Assembly (NCBI GenBank): GCA_017519205.1
Contig: JAFWSW010000109.1
Coordinates: forward strand, 1 to 54,121
Reading direction: 5' to 3'
DNA length: 54,121 nucleotides
From: Clostridiales bacterium
GTDB lineage: Bacteria; Bacillota; Clostridia; Saccharofermentanales; Saccharofermentanaceae
The position numbers were made by a program, and so were the translations under genes. Below the pieces are notes generated by a model. The model searched no databases. It was not told the origin of the DNA and was given only the letters and a program-made list of their open reading frames with translations. Shown one piece after another: positions 1 through 54,121 of this stretch (position 1 is the stretch's first letter; the number at the start of each line of letters is the position of its first letter).

Positions 1-872
1 AGGCTCAGGCGGAACTTCAGAAGTCCCAGGCTGAGAAAGCGAAACTCGATCAGGAAGCTTCTCAGGTTCTTAATCTGGCTCAGCAGGAAAAACAGAAGAT
101 GGAGCAGGAAGCTGCGGCGAAGATGGATCAGGCCAATAAGGCTGTTCATGATGCCCAGCAGGAGAAGGAACGTCTGGTAGCTGAGGCGAGAGCCGGCTGT
201 GACGTGATCGCGAAGCAGAAATCCGCGCTCGAAGCTGACATCGCAAAGATGACCAAGGAACAGGAAGCAAGCAAGAGCAACTATGAGAAGCAGCTTACTT
301 CCCTGAAAGATGAGCTGGAGTCAGCCAAGGCCATTATCGCGGATTCGAAGATCGCGAAGAAACTGGCAGAAGTCGAAGCGCAGGAGTTGATCCTGAAAGC
401 AGAGAAGAGAGCCGTTGCACTGAAGGAAGCCAAACTGTCCGAGAGTGAGAAGGGCAAACTTCAGGATGAGTTAAAGAAGAAGGAAAGTGAGCTGGCGGAA
501 ATGGCAAAGTCGAAGGAAGAACTTGAAAAGCAGCTGAACGAGATGAACAAGACGATCAAGAAACTGCAGGATCGTATCGACAATATGCCGGCTGGCGGCG
601 GTGCTGTTGCCATCGCAGACGGTATGAAGGAATACTCCGTAGTTGTTGTACCGCATCTTTCCAATGGCGAAGTCAATTCCGAGAGGATCGCTGAGATCCT
701 GGCCACCAAGGCAGCATCCGGATGGAGACTGCACAGCATGATCAATGACGAGGGCGGAAAACTCCAGTCCTCACTCGGCGGTACCGACAGCATGTCTTTG
801 AATGCTTCGACGGTTTCCATCAAGGAAGACCGTGTGATCATGATCTTCGAAAGAAACGCAGAAGAGGGCTGA
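1..872 (+). CDS. Coiled-coil protein, N-terminus cut by window edge, small globular C-terminal domain (DUF4177-like is a guess)
   Basis: Frame 3 is open from nt 3 to TGA 870-872. K/E/A/Q-rich heptad-like sequence, then EYSVVVVPH...GWRLHSMI...VIMIFER tail. Terminator follows. Confidence 0.6.
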   Translation, partial: AQAELQKSQAEKAKLDQEASQVLNLAQQEKQKMEQEAAAKMDQANKAVHDAQQEKERLVAEARAGCDVIAKQKSALEADIAKMTKEQEASKSNYEKQLTSLKDELESAKAIIADSKIAKKLAEVEAQELILKAEKRAVALKEAKLSESEKGKLQDELKKKESELAEMAKSKEELEKQLNEMNKTIKKLQDRIDNMPAGGGAVAIADGMKEYSVVVVPHLSNGEVNSERIAEILATKAASGWRLHSMINDEGGKLQSSLGGTDSMSLNASTVSIKEDRVIMIFERNAEEG

Positions 873-933
873 CAGTACTAGGAACTGTCGGGGAGAGTCC
901 TACCCGCACACGACAAGAATGAAAAAGACGAAG

Positions 934-970
934 AAAGGCTGTTTCCGGAGATCCGGAAGCAGCCTTTTCT
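934..970 (+). terminator. Rho-independent terminator
   Basis: aaaggctgtttccgg / agat / ccggaagcagccttt stem-loop (15 bp, one G-U) running into a T-run. Confidence 0.7.
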
Positions 971-1172
971 GTTGTGCGAAAATGCTTTCCGGGCGTCCGG
1001 ACAAGTGCTTTTTCCGATGAAAAAGCACCCGCAGGATCACTTTTCGGAACCGCAAAGAAAATTGCCGTTAAGTATCACAAAAAACTTTTGCAAAATGTGA
1101 AAGTTTTTGTGGATATTGATTATCGAATCGGTTATAATGTTCCATATGAGTTTAAATTAGGAGGACGAATAC

Positions 1173-3254
1173 ATGACCAACTATTCGGCAGACAAGATCC
1201 GTAACATCGCGCTTCTCGGCCATGGCGGATCCGGTAAGACAGCGCTTGCAGAAGCGATGCTTTACTGTTCAAAGGCAATCGACCGTCTCGGCCGTTCGGC
1301 AGATGGTAACACTGCACTGGACTTCGATCCGGAAGAGATCAAGCGCCAGATTTCCCTGAACACATCCGTTGCGGCATGTGAGTGGAAGAACACAAAGATG
1401 AATCTCATCGACACCCCCGGTGACTTTGATTTTCTCGGTGAGACGATGGCCGGTATTCGTGTAGCAGGAAGTGCGATCGTTGTGATCAGCGCCAAGGGCG
1501 GTACATCCGTAGGTTCCGAGAAGGCGATCCGTCTTCTGAACAAGAGAAAGGTTCCGTTCCTTTTCTTCCTCAACCGTATGGATGAACCAAACGCGGACTT
1601 TGAGGGCGTTATTTCCCGTATGATGAACCGCTACGGCAGAGGCGTTATCCCGCTGTCCCTGCCGATCATGACCGGCGATAAGATGACCGGTATCGTAGAC
1701 GTTATGAATAAGCGTGCGTTTACTCTCGATGAGAAGACGGGCGCACAGACCGAGATCCCGCTTCCGGCTGAGTTTGAAGATCGTGTTGTTGAACTTCAGG
1801 ACAAGATCAACGAAGTAGTTGCAGAGAGCGACGAAGAACTGATGGAGAAGTATTTCGCAGGCGAGCCGTTCACAGAGGACGAGTTCCGTCGTGGCGTACA
1901 TGCCGGATTTGCTGACGGCGTACTGCACCCGATCTACTGCGGATCCGCATATAAGAACTGGGGCGTCGAGTTCCTCTTGAACTGCCTGTCCAAGGATACT
2001 CCGCCGGCTTCTACAAAACCGCCGCAAGAGGGTGTTACTCCGGACGGTGAGAAGCTCACCATCGTATGTAACGAGAATGACCCGCTGGCTGCCTTCGTAT
2101 TTAAGACGATCGCTGACCCGTTCGTAGGCCGTATCTCCCTGTTCCGTGTATATGCCGGTGTTCTGAAGAGCAACTCGACTGTATACAATGCAGTAAAAGA
2201 AAAAGATGAGCGTATGGGCGGTCTGTTCTACATGGTAGGTAAGAAGCAGATCCCGACAGATAAGGTCGTTGCCGGTGATATCGGTGCTGTGGCAAAACTC
2301 GTTCTGACACAGACCAACGATACACTCTGCGATAAGTCCCGTATCGTGACCCTGACAAAGATCAACTTCCCGACTCCGTGTCTTTCCATGGGTATCGTCC
2401 CGAAGGCAAGAGGTGAAGAAGATAAGATCATGGCCGGTCTTAATAAGCTGAAGGATGAGGATCCGGTATTTACTGTTGTAAACAATGCAGAAACCAAGCA
2501 GATGGTCATCAGCGGTCTCGGTGAGCAGGAGATCTCCGTTCTTAAGAGTAAGCTGAAGAGTAAGTTCAATGTTGATGCTGATCTCGAAGAGCCTCGTGTT
2601 CCTTATCGTGAAGCGATCCGTAAGAAGGTTAAGGTTCAGGGTAAGCATAAGAAACAGTCCGGCGGTCACGGTCAGTACGGTGATGTATGGATCGAGTTTG
2701 AGCCGACAGATTCCGAAGAACTCGTATTCGAAGAGAACGTATTCGGCGGCGCAGTTCCGAAGAACTTCTTCCCGGCTGTTGAAAAGGGCCTTCAGGAAGC
2801 AGTTAAGAAGGGTATCCTCGGTGCATTTCCGGTAGTTAACCTCAAGGCAACTCTCGTCGATGGTTCTTACCACGATGTAGACTCCTCGGAAATGGCATTT
2901 AAGATCGCTGCCAACCTCGCTTTCAAGGCCGGTATGGCTGCTGCAAACCCGGTTCTCCTTGAGCCGATCAGCACAGTATCCGTTCACATTCCTGAGGATA
3001 AGCAGGGTGATATCATGGGCGACATGAACAAGCGTCGTGGCCGCATCATGGGTATCGATTCTGACGAGACAGGTTCCGTCATCAACTGCGAAGTTCCGAC
3101 TTCCGAGATGGCAACCTATGCTACCGACCTCAAGTCCATGACACAGGGCCGCGGCTGGTACACCATCGAGCATGCACGCTATGAGCAGGCTCCGGGCGAT
3201 GTCCAGGCAAAGGTCATCGAAGCCAGAAAGGCATTCCTGTCTGAGGACGAGTAA
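1173..3254 (+). CDS. EF-G family translational GTPase paralog with divergent G domain (EF-G II-like)
   Basis: 693 aa. AGGAGGA RBS at 1159-1165. G1 GHGGSGKT, G3 DTPGDFDF (Asp where canonical EF-G has His), G4 NRMD. Length covers EF-G domains II-V. Confidence 0.85.
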   Translation: MTNYSADKIRNIALLGHGGSGKTALAEAMLYCSKAIDRLGRSADGNTALDFDPEEIKRQISLNTSVAACEWKNTKMNLIDTPGDFDFLGETMAGIRVAGSAIVVISAKGGTSVGSEKAIRLLNKRKVPFLFFLNRMDEPNADFEGVISRMMNRYGRGVIPLSLPIMTGDKMTGIVDVMNKRAFTLDEKTGAQTEIPLPAEFEDRVVELQDKINEVVAESDEELMEKYFAGEPFTEDEFRRGVHAGFADGVLHPIYCGSAYKNWGVEFLLNCLSKDTPPASTKPPQEGVTPDGEKLTIVCNENDPLAAFVFKTIADPFVGRISLFRVYAGVLKSNSTVYNAVKEKDERMGGLFYMVGKKQIPTDKVVAGDIGAVAKLVLTQTNDTLCDKSRIVTLTKINFPTPCLSMGIVPKARGEEDKIMAGLNKLKDEDPVFTVVNNAETKQMVISGLGEQEISVLKSKLKSKFNVDADLEEPRVPYREAIRKKVKVQGKHKKQSGGHGQYGDVWIEFEPTDSEELVFEENVFGGAVPKNFFPAVEKGLQEAVKKGILGAFPVVNLKATLVDGSYHDVDSSEMAFKIAANLAFKAGMAAANPVLLEPISTVSVHIPEDKQGDIMGDMNKRRGRIMGIDSDETGSVINCEVPTSEMATYATDLKSMTQGRGWYTIEHARYEQAPGDVQAKVIEARKAFLSEDE

Positions 3255-3269
3255 TCGCATAAGCTTAAT

Positions 3270-3343
3270 CTAAAAAGAATATCTCTCCAGAGCTTCAAAC
3301 AGTTTGCTAAAGCAAAACTTGCTCTGGAGAGATTTCTTTTTAG
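3270..3343 (+). terminator. Long (23 bp plus bulged T) hairpin terminator with conserved 29-nt apical module; member of a repeat family (second copy at 11741-11812)
   Basis: Arms 3270-3293 and 3321-3343 pair by hand with one bulged T at 3280. Inner hairpin 3301-3307/3312-3319 with TAAA loop. 3' arm ends in TTTTT. Confidence 0.75.
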
Positions 3344-3359
3344 ATTTAAGGTTTCGCTC

Positions 3360-3459
3360 CGCGAGACTCGCCACCAGGGAGATCTTCTTTTTTATCAGAT
3401 TCGATTACTCATCTTACGAGGACTCGCTCTGGAGAGATTTCTTTTTTCTTCTATCAGAT
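3360..3459 (+). repeat. Two degenerate tandem units resembling the terminator 3' arm
   Basis: Unit 3360-3400 is cgcgagactcgccaccagggagatcttcttttttatcagat. Unit 3416-3459 is tacgaggactcgctctggagagatttcttttttcttctatcagat. 3426-3446 is an exact copy of 3321-3341. Confidence 0.7.
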
Positions 3460-3545
3460 AGCGAATTCTCGTCGGATAGATATTTTTTTGCGCCGATTTG
3501 TTATAAAATGAAATATAAGCAATTCATCAGACGGAGGAGCAGGTT

Positions 3546-4484
3546 ATGCCCTATTCGAGCGTTTTTCTAACGGAGATCATCAAATACTTCGAACTCGAGG
3601 AAGTGTACGCGCCGGAAGATATTGAGAAGGTTCGTATCCATGTTGCGGACGTGACCCGTCCGGGCCTTCAGCTGGCCGGATATTACGATCACTTCGGTCC
3701 GGACCGTATCCAGCTGATCGGTAACATGGAGCACGCATTCCTGGATAAGCTGACACCGGAGCAGAGAGAGGAGCGCCTGCAGGCGCTTTTTGAGAAGAAG
3801 ATCCCGTGCCTGATCCTGACACGTAACCATGTGGCTCACGATGAGCTTCTCCGTGTGGCAGAGAAAGCGAATATCCCGGTGCTCCGCACGCACCAGGCAA
3901 CCAGTGAGTTCATGAGTTCGCTGGTCAAATACTTAAATGTCGAGCTTGCTCCGCGTATCTCCATGCACGGCGTTCTGGTCGAGGTTAACGGTGAAGGTAT
4001 CCTGATCCTCGGTGAGAGCGGTGTTGGTAAGTCGGAGACGGCGCTCGAGATCGTTAAGCGTGGTCACCGTCTGATCGCAGATGATCAGGTGGAGATCAGA
4101 AGAGTTTCGGAGACGACGCTTCTGGGCCGTGCGCCTGAGGTGATCCGTCACCTGATCGAGATCCGCGGCATCGGTATTCTCGATGTAAAAGAACTGTACG
4201 GTGTATCTTCCGTTAAACTGCAGGAGAGCATCGACTTCGTTATCAATCTCGAACTGTGGGATGAGAAGAAGACATATGACCGTCTGGGTATCACCGATGA
4301 GACGACGGAGATCCTGGGTATCCAGGTGCCGTCGATCACGATCCCGGTAGGACCCGGCCGTAACCTGGCGATCATCGTCGAGGCCGCGGCAATCAACTAC
4401 CGTGTTAAGAAGATGGGTTACAACGCGGCCAAGGATCTGGTCACGCGTGTTTTCCCGGGCGGACTGAACACAGATAAAGAGTAA
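3546..4484 (+). CDS. hprK: HPr kinase/phosphorylase
   Basis: 312 aa. Walker A GESGVGKSE, LIADD motif, GGAGGAG RBS upstream. Confidence 0.92.
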   Translation: MPYSSVFLTEIIKYFELEEVYAPEDIEKVRIHVADVTRPGLQLAGYYDHFGPDRIQLIGNMEHAFLDKLTPEQREERLQALFEKKIPCLILTRNHVAHDELLRVAEKANIPVLRTHQATSEFMSSLVKYLNVELAPRISMHGVLVEVNGEGILILGESGVGKSETALEIVKRGHRLIADDQVEIRRVSETTLLGRAPEVIRHLIEIRGIGILDVKELYGVSSVKLQESIDFVINLELWDEKKTYDRLGITDETTEILGIQVPSITIPVGPGRNLAIIVEAAAINYRVKKMGYNAAKDLVTRVFPGGLNTDKE

Positions 4485-4507
4485 AGGATCGGGGGACTAG
4501 GACATAC

Positions 4508-5473
4508 ATGATGGCGGACAGCAGCACGATCGAGGTATTCCGCAGCAGGCTGACAGAAAAAGGATATGAGGATCTGGCGAAGGCTCTTCGTTCGGACGAA
4601 CTGATGAAATCCCACACGTCTTTCCGCGTGGGCGGACCGGCGCAGATCTATTCCGAGCCGTCCTCGAAAGAGGAGATCATTGCTTTGATCGATACGGCAA
4701 AAGCACTTGGCCTTCCCTTTTTCCTGATGGGAAACGGTTCCAATCTGGTTATCTCGGATGATGGTATCGACGGTCTGGTGATCCGTCTGGGGGAGAACTT
4801 CTCGGAGATCTCGTCCGAACAGGATCCGGATGATCCGGAGGCAGTACTGGTAACTGCCTGTGCAGGCACACTTCTGATCCGTCTTTCCTCGTTCGCGGCC
4901 AAAGCTTCGCTGACCGGTCTGGAATTCGCATCGGGTATTCCCGGATCTCTGGGCGGTGCGGTCTTCATGAACGCCGGCGCTTATGATCACGATATGTCGG
5001 AGGTCATCGAGAAAGTGACCGCCATTTCTCCTTCAGGGGAGATCAAAGTATGGAACAAAGAAGATCTCGATCTCGGTTACAGAAAAAGCCGTTTTATGGC
5101 TGAAGGCGGTATCGTCTGCGAGGCGGTCCTTCGTCTGAAAAAGGGTGATGCGGATGAGATCAATTCGCAGATCAGAACATATACCGAGAAGAGAACGAAG
5201 TCCCAGCCGCTCAATTTCCCGAGCGCAGGCAGCATGTTCAAGCGTCCGGTGGGACACTATACCGGAGCCCTGATCGAGCAGGCCGGCCTCAAGGGCTTTT
5301 CGATCGGCGGTGCACAGGTCTCAGAGAAACATGCGGGATTTGTCATCAACAAGGGTGATGCTACCGCAAAGGATATCGATGACCTTGTTAAACACATTCA
5401 GAAGACGATCCGCGAGAAGTTCGATGTAGAGCTTCAGCGTGAAGTCCGATTCATCGGACGTGGATTTCAATAA
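4508..5473 (+). CDS. murB: UDP-N-acetylenolpyruvoylglucosamine reductase
   Basis: 321 aa. FRVGGPA, GNGSNL and PSAGSMFKRP motifs typical of MurB. Confidence 0.9.
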   Translation: MMADSSTIEVFRSRLTEKGYEDLAKALRSDELMKSHTSFRVGGPAQIYSEPSSKEEIIALIDTAKALGLPFFLMGNGSNLVISDDGIDGLVIRLGENFSEISSEQDPDDPEAVLVTACAGTLLIRLSSFAAKASLTGLEFASGIPGSLGGAVFMNAGAYDHDMSEVIEKVTAISPSGEIKVWNKEDLDLGYRKSRFMAEGGIVCEAVLRLKKGDADEINSQIRTYTEKRTKSQPLNFPSAGSMFKRPVGHYTGALIEQAGLKGFSIGGAQVSEKHAGFVINKGDATAKDIDDLVKHIQKTIREKFDVELQREVRFIGRGFQ

Positions 5474-5490
5474 CAGGCAGGAGGGTTTTC

Positions 5491-6390
5491 ATGGATCTGA
5501 TTATTCTTACCGGCATGTCCGGAGCAGGAAAAAGCCAGGCGGCAAATATTCTGGAAGATCAGGGATACTTCTGTATCGATAATCTTCCGCCGATGGTCCT
5601 TCCGGAGCTTGTAAGGACGTTCCTGAAAGGTCAGGGCGGCGAGGGTTTCGCGATCGACAAGCTGGCCTTCGTGGTCGATGTCCGCAGTAATGAATATCTT
5701 AAAGGTTTCGGAAAAGCAATTACCGAGATCAAGAATCTGGGCTGCCCGTACCGTATTATTTTCCTCGAGGCCAATGATCAGGTCCTGATCAGCCGCTACC
5801 GCCAGACCCGCCGCAAGCATCCGCTCTCTGCAGGCCTTTCGCTGGTCGAGGCGATCGAGAAGGAAAGAAGTCTTATGCGCGGTATCCGTGCACGTGCGAC
5901 CCATGTTATCGACACATCGCTTATCACGCTCTCTGCCCTTCGTGAAGAGATCCTGAACATCATCGAGGTCGAAGATGAGAGCACAATGGATATCCATATC
6001 GAGTCATTCGGCTTCAAGTACGGAATCCCGGGAGACAGCGACGTCACCTGCGATGTACGTTTCCTCCCGAATCCGTTTTATATTCCGGAGTTGAAGATGC
6101 TCTGCGGCAAGGACCAGCCGATCATTGATTTTCTGGAAAAACACCCGGAGACAGAACAGTACTATGAGAAGAAGATGGATCTTCTCTGTTTCTCGATCCC
6201 GTACTATATCCGTGAGGGCAAGGCCCGTCTCTCGGTAGGCGTCGGCTGCACCGGCGGCCGCCACCGCTCAGTATATATGGCCGAGCGGTTGTATCAGGGT
6301 CTGAAGGAGAGAGGATACCGCGTGTCTATCCATCACAGGGATATCGAAAAAGACCCGAGATACCTGCCTGTCGAGGAAAAGAAATCATGA
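5491..6390 (+). CDS. rapZ: RNase adapter protein RapZ (YvcJ family P-loop ATPase)
   Basis: 299 aa. GMSGAGKS P-loop, C-terminal GCTGGRHRSV motif. Confidence 0.9.
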   Translation: MDLIILTGMSGAGKSQAANILEDQGYFCIDNLPPMVLPELVRTFLKGQGGEGFAIDKLAFVVDVRSNEYLKGFGKAITEIKNLGCPYRIIFLEANDQVLISRYRQTRRKHPLSAGLSLVEAIEKERSLMRGIRARATHVIDTSLITLSALREEILNIIEVEDESTMDIHIESFGFKYGIPGDSDVTCDVRFLPNPFYIPELKMLCGKDQPIIDFLEKHPETEQYYEKKMDLLCFSIPYYIREGKARLSVGVGCTGGRHRSVYMAERLYQGLKERGYRVSIHHRDIEKDPRYLPVEEKKS

Positions 6391-7283
6391 GCCGGAATCC
6401 GTATTCCCAGACCATCAAGGATCAGATCCTGAAGATCACTTATAAGAACACAGACGAGTGGGCCGCTGAAATGGCGGCCATTTGTCTATGTTCCGGCTAT
6501 ACCTGCGACCGTGAAAAGGACATCGCTACAGTTTCCTGCACGAGTGAAGAGGTGGCCCGCCGCCTGATGCTCGACTGCGAAAAGAGCGGGACAGGCATGC
6601 GCTGTGAGGGCCCCAATAAAGTCGGAAGAAGAGGCGGAAGTGTCTTTGAAGTGCTTTTCCCGGCGACGGAATATGATTCGTTTATTACTGATTATTCCCT
6701 GCCGGATACGATCACGGAGAAGATCTCCTCGTCTGAGATCCTTCGCCGTGCGATGATGAGAGGTGCTTTTCTGGCCCGGGGCTCGATGAGCGATCCGAAC
6801 AGGACCTACCGGGTCGAAATCCTTTGCAAGACGGATGCATTTGTGAAGATGCTGATACTGCTTCTTCACGCGGAGAACATCCGGCCGATGACACGTGTTC
6901 TCGATGTGACCTGGTCGATCTACTTTAAGCGCCACGACGAGATCTGCGATTTCCTCGTGATCCTGGGTGCTCCGAATCTGATGATGGAACTTCAGAATAT
7001 CCGTGTCCAGCATGATGTCAATGCGACGGTAACCAGAAGCGTCAACCTCGATAACTGGACGGTGAAGCTTCAGGCGGACGCCAGTGCCAAGAGAACGAAA
7101 CAGCTGGAGGAACTCCTCAACTCGGAAAAGGCTGCACGTATTCCGAGAGAGCTTCTCGAGGTTGCGAAGGTCCATATCGATAACCCGGGTCTGTCCCTGA
7201 CAGAGCTCGGACGGCTCATGGATCCGCCGCTTTCCAAATCCGGAATGAATCACCGTTTGAAGAAACTTCTCGATTATCTATGA
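6387..7283 (+). CDS. whiA: DNA-binding protein WhiA
   Basis: 298 aa. ATGA overlap with the rapZ stop. Degenerate LAGLIDADG-like middle region plus C-terminal HTH (LSLTELGRLMDPPLSKSGMNHRLKKL). Confidence 0.85.
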   Translation: MSRNPYSQTIKDQILKITYKNTDEWAAEMAAICLCSGYTCDREKDIATVSCTSEEVARRLMLDCEKSGTGMRCEGPNKVGRRGGSVFEVLFPATEYDSFITDYSLPDTITEKISSSEILRRAMMRGAFLARGSMSDPNRTYRVEILCKTDAFVKMLILLLHAENIRPMTRVLDVTWSIYFKRHDEICDFLVILGAPNLMMELQNIRVQHDVNATVTRSVNLDNWTVKLQADASAKRTKQLEELLNSEKAARIPRELLEVAKVHIDNPGLSLTELGRLMDPPLSKSGMNHRLKKLLDYL

Positions 7284-7389
7284 TTTATCCTCTTTTTTCC
7301 TTAAGTTTTTCCGTTTCTATCTATTCTTCGCGCGTATAGAATGGTTTTAGATGGGGTTAGATGGAAAACAAGGAAAAATGGAGGCGTAT

Positions 7390-8151
7390 ATGGACGGCAA
7401 GACCGGAAGCAAAGGTTTTACCCGTTTGTCTTGGCGTAGCCGGTTTTGTCGGATCGCTTCACTTGCTGTTGCCTGCGCCGGTACACTGTTTTTGTTTATC
7501 CTGTTTTGTAGATATGAGGTGATGGTCTTCGGAATTACGGGGACCGTCTGCCTCCTTTTGTCCTCTTTGGCGGCAGCGCTTCTTTTCCGTGAATCGGAAA
7601 GACATGATACGATCTTTTCCATGATCATGGTCATTGCTGTTGCTTCTATCATCGTGATTTCCGTTCGTTCCCCGTGGGCGATCTCCTCGAAAAGCTCCCG
7701 GTCCTATGAGAAGAATATGAAGTATCTTTCCAAGAACCATTACTCCACGATCCTTTTCCCGGAAGAGCTTCCGAAGAGCGTATCCTCATATGATCTGAAA
7801 TTCCGCCCGGATGAGTATGTGCATGTATCGTTTTCATGCGATCCCGAGGATCTGAGAAAATATGAAGACGAAGCCCAGAGCATCTCGATCATCGGTCCGG
7901 TAGCACTTCCCGATGCGATGTCCGAGACTATGAACGACACGATCACCGCTCAGATTGCGGAAGCTTTTGACGTGGATAACGAGGAAGCAGGTATCTTCCG
8001 TCTGCAGTTTGCTTTTCCCGAGAACGTGGAAACGCACAGTCAGGCAAGGATCTATATCGTGTTCTGCGAATACGATCACGAACACCCTCAGACAGAAGCG
8101 ATCCTGATCGACGATGAGAGCGGCTGGGTCTGCTTTTCCAAGCTTTTCTGA
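7390..8151 (+). CDS. Hypothetical membrane protein (3 predicted N-terminal TM helices, soluble C-terminal half)
   Basis: ORF is open from 7351. ATG 7390 sits 5 nt after GGAGG 7380-7384. No family recognised. Confidence 0.5.
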   Translation: MDGKTGSKGFTRLSWRSRFCRIASLAVACAGTLFLFILFCRYEVMVFGITGTVCLLLSSLAAALLFRESERHDTIFSMIMVIAVASIIVISVRSPWAISSKSSRSYEKNMKYLSKNHYSTILFPEELPKSVSSYDLKFRPDEYVHVSFSCDPEDLRKYEDEAQSISIIGPVALPDAMSETMNDTITAQIAEAFDVDNEEAGIFRLQFAFPENVETHSQARIYIVFCEYDHEHPQTEAILIDDESGWVCFSKLF

Positions 8152-8240
8152 GATTTCTCCGAATACTTCTTCCCAGCCTAAAGCCCCGCTTGCTGCGAAA
8201 TACCCTTTTTTATCACGCAATATCTCCTCCGATAGGGCTA

Positions 8241-8270
8241 TTGACATATAGTTCAATACCAACTTATAAT
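8241..8270 (+). promoter_or_regulatory. Sigma-A type promoter for the padR operon
   Basis: TTGACA 8241-8246, 18-nt spacer, TATAAT 8265-8270. Inverted repeat ttcaatac / gtattg flanks the -10. Confidence 0.6.
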
Positions 8271-8344
8271 CAGTATTGTTGAATGTATAGTACTGAACAA
8301 AACATAACATATACATAAATTTCGTAAAAAGGAGGAAGTCAATC

Positions 8345-8662
8345 ATGAATGTTCAATTCAAAAAAGGCGTTCTGGATCTCTGTGTCCTGGCGATGCTCAA
8401 TGACAGCGACCGCTACGGATATGAACTGGCCAGCACGCTTTCTGAGATCATCATGATCTCGGATGGTACTGTGTACCCGCTTCTTCGCAAGCTCGCATCC
8501 GATGGCCTCGTGGCTTCATATCTTCAGGAGTCACAGAGCGGACCGCCGAGAAAATACTACAGTCTGACTGCTATGGGAAAGATCCGTCTTGCGGAGCTTC
8601 TCGAAGACTGGAACAACTTCACGGCAAGTGTAAATAAGATCGTAGGAGGGAAAAGCGTATGA
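8345..8662 (+). CDS. PadR family transcriptional regulator
   Basis: 105 aa. GTVYPLLRKLASDGLV winged-helix signature. Confidence 0.88.
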   Translation: MNVQFKKGVLDLCVLAMLNDSDRYGYELASTLSEIIMISDGTVYPLLRKLASDGLVASYLQESQSGPPRKYYSLTAMGKIRLAELLEDWNNFTASVNKIVGGKSV

Positions 8663-9489
8663 ATAAAAAAGAATATGTTTCTGCGCTTCGTGCGCAGTTG
8701 AAAAGACTTCCTTCCGATGACGTGGAGGAGATCGTAAAAGAGTTTGAAACACACTTCGATATCGGAGTGTCTGAAGGTAAGACCGAGAGCGAGATCGCAG
8801 CGAAGCTCGGATCTCCGGAGGAAGTCGCGAAGATCTATCTTGGTGATTCCGTTCCGGATTTCGATGTGGCTGCAGCCGGAAATGCCGCTGCACCGCAGTT
8901 CCCGATCATCCCGGTAAAGACAGGCATGGTCATCGACCGCGGCATCGGCCCGCAGACAGCGGCCGGATTCGCAGATCCCGTTCATGCAAAACCGATCGTT
9001 AACAACCCGCCGAAGGCGGAGCCGGCAGGTGCCGCTTTCGCACATACAGGTGCGAAAGCAAAGGAAGAGTACGCTGAGGTAACCCGTCAGGGAAAGAAAG
9101 ACTACCAGCTTCCGGATTATTCGGAGTATCCGAGTAAGGGCGGCAAGCATCCGGAGCCGGAGAAGAAGGAACATAATCTGGCATGGGCCATCCTGTTCAC
9201 GATCTTCGTATTCTTCCCGGTATGGGTACTCGCACTGGGTCTTCTGGTGCTTCTGATCGCGCTCCCGTTTGTACAGGGAATCTTCTCCGCACTTCTGTTC
9301 ACATGGATCCCGGGCATGTGCACCGGTGTCGCAGGAACAGTCTGCATGGCGATAAGCCTGGCATTCGCGGCGATCGCATTCCTCTTCGTGGCATACTTCG
9401 CCATCAAGGGATTTATCCTCGGAACAGTCCGCTATTTCCGCTACATCTTTAAGATCAACAGCGGAAGTGAGAAAGGAGGCAACGCATGA
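8659..9489 (+). CDS. DUF1700 (HAAS-type) membrane protein
   Basis: 276 aa. N-terminal KKEYVSALRAQLKRLPSDDVEEIVKEFETHF typical of DUF1700. P/A-rich linker. C-terminal multi-TM region. Overlaps the padR stop. Confidence 0.75.
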   Translation: MNKKEYVSALRAQLKRLPSDDVEEIVKEFETHFDIGVSEGKTESEIAAKLGSPEEVAKIYLGDSVPDFDVAAAGNAAAPQFPIIPVKTGMVIDRGIGPQTAAGFADPVHAKPIVNNPPKAEPAGAAFAHTGAKAKEEYAEVTRQGKKDYQLPDYSEYPSKGGKHPEPEKKEHNLAWAILFTIFVFFPVWVLALGLLVLLIALPFVQGIFSALLFTWIPGMCTGVAGTVCMAISLAFAAIAFLFVAYFAIKGFILGTVRYFRYIFKINSGSEKGGNA

Positions 9490-9926
9490 AAAACAGAACA
9501 GCAGTTGCTATCGTAATCATGGTCGTATGCTTCGCGATTTCCATCTCGTTCCTGTTCCTCAGTCTCGGATTCTATCTTCTTACCGGGACAAAAGAAGTCG
9601 CTGAACGTATCTACACCGGTGAATGGGATGATATTCCGGACAAGTTCAACGAATATATCGATGTCGGCGACAAGAGCGTAAAGATCGATGCAAAGGGACT
9701 GCACGTCGTCGTTGACGATCTCGGTGTCGATGTTGAGATCCTGGGCGTCAAGATCAAGACCAGGGATGAGGATGAGGCAAAAGCCAGAGAAGAAGCTGAG
9801 AAGCTTGAGGAAGAACTCAAAAAGATCGAAGACAAGAAGACCCCGGGGGATGAGGGGCCGGAGCATGGCAAGAAAGACCATGACAAAAAACATCATGACA
9901 AGAAGCCGGATGGGAAAGATTCTTAA
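9486..9926 (+). CDS. Small membrane-anchored protein with K/E/D-rich tail
   Basis: 146 aa. Overlaps the upstream stop (ATGA). One N-terminal TM helix. Third gene of the padR operon. Confidence 0.55.
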   Translation: MKNRTAVAIVIMVVCFAISISFLFLSLGFYLLTGTKEVAERIYTGEWDDIPDKFNEYIDVGDKSVKIDAKGLHVVVDDLGVDVEILGVKIKTRDEDEAKAREEAEKLEEELKKIEDKKTPGDEGPEHGKKDHDKKHHDKKPDGKDS

Positions 9927-9975
9927 CGGACTCTCTTTATAGAAACGGCATAGTCGGGAAAAGAAACTGAATGGG

Positions 9976-10009
9976 AAGAGGCTGTCTCTTTTGAGACGGC
10001 CTCTTTTCT
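9976..10009 (+). terminator. Rho-independent terminator
   Basis: aagaggctgtctc / tttt / gagacggcctctt followed by a T-run. Confidence 0.8.
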
Positions 10010-10025
10010 ATGTGTGAGAAATTTC

Positions 10026-10054
10026 TTGACAACAACGTGATTTCGGAAGATAAT
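10026..10054 (+). promoter_or_regulatory. Sigma-A type promoter of the T-box leader
   Basis: TTGACA 10026-10031, 17-nt spacer, GATAAT 10049-10054. Confidence 0.7.
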
Positions 10055-10061
10055 CTGCTTA

Positions 10062-10369
10062 ATAATATAAATGCGCTGACGGAGAAGAGTAGCGGTCAGA
10101 TGTCGTACAGGGCGTGCGGGCGGAAGAATTGAGAGCCTGCATACGAAGGAAGATCAGTCGAAGTTCCCTCCCGAGCAGATCTGCAGAACGTTGAGGAGAC
10201 TCGGCAATTAGGTGGATACGGAAGAGCCCGCCGTTACTTAGGGCAGAGGCTGATAGGCCTTGACGAGCGCGAGTGCTTTTCACAAAGGAAAAGACTCGAA
10301 AATGGGTGGTACCGCGAAACTAGTTATTTCGTCCCATTGCTGTTTGAAGGAACGGCGATGGGATTTTTT
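10062..10369 (+). promoter_or_regulatory. T-box leader (tRNA-sensing transcription attenuator), specifier codon unresolved
   Basis: GA/K-turn plus AGUA box (ctgacggagaagagta) at 10076-10091. F-box CCGTTA at 10231-10236. Stem III at 10271-10297. T-box aaaatgggtggtaccgcg at 10299-10316. aatggg 10301-10306 can pair with cccatt 10333-10338, the antiterminator alternative. Terminator stem 10331-10364 plus T-run to 10369. Confidence 0.85.
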
Positions 10370-10400
10370 GTTGCCGTTCATGCGAAAGGAAGGTATGAAC

Positions 10401-11723
10401 ATGAGAAGAGAAGTGAATTCATGGATCTATGATCCGAAAGCCGAGTGCATGTCGGATGACGAGCGCGCACAGGTTCAGAGCGAACGCCTGATCAAATGCG
10501 TCAACCGCATGTGGGAGAATGTTCCGTACTACAGAAAACGTATGGAAGAAAAGGGCGTGACTCCTGGCGATATCAAGAGCGTCGAGGATCTGCCGAAACT
10601 CCCGTTCACAGATAAATTCGACTTCAGAGATAACTATCCGTTCGGAACACTGGCGGTACCGAGAGACCAGCTCGTCCGTGTACACGCTTCTTCCGGTACG
10701 ACCGGTAAAATGAAGGTCGTCGGTTATACGGCTAACGATGTAAAGCTCTGGAACTCCGTTCTTTGCCGTGCGATGGCAAGATCCGGCGTACAGAAGGGTG
10801 ACCTCGTGCATATCGCTTACGGCTACGGCCTGTTCACCGGCGGTCTTGGTCCGCACTTCGCCTGTGCGGAACTCGGAGCAACCGCGATCCCGGTATCCGG
10901 CGGTAATACGGCAAGACAGATCACGATCCTTCGCGAGTGGAAGCCGGAAGTCCTGATGTGCACACCAACCTATGCTCTGCATATTGCCGACCAGCTCGAA
11001 GCTGCCGGCGTTGATAAGTCCGAACTGAATCTGCGCTGCGGTATCTTCGGTGCGGAGGCCTGGACACTGGAGATGAGAGATCAGATCGAAGAGAAGCTCG
11101 GTCTTCGTGCTTTCGATATCTATGGTCTTACCGAGATCTGCGGACCGGGTGTAGGATGCTCCTGCGACAAGTCCGACCTGATCCACATCGAGTCTGACCA
11201 CTTCATTCCGGAGATCGTAGATCCTGAGACAGGCGAGCCGCTGCCGGACGGACAGCTCGGTGAACTCGTATTCTCTTCCATCTCGAAGGAAGGTGTACCG
11301 CTCCTGCGTTATAACACACACGACCTGACACGTCTTTACCACGGCAAGTGTGAGTGCGGACGTACCACACCGAAGATCGAGAAGGTAACAGGACGTGCCG
11401 ACGACATGATGATCATCCGCGGCGTTAACGTATTCCCGTCCCAGATCGAGGCTGTTCTCCTTGCTCACAGTGAGGTTGAACCGCACTACATGATCTACCT
11501 TGATCGTGCACAGAACCTCGACAGAATGACCGTCAAGGTCGAGATGACACCGTCGTTCTTCTCCGACTCCATCCGTGAGATCGAAAAGACCGAGAGAATG
11601 CTCGAGGGCGAGATCGCATCCATGACCGGTATCCATGCGAAGATCAAGCTCTGCGAGCCGAGATCACTTCCGAGATCGGAAGGTAAGATGAAGCGAGTCA
11701 TCGACGAGCGCTTCAAAAAGTAA
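10401..11723 (+). CDS. Phenylacetate-CoA ligase family (PaaK-like) adenylate-forming enzyme
   Basis: 440 aa from ATG 10401, 7 nt after AGGAAGG. The ORF is open further upstream but that stretch overlaps the T-box terminator. SSGTTGK and YGLTE AMP-binding motifs. Confidence 0.85.
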   Translation: MRREVNSWIYDPKAECMSDDERAQVQSERLIKCVNRMWENVPYYRKRMEEKGVTPGDIKSVEDLPKLPFTDKFDFRDNYPFGTLAVPRDQLVRVHASSGTTGKMKVVGYTANDVKLWNSVLCRAMARSGVQKGDLVHIAYGYGLFTGGLGPHFACAELGATAIPVSGGNTARQITILREWKPEVLMCTPTYALHIADQLEAAGVDKSELNLRCGIFGAEAWTLEMRDQIEEKLGLRAFDIYGLTEICGPGVGCSCDKSDLIHIESDHFIPEIVDPETGEPLPDGQLGELVFSSISKEGVPLLRYNTHDLTRLYHGKCECGRTTPKIEKVTGRADDMMIIRGVNVFPSQIEAVLLAHSEVEPHYMIYLDRAQNLDRMTVKVEMTPSFFSDSIREIEKTERMLEGEIASMTGIHAKIKLCEPRSLPRSEGKMKRVIDERFKK

Positions 11724-11740
11724 TCGTTACTAATTAACCA

Positions 11741-11812
11741 GAAACAAAATAACTCTTTGCGACTTCAGACAGTATGCTAAAGCATAACTCGCCGCAAAGA
11801 GTTTTTTGTTTC
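11741..11812. terminator. Bidirectional hairpin terminator, second copy of the structured repeat seen at 3270-3343
   Basis: Arms 11741-11763 and 11791-11812 pair with a bulged T at 11750 and one mismatch. Same 29-nt apical module at 11763-11791. Lies between convergent genes. Confidence 0.75.
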
Positions 11813-11869
11813 TTTTATTTCTGTAGAACGATTGCTTTTTGAAGCATCTTGGCTCTTCCGGAGGAAGAG

Positions 11870-12493
11870 TTATTTGTTTCCGGGTTTCCAGGGCTTGGGG
11901 GAGAGGAGTGTGGTGCGGCCGATGTCGGGGAGGACGTCGTAGATGGAGCAGCCCATTCGGTTTTCAAAGTCTTCCTTGATGGCGAATGCTACTTCCCAGC
12001 CTTTGATGTATCCTTCCATGATGCCGTAGCGACGGGTGACGTCGACGAAGCGTTTTTCCAGGATGACGAATCCGTAGTCAGTGGCAAGTGCATCGCAGAG
12101 CTGGATCAGTTTGTCGTAGTCGTCCGCTTCGCATCCCAGGATATATTCCTTGATAGTTCTTTCGCTTTCGGTGTCGGGTTCATAGTTGAACTCATCCTTC
12201 ATGAGGAGATAGGAGTGGGTCATGCAGATCCTTGCTGCTTCATCCCAGCCCTTTTCCAAGCAATACTTGTACCCCTCGTAAACATGTGTGGGGATATTGA
12301 CGATGCCGACTCTTCTGCCGATGTCATGAAGCAGTCCGACGATATATGCTTTTTCAGGATCCATCGAGGGGATCTTTTCCGCGATGTTCCTGGCGGCGAG
12401 ACCTACATTTGCAGAGTGTTTCGTCCATGGTCCCGGATTCATTTCTCCGGCGATCTCAAGTTCATGTAATGCTTCTTCGACAGTCGGTAACAT
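11870..12493 (-). CDS. HD-domain phosphohydrolase family protein
   Basis: 207 aa. GLLHDIGR HD motif. The overlapping + strand ORF 11849-12469 has no recognisable motifs. Confidence 0.8.
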   Translation of the reverse strand: MLPTVEEALHELEIAGEMNPGPWTKHSANVGLAARNIAEKIPSMDPEKAYIVGLLHDIGRRVGIVNIPTHVYEGYKYCLEKGWDEAARICMTHSYLLMKDEFNYEPDTESERTIKEYILGCEADDYDKLIQLCDALATDYGFVILEKRFVDVTRRYGIMEGYIKGWEVAFAIKEDFENRMGCSIYDVLPDIGRTTLLSPKPWKPGNK

Positions 12494-12707
12494 AGTCGGG
12501 CTCCTTTTGAAGTGTTTTTCACTATACTAGCATAGAAGGCGGCTTTTTGCAGACGGCACTGCAAATAGGCATTTGTATTTCGAGGCGGGTATACTCGATT
12601 TCAAGGAAAAGTAAAGTTATAATTACTTTTATACGAGGGGGCGTAAATGGACTGTTCGAAGTAAAAGGCAGAACAGCTGTCGTCCCGAGTATGAAAGGAA
12701 ATGAAAA

Positions 12708-13928
12708 ATGGCAACGCTTTGCAGAAATTGTAATCATGCGCTTATATATTCACCTGAGATCCGTAAGGTGTACTGTACATATTGCGGCAGTGCTTTTGAA
12801 GCGGAAGAGGTCGAGTCCGAGGCGAAGAAATACAGAGAGAATGAGCGCGTTCTTACCCGCGGTGAGGTGTATGGCGACGATGAGGTGATCGATGAGTTCC
12901 TCGAAGCCTATGTGTACACATGCAGCGAGTGCGGCGGCGAGATCAAGATCCATGGAACGGAAACTTCCACGACATGTATCTACTGTGGTAATCCGAATGT
13001 GGTGTTCTCCCGTGTTGCAAAGGACAAGATGCCGGATGCGATCATTCCGTTTACTGTACCAAGAGCTCAGGCGCTTAATTCGATCCGTACGATCATCGAT
13101 CAGGCGGCGTTTCCGCCGGCGGAACTGAAGAATCTGAAAGTGGAAGATATCCGTGGAATCTATCTTCCATACTGGGTCGTAAGTGCGACTCACGAGGAGA
13201 CCGCGGTAGTCCAGATCGCAGTAAGCTCCGGTACGACAAAGTACAAATATGTAGGCCGTACGGGATTCATGAACATCAACAGCTTTCCGGTCGACGGATG
13301 CCGTATCCTTTCGGATGAGAGCAGCTCGAGACTGGAACCGTTTGATCTTAATGGAATGAAGAGATTTGACGAGGACTACCTTCTGGGATTCTATTCCAAC
13401 TCTTCCGACATCTCCTACGATGAACTGTATCTGGCAGTCGAAAGACGAGGAAAAGAGATCTTCGAAACAACGCTGAAGAAGGAGATGAAGTCCACCAAGA
13501 TCGTCGGTGAAGTACATGAGACATCGATTGCTGATAACTATCTGTATGCGATGTTCCCGGTATGGTTCGTGACATTCTGTCTGAACGGCCAGCCGCATAC
13601 CATCCTGGTCAACGGCCAGACAGGCAAGGTCGTGTGCGGTATTCCATACGATCGGAAGAAGGTAAGAAGGACGATGATCTTTTGGGGCACGCTCATCACG
13701 GCGGTAGGCGTCGGTGTTCTTTTCGGAATCCTTTATGCACTCGGATTTAGGGAACTTGGCGAGAAATCCGTACTCTCCGGGACGTGTGATTTCGTCTTGT
13801 CCGCATGTTTGATCTTCGGAACCGGCTGGCTGTTATACGGATTGGATAGGATGAAAAAAGTTAAGAAGCAGCTCGAACGTACACAGGCGGAGAATATGTT
13901 CCGCTTTGTAAAGAGAAGACAGGGGTAA
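12708..13928 (+). CDS. Double zinc-ribbon membrane protein, paralog 1 of 3 (unknown family)
   Basis: 406 aa. CxxC...CxxC at residues 5-26 and a second CxxC...CxxC (YTCSECGG...CIYCGNPN). Conserved IYLPYW, FPVDGC, FDEDYLLGFYSN and MFPVWFVTF motifs. Two C-terminal TM helices, then a basic tail. Confidence 0.85.
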   Translation: MATLCRNCNHALIYSPEIRKVYCTYCGSAFEAEEVESEAKKYRENERVLTRGEVYGDDEVIDEFLEAYVYTCSECGGEIKIHGTETSTTCIYCGNPNVVFSRVAKDKMPDAIIPFTVPRAQALNSIRTIIDQAAFPPAELKNLKVEDIRGIYLPYWVVSATHEETAVVQIAVSSGTTKYKYVGRTGFMNINSFPVDGCRILSDESSSRLEPFDLNGMKRFDEDYLLGFYSNSSDISYDELYLAVERRGKEIFETTLKKEMKSTKIVGEVHETSIADNYLYAMFPVWFVTFCLNGQPHTILVNGQTGKVVCGIPYDRKKVRRTMIFWGTLITAVGVGVLFGILYALGFRELGEKSVLSGTCDFVLSACLIFGTGWLLYGLDRMKKVKKQLERTQAENMFRFVKRRQG

Positions 13929-13933
13929 TTGAA

Positions 13934-14221
13934 ATGGTAACAGTAATCATTATCACATTCATTTTCGGTTTGCTCGCCGGAATCGGCGGAGTCTGCAATA
14001 TCATCGGCAACATGCTGAGAAAGAGAAATAACTTCGGTGACAGCCACGCGGACCCGCATACATATACGCAGCTGGTGACATTTACCGACTGCTCCGAGCG
14101 TATGTATCCGTCGGATAAATCAACTATGGAATATATCGGTAATCATCCTCCGAGAAAAGCTTCGTTCCCGACGGCGCCGCGAGGTGATGCGCCGGTGGAG
14201 AGCCCGAGGACACGCCGATAA
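13934..14221 (+). CDS. Small single-pass membrane protein, partner 1 (C-terminally shorter than partners 2 and 3)
   Basis: 95 aa. Starts 5 nt after the upstream stop. N-terminal TM. NNFGDSHAD and FPTAPRG motifs shared with the other two small ORFs. Confidence 0.65.
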   Translation: MVTVIIITFIFGLLAGIGGVCNIIGNMLRKRNNFGDSHADPHTYTQLVTFTDCSERMYPSDKSTMEYIGNHPPRKASFPTAPRGDAPVESPRTRR

Positions 14222-14294
14222 CAAAACGATGATCTGACTCGGGCAGAGAAGTTTCTGAGTCAGTGGGAGATAGAAGAAAAGGGAGGTATAGAAA

Positions 14295-15536
14295 ATGGCA
14301 ACACTTTGCAAGAACTGCAGTCATGCTCTGATCTACGATCCTAGCGTCAAAAAGATGCTGTGCACCACGTGTGGCAGTACTTTTAACGCGGAAGAAGTGG
14401 AATCTGAATCGAAGAAGTTCAGGGAAGACGAAAAAGTCAGAAGACGTGATGAAGTGTACGGGGACGACACTGATGAAGCTGTTGAGGAATACCTCGAGAA
14501 CTATGTCTATACCTGCAGTGAGTGTGGCGGCGAGATCGTGATCCACGGATCCGAGGCATCGACGAAGTGTGTCTTCTGCGGGAATCCGAACGTCGTCTTC
14601 TCGCGCATCTCGAAAGAGAAGATGCCGGAATATATTATTCCGTTCACTGTTACGAAAGAACAGGCGCTCTCGGCAATCAAGAGTAAGATCGCGAATTCGG
14701 TCTTCGTGCCGGATGAGATTAAGAATTTCCAGCCGGAAGATGTGCGTGGTATCTATCTTCCCTACTGGATCGTCGAGGCATACTATGATGAAGTCTGCGT
14801 GATCTCCAGCACAGTATCCCGGGGGAAAACCAGCACGACGATCTATTCGGGCAGGAGAGGAAATCTTCACATGAAGAAGTTCCCCGTGGATGGGTGTGCG
14901 ATCCTCTCAAATGAGAGTTCCGCGCGTCTCGAACCGTTCAATCTCCACGCGATGAAGCCGTTCGATGAGGACTATCTCCTCGGATTCTATTCGAACGCGT
15001 CGGATATCAATTATGAAGAACTCTGGCATGTACCTGCCGCGCGCGCGCAGAAGATCTTTGAAGAGGCCGCTCTGTCTGATGTGAGCGGATCCTCTCCCAA
15101 ACTCATTTCGGAATCGCATATGGTATCGGTACTGAATAACTACCAGTACGCGATGTTCCCTGTGTGGTTCGTGACATTTACTTACGAGGGAAAGCACAAT
15201 ACCATCCTGGTCAACGGACAGACCAACAAGGTCGTCTGCGGTCTGCCATGGAGAAAGCCTCTTTTCTGGGCAATGACGATCGGCATCGGATTGGCGCTGA
15301 CGTTCTTATCGTATTTCGCGTTCGAAGCACTGTTTAACATCATTCTTACAGCCGGTGCTTCAAGACGTTCCGGCAGTTCAAGAAATGACGGCAGCTCAAA
15401 GCTCATTGTCGGGATCGCGGTCGGTATATTCACGCTGTTTGCTACCGGTTATAAAAAGATGAAGAAAGTACTCAAGCAGATCGAACTGACGCAGTCGGCC
15501 AAGACATTTAACTTCGTAAAGAAGAGACAGGAGTAA
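14295..15536 (+). CDS. Double zinc-ribbon membrane protein, paralog 2 of 3
   Basis: 413 aa. Same architecture and motifs as 12708-13928. AAGGGAGG RBS. Confidence 0.85.
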   Translation: MATLCKNCSHALIYDPSVKKMLCTTCGSTFNAEEVESESKKFREDEKVRRRDEVYGDDTDEAVEEYLENYVYTCSECGGEIVIHGSEASTKCVFCGNPNVVFSRISKEKMPEYIIPFTVTKEQALSAIKSKIANSVFVPDEIKNFQPEDVRGIYLPYWIVEAYYDEVCVISSTVSRGKTSTTIYSGRRGNLHMKKFPVDGCAILSNESSARLEPFNLHAMKPFDEDYLLGFYSNASDINYEELWHVPAARAQKIFEEAALSDVSGSSPKLISESHMVSVLNNYQYAMFPVWFVTFTYEGKHNTILVNGQTNKVVCGLPWRKPLFWAMTIGIGLALTFLSYFAFEALFNIILTAGASRRSGSSRNDGSSKLIVGIAVGIFTLFATGYKKMKKVLKQIELTQSAKTFNFVKKRQE

Positions 15537-15540
15537 GAAG

Positions 15541-15945
15541 ATGGTAGAATTCTTTGCATTCATATTTGCCTGCGGACTCGGATTCGGTGTAGCATTCTGG
15601 ATCGCGGCATCGACTCTCAATAAATCCAATAATATAGGTGACTCCTATGCGGACACGACATACTATTCTTCCGGCGCGAATATTACTCACAAGGACAGAC
15701 TGACGAGTCAGGCCGCAATAGATGCATATGCGAATACGAGCGGATTTAAAAAGTCGACACTGCCGCTTGCTCCGAGGGGACTAAAGCCGGTCGAGAAAAC
15801 TGTGAAAAGAAGAGGTGGCCAGACTGAAGGGACAACGGATGAGACGCAGGTTCAGGAAGCGGCTGCTACGGTGGAAAAGAAGGTTAAGCCTCAATCCCCG
15901 AAAAGAGATCCGTCTGCTTTCCCGAGATCTTTCCACGATGTATAA
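15541..15945 (+). CDS. Small single-pass membrane protein, partner 2
   Basis: 134 aa. Starts 4 nt after the upstream stop. TM FAFIFACGLGFGVAFWIA. Motifs NNIGDSYAD, STLPLAPRG, C-terminal FPRSFHDV. Confidence 0.7.
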   Translation: MVEFFAFIFACGLGFGVAFWIAASTLNKSNNIGDSYADTTYYSSGANITHKDRLTSQAAIDAYANTSGFKKSTLPLAPRGLKPVEKTVKRRGGQTEGTTDETQVQEAAATVEKKVKPQSPKRDPSAFPRSFHDV

Positions 15946-15970
15946 ATAGAAGAAAAGGGAGATATAGAAA

Positions 15971-17203
15971 ATGGCAACACTTTGCAAGAACTGCAGTCAT
16001 GCTCTGATCTTCGATCCTGGTGTCAAAAAGATGCTGTGCACCACGTGTGGCAGTACTTTTAACGCGGAAGAAGTGGAATCTGAATCGAAGAAGTTCAGGG
16101 AAGAAGAACGCGTCAGAAGCCGTGACGAAGTGTACGGGACGGATAACACCGAAGTTGAAGAGAAATTCCTCGAGAACTATGTATACACCTGCAGTGAGTG
16201 TGGCGGCGAGATCGTGATCCACGGATCGGAAGCATCTACGAAGTGCATTTACTGCGGAAATCCGAATGTTGTATTCTCGCGCATTTCTAAAGAGAAGATG
16301 CCGGACTATATCATCCCGTTTTCCGTTACGAAGACACAGGCGATCAATGCGATCAAGAGAAAGATCGAGTATTCCCGCTTTATTCCGAAGGAGATCAGAG
16401 AGTTTGAGCCGGAAGATGTCCGCGGGATCTATATTCCGTACTGGATCGTTGAGGCCGATTTCGAAGGCGAATGTATCATTGAAAGCAAGGTATCGAACGG
16501 GAAGTCCACGTCGACTGTTCATACGAGAAAAAGGGGAGACCTGCATTTAAGCAAGTTCCCCGTGGATGGATGCGCGATCCTTTCCAATGAGAGTTCCGCA
16601 CGTCTGGAACCGTTCAATCCTAACGGTATGAAACCCTTTGATGAAGACTATCTTCTCGGATTCTATTCGAACGCGTCTGACATCAAATACGATGAACTGT
16701 GGAACGTTACGGCTGCACGGGCGAAAGAAATATTCGAGGTAGAGGCTTTGATGGATGTCAGAGGATCCTCCCCGAAGATCGTGGCGAGATCGCATAATCT
16801 TTCGCTCCTGAACAACTATAAGTATGCGATGTTCCCGGTGTGGTTCATCACCTTTACATACGCAGGAAAGCAACACACGATCCTTGTCAACGGACAGACA
16901 AATAAAGTCGTCTGCGGACTTCCGTGGAGACAGGATCTGTTCACGTGGATGATCGTCGGGATCGGCGCAGCACTGACGGTCCTGTCCTTCCTTGTGTTCA
17001 AGCCCGTGTTTTCGGTCTTTTTTAACACGGCGGCGAACTCGAAAAGCTCCGGAGAAGGTGCGAGCAAGATCCTGTTTTTTATCGGTGCTGGTATTGCCAC
17101 ACTGTTTATGACAGGTGTGCGGAAAATGAGGAGGGTCCTGAAACAGATCGAACTGACCCAGTCGACCAAGACATTTAACTTCGTAAAGAAGAGACAGGAG
17201 TGA
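15971..17203 (+). CDS. Double zinc-ribbon membrane protein, paralog 3 of 3
   Basis: 410 aa. Roughly three quarters identical to paralog 2 by eye. Same motifs. Confidence 0.85.
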   Translation: MATLCKNCSHALIFDPGVKKMLCTTCGSTFNAEEVESESKKFREEERVRSRDEVYGTDNTEVEEKFLENYVYTCSECGGEIVIHGSEASTKCIYCGNPNVVFSRISKEKMPDYIIPFSVTKTQAINAIKRKIEYSRFIPKEIREFEPEDVRGIYIPYWIVEADFEGECIIESKVSNGKSTSTVHTRKRGDLHLSKFPVDGCAILSNESSARLEPFNPNGMKPFDEDYLLGFYSNASDIKYDELWNVTAARAKEIFEVEALMDVRGSSPKIVARSHNLSLLNNYKYAMFPVWFITFTYAGKQHTILVNGQTNKVVCGLPWRQDLFTWMIVGIGAALTVLSFLVFKPVFSVFFNTAANSKSSGEGASKILFFIGAGIATLFMTGVRKMRRVLKQIELTQSTKTFNFVKKRQE

Positions 17204-17210
17204 GGCTATA

Positions 17211-17582
17211 ATGGATATCTTTGCTTTCATTTTTGCTGCCGGACTCGGATTCGGAGTTGCTTTCTGGATCGCATCGACCATGCTTAATAACTCAAACAAT
17301 ATCGGAGATTATCATGCGGATCCGAAGCATTATTCCGCCTCGGTGCATTTCACAGAGAAGTTGGAGATTTCTGCCAGGACGGCAAGAGAGGGGTGTATCG
17401 GCTATAGAAAGTCGACACTTCCGCTCGCGCCGAGAGGATCGGCTTTGGTCGAAAAGCCGAAGAATATCACCGGCTCCCAGGAGACTGAGCCGGAAGCTGA
17501 CACAGTATCAAAACCGGAACCTCAGAAAATTCCGCCAAGGAAAAACTCCTCCGGTTTCCCGAGACCTTTCCACGATGTATAA
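17211..17582 (+). CDS. Small single-pass membrane protein, partner 3
   Basis: 123 aa. Starts 7 nt after the upstream stop. TM FAFIFAAGLGFGVAFWIA. Motifs NNIGDYHAD, STLPLAPRG, C-terminal FPRPFHDV. Confidence 0.7.
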   Translation: MDIFAFIFAAGLGFGVAFWIASTMLNNSNNIGDYHADPKHYSASVHFTEKLEISARTAREGCIGYRKSTLPLAPRGSALVEKPKNITGSQETEPEADTVSKPEPQKIPPRKNSSGFPRPFHDV

Positions 17583-17618
17583 TGAGAGTTACAGACGGAA
17601 AAGGAGAGTAATGGAGTC

Positions 17619-18677
17619 ATGCCTTTTCGTATAGTTGAAGGTGACATCACGAAACTTCAAGTGGATGCCATCGTGAATGCGGCAAATGAGTCGCTTCTCG
17701 GCGGTGGCGGTGTTGATGGTGCGATCCATCGTGCGGCGGGCCCTCGTCTTCTGGAAGAGTGCCGGACACTTCACGGATGTAAAACAGGTGAAGCGAAGGT
17801 GACGCTCGGTTATGACCTTCCCGCAAAGTATGTCATCCATACTGTCGGTCCGATCTGGCGGGGCGGAAACTACGGAGAAGAAGATCTTCTTCGTTCCGCA
17901 TATAGGAATTCCCTTTTTTCAGCGCTCGAAAAGAACTGTGAATCGGTGGCTTTCCCGATGATCTCCGCAGGTGTCTACGGCTATCCGAAAGACCAGGCGC
18001 TGGAGGTCGCGGTCAGCACGATCCGTGCTTTTCTTGATGAACACGAGATGGATGTGACCCTCGTGATCTTCGACCGTGAAAGCTTCCGGTTCGACGGGCG
18101 TCTTTATTCCGAGATCTCAGGGTTTATCCGTAATACATATGACGATGGCAAAGGACAGAGAAACCTCCTGTATGACATGGAGAGTGCTTTTGAAGTAGAC
18201 GAGTGCATCTGCGAGGAGCGCGCCGAAGTACGAAAAGAGATCCGGCATGCAAAGAGTATGATGGGCGCATCCGCGATGGCAGCCCCGATCCAGATGCATC
18301 TTCAGGACACCGGTCTTAAGGAAGCACTGGAGAACCTGGATGAGAGTTTCTCGCAGGCGCTTCTCCGCATGATCGATGCACGCGGCATGAAGGATTCCGA
18401 CTGCTATAAGAAAGCGAATATCGACAGAAAACTTTTCTCGAAGATCAGATCCGATGTGAACTACCGGCCCAGCAAGCAGACGGTGCTGGCATTCGCGGTG
18501 GCGCTGGAACTGGATCTTTCCGAGACGGAGGCATTCCTTAAGAAGGCCGGCTTTGCACTCTCGCATTCCAATAAAGCCGATGTCATCGTAGAGTATTTTA
18601 TCTCGCACAGAAACTATGACATGTATCGCATCAATGAGGCGCTTTTCGCGTTTGACCAGAATCTGCTCGGTGCATAA
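17619..18677 (+). CDS. Macro-domain (ADP-ribose binding/hydrolase) protein with C-terminal HTH-like domain
   Basis: 352 aa. [23 protein letters not shown] macro signature. C-terminal ~110 aa resembles an XRE-like HTH module ([15 protein letters not shown]...[16 protein letters not shown]). Confidence 0.8.
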
Positions 18678-18766
18678 AGAGGCCCGGAGGACAACATAGA
18701 ATTACAGACTGCACTCAGAAGTGCGGTCCGTGAAATAAAAACTGAATACACAGGAGGAGAATGACC

Positions 18767-20197
18767 ATGACAAAGGCGTTAGAGGACATTCGGAAGATCA
18801 TCGACGAGAATAAGATCGAGATGATCGATTTTAAGCTGACCGATATCGACGGCAGGTGGAGACATCTGGCGATTCCGGCAGAGAGACTTACCGAGAGCAC
18901 GATGGAACAGGGCATCGGATTTGACGGCAGTAACTACGGGTATGCTCCTGTGGAAAACAGCGATATGGTATTTATCCCTGTTTTGGATTCGGCGGTCGTT
19001 GACCGCTACTGCGGGGTGCCGACACTCTCCATGATCGGCGATGTAAGAGTCATCGCTCTTCCTGAAAATAAGCCCTTCGACCAGTATCCGAGAAACGTCG
19101 CGATCCGCGCACTCGAATACATGAAAGAGACGGGTGTTGCCGATCAGATGATCATCGGACCGGAGTACGAATTCTATATCTTCGACGACGTGCGGTATAA
19201 AACCGACTACTACGATATGTTCGCGAGCATCTATACCTCGCAGGCACACTTTGCCTCCGGTGATGAGATGAACAATAACGGATTCCAGCTCCTTCCCGGA
19301 GCAGGCTATCACAACAGCCTGCCGACGGATATCCGCAACGATCTGAGATCTCAGATGTGTATATCCATGGCAGAGTGGGGCATCGGCGTGAAGTACCACC
19401 ATCCGGAAGTCGGCGGATCCGGTCAGATGGAGATCGAGGTCGAACTCGGCGATATGCTGAAACTGGCCGATGATACCATGTCCGCGAAGTACATCATCAA
19501 GAACGAAGCGGTACGTGAGGGTGTAACGGCGACCTTTATGCCGAAGCCTCTTGCCGAGGAGGCCGGCTCCGGTATGCACGTACATATGCTGCTTCTAAAG
19601 GACGGAAAACCTGTCTTCTACGATGCGGATGGCTATGCTCAGTTAAGTGAGACCGCACACTGGTTCATGGGCGGACTTCTCAAGCACGCGAGATCCATCT
19701 GCGCGATCACGAATCCTTCGACGAACTCCTATAAGCGTCTGATCCCGGGCTACGAAGCACCGGTCACGATCGGATATGCCATGAGTAACCGATCTGCTGT
19801 TATCCGTATTCCGGCCTACGCAAAAACACCGGAAACCAAGCGCTTCGAACTCCGGAATCCGGATGCGACCTGTAACCCGTACTATGCCTATGCTGCGATC
19901 CTGATGGCCGGCCTCGACGGAATCAAGAATAAGATCGATCCGCATGCAAATGGATGGGGTCCGTATGACTGTAATCTCTATACGCTTTCCGATGAGGAAA
20001 AAGCAAAACTCACCGGTCTTCCGGCATCTCTCGATGAAGCGATCCGTGCGCTCGAAGAGGACCATGACTACCTGACCGCAGGCGGCGTGTTCCCGGAGAG
20101 ACTTCTTAAGCAGCTCATCGAAAGAAACAGAAAAGCGGCAAGTAAAATCAATAAACTTCCGCACCCGGCGGAATTTGCGATGTACTACGATCTGTAA
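18767..20197 (+). CDS. glnA: Glutamine synthetase, type I
   Basis: AGGAGG 18753-18758 favours ATG 18767 over 18761. GSGMHVH and NPSTNSYKRLIPGYEAP motifs. Confidence 0.9.
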   Translation: MTKALEDIRKIIDENKIEMIDFKLTDIDGRWRHLAIPAERLTESTMEQGIGFDGSNYGYAPVENSDMVFIPVLDSAVVDRYCGVPTLSMIGDVRVIALPENKPFDQYPRNVAIRALEYMKETGVADQMIIGPEYEFYIFDDVRYKTDYYDMFASIYTSQAHFASGDEMNNNGFQLLPGAGYHNSLPTDIRNDLRSQMCISMAEWGIGVKYHHPEVGGSGQMEIEVELGDMLKLADDTMSAKYIIKNEAVREGVTATFMPKPLAEEAGSGMHVHMLLLKDGKPVFYDADGYAQLSETAHWFMGGLLKHARSICAITNPSTNSYKRLIPGYEAPVTIGYAMSNRSAVIRIPAYAKTPETKRFELRNPDATCNPYYAYAAILMAGLDGIKNKIDPHANGWGPYDCNLYTLSDEEKAKLTGLPASLDEAIRALEEDHDYLTAGGVFPERLLKQLIERNRKAASKINKLPHPAEFAMYYDL

Positions 20198-20216
20198 GAA
20201 AAACGGGTGATCTTAT

Positions 20217-20254
20217 GCGGTCCTCGGCAATCCCGCCGGGGACCGCTGTTTTTT
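20217..20254 (+). terminator. Rho-independent terminator
   Basis: 12-bp stem gcggtcctcggc / gccggggaccgc, loop aatccc, then tgtttttt. Confidence 0.85.
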
Positions 20255-20337
20255 CAGTTTGTTAATATAACAGTCATTTTTACAAATTATAATGATATTG
20301 ATGAATTCTGCGCCCATGCATCCTATGGAGGGGGAAC

Positions 20338-22620
20338 ATGAGATACGCATTTGCCGGATTATTCATAGTGATGATATTCGCCTTGCTGGCCTGTATGAGT
20401 GTGGCCAGAAGATCTTACCGCAAGATCAAAGGCGCAGTTCTCATGCTTCTCGGTATGCTTATCCCTCCGATGCTCGGCAATCTTATTATCATTCTTTCGA
20501 CAGTGAAGATCCCGGCAACGATCGGCTGTTATGTTTACTTCATCGGCATGGACGCCTTTATCATGGCGCTCCTGCATTTCACCTTCGAATACTGTATGAT
20601 CAAGTGGCCCAGCAATATCCCCCGTTATCTGGTGTACACACTGATCACGCTGGATGTTGTCCAGTATGCGCTGAACCCGATCTTCGGACAGGCGTTTGAT
20701 ACGGAAGCGATCCAGGTGGACGGCAGAAACTATCACCGTCTGTTACCTTATGCCGGACAGACGTATCACCGTTTAGTCGTGTATGGCATTTTTATCACGA
20801 TCCTTCTTATCTTCCTGATCAAGATGATCCGCTCGGCCCGTGTATACATGGAGCGCTACTTCGTGATCCTGATCACGATGGTGATGACCGGTGTCTGGCA
20901 GAGCTACTACATTTTCTCGAGAACACCGGTAGAGAAGTCCATGGCCGGATACGGTATCTTCGGACTTCTGATCTTCTACTTCACGCTGTATTACCGTCCG
21001 CTGACACTCCTTGACCGACTTCTCGCGAACATGGCTTCGGACATGCCGGATGCGATCTATTTCTACGATGTATTCGGACGCTGTATCTGGGCAAATGATC
21101 CGGCGATCCGCCTGGCAGGGATCAAGGACGAAAGATACGACAGTGCAACCGAGCTTCTCCAGAAGAAGTTCGGTGATCCGGGAAACTATAAGGATCCCGA
21201 GTGGTCCTGTACGAAGATCCTGGGTCATGGCGCTGATGCCCAGTACTACTATCACTTCAAGAGAACAGTCACGGATGACCGCGGAAAAGCAACGGGCGAC
21301 TTCCTGACGATCCGTGATATTACGGCAGAGCAGAGGATCCTCCAGCAGGAAAGATATAATGCGACGCATGACAGACTGACGGATCTCTTTACCAAGGAAT
21401 TCCTTTTCGAGAGTATCCGAAGGAAACTGAATGAGAATCCGGAAAAGGATTATCTGATCATCTATATCGATATCCAGAATTTCAAACTGGTCAATGATAT
21501 CTTCGGTACCAGCTTCGGTGATGAGACACTTAAGCAGATCGCAGAGCTACTTCGTAAACAGGTTCCGGATTCCGGACTATTCGGACGTATCGGCGGTGAC
21601 ACTTTCGGTGTGTGTATCCCGAAGGAAGATTTCCATGAAAAAGAACTGGATAAGGAACTGATCAACTTTACCGTAAGTCATGGCAATAAGGAGCATCAGG
21701 TCGTCCTGCATGCCGGTATCTACGAAGTGGTGGAAAAGGACCTGGATATTTCCTTCATGTTCGACAGAGCGCTTCTGGCGATGGTAACGATCGAAGAGGA
21801 GTACCAGACACATATTGCCTACTATGATGAGAAGATCAGAAAAGAAGTTCTGTGGGCACAGCACATCTCTGCGCAACTGAAGGATGCGCTTCGAAAACGT
21901 AATGTTGTTCCGTATCTCCAGCCGATCGTAAATACTGACGGGAAGATCGTCGGAGCCGAGGCGCTGGCCAGATGGATCCATCCGCAGGACGGTTTCCTGC
22001 CGCCGTCTACCTTCATCCCGGTCTTTGAAAAGAACGGCATGATCGTCGAGATCGACCGTTATATGTGGCGCTGCGCCTGCGAGATCCTCGCCGACTGGAA
22101 GAAGAACGGAAGAGACCTGTTTATTTCCGTCAATATCTCACCGAAGGATTTCTACTTCATGGATGTTGCTGAAGAGATAAAAGCACTGGTCAAAGAATAC
22201 GATATCGATCCGGTCAAGTTCCGTATCGAGATCACGGAGACCGTCATGATGACGGATATCGACAGCCGTATGAAGGTCCTCGATGAACTCCGGCAGGCAG
22301 GTTTTGTTGTCGAGATGGATGACTTCGGTTCCGGATTCTCTTCGCTGAGTCTTCTGAAGGATATGCCGGTCGATGTACTGAAGATCGACATGAAATTCCT
22401 GAAAGCGACCGCAGATGATGATAAGGCGAAGACGATCCTGCAGAACATCCTGAATCTGTCGGATGATCTGGGCATGTTCTCTCTGACCGAGGGTGTCGAG
22501 ACGAAGACCCAGCTCGAGATGCTCTCCAAGATGGGATGTAAGCTTTTCCAGGGTTTCTACTTCGCGAAACCATTGCCGCTCAATGAATTTGACTCCTTCC
22601 TTGCGTCCTGGGGGGCGTAA
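20338..22620 (+). CDS. Membrane sensor with degenerate GGDEF domain and EAL phosphodiesterase domain
   Basis: 760 aa. About 6-7 N-terminal TM helices. GGDTF at 21592-21606 in place of GG(D/E)EF. EAL at 21958-21966 with downstream DDFGSG. Confidence 0.88.
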   Translation: MRYAFAGLFIVMIFALLACMSVARRSYRKIKGAVLMLLGMLIPPMLGNLIIILSTVKIPATIGCYVYFIGMDAFIMALLHFTFEYCMIKWPSNIPRYLVYTLITLDVVQYALNPIFGQAFDTEAIQVDGRNYHRLLPYAGQTYHRLVVYGIFITILLIFLIKMIRSARVYMERYFVILITMVMTGVWQSYYIFSRTPVEKSMAGYGIFGLLIFYFTLYYRPLTLLDRLLANMASDMPDAIYFYDVFGRCIWANDPAIRLAGIKDERYDSATELLQKKFGDPGNYKDPEWSCTKILGHGADAQYYYHFKRTVTDDRGKATGDFLTIRDITAEQRILQQERYNATHDRLTDLFTKEFLFESIRRKLNENPEKDYLIIYIDIQNFKLVNDIFGTSFGDETLKQIAELLRKQVPDSGLFGRIGGDTFGVCIPKEDFHEKELDKELINFTVSHGNKEHQVVLHAGIYEVVEKDLDISFMFDRALLAMVTIEEEYQTHIAYYDEKIRKEVLWAQHISAQLKDALRKRNVVPYLQPIVNTDGKIVGAEALARWIHPQDGFLPPSTFIPVFEKNGMIVEIDRYMWRCACEILADWKKNGRDLFISVNISPKDFYFMDVAEEIKALVKEYDIDPVKFRIEITETVMMTDIDSRMKVLDELRQAGFVVEMDDFGSGFSSLSLLKDMPVDVLKIDMKFLKATADDDKAKTILQNILNLSDDLGMFSLTEGVETKTQLEMLSKMGCKLFQGFYFAKPLPLNEFDSFLASWGA

Positions 22621-22643
22621 GAAATCAGTATACAAGAGGACAG

Positions 22644-22679
22644 AGAAATGGCGCCCGTTTTGGACGCCATTTCTTTTTC
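22644..22679. terminator. Hairpin terminator between convergent genes
   Basis: agaaatggcg / cgccatttct stem followed by ttttt on the + strand. Confidence 0.7.
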
Positions 22680-22700
22680 TCTGTTTTGTGGATTTTCTGA

Positions 22701-23744
22701 TTACTGTTTTCTGCTTGCGGACATGACCAGTTTCTCGCAGAGGTCCTCGTAGGAGATGCCGATGGCACGTGCTTCCTGCGGGATCAGGCTGTTCGGTGTC
22801 ATGCCGGGGAGGTTGTTGGCCTCGAGACAGTAGAAGCGGTCATCTTCCTCGGAGAGGATGAAGTCTACGCGGGAGTAGTTTCCGAGTCCCAGTGTGTTGT
22901 GTACGGCAACAGCCAGTGCCTGTGCTTCCTTCGTCTTCTCATCGGAAAGCGCTGCCGGGCAGATCTCCTCGGTGGCATTTGCCTGATACTTGTTCTTATA
23001 GTCATAGAAGCCCTGCTTCGGGATGATCTCGATGATCGGAAGTGCCTGTCCATCAAGAACACCGATGGAGAACTCTCTTCCGTGGATCATCTTCTCGATC
23101 AGGCAGGTATTCTCATACTTCGTGGAATAGGTGATCGCCGCCTCCCACTCGGATTCGTCATGAACGATGGAAACGCCGCAGGAGCTGCCGCAGCCGATCG
23201 GCTTAACGACACACGGAAAACCGATCTTTTCACGGACATCGGAGATGGACTGCTTCGAAGGATCGAAGATCAGCCAGTCCGCAGTCGGGATATCGAACTG
23301 GAGAAGCAGTGTCTTTGTGAGGTGCTTGTCCATGGCCATTGCACAGCCGAGATAACCGGAACCGGTATACGGGATATCGTAGCAGTCCAGGACTGCCTGC
23401 AGACGTCCGTTCTCACCCATGCCGCCGTGGCAGCCGATGAAGACCGCGTCCGCTTTCTTACAAAGATCGATCACGCCGGGGCCGATGAGTTCTTTCCGGC
23501 CGCCGTGAGATGCGATGAGGGCCGGAAGATCCGGCTCGGTCTCCGGGATCGAGTAGGAGAATGTCTTGCCGGAATCAGGCTTTACGAAGCAGCTCTCCGG
23601 ATCTGTTTCTTCCGTTCCTTCGTATACGTCCACAAAGGCCACCTCATGACCCTTGGATAAAAGTGCATTTGAAATAAGACTTGCCGAACAGAGCGATACG
23701 TCGCGCTCCGGGCTGATGCCGCCGGCCAATACTACGATTCTCAT
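22701..23744 (-). CDS. ddl: D-alanine--D-alanine ligase
   Basis: 347 aa. GGISPERDVSL N-terminus and ATP-grasp layout. Confidence 0.9.
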   Translation of the reverse strand: MRIVVLAGGISPERDVSLCSASLISNALLSKGHEVAFVDVYEGTEETDPESCFVKPDSGKTFSYSIPETEPDLPALIASHGGRKELIGPGVIDLCKKADAVFIGCHGGMGENGRLQAVLDCYDIPYTGSGYLGCAMAMDKHLTKTLLLQFDIPTADWLIFDPSKQSISDVREKIGFPCVVKPIGCGSSCGVSIVHDESEWEAAITYSTKYENTCLIEKMIHGREFSIGVLDGQALPIIEIIPKQGFYDYKNKYQANATEEICPAALSDEKTKEAQALAVAVHNTLGLGNYSRVDFILSEEDDRFYCLEANNLPGMTPNSLIPQEARAIGISYEDLCEKLVMSASRKQ

Positions 23745-23945
23745 AAGTTAAGGACCTCCCCTCAAAGCGTGCTTCCCACCATTGTTGTCATTTTCCTTTC
23801 TGAAAAGCACACGCAATGATTATACACTTTTTCATTATATGGAAAGAGTGAAATCGGTATTTGTAACGAAAGAGTAGGATTTTAAGGTGACTACATGGCA
23901 CATGAATGGTATGATAGTGTGGTATAAGTAGGTGGAGGTCGCATT

Positions 23946-26192
23946 ATGCTTGCCATTTTGTATTTGATCATAGCTATCTTCTTCGGAACCCAGCTGATCC
24001 GTTTCCTGATCCCGGATATCCGTCGTCTGTACGTCGGTATCGCTTCCGAGCCCGAGACGATCGAGAAGGTCCCGACGATGCTTTTCCTGCTTCCGGCAGG
24101 AACCCTGGTCGGACTTCTTCTGACATCCTGGGTCACCTATTTCCTCGCCTACATCATGCATCCGTATATTCCGGCCGATACGGCGAACCTCCTTCCGGCG
24201 AATATCGTCAGCATGTGTATCTTCGCATATCTTGCCTGCCTGTTCTGGCAGAGATGTTTCCTCAGAAATTATCGAAATCTGCAGAATCCGTCTTTTAGGA
24301 AACTGCCGGATTTTCGCCGTCATCCGGGTTCGGTGATCTTCTATCTGACATCCATTCTCCTGGTAATCAGTGCTGTAAGCTTTGTTTATTTCTATACATG
24401 CTTCACCAGCGGCAATTCCATCCGTCTGGGATTCTCGATCTTCAGCGATTTCTCTCCGCACGTAGCGATCACTTCGGGATTCGGAATCGGTTCGAACTTC
24501 CCGACCCAGTATCCGCACTTCGCCGGAGACAATATCCAGTATCACTTCATGTTCTACTTCCTGACCGGTAATCTGGAGGCGATGGGCCTTCCGCTGGTCT
24601 GGGCGATCAACCTGCCGTCGATCCTCTGCATGGGATCCGCGCTGTCGCTTCTCGGAACACTGGCCGTGCTTCTTTCCGCAAGACGCGGCGCGTTCTTCTT
24701 CGCACCGCTTCTGGTGCTCTTCAGAAGTGCATGGAATGTATTCCATCAGTTCGCGGAATTAAAGGATGCTCCGGGTGCGACATTCAGCTCCGCGATCAAG
24801 ACTATCACGAAACAGTCTGCATGGTATGGTTACACGTTCCGAGATGAGTGGGGCATCTGGGCGATCAATGTCTATGCGAACCAGCGTCACCTGGCGATGG
24901 GTGTCGGTCTGGTGCTCGTATTTATCTTCCTGTTCCTGCCGCACTTCCGAAGGATGTTCCTGCATCTTTCCCGTACGAAGGGTGCCGGAAAGAAACTGAA
25001 AATGTTCTTTGCGTCCCGTGAAGCATGGATCGGAAGAAAATCGGATCCGCTTCATCCGTGGGGTTCTGTGATCCTGGGATCCGCCATCGCACTGGCGATG
25101 CCGTTCTTCCATGGTTCCTGCCTGATCTGCGCACTTCTGGTGCTCTTTGGTATGGCGATCTTCTCCGAGTTCCGTTTGGGATACGCGGTAGTAGCTGCCG
25201 TATCGGTGCTTTCCGCGACGGTCCAGGCCTGGTTCTTCGCCGGCGGCGCGTCCAATGTCGCGAGCTTCCAGTACAACTTCGGTTATGTTATTCCGGAACT
25301 TGCAGGAAAAGAGAAGGCCGGTATCGCTACCGTATTTGCTTCTCTGGGTACGATCGGAAAATACCTCGTTAAGATCGGCTTCCTGACCATCATCCTGTCG
25401 GCGCTCCTCTTCGTAGGACTTCTGATCTATGAACTGGTCAGAAAGAAGAATCCGTACCGTCCGGTACTGCTTGTTTGCTTTGCTTTCCCGATGGTATTTG
25501 CATTCTTCTGTCAGATCTCTCTGGAGGTCCTTGCAAACCATAAGTTTATCCAGGTGAGCTTCATCCTCTTCGATATCTTTGTTGCAGGACTTCTTGCCAA
25601 CCTGCTGGCGCTTCCGCTCCGCTTGGCGAAGAAAACGGAAGACGGAGATGCGAAGTCTTCCAAGTTTGCGATGCCGAAGAAAGCATTTATCCCGACGCAG
25701 ATCGCATCCGCCGCTATCTGCCTGTGCCTGACCTTCGGTCTTACGGCGACAGGTATCAGTGAATGGTACACCTACTACAACATCAATACACATGAGGGCG
25801 GCTTCGTCGAGCTCAACCCGGATGCACAGATCGTGGACTGGGTCTGCAAGAATACCGCTGAGGATGACATCTTCCTCACACCGATGTGGTCGGTCAACGA
25901 CTTCTTCCTGAGCGGACGCCGTGTCTACTATGGATGGCCGTACTTCGCATGGTCGGCAGGCCATGACACCGCGACACGCCAGATCAACTATCAGTGGCTG
26001 CTGTGCGGCTGTAATGACAACATCGATGAGTTCCGCCGCTACTGTAATGAGGTGGGTATCCGCTATGTCATCCTTTCCGATGATTACTACGGCAACACGG
26101 AGACCAGCGACTATTATTATCCGGAGTTCTTTGAGAACAATCTGACCGAGATGGTCCGTTTCGACGACGGCACGGCGATCTATAAGGTCTGA
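23946..26192 (+). CDS. Large polytopic membrane protein with C-terminal soluble domain (possible GT-C-type glycosyltransferase, unverified)
   Basis: 748 aa. Many hydrophobic segments, about 130-aa hydrophilic C-terminus. No firm family call. Confidence 0.55.
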   Translation: MLAILYLIIAIFFGTQLIRFLIPDIRRLYVGIASEPETIEKVPTMLFLLPAGTLVGLLLTSWVTYFLAYIMHPYIPADTANLLPANIVSMCIFAYLACLFWQRCFLRNYRNLQNPSFRKLPDFRRHPGSVIFYLTSILLVISAVSFVYFYTCFTSGNSIRLGFSIFSDFSPHVAITSGFGIGSNFPTQYPHFAGDNIQYHFMFYFLTGNLEAMGLPLVWAINLPSILCMGSALSLLGTLAVLLSARRGAFFFAPLLVLFRSAWNVFHQFAELKDAPGATFSSAIKTITKQSAWYGYTFRDEWGIWAINVYANQRHLAMGVGLVLVFIFLFLPHFRRMFLHLSRTKGAGKKLKMFFASREAWIGRKSDPLHPWGSVILGSAIALAMPFFHGSCLICALLVLFGMAIFSEFRLGYAVVAAVSVLSATVQAWFFAGGASNVASFQYNFGYVIPELAGKEKAGIATVFASLGTIGKYLVKIGFLTIILSALLFVGLLIYELVRKKNPYRPVLLVCFAFPMVFAFFCQISLEVLANHKFIQVSFILFDIFVAGLLANLLALPLRLAKKTEDGDAKSSKFAMPKKAFIPTQIASAAICLCLTFGLTATGISEWYTYYNINTHEGGFVELNPDAQIVDWVCKNTAEDDIFLTPMWSVNDFFLSGRRVYYGWPYFAWSAGHDTATRQINYQWLLCGCNDNIDEFRRYCNEVGIRYVILSDDYYGNTETSDYYYPEFFENNLTEMVRFDDGTAIYKV

Positions 26193-26202
26193 GGTCCTCT
26201 AT

Positions 26203-27510
26203 ATGGTTCCGCGCGAAAAGCACTTTGATGTGATCGTGATCGGAGGCGGCCCTGCGGGGATGATGGCCTCCATTACCGCAGCGGAAAACGGATCTTCGGT
26301 ATTGCTTATCGAGAAGAAGGAGACCATCGGAAAGAAACTCGCTCTTACCGGACACGGACGCTGTAACATGACCAATCTCCGCATCCCGGATAATTTCAGA
26401 GAAGCCTATCACGAGAACTCGAGATTCCTGACATCCGCTTTTTATGCTTTCCCGCCGGAAGCGGCGAGAGAATTCTTCGCATCCATCGGCATCCCCTCTC
26501 ACGAAGAAGATGAGGGCCGTATCTTCCCGGATGCGCAGAAGGCAGCTGCTGTATGCGCTGCTCTTGAAAAAGCACTCGCGGCGAAGGGTGTGTGCGTAAA
26601 GACATCTTCTTCCGTGACCTCCGTCAGAAAAGAGAATGACTCCCGTTTCACAGTGGAAACAGAAACGGATACTTTTAGATCAGGCGCTGTGATCCTTGCG
26701 ACCGGCGGCAGGAGCTTCCCGCATACGGGTTCTACCGGGGACGGATATAAGATCGCTAAAGAGAACGGACATACCGTGACCCCACCGGCGCCGGCTCTGG
26801 CACCGATCTTCCTTTCGAGTTTTTCGGATCAGTCGATGGATAGAGGAGAAGACTGCGGCGCGGAGTTCACTCTCGCGGGGATCACGCTTCCCGATGTCGG
26901 AGCGTCGCTTCTGATCGATGGAAAGAAGAAAAAGAGCAGCAGAGGAGACCTTCTGTTTACGCATCAGGGCGTAAGCGGTCCTGCCGCAATGAAACTATCC
27001 CGTGAGCTTCCCCCGGAGTGCGGGAAATATCCATCCGGGAAAGTACAGTTTGTGATCGATATGCTTCCGGATCTGTCTAATGAGGAAGTGGAAGAGAAGC
27101 TTCTAACTGCGATGACGGAGAATCCGAACCGCCACATGAAGAGAATACTCTGTGAGACATTCCACCTTCAGGAGAAGGCCGCCATTTTGGTACTGGCCGG
27201 AGAGACGATGGATCTATGCGCCAATGAGGTGAAGAAGGAGATCAGAAGAAAGATCGCACATGGGCTGAAGGCAAGTGCTTTTGAGGTAGAAAAATGCACC
27301 CCGATCGATATCGCTTATGTCACACGGGGAGGCATAAACATAAAGGAGATCGACCCGAAAACGATGGGATCGAAAGTCGTGGAAGGACTTTTCTTTGCAG
27401 GAGAAGTGATGGATATCGACGGGATCTCCGGAGGTTATAACCTTCATGCCGCGTGGGCGAGCGGAAGATCCGCCGGAGCTGCTGCTTCCGGATTTGCGGA
27501 GAAGTCCTGA
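26203..27510 (+). CDS. HI0933/BaiN-like FAD-dependent oxidoreductase
   Basis: 435 aa. DVIVIGGGPAGMMA dinucleotide-binding motif and GHGRCNMTN signature. Confidence 0.85.
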   Translation: MVPREKHFDVIVIGGGPAGMMASITAAENGSSVLLIEKKETIGKKLALTGHGRCNMTNLRIPDNFREAYHENSRFLTSAFYAFPPEAAREFFASIGIPSHEEDEGRIFPDAQKAAAVCAALEKALAAKGVCVKTSSSVTSVRKENDSRFTVETETDTFRSGAVILATGGRSFPHTGSTGDGYKIAKENGHTVTPPAPALAPIFLSSFSDQSMDRGEDCGAEFTLAGITLPDVGASLLIDGKKKKSSRGDLLFTHQGVSGPAAMKLSRELPPECGKYPSGKVQFVIDMLPDLSNEEVEEKLLTAMTENPNRHMKRILCETFHLQEKAAILVLAGETMDLCANEVKKEIRRKIAHGLKASAFEVEKCTPIDIAYVTRGGINIKEIDPKTMGSKVVEGLFFAGEVMDIDGISGGYNLHAAWASGRSAGAAASGFAEKS

Positions 27511-28437
27511 TCAGACGCCCATGACGCTGATGACGATGCCGGTGAAGATGATGGAAGCGCAGAAAAGACGGTAAGCGATACCCTTCTCGTGGAAGACGAA
27601 TTTACCACCCAGGATCGTTACGAAGCAGGCGCTCTGTTTAACGACCGTCATGACGGTAACGAGACTGTCGGGATCGGCATTGGCGATGAAGAGCGAAGCG
27701 TCTCCGATAACGAACATGATCGACATCAGCCAGATCCAGCCGTTCTTAAAGGCTTCTTTTCTGATCTTTGTTCTGGTGACCAGCACATAAAGAGCATATA
27801 AAACGAGAAGGAAGAACATATACCAGAACTGCATCTGGGAGCTGTTTATGTCCTTCATGAGGATCTTATCGAGAAGTCCGGAGACGGAGTTTAAGATGCA
27901 GGAGCCGAAGGCCAGGAGAACGAACTTCGTGCGGCTTCCTTCCGGTGCGTCCGTGTTCTCTGCGGGAGCTTGGTTTTTTTCTTCGGTTTCGGATGAAGAG
28001 GTCTCGTTTTCTTTCTCATTTTCCCTCTTTCCGATGAATTTGAATTTCAGTGCGAGGAGACCGAAAGCAACGAGGGCCAGACCCAGCATCTGGTTCCACA
28101 GAAGAACTTCGTGAAGGATGATGACGCCCATGAGTGTGCCGAGAAGGACACGGGACAGGTCGAGTACGCCGTAGAGGCTTACGGGAAGATGCTTAAGTGC
28201 GTGAAAGCCCATCATCCAGGCAAGGAAGATGGAGAAGGATTTGATGAGGATCAGACCGTACTGGCAGGGCTCCATTCCCATCGCGTGCGGTGCTCTCGGA
28301 ACAACGATCAGAAACCCGATCAGGGTATAGATCAGGAGAACCTCCATAACGGAGCTCTTATCCATCGCTTTTTTCTTGCTGATTTCACGGCCTCCCTTAA
28401 GAAGACCATATACCAGTGTCAGAAGGATCCAGATCAT
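27511..28437 (-). CDS. EamA/DMT family transporter
   Basis: 308 aa. Two 5-TM halves separated by an acidic E/N/S-rich linker. Confidence 0.7.
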   Translation of the reverse strand: MIWILLTLVYGLLKGGREISKKKAMDKSSVMEVLLIYTLIGFLIVVPRAPHAMGMEPCQYGLILIKSFSIFLAWMMGFHALKHLPVSLYGVLDLSRVLLGTLMGVIILHEVLLWNQMLGLALVAFGLLALKFKFIGKRENEKENETSSSETEEKNQAPAENTDAPEGSRTKFVLLAFGSCILNSVSGLLDKILMKDINSSQMQFWYMFFLLVLYALYVLVTRTKIRKEAFKNGWIWLMSIMFVIGDASLFIANADPDSLVTVMTVVKQSACFVTILGGKFVFHEKGIAYRLFCASIIFTGIVISVMGV

Positions 28438-28679
28438 CGATACTCTCCATGCTTGATTTCGCGCCGAAAACGCCGTTGAAATAATAGTACAGGCGGGTGC
28501 TTTTGTAAACGAGAATTAAATCTGATTTTTTTGAGTTTTCTGCGAAAAAAGCACATGACGATGACAGGCAGGTACTTTTTTGTGCATCTTTGCGGTATCG
28601 AAAAGAGAATCTTTGTGATAATATGTAAAAATCAAAAGTATATCTTCGGCAGAATTTGATTCTATGAGGACGAAACCAA

Positions 28680-30590
28680 ATGGGAAAACCTGAAAACGTA
28701 AGATATGAGAATCAGTTTTACAGACCGCGCCGTGTGAATAACAACGGCCTGGTTATACTTTTCTTTGTCACAATGGCACTTATTGTCACTACGGTCATTC
28801 TTGCCGTAGCTGTCTATAAGAAGGGTAAGAAAGACGCCAAGGCGCCGGAAGATCCTTCCAATACTTCCGAACAGGTAACAGTAACCGATACGAACGGCCA
28901 GACCGTAGATCCGACCGGGATCATCGTAGTAACTCCGACTCCGACACCTGCGCCGACGATCGAGGAATATCAGAACAAGCATCTGTATCCTGCCAAGGCG
29001 AATATGGATGTCCTGATCGGAAAACCGCAGGATAAGTATTCTCCTTCCGGCCGTGGCACGGTGCAGACCGTATATAACGGCGAAGAGAAAGTCACCGGAT
29101 ACAAGAGAGAAGACGAGATCCATATGGGAGATCCGCTCTATTACCAGCAGGTCGGCGGTATCCTGACTTTCCGCGGAACCAACTTCCGTAACTGTGCAAC
29201 ATGGGGAACATTCTCCCTCGACCCTGCCAAGGAACAGCATCTCGAGCAGATCTGGGAATACGATAAGATCGGATCCCTGAAGTCCTCTTCCTGGTCCTGG
29301 CCGTGGTTCGGAACCGGCTGGACAGGTCAGCCTCTGGCAGTAAAGTGGAGCTATGACGTTCAGCAGCTGATGAATATCTATCCGGAGAAGAAGTCCAAGC
29401 AGAACCTTACCGAGATCATCATCGCGGCAATGGACGGCTATGTATATTTCTTCGATCTGGAAGATGGTCAGAAGACACGTGATCCGCTGAAGGTAGGTGC
29501 CACGATCAAGGGAACACCTGCTGTTGACCCGAGAGGATATCCTCTCCTCTATGTAGGACAGGGTGACGATAACGGTGAGAAGGGTAAGATCGGTTTCCGT
29601 ATCTTCAGTCTCCTGAACTTCGATCTTCTGCACTTCCAGTGCGGACTGGATTCCCGTGCGTACAGAAGCAACTGGGGCGCATGTGACTCGTCTCCGATCA
29701 TCTGTGCGGATGCCGATACACTCATCTACCCGAATGAGAACGGTATGATCTATACCGTCAAACTGAACACACAATTCAATGTCAGCACAGGTATGCTGTC
29801 GATCAATCCGCAGACCATCGCTTATAAGTACATCTTCGATGGTGTTGAGGGTAAGCAGCTCGGTATTGAGAGCTCCATGGCCATCTACGATCACTATGGA
29901 TGGTGCACGGATAATGCCGGTAACCTGATCTGTATCGATCTGAACACACTCGAAATGATTTGGTCGAGAAGACTGGACGATGACTCTGACGTAACTCCGG
30001 TTATCGAAGAGGATAACGGTCATGTATATCTCTATACCGGCACCGAGGTCGACTGGCAGAGAGACGAGCTTGATTATCAGGGCGCATCCTATACATATAA
30101 GTTCGATGCGATGACCGGTGAAGTCGTCTGGCAGACATCCCAGCCGTGCTGTACGCATAACGGTAAGAACTCCGGTGACGATGTCAACGGCGGTATGCTC
30201 GGAACTCCTGTAGTAGGTAAAGGTTCGATCTCCAATCTGGTCATCTTCTCCTACTGTATGACGAAGGGCACCTACAGCGGTAATCTCGTTGTGGCTTACG
30301 ATAAGAACACGGGTACCGAGGTGTGGAAGTATGAGATGAAGATGTATTCCTGGAGCTCACCGGTAGATATCTACGATGAGAACGGTAATGCATATATCCT
30401 TATCTGCGACAGTATCGGACAGGTACATCTCGTAGATGCATCAGACGGACACCGTCTGTCCTATATCCGTATGACACGTTTGGATAATCCGGACGCTCAG
30501 CATAATACAGAGTCTTCGCCGATCGTTGTCGACGGCATCATGGTCGTCGGTACACGCGGCCAGTCAATTATCGGGGTGAAGATTTCATGA
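28680..30590 (+). CDS. Membrane-anchored PQQ-like/BamB-like beta-propeller repeat protein
   Basis: 636 aa. N-terminal TM, T/P-rich linker, repeated W/G-containing blades (VYFFDLEDG, LICIDLNT, VWQTSQ, VWKYEM). Confidence 0.7.
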   Translation: MGKPENVRYENQFYRPRRVNNNGLVILFFVTMALIVTTVILAVAVYKKGKKDAKAPEDPSNTSEQVTVTDTNGQTVDPTGIIVVTPTPTPAPTIEEYQNKHLYPAKANMDVLIGKPQDKYSPSGRGTVQTVYNGEEKVTGYKREDEIHMGDPLYYQQVGGILTFRGTNFRNCATWGTFSLDPAKEQHLEQIWEYDKIGSLKSSSWSWPWFGTGWTGQPLAVKWSYDVQQLMNIYPEKKSKQNLTEIIIAAMDGYVYFFDLEDGQKTRDPLKVGATIKGTPAVDPRGYPLLYVGQGDDNGEKGKIGFRIFSLLNFDLLHFQCGLDSRAYRSNWGACDSSPIICADADTLIYPNENGMIYTVKLNTQFNVSTGMLSINPQTIAYKYIFDGVEGKQLGIESSMAIYDHYGWCTDNAGNLICIDLNTLEMIWSRRLDDDSDVTPVIEEDNGHVYLYTGTEVDWQRDELDYQGASYTYKFDAMTGEVVWQTSQPCCTHNGKNSGDDVNGGMLGTPVVGKGSISNLVIFSYCMTKGTYSGNLVVAYDKNTGTEVWKYEMKMYSWSSPVDIYDENGNAYILICDSIGQVHLVDASDGHRLSYIRMTRLDNPDAQHNTESSPIVVDGIMVVGTRGQSIIGVKIS

Positions 30591-31054
30591 GCAAAACGAC
30601 GGCACATGAAGTGATATGGATGAACGAGGCGCTATCGATGAGTGAGAAGAAGCATGATTATAATGACATCGTCTTCATCGTGACTGAACTCTCCGGTTAC
30701 CGGAGAGGAAGCCTTAAGGCGTCTATTGATCTATCTGCCGGACGTATCGCCTGGACAGATACCCATATGTGGAACAACGACTTCGTGCGTGCGCTTTCTC
30801 CGCAGATGGTAGAGCATATTTATCAGAATCTTCCGGGTACGGAGCTTCTTTCCTGGGCGACGGATTATGCCAAGGGAATCGGCCACCTGATGGGATCCAT
30901 GACGGGATCCTTCCCGCAGGACTGGTCCGTGGAGATCCGCTTCTCTGACGGTGAGGTCTTAAAGGCCTGTGGCGTAAGCAACTTCCCGAAACAGTGGAGC
31001 GTCTACAGAAGACTTCTCGAAGAAGTGGCCAAGACTTCTTTCCGCCTCCGCTGA
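30587..31054 (+). CDS. Hypothetical protein, translationally coupled to the propeller gene
   Basis: 155 aa. ATGA overlap at 30587-30590. No recognisable motifs. Confidence 0.5.
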   Translation: MSKTTAHEVIWMNEALSMSEKKHDYNDIVFIVTELSGYRRGSLKASIDLSAGRIAWTDTHMWNNDFVRALSPQMVEHIYQNLPGTELLSWATDYAKGIGHLMGSMTGSFPQDWSVEIRFSDGEVLKACGVSNFPKQWSVYRRLLEEVAKTSFRLR

Positions 31055-31087
31055 TCCCGCTTATCCGCTAATATCTTTCTACTGCGA

Positions 31088-31126
31088 CGGTTCTCACGTT
31101 TAAAGGTGACGAAACCGCCTTTTTTT
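31088..31126 (+). terminator. Rho-independent terminator
   Basis: cggtt/aaccg and tcac/gtga stems with an internal loop, followed by ttttttt at 31120-31126. Confidence 0.6.
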
Positions 31127-31172
31127 GGTACAATAGGGCAGAACTGTTTTTTTCGAAGGGGAAAAAGAGATC

Positions 31173-31775
31173 GTGGATTATTTGGAAGGTCTTTTATTAG
31201 GTCGTCTGTGGAGCGATACAGATTTCGAGAATCGTCGTCATCTGTCGCTTTTCCTTTTGTACGGCATTTTTGTCGATCTTCTGGTCGTATATAACTACAT
31301 GACAGGCGGCATGAACGGCCTGATTACGGGTGCTTTTCTACAGAAAGTAATCATCTTCGTCGTGCTGTTTTTCTTCTGCCCGGCGATCTGCTTCTCCTAT
31401 TACCGAATGCCCTTGTGGGGCAAGATACCGGTACTCGGCGCCCAGCTCGTTAAGATCGGCGCGCTTACTTTATTGATCACAGCCTGGGCACGTCCCAAGC
31501 TTACCGTCTCTTCCGGAGACTTAAAGGATTTCTTTATTTCGTATCTGAACAAGACACTGGAGCATTTTACGGAGAAGTATGTAGATACGGCCGGTACATT
31601 TGCAACGGTATTGGGTGTCATTTCCGGCGGCGTATATATCGTTGTAGTCGTCCTGCTTATCATTCTGGCTGCTGTACTGATCCCGGGTATTGTCTTCTGT
31701 GTCGCACGTTTCCTTCAGTACTGGTATGACAAGGTCGTCAGTATGCTGGTACTGTCGGACTATACAGACAAGTAA
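31173..31775 (+). CDS. Hypothetical multi-pass membrane protein (GTG start)
   Basis: 200 aa. GTG 31173 preceded by GAAGGGGA. About 5 hydrophobic helices. Confidence 0.5.
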   Translation: MDYLEGLLLGRLWSDTDFENRRHLSLFLLYGIFVDLLVVYNYMTGGMNGLITGAFLQKVIIFVVLFFFCPAICFSYYRMPLWGKIPVLGAQLVKIGALTLLITAWARPKLTVSSGDLKDFFISYLNKTLEHFTEKYVDTAGTFATVLGVISGGVYIVVVVLLIILAAVLIPGIVFCVARFLQYWYDKVVSMLVLSDYTDK

Positions 31776-31791
31776 GACTGGAGAACATATT

Positions 31792-32799
31792 ATGGCGAAT
31801 TTATCAGATAAGATCCGGGTATCGATCGATGACCTGGAGGATATGCTGGGTGTTTTCGGATTGCCGGACTTCATAAGCAAAGCGGAATCCCGCTTCGTAC
31901 GCCAGACCATCGAGGTCGCCGAGAGCGTCTGTTCGAATCCGAAGGTCCAGGTCGTATTTGTTTCCGGACCGACCTCCTCAGGAAAAACCACTTTTACCGA
32001 CCGTCTGGTCAGCGAACTTGAAAAAAGAGGGAAGCGGGCGATCCGCCTGTCTCTTGATGACTACTATAACCTCGAAGCACTGAACTACGATGACGAAGGC
32101 CGTCCGGACTTTGAGAGCGTGAATACGCTGGATATGCGTCTGGCCCGTATGGACCTGGCAAGACTCGTCAGCGGGGATGAGGTGGTAACACCTACCTTCG
32201 ACTTTATGACGAGAACAAGAGTCGAGTCTGATAAGCCGGCTCTCTCGATCGGGAAAGACGGTGTCGTGGTCGTGGAAGGCCTGCACGGTCTCTGCGATGA
32301 GACGACGGGTGCTTTTGAAAAAGAGCGCTACATCGGCGTATTTATCATGCCGTACGCATCCGTAATGTCGGATCGAAGACTTCTCGACAGCGATGATCTG
32401 CGCATGCTCCGCAGGATCGTCCGGGATGTCCGCCACAGAGGCGCACATGCACTGACGACGATCGATTACTGGCCGATGATCCAGAATTCCGAGCAGGATT
32501 ATTATCGGGATTACCTGACGAAGGCGGATGTTCATGTCAACTCGTTCCTCGCGTACGAGCCGCTCGTGATCGCGGGCCTCGCCAAGCGTGATATCGAAGA
32601 GGCGCTGGCGGCGTATGATCAGGGAATTCTCGCACCTTCCGTATTCATGGAAAGAAGTAACGTAAAAAAAGATTTCGCAAATATCGAGAAAGCGGTCGCG
32701 AAGGCGAGGATGCTCCACGCCTGGCTCGACATGATCCCGCCTGCGAAAGAGACATTCGTTCCGAAGACATCGATCCTGAACGAATTCCTGTGTCTGTGA
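31792..32799 (+). CDS. Uridine kinase/phosphoribulokinase-family P-loop nucleoside kinase
   Basis: ATG 31792 lies 8 nt after GGAG. GPTSSGKTT P-loop. The ORF is open further upstream, but that stretch overlaps the preceding gene. Confidence 0.7.
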   Translation: MANLSDKIRVSIDDLEDMLGVFGLPDFISKAESRFVRQTIEVAESVCSNPKVQVVFVSGPTSSGKTTFTDRLVSELEKRGKRAIRLSLDDYYNLEALNYDDEGRPDFESVNTLDMRLARMDLARLVSGDEVVTPTFDFMTRTRVESDKPALSIGKDGVVVVEGLHGLCDETTGAFEKERYIGVFIMPYASVMSDRRLLDSDDLRMLRRIVRDVRHRGAHALTTIDYWPMIQNSEQDYYRDYLTKADVHVNSFLAYEPLVIAGLAKRDIEEALAAYDQGILAPSVFMERSNVKKDFANIEKAVAKARMLHAWLDMIPPAKETFVPKTSILNEFLCL

Positions 32800-32814
32800 A
32801 AGGGGGAGTAAGAA

Positions 32815-33750
32815 ATGCCGATACGTATTCCGAATAATCTCCCTGCAACAGGGATCCTTGAAAAAGAGCGCATTTTCGTTATGACCGAGGACCGCGCCTA
32901 TACGCAGGACATCCGTCCGCTGCATCTTCTGATACTGAATCTCATGCCGAATAAGATCGCGACGGAGACACAGCTTCTGCGTGCGCTCAGTAACTCACCG
33001 CTTCAGGTCAATATCGATCTTCTTTATACGGCATCCTATCATCCGAAGCATACTGCAACGGAGCACCTCGTTAAGTTCTATGAGACCTTCAACGACGTGA
33101 AGGACCGTTTCTACGACGGCATGATTATTACCGGCGCACCGGTCGAACTGATGGAGTTTGAGGAGGTCGCCTACTGGAAAGAACTGTGCGACATCATGGA
33201 CTGGAGTAAGACCCATGTCTACTCGACGCTTCACATCTGCTGGGGCGCACAGGCCGGCCTTTACCACCACTACGGTATCCCGAAGTACAATCTTGAGAAG
33301 AAGATGTTCGGCGTATTTGAGCACAGCATGACCTATACCAAGCCGGTCAAGCTCTTCCGCGGCTTTGATGACTATTTTTATGTACCGCATTCCCGTCATA
33401 CCGAGGTGAGAAAGTCGGACATCGAGCGTCATCCGAACCTGCGTATCCTGTCGGAGTCGGAAGAGAGCGGCGTATATGCCGTATCCGATCTTTCCGGACG
33501 ACAGATCTTCATCACCGGTCACTCCGAGTATGATGTCAATACATTGAGAGATGAGTATTTCCGCGACGTCAATAAGGGTCTTCCAATCGAGGTCCCGAAG
33601 AACTATTTCCCGAACGACGATCCGACAAAAGAGCCGCACATGAAGTGGAGATCGAGCTCTACACTTCTTTTCATGAACTGGCTCAACTACTACGTATATC
33701 AGGAGACACCGTTTGATATCTCCACTATCAGCGAGGTTCCGAAGCAATAA
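32815..33750 (+). CDS. metA: Homoserine O-acyltransferase MetA
   Basis: 311 aa. [11 protein letters not shown]...LLILNLMP N-terminus typical of MetA. Confidence 0.9.
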
Positions 33751-33776
33751 TCGGAACATGACACCGGGAGGTAAGG

Positions 33777-34745
33777 ATGCTGCAGTCACCGATCTTGATC
33801 GATCAGAATCTGATTTCCGGAAAATGCCCCGCACGTCCATCTGCCGGACATAAGGGAACTTTCGGCCGCGTGCTGATCTGCGCCGGATCCGTAGGTATGG
33901 GAGGCGCTGCCTGCATGGCCACATCCTCCGCGCTGAGATCGGGTGCCGGTCTCGTCTATGTTCTTACGGAAAAAGAACTTCTTTCGCCGCTTCTTGTGCA
34001 CTGTCCGGAGGCACTGGGCCTTTTCTTCGAGGAGGAAACTCCTGCTGCACTTCCGGCTTCGATGGCAGCCCCCGCGGTCATGACGATCCCGCTTGCTCCT
34101 GCTAAACCGGGATTTGACGCTTTTTATTCCGAACAGCTTTACGGAAAGGATGCCTGCCTGATCGGTCCCGGCATCCCGACTTCTTCCGATAAAATAGACA
34201 GCATGCTCTGCATCGCGGCAAAAGAGGCCTCTCATCTGGTACTCGATGCCGGTGCGCTTTCTTATCTGGCTTCCCATGAAGAGGTGATGCAGGAGATCTC
34301 CGCAAGACGTTCCAGAGGACTTTCCCCGGCGGTCCTGACTCCGCATACAGGGGAGTTTGCCCGCTTCGTACCGGGATTTACGGGAAGAGAGATAGCACGG
34401 GCGGGTGCTTTTGCCGAAGAAAAAGGAGTCATCCTGGTCCTGAAGAATAATGAAACGAATGTCTTTACTCCGGATGGAAAGTGGTATAGTAATTCTGTAA
34501 GCAATTCGGGGCTGGCCAAGGGCGGCTCCGGAGATGTGCTGGCCGGACTTCTTACCGGACTTCTGGCGCAGGGCATGACGGAGGAAGATGCTTCCGTATG
34601 CGCGGTCGGGATCCACAGTCTGGCAGGGCAGTACTGTGCAAAGGAGCACGGGGTACGGGCGATGCTGCCGACCATGCTCTGGCAATATTACGATAGATGC
34701 TTCAAATTTCTGAAGTGGGAAGAAGGAATGGAAAATGATGGATAA
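33777..34745 (+). CDS. nnrD: ADP-dependent NAD(P)H-hydrate dehydratase
   Basis: 322 aa. KGTFGRVLICAGS and GSGDVLAG motifs. Confidence 0.85.
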   Translation: MLQSPILIDQNLISGKCPARPSAGHKGTFGRVLICAGSVGMGGAACMATSSALRSGAGLVYVLTEKELLSPLLVHCPEALGLFFEEETPAALPASMAAPAVMTIPLAPAKPGFDAFYSEQLYGKDACLIGPGIPTSSDKIDSMLCIAAKEASHLVLDAGALSYLASHEEVMQEISARRSRGLSPAVLTPHTGEFARFVPGFTGREIARAGAFAEEKGVILVLKNNETNVFTPDGKWYSNSVSNSGLAKGGSGDVLAGLLTGLLAQGMTEEDASVCAVGIHSLAGQYCAKEHGVRAMLPTMLWQYYDRCFKFLKWEEGMENDG

Positions 34746-35922
34746 GTTTCCGAATCGGTCCTGGGCGGAGATCAACCTGGATATTCTCGCGGAGAATATG
34801 CGTGAGATCCGCAGAGTCACCAGACGCACGGCGAAGATCATGGCAGTCGTAAAGGCGGATGCCTATGGTCATGGTGCGATCGAGACGGCAAGAGTACTTC
34901 TCGAGAACGGAGCGGACAAACTCGCTGTTTCCATGCTCGACGAGGCTCTTGAACTCAGAAAGAGCGGAATCAATGTCCCGATCCTGATCCTGGGACATAC
35001 GGATCCGAGACGTATCTATGAACTGATCGAGAATGATATCGAACAGGCAGTCTATTCACTGGAATATGCGCAGGCGATCTCGAAGAAGGCGATCATCCTC
35101 GAGAGAACGGCACGCATCCATATCAAGTACGATACCGGCATGAACCGTCTGGGCTTCCTGGAAGGCGAGTCTTCCGTTGAAGCGATCCTAGCGATCGCAG
35201 AGCTTCCGGGCATTGAGATCGAGGGAATGTTCTCCCACTTCGCCATGTCCGATACCGATGATGATGAATATACCATGAAGCAGTACAACTGTTTCATGCG
35301 TATGGTGGAAGAACTGGAAAAGCACGGACTGACGATCCCGACGAAGCATATCTGCAACAGCGCCGGAATCATCCGTTTCCCGCAGATGCATATGGATATG
35401 GTAAGAGCCGGCCTGATTACCTACGGTATGATGCCGAAGGGCTGCCCGAAGCCGTATACCGATTTTGAGGTCCGTCCGGCAATGACACTGAAGTCCAGTG
35501 TCGTACACGTAAAAGAGATCCCGGCCGGAGAGACGATCAGCTACGGCAGACACTTTAAGACCGAGAAACCCAGTACGATCGCGACGATCGCCATCGGCTA
35601 TGCGGACGGCTATCTGCGCCGCCTGAGCAACCGCGCCGAGGTATTGATCCACGGAAAAAGAGCGCCGGTCGTCGGAAATATCTGCATGGACATGTGCATG
35701 GTTGATGTTACTGATTTTGAGGAGAAGCCGAAGGTCGGTGATGAAGTCGTCCTGTTCGGCACGCAGAAAGCCAGAGGAAAGCATGCAGAGATCCCGGTCG
35801 ATGAGATCTCCGATATGCTCGATACCATCAACTACGAAGTGACCTGCCTCGTCGGAAAACGTATCCCGCGTGTGTATATCCGCGACGGTAAGATCGTCCG
35901 GATGCACAGTTCGATCTGGTGA
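34735..35922 (+). CDS. alr: Alanine racemase
   Basis: 395 aa. VVKADAYGHG PLP-lysine motif. Overlaps the nnrD end. Confidence 0.92.
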   Translation: MMDKFPNRSWAEINLDILAENMREIRRVTRRTAKIMAVVKADAYGHGAIETARVLLENGADKLAVSMLDEALELRKSGINVPILILGHTDPRRIYELIENDIEQAVYSLEYAQAISKKAIILERTARIHIKYDTGMNRLGFLEGESSVEAILAIAELPGIEIEGMFSHFAMSDTDDDEYTMKQYNCFMRMVEELEKHGLTIPTKHICNSAGIIRFPQMHMDMVRAGLITYGMMPKGCPKPYTDFEVRPAMTLKSSVVHVKEIPAGETISYGRHFKTEKPSTIATIAIGYADGYLRRLSNRAEVLIHGKRAPVVGNICMDMCMVDVTDFEEKPKVGDEVVLFGTQKARGKHAEIPVDEISDMLDTINYEVTCLVGKRIPRVYIRDGKIVRMHSSIW

Positions 35923-35948
35923 TCGGAGCTTCCCGGCGGAGAGAAATA

Positions 35949-37829
35949 ATGGATAACTCAAATACTTCCTCAGCGAGTTCTTTTCTGAAGAGATGCGGAT
36001 TTCCGCAGGTCCTCTTCATGCGCCTGCTGGGGATCTATTTTTTTCTGTCGGATATCCTGATCTTCTATGCGGCGAACAAGAAGACCGGCGTACTTAAGAA
36101 CTGGACGAAGTTCATCGGGATGTATTCTTTTCCTGTACTCGTTCTTATCTATGTACTTCTGTTTGCAGGCGTATCAGTGCTCTTTTACTTCATGCCGAAG
36201 AAGTTCCGGGCCTTTACCGAGTGTTTCGATCCGATCCTTCTGATCGTCTCGGTCATCGTGTTTTCCTGCGCGCTGTCCTTCCGCTCGGATGATTTCTTCC
36301 TGGGCGTGATCACAGGACTCTTTGCCGTGGTTATGGTCATCTATGGCGCTTCCAAAATGCATCCGGAACGGTTAAATTCACAGAAGAACGACTGGTTCAC
36401 CGCGGTTCCGGTGCTGGCGGTCGCCATATTCCTGATCGCCTTTGTCTGGGTGACCTCTGTGGCCATCCACAAGAGCTTCGGCACAGCGACCTTCGACATG
36501 GGTATTTTTACCCAGATGTTCCACTCGCTGAAAACGAAGTTTACGGCAGTGACGACCTGCGAGCGCGGTGTTGCACTCTCGCACTTCCGCATCCACGGCT
36601 CGTATATCCTCTATCTCCTTTTGCCGGTCTATGCGATCTTTCCTTCCGCAGAGACACTTATCATCTCCCAGGTATTCCTCGTTATTTCCGGCGTGATCCC
36701 GACATATCTTCTCGGAAAGAAAAAAGGAATTCAGGGAGCATCTCTGTTTTCTCTATGCATGATCTACCTTTTCTTCCTGGGACTTCTGGCACCGTGCTAT
36801 TTCCACTTCCATGAGAATGCCTTCCTGCCGCCGCTTCTGATGTGGCTGTTCTACGCGATCGAGAGCAGGAACAATAAGCTTTTCTATGTGATGAGTTTCC
36901 TGGTATGCATGGTCAAAGAGGATGCTACGCTGTTCGTGATCTGCATCTGCCTGTACCTTGCCTTTGAACAGAAGGGAAAAGACAGAAGACGCGCCCTGAT
37001 CACCGGTGGTGCGGCACTCCTTTATTTCATCCTCATGAGCATCTTCTTAACGAAGATCGGTGATGGCGAGATGATGACCAGTACGAGAATGAACACCCTG
37101 ATGACAGCAGAGGATCAGGGAGTATTCGAGATATTGAAGAACATCCTTATCAACCCGGGGCATGCGCTGACGGTGTTCTCGCATCAGGAGGCTTCTTTCC
37201 AGATGCTTCTTCAGATGATGTTCCCGCTGCTGTTTATGCCGTTCTTCACGAAAAAGACCCATCGGTTCTTCCTGATGATCCCGTTCCTGCTCTTTAATCT
37301 CGTGTTCGGCGCCGCCTATATCTACGCGTCACAGATCACCTATCACTACGCATTCGGTACATCGGCGCTTCTGATCTACATGGCGGTCCTGAATATCAGC
37401 GAGATGGAGAAGGATAAGAAATACATGATCCTTCTGGCCTGTGGGGCCGTCTCGGTGATTACGGCTTTTGCCATGATCTCCGGAAATATGAGCAAGTTCG
37501 AAAAGTACCTGAAGAATGAGGAGAAGTATCAGAACATCGAGGCATGCCTTCAGACGATCCCGGAAGATGCATCTGTCAGCTGTGACACGAAATATCTTCC
37601 GCATATTGCGCAAAGAGACGAGATCTACTCGATCAATTCCGACAGTTTCGTGCTGTCCGGACCGACTGTCGTCAAGCTGGTAGATGTCGGTACGACGGAC
37701 TATATCGTTCTGGATATGAAGGATGACCGCCAGAGACAGGCGAAGGATATCCTGATCAGCAGCGGATATACGGAATTCGCATCCGCCGAGGATACGATCA
37801 CCATTCTGGTGCTTCTGGAAAAGAAATAA
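35949..37829 (+). CDS. Large polytopic membrane protein (DUF2079-like, unverified)
   Basis: ATG 35949 after GGAGAG. About 12 or more TM helices plus a C-terminal soluble region. The FDMGIFTQ motif recalls DUF2079. Confidence 0.55.
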   Translation: MDNSNTSSASSFLKRCGFPQVLFMRLLGIYFFLSDILIFYAANKKTGVLKNWTKFIGMYSFPVLVLIYVLLFAGVSVLFYFMPKKFRAFTECFDPILLIVSVIVFSCALSFRSDDFFLGVITGLFAVVMVIYGASKMHPERLNSQKNDWFTAVPVLAVAIFLIAFVWVTSVAIHKSFGTATFDMGIFTQMFHSLKTKFTAVTTCERGVALSHFRIHGSYILYLLLPVYAIFPSAETLIISQVFLVISGVIPTYLLGKKKGIQGASLFSLCMIYLFFLGLLAPCYFHFHENAFLPPLLMWLFYAIESRNNKLFYVMSFLVCMVKEDATLFVICICLYLAFEQKGKDRRRALITGGAALLYFILMSIFLTKIGDGEMMTSTRMNTLMTAEDQGVFEILKNILINPGHALTVFSHQEASFQMLLQMMFPLLFMPFFTKKTHRFFLMIPFLLFNLVFGAAYIYASQITYHYAFGTSALLIYMAVLNISEMEKDKKYMILLACGAVSVITAFAMISGNMSKFEKYLKNEEKYQNIEACLQTIPEDASVSCDTKYLPHIAQRDEIYSINSDSFVLSGPTVVKLVDVGTTDYIVLDMKDDRQRQAKDILISSGYTEFASAEDTITILVLLEKK

Positions 37830-37849
37830 TCGGGCATCCCGCGCTTAAC

Positions 37850-37878
37850 TTGACTTTCCTCTTGACACCTAGTATAAT
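37850..37878 (+). promoter_or_regulatory. Sigma-A type promoter of rpmH
   Basis: TTGACT 37850-37855, 17-nt spacer, TATAAT 37873-37878. Confidence 0.65.
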
Positions 37879-37949
37879 TCTATCGCTATTTGTATCGATT
37901 ATTCGTGAAAAAAGGTCAAAGAAACTATTATTTTTGGAGGTAGATCCAT

Positions 37950-38084
37950 ATGAAAATGACATATCAGCCTAAGAAAAGGCAGAGATCCAAGGTGCACGGC
38001 TTCCGCGCAAGAATGCAGACAGCAGCAGGCCGCGACGTACTGAAGAGAAGAAGACTGAAGGGAAGAAAGAGTCTTACCGTATAA
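37950..38084 (+). CDS. rpmH: 50S ribosomal protein L34
   Basis: 44 aa, [44 protein letters not shown]. Below the ORF-track length cutoff. GGAGG RBS at 37936-37940. Confidence 0.95.
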
Positions 38085-38108
38085 GGATCACCCACGTGGT
38101 CCTTTTTT
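38085..38108 (+). terminator. Short hairpin plus T-run between rpmH and rnpA (partial terminator/attenuator)
   Basis: ggatcac / ccac / gtggtcc followed by tttttt at 38103-38108. Confidence 0.55.
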
Positions 38109-38136
38109 ATAAGGAAGCCGTAGTGGCCGGAAGTTT

Positions 38137-38517
38137 ATGTTGAAGACGACGCAGACGTTGCGATGGAATTATGAGTTCTCCCGGGTATATAAGCGGGGAA
38201 CCTTTGCGACAGGGAAATACCTGAGCGTGCACTGTTTTAAGCGCAGCCCGAATCTTCGGCATAACCAGACCCGGATACCGATCGATATCGTTCGTGTCGG
38301 TTTTACCAATGGACATGGCAGAAGGACGGCCGTAGCGAGAAACCGCGCGAAGCGTCTTTTGCGGGCAGCATTCTCAGTATATGAACCCCGTGTTCTTAAG
38401 GGATATGACATCGTTTTCCTGATGAAGGCGACGGTAGAACTTCCGACATATCAGGAAGTGGAGAAAGAACTCGGCAGGCATCTTCGGAAACTGAATCTGC
38501 TTTCAGACGGAGAATAA
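38137..38517 (+). CDS. rnpA: Ribonuclease P protein component
   Basis: 126 aa, basic. Position immediately after rpm[10 protein letters not shown] motif. Confidence 0.88.
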
Positions 38518-38519
38518 AG

Positions 38520-38729
38520 ATGAAGAAACTGGCGATCAGACTGATCCGGTTTTATCAGAATTCCAAAGGGCCCGATCATATCGGGCATTGCCGTTTTACG
38601 CCCACCTGTTCCCAGTACACGCTCGAGGCGATCGAGAAGTATGGTTTCCTTAGAGGGTCTTTCAAGGGATTTTGCAGGATCTTACGCTGCAATCCGTTTA
38701 GTAAGGGCGGATACGACCCGCTGAAGTAG
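38520..38729 (+). CDS. yidD: Membrane protein insertion efficiency factor YidD
   Basis: 69 aa. [10 protein letters not shown] motif. Confidence 0.9.
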
Positions 38730-38748
38730 AAGTATTTAGGAGTATATA

Positions 38749-39795
38749 ATGGAGACAATATTTTCCCCGATCACTAGTTTGCTCGGATGGCTGGCCAGCC
38801 TGCTCTATGAGTTTTTCGGCAACTACGGTTTGGCAATCATTTTTCTGACGATCATCGTTCGTGGTCTTACAGTTCCGCTCAACGTACGTTCCGCCAAAGC
38901 CATGATGAAGCAGCAGGCTCTGTCCAACAAGCAGGCGGAGATCAAGAGAAAGTATCCGGATGACAAACAGAAGCAGCAAGAAGAACTGCAGAAGCTTTTC
39001 CAGGAGAATGGCGCTTCCACATTCTCGGGATGTATCGTTCCTTTCCTGCCGCTCTTCTTCCTGTTCCCGACATACTACATCGTCCAGAGACCTCTCCGTT
39101 ACATTACCGGTGTAAGCAGCAGCAACATCAAAGCTCTCGGTGAGCTCCTCAACGTTTCCGGTGTAAGAGCCGACAATATCAAACTGATCAATTTCCTTCA
39201 CAAAGACGGTAAAGCGATGTCGGCTGCTGTCAAGAGCGGCCTGATCAAGATGGAGCAGATCCCGGACATGAAGTTCCTGGGACTCGACCTCGGCCGTACT
39301 CCGACATGGAGCGTTAGCAAGATCTCCGATGAACCGTCGATCTATCTCCCGCTTCTCATCATCCCGCTCCTCGTTCTTCTGACCACGGTCCTTCAGAACA
39401 TCATGATCAACAGAATGAAGCCGGATGCCAAGCAGAAGAGAGAAGATAAGAAACGTGCCAAGAACAATCCGGCATTCAATGCTCCGGAAGAGTCTGCGGC
39501 AAAGACTGCAAAGTTCATGAACATCATCATGCCGGCTATCATGCTCCTTACCACATTTGCACTGCCGGCAGCCTTCGGTTTCTACTGGATCATCGGTAAC
39601 CTTATGGGTATCCTCCAGCAGGTACTGACATACTACATGTTCACCAAGCCTTACGAAGAAAAGAAGAAGGAACTGGCGGAACAGAAGAAGAACGTATTTA
39701 AGAAAAAGAAGAAGGCGGAGCTCGCTACAGCAGGCGCTGGCGCGGACGGTTCCGTAAGCACACCGGGTAAGAAATCCGGTAAGAAGAAGAAATAA
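38749..39795 (+). CDS. yidC: YidC/Oxa1 family membrane insertase
   Basis: 348 aa. Conserved 5-TM core, K-rich C-terminal tail, expected position in the cluster. Confidence 0.9.
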   Translation: METIFSPITSLLGWLASLLYEFFGNYGLAIIFLTIIVRGLTVPLNVRSAKAMMKQQALSNKQAEIKRKYPDDKQKQQEELQKLFQENGASTFSGCIVPFLPLFFLFPTYYIVQRPLRYITGVSSSNIKALGELLNVSGVRADNIKLINFLHKDGKAMSAAVKSGLIKMEQIPDMKFLGLDLGRTPTWSVSKISDEPSIYLPLLIIPLLVLLTTVLQNIMINRMKPDAKQKREDKKRAKNNPAFNAPEESAAKTAKFMNIIMPAIMLLTTFALPAAFGFYWIIGNLMGILQQVLTYYMFTKPYEEKKKELAEQKKNVFKKKKKAELATAGAGADGSVSTPGKKSGKKKK

Positions 39796-39842
39796 TAATT
39801 CGTGCGAAGGTTTTTCGTGCGGCAAGGAGGTATAGGCAGGCT

Positions 39843-40532
39843 ATGGAAAAGACTGTAACCAAGACCGCTAAGACGGAAGAGGAAGCAATCGAACTTGCTC
39901 TTTCCGAACTCGGGGTTGAAAGAGATCAGGCACAGGTAGAAGTTCTTGAAGAAGAAAAAGGTTTCCTGGGACTTGGCAAGAAGGAAGTTACTGTCCGTGT
40001 TACTGCGGATGTAGCGGATGAAGAGGAGGATGACGGCGACGTATACTACGGCGACGATGAGTCTTTCGAGGGCGATGAGGCCAGTGAGGCAGAGGACGCA
40101 GCTGTTTCTTTTGTAGCAGAAGTTCTCTCCGGTATCGGCATCCACGGTAAGCTTGATTCCTACCGTGAAGAAGATGTGATCCATATCACGGTAAACGGTC
40201 AGGACTGCGGTGCAGCGATCGGCCGTCACGGTGAGACACTCGATTCTATCGCATATCTTACAAATCTCGTAGCAAACCGTCACAGCGAGGAGAGACTCCG
40301 TGTTATCCTCGATATCGGCGGATACAGAAAGCACAGAGAAGAAGTGCTGATCAACATGGCACACAAGGCTGCCAACCAGGTACTGCGCAACAAGCGCCAG
40401 TATGCGATGGAGCCGATGAACCCGGCAGAGCGTCGTATCGTTCACGCCGAGCTTCAGGGTGTCAAGGGTGTTACGACACACAGTGAGGGTGAAGAGCCGA
40501 ACAGAAGAGTTGTAGTAACTCTCGAGCAATAA
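39843..40532 (+). CDS. jag: Jag/KhpB RNA-binding protein (Jag_N, KH, R3H)
   Basis: 229 aa. Acidic linker, GRHGETLDSI KH motif, ERRIVHAEL R3H motif. Confidence 0.88.
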   Translation: MEKTVTKTAKTEEEAIELALSELGVERDQAQVEVLEEEKGFLGLGKKEVTVRVTADVADEEEDDGDVYYGDDESFEGDEASEAEDAAVSFVAEVLSGIGIHGKLDSYREEDVIHITVNGQDCGAAIGRHGETLDSIAYLTNLVANRHSEERLRVILDIGGYRKHREEVLINMAHKAANQVLRNKRQYAMEPMNPAERRIVHAELQGVKGVTTHSEGEEPNRRVVVTLEQ

Positions 40533-40562
40533 GCTCCTTTTCCTGGGGGAGGCGATTCAGTT

Positions 40563-41993
40563 TTGGATAAGCCATATTGTGCATGTGCTACGCCACCCGG
40601 AGTCAGTGGAATCGCGGTGATCCGTATGGCCGGAGAAGGCTCCTGCGAGGTTGCCGATAAGGTATTCACGATCCGTCGTGCAGCAGGCGATGCACGTACT
40701 GTTTCCGGGATGTCCGGATATACAGTGGCATATGGACTTATCAAGGATCCATCTACCGGCAAAGTCGTAGATGAAGTTATGCTGACCCGCTTTTGTGCTC
40801 CCCATTCCTATACAGGTGAAGATTCAGTGGAGATCTCCTGTCATGGCGGTTTGACCGTGCGGCAGGAGATCCTTCGCGTTTTACTGGAAAATGGTGCACG
40901 CATGGCCGAGCCCGGTGAGTTTACCAAGAAGGCATTCCTCTCCGGCAAGATGGACCTGTCCCAGGCCGAGGCGGTCATGGATGTGATCGCTGCCGATTCC
41001 GATCTGGCGCTGCGTGCGGCCAACTCGCACCTCCAGGGTTCCCTGAAGACGAAGATCCGCGAACTGTGTGATGATCTCTACAGCTGCATGGCGGTCTTTG
41101 AGATGTGGATCGATGAGCCTGATGATGAAGATGCGCTAAAAGCACTTGCCCGCAACACGAATGCTCTTTCTTCCGCAAGAGAGAAGATGAGAGATCTCCT
41201 TTCGACCTACCGTCAGGGAAGGATCTTAAGTGAGCGCATGAATATCGTGATATGCGGAATCCCGAACAGCGGCAAGTCCTCGCTTCTGAACTACCTGAGC
41301 GGCTATGACAGAGCGATCGTTACGGATGTCCCGGGAACGACCAGAGATACTCTTGAGGTTTCAACATCGATGAGCGGAGTTCCGGTAAAACTGATCGACA
41401 CGGCAGGCATCCGAGAGACCGATGATGTCGTGGAAGCGATCGGAGTCAACCGGGCAACCGATGCACTCTCCGAGGCGGATATCGTACTGTGGCTCGTTTC
41501 CTGTGAGGAAGAAGATATCGAAGAGACTCTGATGGAGAGAATAATGAATCTTCCGAAGGAGACGAAGATCGGTCTTCTGATCAGTAAATCCGATACTGCG
41601 GATGAGTCTTCGATCGGAAAGAAGAAATCGATGATCGAAGATACGATCCGTGAGAAGAACTATTCCCGCGGACTCGACTTCTGCGGAAGCATCTCCGCGC
41701 AGACGGGTGAAGGAATAAAAGAAATCGAGGATCTTGTCAGAAAGACTTACGACGAACTCGGATCTGCCCATGCTCAGGAAGTCCTTCTGACGAACCAGCG
41801 CCATGTCGATCATCTCTCGACGGCTCTTACGAAAATAGACAGATGCATCGAGCTCTCAAGAGCAGGGGTCAGCCTGGAGGAGCCATCGCTTCTTCTTCGT
41901 ACCGCTCTCGAAGAACTCGGTGAAATAACAGGGGATTCGGTAAGCGATACTCTGGTAGATACGATATTCTCACGATTTTGCGTGGGTAAATAA
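40563..41993 (+). CDS. mnmE: tRNA modification GTPase MnmE
   Basis: 476 aa with TTG start. [20 protein letters not shown]-terminal FCVGK. Confidence 0.9.
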
Positions 41994-42008
41994 GGAGACA
42001 GCAACGAA

Positions 42009-43988
42009 ATGGGATCTTGGGAACAGATGAAAGAACATGAATCCTGGTATGAGGCGGGAACATATGACGTTGCCGTGATCGGTGCCGGTCATGCCGGCTG
42101 CGAGGCAGCTTTTGCCTGCGCGCACCTGGGACTCTCGACACTTCTTCTGACACTCCATCTCGATCAGCTGGCAAATCTTCCCTGTAACCCGAGTATCGGC
42201 GGTACCGCCAAAGGACAGCTGGTACGTGAGATCGACGCACTTGGCGGCATCATGGGCGAGATGGCGGATCTTTCCGCGATCCAGACCAGAATGCTGAACC
42301 GGTCAAAAGGACCGGCGGTATTCTCCCCGCGTGCGCAGATGGACCGCGCGGCCTACAGCAGAAGAATGAAATCCCGAATCGAAAAAGAAGAGAATATATC
42401 TCTCGTTCAGGGCGAAGTTGTCGAACTCTTCTGGGAAGAAACAGACGGGAAGAAGATCCTGAACGGCATCCGCACCAGATCCGGCGCATGCTATCACGTA
42501 AAAGCAGCCGTCGTCTGTTCCGGTACATATATGGAGGCAAGAACGATCCGTGGCGAAGTGATCGTCGAGAGTGGTCCGGACGGCCTCAGCAGATCCGTCG
42601 GACTGTCCAGAAGTATGGAAGAAGCCGGTATCCGTATGCAGCGCTTTAAGACAGGAACACCGGTACGTGTCAATGCAAGGACCGTAGATACTTCCGTGAT
42701 GGAGATCCAGCCCGGCGAACCGGATATGCCGCCGTTTTCCTACAAAAACGAGATGGAAGGCTTTACGCCGAGACAGGAACAGACACCCTGCTACTCGGTC
42801 TGGACGACACCGGAGACAAGATCCGTCATCACGGAGAATATGGACAGATCCCCGCTATACAGCGGCGTGATCGAGGGCACCGGCCCGAGATACTGTCCTT
42901 CGATCGAAGATAAATTCATGCGTTTCCCGGATAAGAGCCGTCACCAGATCTTTGTCGAGCCGATGGGCGACGAGACACAGGAACTCTATCTTCAGGGATT
43001 CAGCACGAGTCTTCCGGAGGATGTACAGGTACAGATGGTGCACTCGCTTCCGGGACTTTCCCACGCACATATCCAGCGTGCCGCCTATGCGATCGAGTAC
43101 GACTGTATCGATCCGACCACCGCGGATCTGTCTCTCGAGTCCACCTGTCTGAAAGGACTTTTCACCGCCGGACAGGTCAACGGATCGTCCGGATATGAAG
43201 AAGCAGCGGCGCAGGGCCTGATGGCCGGTATCAATGCAGCGATGAAGATCCTCGGAAGAGAACCTGTGATCCTGGACCGTTCCCAGGCATATATCGGTGT
43301 TCTGATCGACGATCTGGTCACCAAGGGGACAAAAGAACCCTACCGTATGATGACCTCACGTGCGGAATACCGTATCTTCCTAAGACAGGATAATGCGGAT
43401 ATGCGCCTGACCGCGATCGGCCATGAGATCGGATTGATCGACGATGCGAGGTTCGGTGCTTTTGAAGAAAAAAGAAAAGCGATCGAAGAGGAAAAGACAC
43501 GTCTTCGTACGACTTTCCTCCCGCCGAGTGAGAAACTCCACGAGATCCTTACCCGCTGTGGAAGCACGGTCAACCAGTCCGGCATCTCGCTGATGGAGCT
43601 CATCAAGCGTCCGGAGATCCACTATGCGGATCTTGCGGAGATCGACGATAAGAGACCGGAGCTCCCCGCGTCTGTTATCTTCGCGGTCGAGGTGGATATC
43701 AAGTACGAAGGATATCTGGCGCTCGAAGAAGACCGCATCAAGAAGTTTGCAGCTCTGGAGAATAAGAAACTGTCACCGGATATTCCGTACGATAAGATCA
43801 CCGGACTGCGCCTCGAAGCAAGAGCCAAACTTGCCGAGAGAAAGCCGATGTCCTTAGGACAGGCATCCCGTATCTCCGGCGTATCGCCGGCGGATATTGC
43901 CGTGCTTCTGGTGTATCTGGAAGCAAACAAGCGGGAACTGTCCGAAAACAAAGAGATAAACGAAGGATCTGAAAAGAACGATGGATAA
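42009..43988 (+). CDS. mnmG: tRNA uridine 5-carboxymethylaminomethyl modification enzyme MnmG
   Basis: 659 aa. DVAVIGAGHAGCEAA FAD motif. Confidence 0.92.
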   Translation: MGSWEQMKEHESWYEAGTYDVAVIGAGHAGCEAAFACAHLGLSTLLLTLHLDQLANLPCNPSIGGTAKGQLVREIDALGGIMGEMADLSAIQTRMLNRSKGPAVFSPRAQMDRAAYSRRMKSRIEKEENISLVQGEVVELFWEETDGKKILNGIRTRSGACYHVKAAVVCSGTYMEARTIRGEVIVESGPDGLSRSVGLSRSMEEAGIRMQRFKTGTPVRVNARTVDTSVMEIQPGEPDMPPFSYKNEMEGFTPRQEQTPCYSVWTTPETRSVITENMDRSPLYSGVIEGTGPRYCPSIEDKFMRFPDKSRHQIFVEPMGDETQELYLQGFSTSLPEDVQVQMVHSLPGLSHAHIQRAAYAIEYDCIDPTTADLSLESTCLKGLFTAGQVNGSSGYEEAAAQGLMAGINAAMKILGREPVILDRSQAYIGVLIDDLVTKGTKEPYRMMTSRAEYRIFLRQDNADMRLTAIGHEIGLIDDARFGAFEEKRKAIEEEKTRLRTTFLPPSEKLHEILTRCGSTVNQSGISLMELIKRPEIHYADLAEIDDKRPELPASVIFAVEVDIKYEGYLALEEDRIKKFAALENKKLSPDIPYDKITGLRLEARAKLAERKPMSLGQASRISGVSPADIAVLLVYLEANKRELSENKEINEGSEKNDG

Positions 43989-44874
43989 GAAAAAGAGGAT
44001 CAAGCCGGAAGTAAAAAAGAAGCTTTCTCCGGAGCAGAAAAAAGCACTCCGCACGGGAAGCCTTGTTTCCGATGCGAAAAAAGCGCCGGAGACGAAACAT
44101 GAGCCGATCGTGACCAGCGAAGAGGATATCTCCCGGGCCAAGGAGATCTCGCCTTTTCTGACATCCGGCAGCAGCGATATCTCCGTGCCGCTCTCGGCCG
44201 AGAGCATCCGTGCGTTCCAGGTCTATGCGGCGATGCTCCGTAAATGGAACGAGAAGATGAACCTGACGAACATCGTAGATGATCAGGGTATCGCGATCCG
44301 CCATTTTATTGATTCACTTACGCTGGTTGCCCATATCGAGAACGAAGAGAAGAAGCAGGGAAGATCCGAACTGACTCTGATCGATGTCGGAACCGGTGCG
44401 GGTTTTCCGGGTATTCCGCTGAAGGTGACTATGCCGGAATTGAGGATCACGCTTCTTGATTCACTGAAGAAACGGATCAACTTCCTCGATGCTGTCTGTG
44501 AGCAGCTCCAGCTCTCGGGGATCGAGACCGTACACAGCCGTGCTGAAGACGGTGCGAAGAATAAGCAGTTCCGTGAGAAATTCGATATTGCTACCGCACG
44601 TGCAGTTGCTTCGCTTCCTACACTCTGCGAGTACTGTCTGCCGTATGTTAAGGTCGGAGGCGTATTCCTGGCGATGAAAGGACATGCCGAAGAAGAGATC
44701 GAGCAGGCACGAAAAGCGATCGTGACGCTGGGCGGTACGATTGAGGATGTTCATGAGTTCGTGCTTCCCGGAACCGATATGCGAAGGACGATCCTTCTGA
44801 TAAGAAAGATCCGCCCCACACCTGCTTCGTATCCGAGAAGCCAGGGTAAGGCGGATAAAGAACCGATCATGTAA
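43981..44874 (+). CDS. rsmG: 16S rRNA (guanine527-N7)-methyltransferase RsmG with about 55-60 aa K-rich N-terminal extension
   Basis: 297 aa. DVGTGAGFPGIPLK SAM motif. Start overlaps the mnmG stop by 8 nt. Confidence 0.85.
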   Translation: MDKKKRIKPEVKKKLSPEQKKALRTGSLVSDAKKAPETKHEPIVTSEEDISRAKEISPFLTSGSSDISVPLSAESIRAFQVYAAMLRKWNEKMNLTNIVDDQGIAIRHFIDSLTLVAHIENEEKKQGRSELTLIDVGTGAGFPGIPLKVTMPELRITLLDSLKKRINFLDAVCEQLQLSGIETVHSRAEDGAKNKQFREKFDIATARAVASLPTLCEYCLPYVKVGGVFLAMKGHAEEEIEQARKAIVTLGGTIEDVHEFVLPGTDMRRTILLIRKIRPTPASYPRSQGKADKEPIM

Positions 44875-44875
44875 G

Positions 44876-44904
44876 AAAAAGAGCCGCGGTCCGCGGCTCT
44901 TTTT
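44876..44904. terminator. Bidirectional rho-independent terminator
   Basis: aaaaagagccgcgg t ccgcggctcttttt palindrome flanked by A-run and T-run, between convergent genes. Confidence 0.85.
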
Positions 44905-44911
44905 GTTTGTC

Positions 44912-45775
44912 TTAGTCGGAAGGCTGCATATATACCGGCTCCGGATCGTGATCCATGATCAGGTTTCCGTTTTCGAACCGGAATTCGTAGAGATACAGAA
45001 CTCCTGCCGGATAATTCGGATCCTCGTAATCCGCGATGGTAACGTAGACCATCTTTGTTTCCTCATCGTAGGAAAGTCCGGAGATCCTTGTCCCGGTTCC
45101 CGGACGGGATGTATCCGGGGATATGTTCATTCTGTCCGGTCCGAGCTTCTGTTTGAGCTGGTTATCGACAAGGATCGTTGATCCGTCTTTAGAAACAGAG
45201 ATGGTGTGACCGTCTGCTTCGATAGTGACGACGTTGCTGATCTTTTTTTTGTACATCTCCACCTCGGAAACAGTTTCGCTGTTTTCGCCGTCGTTGTCCG
45301 CTGAAGTCGTCGTTTCTTCGTAGACTTCCGTGCCCTGGGTGGGCATCATGGATCCGTAAGAATCAGCTTCAGTCTCGCTTTCCTCAAATGCGGCATAGGA
45401 CGTAGTTTTTTCGCCCTTCTTATAGTCATCATCGCCGAGGATAGCATCGATTTCCGCGGTAACCTCATTGATCGCACTGTTATGTTCCTGAATCGGCATC
45501 CGGCTCTTGTTTCCCGACTTTTCCTTATCGCCCATGATCTTCGGAAGAATTACGATCAGGCCTCCGCAGATGAGAAGTGCACAGGCAACGGGAATCATGG
45601 CCTTAAGAAACAGGGAGGATCTCGCAGATCTTCTGGCGGAAGCTTTTTCCGCTTTTTCCAAAGTCTCCTGAGCCTGCTGTATCCTTGCGGCCTCGATAGC
45701 TCTTTTTGTCTTTTCCAGGAGCTCATCGGATGCCTGGATCGGCTCTAAAGATTTTTTCAGTTCGTCACCTAACAT
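44912..45775 (-). CDS. Putative anti-sigma factor (single-pass membrane protein)
   Basis: 287 aa. Starts 4 nt after the sigma gene stop. Cytoplasmic helix, TM (AMIPVACALLICGGLIVILP), extracytoplasmic domain. Confidence 0.6.
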   Translation of the reverse strand: MLGDELKKSLEPIQASDELLEKTKRAIEAARIQQAQETLEKAEKASARRSARSSLFLKAMIPVACALLICGGLIVILPKIMGDKEKSGNKSRMPIQEHNSAINEVTAEIDAILGDDDYKKGEKTTSYAAFEESETEADSYGSMMPTQGTEVYEETTTSADNDGENSETVSEVEMYKKKISNVVTIEADGHTISVSKDGSTILVDNQLKQKLGPDRMNISPDTSRPGTGTRISGLSYDEETKMVYVTIADYEDPNYPAGVLYLYEFRFENGNLIMDHDPEPVYMQPSD

Positions 45776-45779
45776 CGTC

Positions 45780-46346
45780 TTACTCCTTTCCCCAGTCTTT
45801 TAATTTCGCCCGAGCACGCATCAGACGGGAGCGTACAGTGCTCTCCGTGATACCGAGCTGCTTGGCGATCGCTTCGTTGTCCATATCAAAATAGAAACGA
45901 AGAAGTATCACATCTTTATATTTTGCCGGCAGTTTCTGTACCGCATCCAGAAGAGGATTGCTGGTATCCATCGCATCGATCAGGCGCTCTTCCACCTGAT
46001 TTCCCGGAAGCGGCTTGATCCGCTTCTTTTCCTCGCTGACCGGCTTCGTCTTATCCAGGAGATCTCCCATAAAACTCGTCCGCTTCATATACGAGGACTT
46101 CAGATAGTCCAGACAAACGTTTCTGGCGATGGACAGGATCCAGTACTTGATATCGCTGTCTCCGCGATAGGAATCGGACCTGGTCATGACCTTCACGAAC
46201 ACGTCCTGAAAGGCATCCTCGGCCAGGCTCTGCTTACGCAAATAGACGTTGCACATACGCAGTACATCGTTGCCGTAAAGTCGGAAAAGCTCTTCCACAT
46301 CAAGTGACTGCTTAAATCCGTTTGAGGTTGTACCTTCCATTCCCAT
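45780..46346 (-). CDS. ECF-type sigma-70 family RNA polymerase sigma factor
   Basis: 188 aa. Region 2 (AEDAFQDVFVKV...YWILSIARN) and region 4 HTH (NEAIAKQLGITESTVRSRLMRAR). Confidence 0.85.
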   Translation of the reverse strand: MGMEGTTSNGFKQSLDVEELFRLYGNDVLRMCNVYLRKQSLAEDAFQDVFVKVMTRSDSYRGDSDIKYWILSIARNVCLDYLKSSYMKRTSFMGDLLDKTKPVSEEKKRIKPLPGNQVEERLIDAMDTSNPLLDAVQKLPAKYKDVILLRFYFDMDNEAIAKQLGITESTVRSRLMRARAKLKDWGKE

Positions 46347-46549
46347 AAACGGTTTCTTTCTGCCTCACTAATCAGACGAGATACAAAAGTGCTTTGTTGC
46401 ACTTTCAAACTAAATTCGGAAAAGTTTTTTCTTTCCCGGACACACGATTTATTCTATACAAAAATCTTGATTTTGACCACCGAAAAACAACATGTTGTGG
46501 TAAAATAGAACAGGTATATTTTGAAATAAGGTATAAAGGAGAAAGACGC

Positions 46550-49234
46550 ATGTCTGATTCTACAAACGAACCACTTTCCGGCAAGGATCTGCGAAAAGCA
46601 CAGGAAGCCGAAGTGGACGCGATCTTCTGCTCTGAGCAGACCACCATTATCCCGGTCGATCTGGAAAAAGAAATGAAAAAGTCGTTCATCGACTATGCGA
46701 TGAGCGTTATCTCTGACCGTGCTCTTCCGGATATCCGTGACGGTCTGAAGCCGGTACACAGAAGAATTCTTTACTCGATGTTTACCCAGGGTTTCACCCC
46801 GGACAAGCCGTACCGTAAGTGCGCCACCACGGTAGGTGACGTACTCGGTCGTTTCCATCCGCACGGCGACGCATCCGTTTACGATGCTCTCGTACGTCTT
46901 GCACAGGACTTCTCCATGCGCTATATGCTGGTCGAGGGCCATGGTAACTTCGGTTCCATGGACGGTGACCCGCCGGCTGCTTACCGTTATACGGAGGCAA
47001 GACTCCAGAAGGTAGCGATGGAGATGATGAGCGATATCAACAAGGGTACTGTTGATTTCCGCCCGAACTTCGATGAACACGATGTAGAGCCTGTTGCTCT
47101 TCCGTCCCGTTTCCCGAACCTTCTGGTCAACGGTTCCGTCGGCATCGCCGTAGGTATGGCGACCAACATCCCGCCGCACAACATGGGCGAGGTCATCGAC
47201 GGTGTTGTTATGCTCTTGGATAATCCGGAAGCAACTATCGACGATCTGATGACCGTGGTAAAAGGACCTGACTTCCCGACAGGTGGTATGATCCTCGGAC
47301 GCCGCGGTATCTCCGATACATACAGAACAGGTAAGGGCCGTATCGTTGTCCGTGCCCATACTGATATCGAAGTCATGAGCAACGGCCGTGCAAGAATCAT
47401 CGTGCATGATCTGCCGTACATGGTCAATAAGGCCCGTCTCATCGAGCGTATCGCCGAACTCGTTAAGGAGAAGAAGATCGAAGGTATCTCCGATATCCGC
47501 GATGAGTCCGACCGTAACGAGAAGGTACGTATCGTCATCGAGCTCCGCCGTGATGCCAATGCGAACGTCGTTCTCAATCAGCTCTATAAGAACTCCCAGA
47601 TCCAGGATGCGTTCTGCGCCAATATGCTCGCGCTCGTTCCGGATGCCGAGGGAAGACTCGAGCCGAAGACCATCAACCTGATGGATGCGCTGACATACTA
47701 CATCGCCCACCAGGAAGATGTTGTTCTCCGCCGTACCAAGTACGATCTGGAAAAAGCACTTGCCCGTAAGCATATTGTGGAAGGCCTCCTGATCGCGATC
47801 GACAATATCGATGAGGTCATCTCCATCATCCGCTCCAGTAGAACAGAGGATCAGGCGAAGCAGAGACTCTGTGAGAGATTCGGATTCTCCGACAAGCAGG
47901 CCCAGCATATCGTTGATATGCGTCTCGGTCGTCTTACCGGTCTCGAGAGAGAAAAACTCGAAGCCGAGTCCAGAGAACTCGACGAGCGTATCGCTTACTT
48001 CAAGAACGTTATCGAAGACGAATCACTTCTCCGTCAGGTCATCAAGACCGAGATCCTCGAGATCAAGAAGAAGTATTACGAAGATAGAAGAACTGAGATC
48101 GGTCCGCCGGATGAGGATGAGATCGATGACGAGTCCCTGATCCAGGAGGAGCAGATCGTCATCACACTGACACATCTCGGCTACGTGAAGCGCTGCCCGA
48201 TCGATACCTACAGAAGCCAGCATCGTGGCGGTCGTGGTATCTCCGGTCTGGCGACACACGAAGAAGACTATGTCACGAAGATCATCACATCTTCGACACA
48301 TGACTTCCTCCTGTGCTTCACCAACAGAGGCCGTGTATTCCGCATGAAGGGCTATCAGGTACCGGAGGCAGGACGTTCCGCCAAGGGTACAGCTGTAGTT
48401 AACCTTCTCCAGCTCGAAGCAGATGAGAAGATCAGAACGATCATCCCGATCAGAGACTTCGAGTCGGGTGCATTCCTTACGATGGCTACCCGTGAGGGTA
48501 TCGTAAAGAAGACACCGCTTACGGATTATTCCCGTATCAACCGTTCCGGTCTGATCGCTATCAATATCCGTGAAGATGACGAGCTGGTCGGCGTTCACAT
48601 GACTGACGGCGCACAGGAGATCGTTCTGGTTACCAGAAACGGTCTGTCCATCCGCTTCAATGAGACGAACGTCAGAAGTACAGGACGTAACACCATGGGT
48701 GTTAAGGGTATTACCCTCCGTGAAGGCGATGAAGTCATCGGTATGGCTCCTGTCGTCGAGAACAGAAACCTCCTCGTTGTTGCCGAGAAGGGCTTCGGTA
48801 AGAGAACCGAGATGGAAGAGTACCGTGTACAGTCCCGTGGCGGTAAGGGTCTGATGACCTATCGTGTATCCGAGAAGACAGGTCCGCTCGTAAGAGCGCT
48901 CCTCGTCGATGATGACAAGGATATCCTGATCATCAATAATGACGGTATCGTGATCCGTCTGTGGGCCAAGGAGATCCCGGTTCTGTCCCGTGTTACTCAG
49001 GGTGTAACCCTCATGAGATCGAAGAACAGCACGATCGTAGACGTTGCCATCGTTGATCACGAAGAGGAAGAAGAGACCGAGACGATCCCGGAGGATGCAG
49101 AGGTTCTTGTTGAGAGCGGTACGGAAGAACTTCTTGCGAGAGCAGAAGCTCAGGCTGCAGAAGAAGCGGAAAAAGCACAGGAAGGTGCAGCAGATGCTCA
49201 GGAAGAATCCGGTGAGGAGAGTACGAACGCATGA
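46550..49234 (+). CDS. gyrA: DNA gyrase subunit A
   Basis: ATG 46550 after AAAGGAGAA. AAYRYTE active-site Tyr motif. GyrA-box-like QHRGGRG. Acidic C-terminal tail. Confidence 0.92.
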   Translation: MSDSTNEPLSGKDLRKAQEAEVDAIFCSEQTTIIPVDLEKEMKKSFIDYAMSVISDRALPDIRDGLKPVHRRILYSMFTQGFTPDKPYRKCATTVGDVLGRFHPHGDASVYDALVRLAQDFSMRYMLVEGHGNFGSMDGDPPAAYRYTEARLQKVAMEMMSDINKGTVDFRPNFDEHDVEPVALPSRFPNLLVNGSVGIAVGMATNIPPHNMGEVIDGVVMLLDNPEATIDDLMTVVKGPDFPTGGMILGRRGISDTYRTGKGRIVVRAHTDIEVMSNGRARIIVHDLPYMVNKARLIERIAELVKEKKIEGISDIRDESDRNEKVRIVIELRRDANANVVLNQLYKNSQIQDAFCANMLALVPDAEGRLEPKTINLMDALTYYIAHQEDVVLRRTKYDLEKALARKHIVEGLLIAIDNIDEVISIIRSSRTEDQAKQRLCERFGFSDKQAQHIVDMRLGRLTGLEREKLEAESRELDERIAYFKNVIEDESLLRQVIKTEILEIKKKYYEDRRTEIGPPDEDEIDDESLIQEEQIVITLTHLGYVKRCPIDTYRSQHRGGRGISGLATHEEDYVTKIITSSTHDFLLCFTNRGRVFRMKGYQVPEAGRSAKGTAVVNLLQLEADEKIRTIIPIRDFESGAFLTMATREGIVKKTPLTDYSRINRSGLIAINIREDDELVGVHMTDGAQEIVLVTRNGLSIRFNETNVRSTGRNTMGVKGITLREGDEVIGMAPVVENRNLLVVAEKGFGKRTEMEEYRVQSRGGKGLMTYRVSEKTGPLVRALLVDDDKDILIINNDGIVIRLWAKEIPVLSRVTQGVTLMRSKNSTIVDVAIVDHEEEEETETIPEDAEVLVESGTEELLARAEAQAAEEAEKAQEGAADAQEESGEESTNA

Positions 49235-50742
49235 TCCGTAACGTCCGAAACACATCTTCCGGCAATGCCGGGAAGACTCCTCGTACGAGATGGCAGACGA
49301 TCCTGTCCCTGATCCTTGCTGTAACGATCCTCTCCTGCTTCATCCCGATGCAGATGCTCCGTGCACAAGATCCGGAGACCTCCGAATCGGGAGAACAGAT
49401 CGTGGCCGGAGCTACGGGTGAGACAACTACGGGAAGCGACGTTGATTTCAGAAGCAAAGGTGTCGGCCAGCAGAAGATGGAGATCCCGTCGCTGGATAAG
49501 GTACAGTGTGCATCTTACTTCTGCTATGACAGAACGACCGGCCAGGTGATCATTGCCAAGGAAGAAAATAAGAAAGTCTATCCTGCAAGCATGACCAAGA
49601 TCCTGACGCTGGCTCTTGCCCTCGAGTATCTGGATCCGCACGAGATCATCACTGTAAGCAAGACTGCGATGGATGCGACCACACCGAACTCTACCATGAT
49701 GGGTGTGGTGACCGGCGAAGAACTGGAAGCAAATGAACTTTACTTCGGCATGATGCTGCCGTCCGGAAACGATGCGGCAAATGTCCTTGCCGAGGAGATC
49801 GCGAAGCACTATAACGCTCAAAAGGGTGCCCTTCCGACAACGACACCTCTTCCGACTCCACCGGAAGACGGTCCGGTTACGGAAGACCCGAATACTTTCT
49901 CGCTGATCGGTCAGTTCGCTTATATCGCGAACATGAAAATCCAGGAACTGGGACTTACGAATTCCCACTTCATGAATCCGAACGGTCTTCATAACGAGAG
50001 ACACTATACTACGGCGCACGATCTCGCCATGATGTTTGACTATGCGCTGAACTTCGAGGATTTCTGCACAGTCATCAGTGCACCGACCCATTTCTTTAAG
50101 GCGGATAACAAGCATCCTTTCGATGGCTGGAAGAAGGTAAGTAATACGAATCATCTTCTGACGGATCCGTACATGATCGGGCTGGATTCCCACTGTGTCG
50201 AGGTATTCGGCGGAAAGACCGGTACGACCAAGGTCGCAGGAACCGGTATGACAGTTCTTACGATCAACGAGAACGGTCATGAGATCATCACATGTGTATG
50301 CGGTATCCCGTACGACATGGCAGACCATCAGACAGTGTATATCGCATCTATCGTCCGTGAAGCCAATCTCAAGTGCTGGGAATCTGATCCGGTACATCGT
50401 GTAGATGGAAACATGATTGATAACAGAGGATACAATGCTCCTGTTGAAGATTCTCCTTCCGGTCAGAAGGGAAATGTGACCGTATCCAGTCCGGATGGCC
50501 CAACCGAAGAAACTTCAGAACCTTCAGAGACCACACTCGCTCCGACGACCGAGACAACTGCATCGGTGACTCCGGCAGCGAAGGAAGAGAAGAAGAGCCT
50601 CATGCAGAAGCATCCTGTGCTGGTCATCGTACTTGTGGTTCTGGCGACGATCGTCGTCTGCATGATCGTGCTGACGATCGTATCTGTCAGCCGCGTAAAG
50701 AGAAGAAGAAGGAAAGCAGGCATCCGCAAGGTAAAGTTCTAA
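49231..50742 (+). CDS. Serine-type D-Ala-D-Ala carboxypeptidase (PBP5/DacB-like) with C-terminal membrane anchor
   Basis: 503 aa. SMTK, SGN and KTGT motifs. T/P-rich linker, then a TM helix and RRRRK. Confidence 0.85.
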   Translation: MIRNVRNTSSGNAGKTPRTRWQTILSLILAVTILSCFIPMQMLRAQDPETSESGEQIVAGATGETTTGSDVDFRSKGVGQQKMEIPSLDKVQCASYFCYDRTTGQVIIAKEENKKVYPASMTKILTLALALEYLDPHEIITVSKTAMDATTPNSTMMGVVTGEELEANELYFGMMLPSGNDAANVLAEEIAKHYNAQKGALPTTTPLPTPPEDGPVTEDPNTFSLIGQFAYIANMKIQELGLTNSHFMNPNGLHNERHYTTAHDLAMMFDYALNFEDFCTVISAPTHFFKADNKHPFDGWKKVSNTNHLLTDPYMIGLDSHCVEVFGGKTGTTKVAGTGMTVLTINENGHEIITCVCGIPYDMADHQTVYIASIVREANLKCWESDPVHRVDGNMIDNRGYNAPVEDSPSGQKGNVTVSSPDGPTEETSEPSETTLAPTTETTASVTPAAKEEKKSLMQKHPVLVIVLVVLATIVVCMIVLTIVSVSRVKRRRRKAGIRKVKF

Positions 50743-50788
50743 AAACCTCCGAGACGGTCCTGCACCGAAGAGGATAATTGAAGAGACG

Positions 50789-50849
50789 AACCCCTGAAGA
50801 CGGGCGATGAAGTGAATGCTTTATGTACCGGAACCTTCAGGGGTTTTTT
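50789..50849 (+). terminator. Rho-independent terminator with large loop
   Basis: cccctgaag 50791-50799 pairs with cttcagggg 50835-50843, then tttttt. Confidence 0.7.
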
Positions 50850-50966
50850 AATTGAAGATTTTTCCTGTTTTTTTCAAAAGCAGCCAATATTTTCTTTCGT
50901 CTACTCGTCTATAGGACAGAAGCGGATACAAGATATCAGCTAAGCATAGTTCTCGGAGGTTAGAGT

Positions 50967-52481
50967 ATGAAAAAGACAGTATCGTTATTGATCGCAGCCA
51001 CCATGTTGCTTACTGCCTGCAGTAACAGCGTAGATGGGAAAAAGAAAACAAAAATCAGTCGCGTCGACAAGCATGTTGAGGAAGACGACTATGAAGAAAA
51101 CGAAGAAGTCGTAAAAAGAAAAGACAATGATCCGGATGATTCAGACATAGAAACCGTATCCACGGAAGTAGGAGAGAGGATCACCTTCGGCTCGTATCCG
51201 CAAGGGGCGGATGGCACAGTGAAACCGATCGAGTGGCAGGTGCTCGATGTTCAGGATGGGATGGCGCTTCTTATAAGCGTATACGGACTGGATGCCAAGC
51301 CGTACAATGAATATCGGATAGAGGATGTCTCCTGGGAGACCTGCACACTACGTGCATGGTTGAATAACGATTTCATGAATACCGCTTTTACGGAAGAAGA
51401 GAAGACCCAGATTGCAAAAACAACAGTCATTAATGAGTACAATCCGATCAGCGGCGCAGACAGCGGAAATGACACAGAAGATCAGATGTTTCTTCTTTCA
51501 CTGGAAGAAGTCCAGGAATACTTTGATCTGGATATGATAGATAATGGGGAGACTTACTGTGCCGGTGATAGCTGCTGCTGCACTCCGACAGAGTATGCTG
51601 CCTTTATGGGAGCATATGTATACGAAGCAAAGAAAGCAAAAAATGAAAATTACAACGGTAATACCGGATGGTGGCTTCGTTCGCCTGGCTATGATGATTC
51701 TATTGCTGCACATGTAACAGCAGTCGGATACTGCACAGGAAGCGCCGAGGTGCATCCGGATTCCAGAGAAGGTGCTGTCCGTCCTTCCATGTGGATCGAT
51801 CTTACGGGAAAAGGACGTGACAGGATCCATATTCAGGATCTGTCTGAAGTAGTAAAAGGCGATGTCATTACGCTTGGAACATATCCGCAGGATGAAAATG
51901 GTTCGGTCCGGCCGATCAAGTGGCAGGTCCTCGAGGTGAAAGACGGAAAAGCCCTCATCATCAGCGAGTATGGTCTGGACTGCAAACCATATAACACAGA
52001 AGAAACAGATGTGACCTGGGAGACCTGTACGCTCCGCGCCTGGTTGAATCAGGACTTCATGAATACTGCATTTACGCCATCGGAACAGGGCCTGATCGCA
52101 GAAACGAAGCTGGTCAATGAGGACAACCCGATGTATGGTACAAAAGGCGGCAATGACACGACAGATAAAGTGTTCCTTCTCTCCCTCAACGAGGTGCTGG
52201 AGTATTTTGACCTTACATTGAACAATGGACAGGAAGATAGTGAAGTGTATTGCTTTGGTGAAGGCAGCGGGGCCTTCCCCACGGAGTATTGTGTGAAGCA
52301 GGGACTGACACGAGTCTATGCGACATGCCGGTGGTGGTTAAGATCTCCGGGTCAAACGAACACCATGGCTGCATGTTCTCTCGGCAGAAGGACCGGCCCC
52401 GGTTTCTTTGTTAACAATGACGGTGCCGGTGCGAAGTATGGCGTTGCAGTCCGTCCGGCGATGTGGATCACTCTTGGCTGA
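50967..52481 (+). CDS. Lipoprotein with two tandem DUF6273-like repeats
   Basis: 504 aa. Lipobox LLTAC. Internal duplication of a module about 230 aa long (FGSYPQ...WQVLDV...WETCTLRAWLN.DFMNTAF...FLLSL.EV.EYFDL). Confidence 0.7.
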   Translation: MKKTVSLLIAATMLLTACSNSVDGKKKTKISRVDKHVEEDDYEENEEVVKRKDNDPDDSDIETVSTEVGERITFGSYPQGADGTVKPIEWQVLDVQDGMALLISVYGLDAKPYNEYRIEDVSWETCTLRAWLNNDFMNTAFTEEEKTQIAKTTVINEYNPISGADSGNDTEDQMFLLSLEEVQEYFDLDMIDNGETYCAGDSCCCTPTEYAAFMGAYVYEAKKAKNENYNGNTGWWLRSPGYDDSIAAHVTAVGYCTGSAEVHPDSREGAVRPSMWIDLTGKGRDRIHIQDLSEVVKGDVITLGTYPQDENGSVRPIKWQVLEVKDGKALIISEYGLDCKPYNTEETDVTWETCTLRAWLNQDFMNTAFTPSEQGLIAETKLVNEDNPMYGTKGGNDTTDKVFLLSLNEVLEYFDLTLNNGQEDSEVYCFGEGSGAFPTEYCVKQGLTRVYATCRWWLRSPGQTNTMAACSLGRRTGPGFFVNNDGAGAKYGVAVRPAMWITLG

Positions 52482-52514
52482 AAGACGTAAAGAGAACACT
52501 TTTGTAAGGGAATA

Positions 52515-52549
52515 GGAAAGCCGCTGCATCTGCAGCGGCTTTCCTTTTT
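52515..52549. terminator. Hairpin terminator between convergent genes
   Basis: ggaaagccgctgca / tgcagcggctttcc followed by ttttt on the + strand. Confidence 0.8.
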
Positions 52550-52600
52550 CTTTTTCCTTGCTTTATCCTTCTCCTCTACAACCCGAGGATGAATCAAGTA

Positions 52601-53572
52601 TTAGAGATCCTTAACCTCAGCGAGGATCTTCTTAACGGACTCTGCAGAAGCCTGCAGGAAGCGGAGTTCCTGAGGATCGAGGTCCAGTTCAAGTACTTTC
52701 TCAACACCATCAGCGCCGATGATCGTAGGAACGTTAGTAGCTACGTCCTGAATGCCGTATTCACCGCAAAGAACGGAACCTACGGTACGGATCGTGTTCT
52801 CACCCTTCAGGAGAGACTTTGCGATGGTGGAGACGGAAACGGCGATACCGTCAAATGTAGCACCCTTGAGCTTGATGACTTCAGCACCGGAGAAACGAGT
52901 CTTTTCTGCAATCTCGATGCGGTCAGCCTGCGTGAACGGGATACCTGTTGTCTTGGAGTAATCGTCGATGGAAAGACCGGCGATGTTTGTGGCACTCCAT
53001 GCAGGGAGCTGGGAATCACCATGCTCACCGATGATGTAACCGTGTACGTTACGTACGTCGATATCTAATTTCTGGGAGATGAGGATACGGAAACGTGCGC
53101 TGTCAAGTACTGTACCGGAACCGATGACTCTGTTTCTCGGAAGACCGGACCACTTTGCGATCATGTAGGTAAGAACGTCTACCGGGTTGGAAACTACGAG
53201 GATGTTACCGCCTGTGTAGTTTTCCATGATGCTTTCTGTGATCTTCTTAGCAAGACCTACATTCTTCTTTGCAAGATCGAGACGGGTCTCGCCCGGTTTT
53301 CTCGGAATACCTGCTGTGATGACGATCAGGTCGCAATCCTTAACATCTGTGTAGTCACCGGCATAGATGTCCATCTGTCCGAGGAAAGGAAGTCCGTGGC
53401 TGATATCCAGCGCCTCGCCCTTTGCCTTATCCTGGTTGACATCGATCATGACCAGTTCTGTGCACAGCTGCTGGATAGCCATTGCGAAAGCAATAGAAGA
53501 TCCGACTGCGCCGGCGCCGATAATAGCAACTTTAGAACCATGTTTAATCTTCATTTTCGTACCAACTCCCAA
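52601..53572 (-). CDS. ldh: L-lactate dehydrogenase
   Basis: 323 aa. KVAIIGAGAVGSS NAD motif and GEHGDS catalytic-loop motif. Confidence 0.92.
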   Translation of the reverse strand: MGVGTKMKIKHGSKVAIIGAGAVGSSIAFAMAIQQLCTELVMIDVNQDKAKGEALDISHGLPFLGQMDIYAGDYTDVKDCDLIVITAGIPRKPGETRLDLAKKNVGLAKKITESIMENYTGGNILVVSNPVDVLTYMIAKWSGLPRNRVIGSGTVLDSARFRILISQKLDIDVRNVHGYIIGEHGDSQLPAWSATNIAGLSIDDYSKTTGIPFTQADRIEIAEKTRFSGAEVIKLKGATFDGIAVSVSTIAKSLLKGENTIRTVGSVLCGEYGIQDVATNVPTIIGADGVEKVLELDLDPQELRFLQASAESVKKILAEVKDL

Positions 53573-53954
53573 AATACTTCTTTGTATTTAACCGCATTTC
53601 CAAAAGAAAAAAGTGTGTCGCATCATTGCGAGGAAACACCTACTCGAAAATCTGGCAAGCGTATTTTAATATGAAACAATCCTGATGACAACGGCAAAAA
53701 ACCAAAAAGCATTATATGCATAAAAGCACCTCAAAAAATGCCTTTTTAGATATGTAAAAAGCATACGAAAATTAAACATGCTAGTATGCAAGTTGCAACA
53801 CGATGGATTGACAGCGGATCCGGATCCATGTATCCTCTCCTTCACGGGATGATGAAACAGGGATTTTGAAATAGATGATTTCATATCTGCCGGGTCTTAT
53901 TTCTATAAAGGAAATATATAGAAAAACTTGTTTGAAAAAATCTCAAAAAAGGTG

Positions 53955-53983
53955 TTGACACACCCCAGAACCCGTGATATTAT
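53955..53983 (+). promoter_or_regulatory. Strong sigma-A type promoter, probably of an rRNA operon starting beyond the window
   Basis: TTGACA 53955-53960, 17-nt spacer, TGnTATTAT extended -10 at 53975-53983. The leader contains ccttgaaaattgaata, which resembles rRNA leader boxA-type sequence. No CDS follows up to 54121. Confidence 0.45.
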
Positions 53984-54121
53984 AATTGAGCGCTTCGCGA
54001 GAGCGGGGCACGGACGGACCTTGAAAATTGAATAGAAGAGCAGAAAGTAATTACTACTTTTATACGAGCCAAATGTTCAATTCATAGAGTTGAAAACATA
54101 AGTAAACAAAGAGCCAAAAGG

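Follow-up and report, generated by a model that had tools for sequence, protein, structure and literature searches.

What does a two-gene unit do that stands three times in a row in the genome of a Clostridiales bacterium, and to which known proteins, if any, are its products related? We addressed this question in the window, by which we mean the whole stretch of DNA analysed (54,121 nucleotides, contig JAFWSW010000109.1). The large proteins of the unit are relatives of YdjG, also named SamG. The molecular function of SamG itself is poorly defined, and to our knowledge this protein has been studied so far in B. subtilis only, in an accessory role within the PspA/SPFH envelope-stress system.

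An ORF check of the window found three consecutive large+small gene pairs in tandem, all on the + strand between positions 12708 and 17582, and placed all six reading frames exactly where a preliminary description, made from the sequence alone, had put them. The large genes lie at 12708-13928 (406 aa), 14295-15536 (413 aa) and 15971-17203 (410 aa) and the small genes at 13934-14221 (95 aa), 15541-15945 (134 aa) and 17211-17582 (123 aa); the spacing from large to small gene measures 5, 4 and 7 nt for pairs 1, 2 and 3, within the 4-7 nt given earlier. Identity is 52-72% among the three large paralogs and 34-43% among the three small ones, and direct repeats with periods of ~1595 and ~1676 nt run through the DNA of the array. 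The three units are similar far beyond chance, and the array is a two-gene module triplicated in tandem. The product of large gene 3 shares 72% identity with that of gene 2, the repeat units of copies 2 and 3 are 90% identical over their first 300 nt, and gene 3 arose more recently, as a duplicate of gene 2. Large gene 1 belongs to a lineage paired with short-tail partners, having orthologs with 93-97-aa partners in three related loci (L001, L009 and L011). A weak sigma-70-like match, TAGGCA-18-TATACT (12566..12595, + strand), lies in the 214-nt gap upstream of large gene 1; it is a match to the consensus only, in a region where such matches are no more frequent than in its shuffles, and represents a possible candidate for the operon promoter. 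The Rfam search of the window returned no RNA family, and the terminator scan detected no convincing terminator within the array.

The layout first described for the large proteins, with two zinc ribbons, an acidic linker, a central domain with its quoted motifs, two transmembrane (TM) helices and a FVKKRQE tail, was confirmed. In copy 2, which was used for the structure model, zinc ribbon 1 covers residues 1-35 (C5/C8/C23/C26; 14295..14399), the acidic disordered linker residues 36-68 (14400..14498), zinc ribbon 2 residues 69-104 (C74/C77/C92/C95; 14499..14606), the central alpha/beta domain residues 105-320 (14607..15254), the TM1-loop-TM2 hairpin residues 321-386 (15255..15452) and the conserved basic C-terminal tail, ...LTQSAKTFNFVKKRQE, residues 387-413 (15453..15533), all on the + strand. 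In the AF2 model the central domain has a pLDDT of about 80-90, and the linker is modelled with low confidence (pLDDT <50). Both C4 ribbons are invariant in 40 homologs and kept in the three copies and in five lineages; their Pfam matches to Zn_Ribbon_TF/DZR are weak and below the curated cut-off. Between paralogs, identity amounts to 66-94% in ribbon 1, 81-94% in ribbon 2, 54-72% in the central domain, 19-41% in the TM hairpin and 48-85% in the C-terminal tail, so that the variability attributed earlier to the middle of the protein resides mostly in the hairpin. Relatives reach 684 aa by expansion of the disordered linker, in some to >270 aa; informative domain fusions in these long relatives were excluded, the extra length being disordered linker only. 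The charges flanking the TM segments, as counted, fit an N-in/C-in orientation for the large protein, which would place it almost wholly on the cytoplasmic side of the membrane. An anti-sigma-factor identity was ruled out by the lack of a ZAS motif and of a sigma-factor gene nearby.

Scans of Pfam, NCBIfam, PHROGs and PADLOC gave no match to the central domain or to the small proteins and hit only the zinc ribbons, mostly below the cut-offs. A PDB sequence search had no match; Foldseek of the large-protein model gave no PDB match below E=0.1, and in BFVD its only matches were two giant-virus proteins without known function. The preliminary description had recognised no named family in the central domain and called the module uncharacterised; its suggested comparison with B. 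subtilis YdjG was nevertheless the right one, and published data exist for that protein. BLASTP of a window large protein against B. stercoris YdjG gave E=1e-35 with 26% identity over 351 aa, and hhalign of a 40-sequence profile against YdjG a probability of 99.9% (E=3e-36, 303 columns). The alignment spans the ribbons, the central domain and TM1, which matches the YdjG TM helix directly after the central domain; the central domain also aligns with homologs from five lineages. The window proteins carry every residue that is invariant across the Bacillus, Enterococcus, Vibrio, Comamonas and Tsukamurella homologs (in copy 2 P111, P116, P139, G152, Y154, P156, W158, G230, P289, W291, N307, G308 and P318). 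By sequence comparison they are clear members of the YdjG/SamG superfamily, within which they constitute a Clostridia-specific subtype distinguished by TM2 and by the conserved basic tail at the C-terminus, large gene 1 reaching a profile score of 611. The family comprises 1578 clusters at 50% identity (E<=1e-30), and databases label the large proteins hypothetical because Pfam and NCBIfam have no model of their core.

YdjG has been described as two zinc ribbons, an uncharacterised domain and a TM segment, and an NTF2-like, YpeB-related fold has been stated for its central domain (PMC11237479); at E<=1, hmmscan of the window large proteins yielded no hit to PepSY or YpeB. YdjG interacts with YdjH, and both YdjI and PspA are anchored by these two proteins (PMC8581546); SamGH has been proposed as a stress-sensor complex (bioRxiv 10.64898/2026.02.06.704340). 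Interaction, localisation and genetic data on YdjG/SamG are available (PMC8581546; bioRxiv 10.64898/2026.02.06.704340; PMC11237479).

In the small proteins a TM helix is followed by a conserved juxtamembrane stretch, KSNNxGD...Y, and by a variable tail, very rich in charged residues, that would lie in the cytoplasm; charge counts around the TM segment fit an N-out/C-in orientation. Partner 1 has an N-terminal TM helix, the juxtamembrane RKRNNFGDS and a short tail ending in ...PTAPRG..PVE; partner 2 has a TM helix, NKSNNIGDS, LPLAPRG..VEK and a long tail of low complexity with FPRSFHDV at its end, and partner 3 is of the same long-tail type. Pfam and NCBIfam scans assigned them to no named family, as the preliminary description had anticipated; the family they form comprises 293 clusters. 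The view of the pair as a unit was borne out in about 90 related loci: wherever the DNA continues downstream, a homologous small TM ORF occurs at -4 to +7 nt, and only the second large gene copy in L009, itself truncated, departs from this. This pairing is obligate also in very divergent members, and in a clustering of neighbouring genes the small partner was the sole consistently conserved neighbour of the large gene. Moreover, the Shine-Dalgarno sequence of the small gene sits in the last codons of the large gene, which encode the conserved tail, and the two genes are coupled in translation. The module varies in copy number, with 1-2 copies elsewhere and 3 in the window, as the preliminary description had thought worth checking together with selection on the small ORF. 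The latter is purifying: dN/dS is 0.19-0.41 for the small gene (0.32-0.34 for partner 1 against its orthologs) and 0.11-0.20 for the large one. As both genes are under purifying selection, with dN/dS <1 throughout, the array is not diversifying, contrary to what its shape had suggested.

The small TM helix covaries with the large TM hairpin (partial r=0.52 with central-domain divergence controlled, a value reached in 0/500 permutations), and no such signal was found between the small TM helix and the zinc ribbons. Rate heterogeneity that TM segments have in common, and not contact, could account for this covariation; from the pairing as a whole we infer that the large and small proteins interact physically.

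Homologs of the large gene adjoin an SPFH gene in Bacillus, Enterococcus, Vibrio, Comamonas and Tsukamurella, and sometimes also a TPM-domain gene (SamH). The RefSeq names of these SPFH-linked YdjG-like genes are 'hypothetical protein' or 'TFIIB-type zinc ribbon-containing protein'. In about 90 loci of the clade of the window, made up of gut and rumen Clostridia, the vicinity is free of SPFH, TPM and PspA genes. With YdjI as query, phmmer detected no SPFH gene (Band_7_1; the SamI/YdjI equivalent) in the 54-kb window or in 84 related loci; clustering of neighbouring genes in the related loci yielded none either, and no homolog of the ESCRT-III-like PspA was found by phmmer in the window or the related loci. 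SPFH or PspA genes may be present elsewhere in the source genome, outside the window. The functional analogy to SamG is an extrapolation across 26% identity, because SPFH SamI, TPM SamH and PspA are missing from the clade loci and from the window.

We favour, with moderate confidence, the interpretation that the two proteins act together in the membrane as a sensor or scaffold that faces the cytoplasm, a variant of SamG-SamH independent of SPFH. Translational coupling would keep the ratio of large to small protein fixed; in the membrane the small TM helix would associate with the large TM hairpin, and the small juxtamembrane segment would pack against the large cytoplasmic domain. With this topology the complex would sense stress or recruit other proteins on the cytoplasmic side, like B. 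subtilis SamG-SamH though with no linked SPFH, PspA or TPM component, and the variable tails of the small proteins may provide paralog-specific docking sites for soluble clients. Among the roles proposed at the outset (defence, surface or stress-sensing), stress-sensing fits best, and the other two found no support.

An alternative that we consider unlikely, though the best of those weighed, is that the small ORF is a degenerate SamH, a TM2-plus-tail remnant of the TPM-domain partner, the module being SamG-SamH without the ectodomain. The small gene has the same place, immediately downstream, and its product the same architecture of a TM helix and a low-complexity cytoplasmic tail; in addition, hhalign of an 82-sequence small-protein profile against YdjH residues 164-233 (TM2 and juxtamembrane) gave a pairwise E=0.008. 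However, the corresponding probability is 4.7% (1.6% with a three-sequence profile), the small gene lacks a TPM domain and its similarity to YdjH is not significant, none of the 120 matches listed, of 293 small-family clusters, has a TPM domain, and the Enterococcus TPM protein does not carry the KSNNxGD motif after its TM2.

Slightly less likely still is a membrane-tethered nucleic-acid-binding regulator, whose TFIIB-type ribbons would bind DNA or RNA and control transcription directly, the small protein governing its release or activity. The ribbons match TFIIB Zn_Ribbon_TF weakly, below the curated cut-off that Bacillus YdjG passes, a regulatory DNA-binding role has been suggested for the YdjG ribbon by Popp et al. 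(PMC9239133), and when SamI is lost transcription changes globally, an effect that has been attributed to signalling by SamGH (10.64898/2026.02.06.704340). Yet a C4 ribbon is a generic module that may bind protein or nucleic acid, the proteins have no HTH or other DNA-binding domain, the nearby genes encode no protease or release mechanism, and no conserved regulated target gene stands beside the module.

The gene that follows the array encodes a Macro-domain protein resembling O-acetyl-ADP-ribose deacetylases, with a weak C-terminal HTH match (17619..18677, + strand), and starts 36 nt past the last small gene; since no terminator lies in between, it may be co-transcribed with the array. A Macro gene occurs near the module in 12 of the 74 informative loci and a TIR gene in one, which makes the former a recurrent, non-obligatory neighbour. 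A Macro-domain hydrolase reappears directly downstream in lineages far apart, and in one case a TIR-domain protein occupies this place. The pair might accordingly be viewed as a self-contained, SPFH-independent Clostridia signalling module with an output tied to NAD/ADP-ribose chemistry and tails serving as paralog-specific docking or modification sites, a proposal to which we give little credence. Unless the Macro/TIR linkage proves functional, the conceptual gain from the module is moderate.

The same neighbours, together with the tandem paralogs, could point to anti-phage defence or abortive infection, in which the pair would sense infection and work with NAD/ADP-ribose enzymes, the paralogs widening specificity. 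The Macro gene stands directly after the module in the clade of the window, as it does once more in L099, a very divergent locus, a TIR-domain gene follows the small ORF by 4 nt in L067, and another TIR gene lies close to the Vibrio SPFH-YdjG pair. We nevertheless regard such a role, part of the preliminary description along with a surface function, as improbable: PADLOC matches are confined to the zinc ribbons (best E=3e-4), the small proteins and the Macro gene giving none, no relatives occur in 2.9 million viral contigs, and the synteny is of a stable housekeeping type (murB-rapZ-whiA ... glutamine synthetase, D-Ala-D-Ala ligase). Selection is purifying rather than diversifying, the Macro and TIR genes are present in only the few loci counted above, and the nearly wholly cytoplasmic protein would have minimal extracellular exposure. 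Signals of mobile elements, like those of defence, did not turn up. Finally, a holin-like or membrane-permeabilising pair, hinted at by a weak match of the copy 1 TM region to Pfam Phage_holin_3_6 (E=0.048, below the cut-off), was dropped as highly improbable, since this match is non-significant and restricted to hydrophobic helices, there is no endolysin or prophage context, and the large conserved cytoplasmic domain differs from holins.

The sensor or scaffold reading, which we prefer, concerns a very large family (>1500 clusters at 50% identity) without a curated model. Outside Clostridia, SPFH linkage was present in all five lineages examined, and a large branch in Clostridia, which is abundant in metagenomes from rumen and gut, has lost it and gained another obligate small membrane partner. 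This branch represents a natural experiment on what SamG-type proteins do alone. A further outcome of the work is the definition of a new family of small proteins (TM helix and KSNNxGD motif) left unnamed by annotation pipelines, and the practical gain is a better annotation for thousands of 'hypothetical' proteins.

Compared with known systems, the likeness to E. coli PspB-PspC, a pair of small or medium inner-membrane proteins proposed to sense envelope stress and to signal cytoplasmically, is conceptual only; the analogy was drawn by the authors of the SamGH study (10.64898/2026.02.06.704340), but the window pair has no sequence or domain similarity to PspB-PspC, and neither PspA nor PspF is encoded here. 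The YdjG-like genes of Enterococcus, Vibrio, Comamonas and Tsukamurella are closer, with 21-28% identity over 76-82% of the query and the same invariant residues. Each lies directly downstream of an SPFH-domain gene, followed in Enterococcus by a TPM gene, and, unlike the window proteins, their products have only one TM helix, at the C-terminus, and lack a KSNNxGD partner. B. subtilis YdjG/SamG shares the order of parts, namely zinc ribbon 1, linker, zinc ribbon 2, alpha/beta domain and TM helix; the soluble part is predicted to be cytoplasmic in both, and the gene directly downstream codes for a membrane protein whose cytoplasmic tail is of low complexity. The window proteins, just 26% identical to it, differ in adding a loop, TM2 and the conserved basic tail (...FVKKRQE) to the canonical YdjG, which is without TM2, and their genes stand apart from any pspA, SPFH (ydjI/samI) or TPM-domain (ydjH/samH) gene. 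Their partner is a 63-160-aa single-pass protein without the TPM ectodomain or detectable YdjH similarity, and in the clade of the window the module comes in 1-3 tandem copies.

The array consists of three tandem gene pairs on the forward strand, each made of a gene for a large protein (12708-13928, 406 aa; 14295-15536, 413 aa; 15971-17203, 410 aa) and a small ORF starting 5, 4 and 7 nt after it, respectively (13934-14221, 95 aa; 15541-15945, 134 aa; 17211-17582, 123 aa). All six ORFs were found exactly where the preliminary description had placed them, and the layout proposed for the large protein was borne out: two C4 zinc ribbons joined by an acidic linker, a conserved domain of ~215 aa and, towards the C-terminus, two hydrophobic helices before a basic tail. 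Identity among the window paralogs is 52-72% for the large and 34-43% for the small proteins, and the DNA-level repeat periods are ~1595 and ~1676 nt. The expected variable middle was not observed, as paralog identity is lowest in the transmembrane (TM) hairpin (19-41%, versus 54-72% in the central domain).

Searches with the large proteins against Pfam, NCBIfam, PHROGs and PADLOC recognised the zinc ribbons alone, and a PDB sequence search gave no match. For the suggested comparison with Bacillus subtilis YdjG, the published ydjG primer (PMC8581546) served as a search pattern to recover the pspA-ydjGHI locus from a genome of the B. subtilis group. The homology was unambiguous, both by BLASTP (E=1e-35 over 351 residues, from the two ribbons through the central domain to the first TM helix) and by hhalign of a 40-sequence large-protein profile (probability 99.9%). 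Furthermore, the residues found invariant in an alignment with YdjG-like proteins of Bacillus, Enterococcus, Vibrio, Comamonas and Tsukamurella (eight Cys, P111, P116, P139, G152, Y154, P156, W158, G230, P289, W291, N307, G308 and P318) are all present in the window proteins. Judged by its sequence, the large protein is a member of the YdjG/SamG superfamily. At 50% identity the family contains 6467 clusters at E<=1e-3 and 1578 at E<=1e-30; as neither Pfam nor NCBIfam has a model for the YdjG core, hundreds of homologs are annotated 'hypothetical'. The central domain was modelled by AF2 with a pLDDT of about 80-90. Foldseek of the large-protein model against the PDB found nothing better than E=0.1 and so did not confirm the NTF2-like assignment proposed for YdjG (PMC11237479). 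In BFVD, the model of copy 2 (m76d9f736ce66) matched the folds of Edafosvirus A0A3G4ZSZ8 (E=2.5e-8) and Yasminevirus A0A5K0UBJ7 (E=6.8e-7); both giant-virus proteins carry the annotation 'DnaJ-like subfamily C member 3' and may be SamG-like proteins in Klosneuvirinae.

Wherever downstream DNA was available in related loci, a small ORF was present at -4 to +7 nt after the large gene, with the sole exception of the second module copy in locus L009, a copy that is itself truncated. Neighbour clustering, with a filter of at least 90 aa, identified the small partner as the sole gene that accompanies the large gene (in 68 of 85 loci). Common to the small proteins are a TM helix at the N-terminus (GxGFGLxxW), a juxtamembrane segment (L-x-K-S-N-N-x-G-D-S...Y...FT.R.DR), a P.G..V(R/E)(R/K)L..EE motif and a variable, highly charged tail. 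The pairing is kept in far more divergent members, including 684-aa long-linker forms and bioreactor-metagenome sequences; at its shortest, the partner in such members has 53-63 aa and comprises little beyond TM helix and motif. The long-linker proteins (P0155, P0156, P0158 and P0175, the last at L093 5001-7055) reach 684 aa, the only difference being 150-270 aa of low-complexity sequence inserted between the zinc ribbons; their partner has 63 aa, with the TM helix and a KSNDFGD motif. A profile search with the small protein yielded 293 clusters, and those among the matches listed were all unnamed, without Pfam domain or TPM fusion. An origin of the small protein as a degenerate SamH, the TPM-domain protein also named YdjH, is possible but unsupported: hhalign against YdjH was not significant (probability 1.6-4.7%), and the small-protein motif was absent from the Enterococcus TPM protein.

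The large genes end in AGA-CAG-GAG or AGA-CAG-GGG and a stop codon, and these final codons supply a Shine-Dalgarno sequence 8-11 nt upstream of the ATG of the small ORF (overlaps at 13914-13936, 15522-15543 and 17189-17213, forward strand). This arrangement makes translational coupling from the large to the small gene likely and, since the ...RQE/...RQG codons (CAGGAG/CAGGGG) double as a Shine-Dalgarno sequence, part of the tail conservation may reflect nucleotide-level constraint. No terminator-like sites were found in the short gaps between the array genes, and the six genes may therefore form one operon, possibly with the Macro-domain gene 36 nt downstream.

Most loci carry one module copy, some carry two, and only the window carries three. 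Two old lineages can be distinguished by their partners, short-tail (93-97 aa) and long-tail (123-135 aa); window copies 2 and 3 arose by a later duplication within the long-tail type. The first 300 nt of these two units (14270-14569 and 15946-16245), containing the RBS, zinc ribbon 1 and the linker, are 90% identical compared with ~72% in the rest of the unit, which suggests recent gene conversion. The array had been likened to diversifying paralog arrays, but dN/dS values, rough because dS often exceeds 1, indicate purifying selection on both large (0.11-0.20) and small genes (0.19-0.41), so that the small ORFs are real genes and the array is not a diversifying one. Within the small gene, long-tail comparisons gave 0.11-0.19 for the TM/juxtamembrane core and 0.26-0.69 for the tail.

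From the charge distribution, both ends of the large protein are predicted to be cytoplasmic (K/R counts of 1.6 before TM1 and 3.5 after TM2) and the small protein, with about 29 charged residues in its tail, to be N-out/C-in. Almost none of either protein would thus lie on the outer side of the membrane, a point against a surface or receptor role. Over 73 distinct pairs, divergence of the small TM helix tracked that of the large TM hairpin once central-domain divergence was controlled for (partial r=0.52, reached by 0/500 permutations) but not that of the zinc ribbons (r about 0). The juxtamembrane segment tracked the central domain best (r=0.79). This covariation suggests, without proving, an intramembrane contact between the small TM helix and the large TM hairpin. 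By homology and context, the pair would act as a cytoplasm-facing membrane sensor or scaffold. That the ribbons instead serve a membrane-tethered nucleic-acid-binding role seems unlikely to us.

A role in anti-phage defence, also raised initially, is highly improbable: the PADLOC signal is confined to the zinc ribbons, a scan of viral contigs gave no match, and the synteny is of housekeeping type (murB-rapZ-whiA-PadR-HAAS ... Macro-glutamine synthetase-GGDEF/EAL-Ddl). A residual hint comes from a Macro-domain (O-acetyl-ADP-ribose deacetylase-like) gene located downstream of the module in the clade syntenic with the window (17619-18677 in the window, forward strand, with a weak C-terminal HTH_26 match) and independently in a very divergent member (L099 2415-3158), and from a gene for an 807-aa TIR-domain protein starting 4 nt past the small partner's stop codon (L067 7586-10009). 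Macro-domain genes lie near the module in 12 of 74 informative loci, including one upstream on the opposite strand (L022 3520-4584), and this Macro/TIR neighbourhood is too sparse to build on. In Vibrio, a TIR-domain gene (L090 1-861) lies ~3 kb from the SPFH-YdjG pair. A holin role is very unlikely.

An operon (8345-9926) lies 2.8 kb upstream of the array on the same strand and comprises genes for PadR (8345-8662) and a HAAS-domain membrane protein (8659-9489) and a 146-aa ORF (9486-9926), each conserved in 7 related loci; PadR-HAAS pairs have been described as envelope-stress signalling modules (PMC11237479). Between an AMP-binding ligase gene and the array lies an HD/HDOD-domain gene (11870-12493, reverse strand), at whose position no gene is called in the otherwise syntenic locus L001.

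In B. subtilis, YdjG interacts with YdjH, and the membrane recruitment of PspA and of the SPFH protein YdjI depends on both (Scholz et al., PMC8581546). A 2026 preprint renamed ydjGHI samGHI and proposed that SamG and SamH form a complex that senses membrane stress and is held in check by SamI (10.64898/2026.02.06.704340). The SPFH-linked arrangement of Bacillus YdjG agrees with annotated records of four distant lineages (Enterococcus, Vibrio, Comamonas and Tsukamurella), in which a YdjG-like gene lies directly downstream of an SPFH gene, followed in Enterococcus by a TPM gene. After the SPFH-YdjG-like pair of Tsukamurella comes a 144-aa protein (L092 6089-6523) that shares the small partner's architecture, a TM helix at the N-terminus plus a cytoplasmic tail, without any evident sequence similarity to it. 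In contrast, phmmer found no SPFH, TPM or PspA homologs in the window or in 84 related gut/rumen loci. In two loci (L076 7491-8543 and L072 7497-8546), a third gene overlaps the small ORF's stop codon and encodes a 350-aa SamG-like protein of canonical length, without TM2 or basic tail; both SamG subtypes are thus encoded next to each other there, again with no SPFH gene. The module had been described as uncharacterised, which is half right: its large protein falls within the YdjG/SamG superfamily, but differs from canonical SamG in having one more TM helix and a conserved tail, and the small partner together with the SPFH-less, 2-TM architecture defines a new variant.
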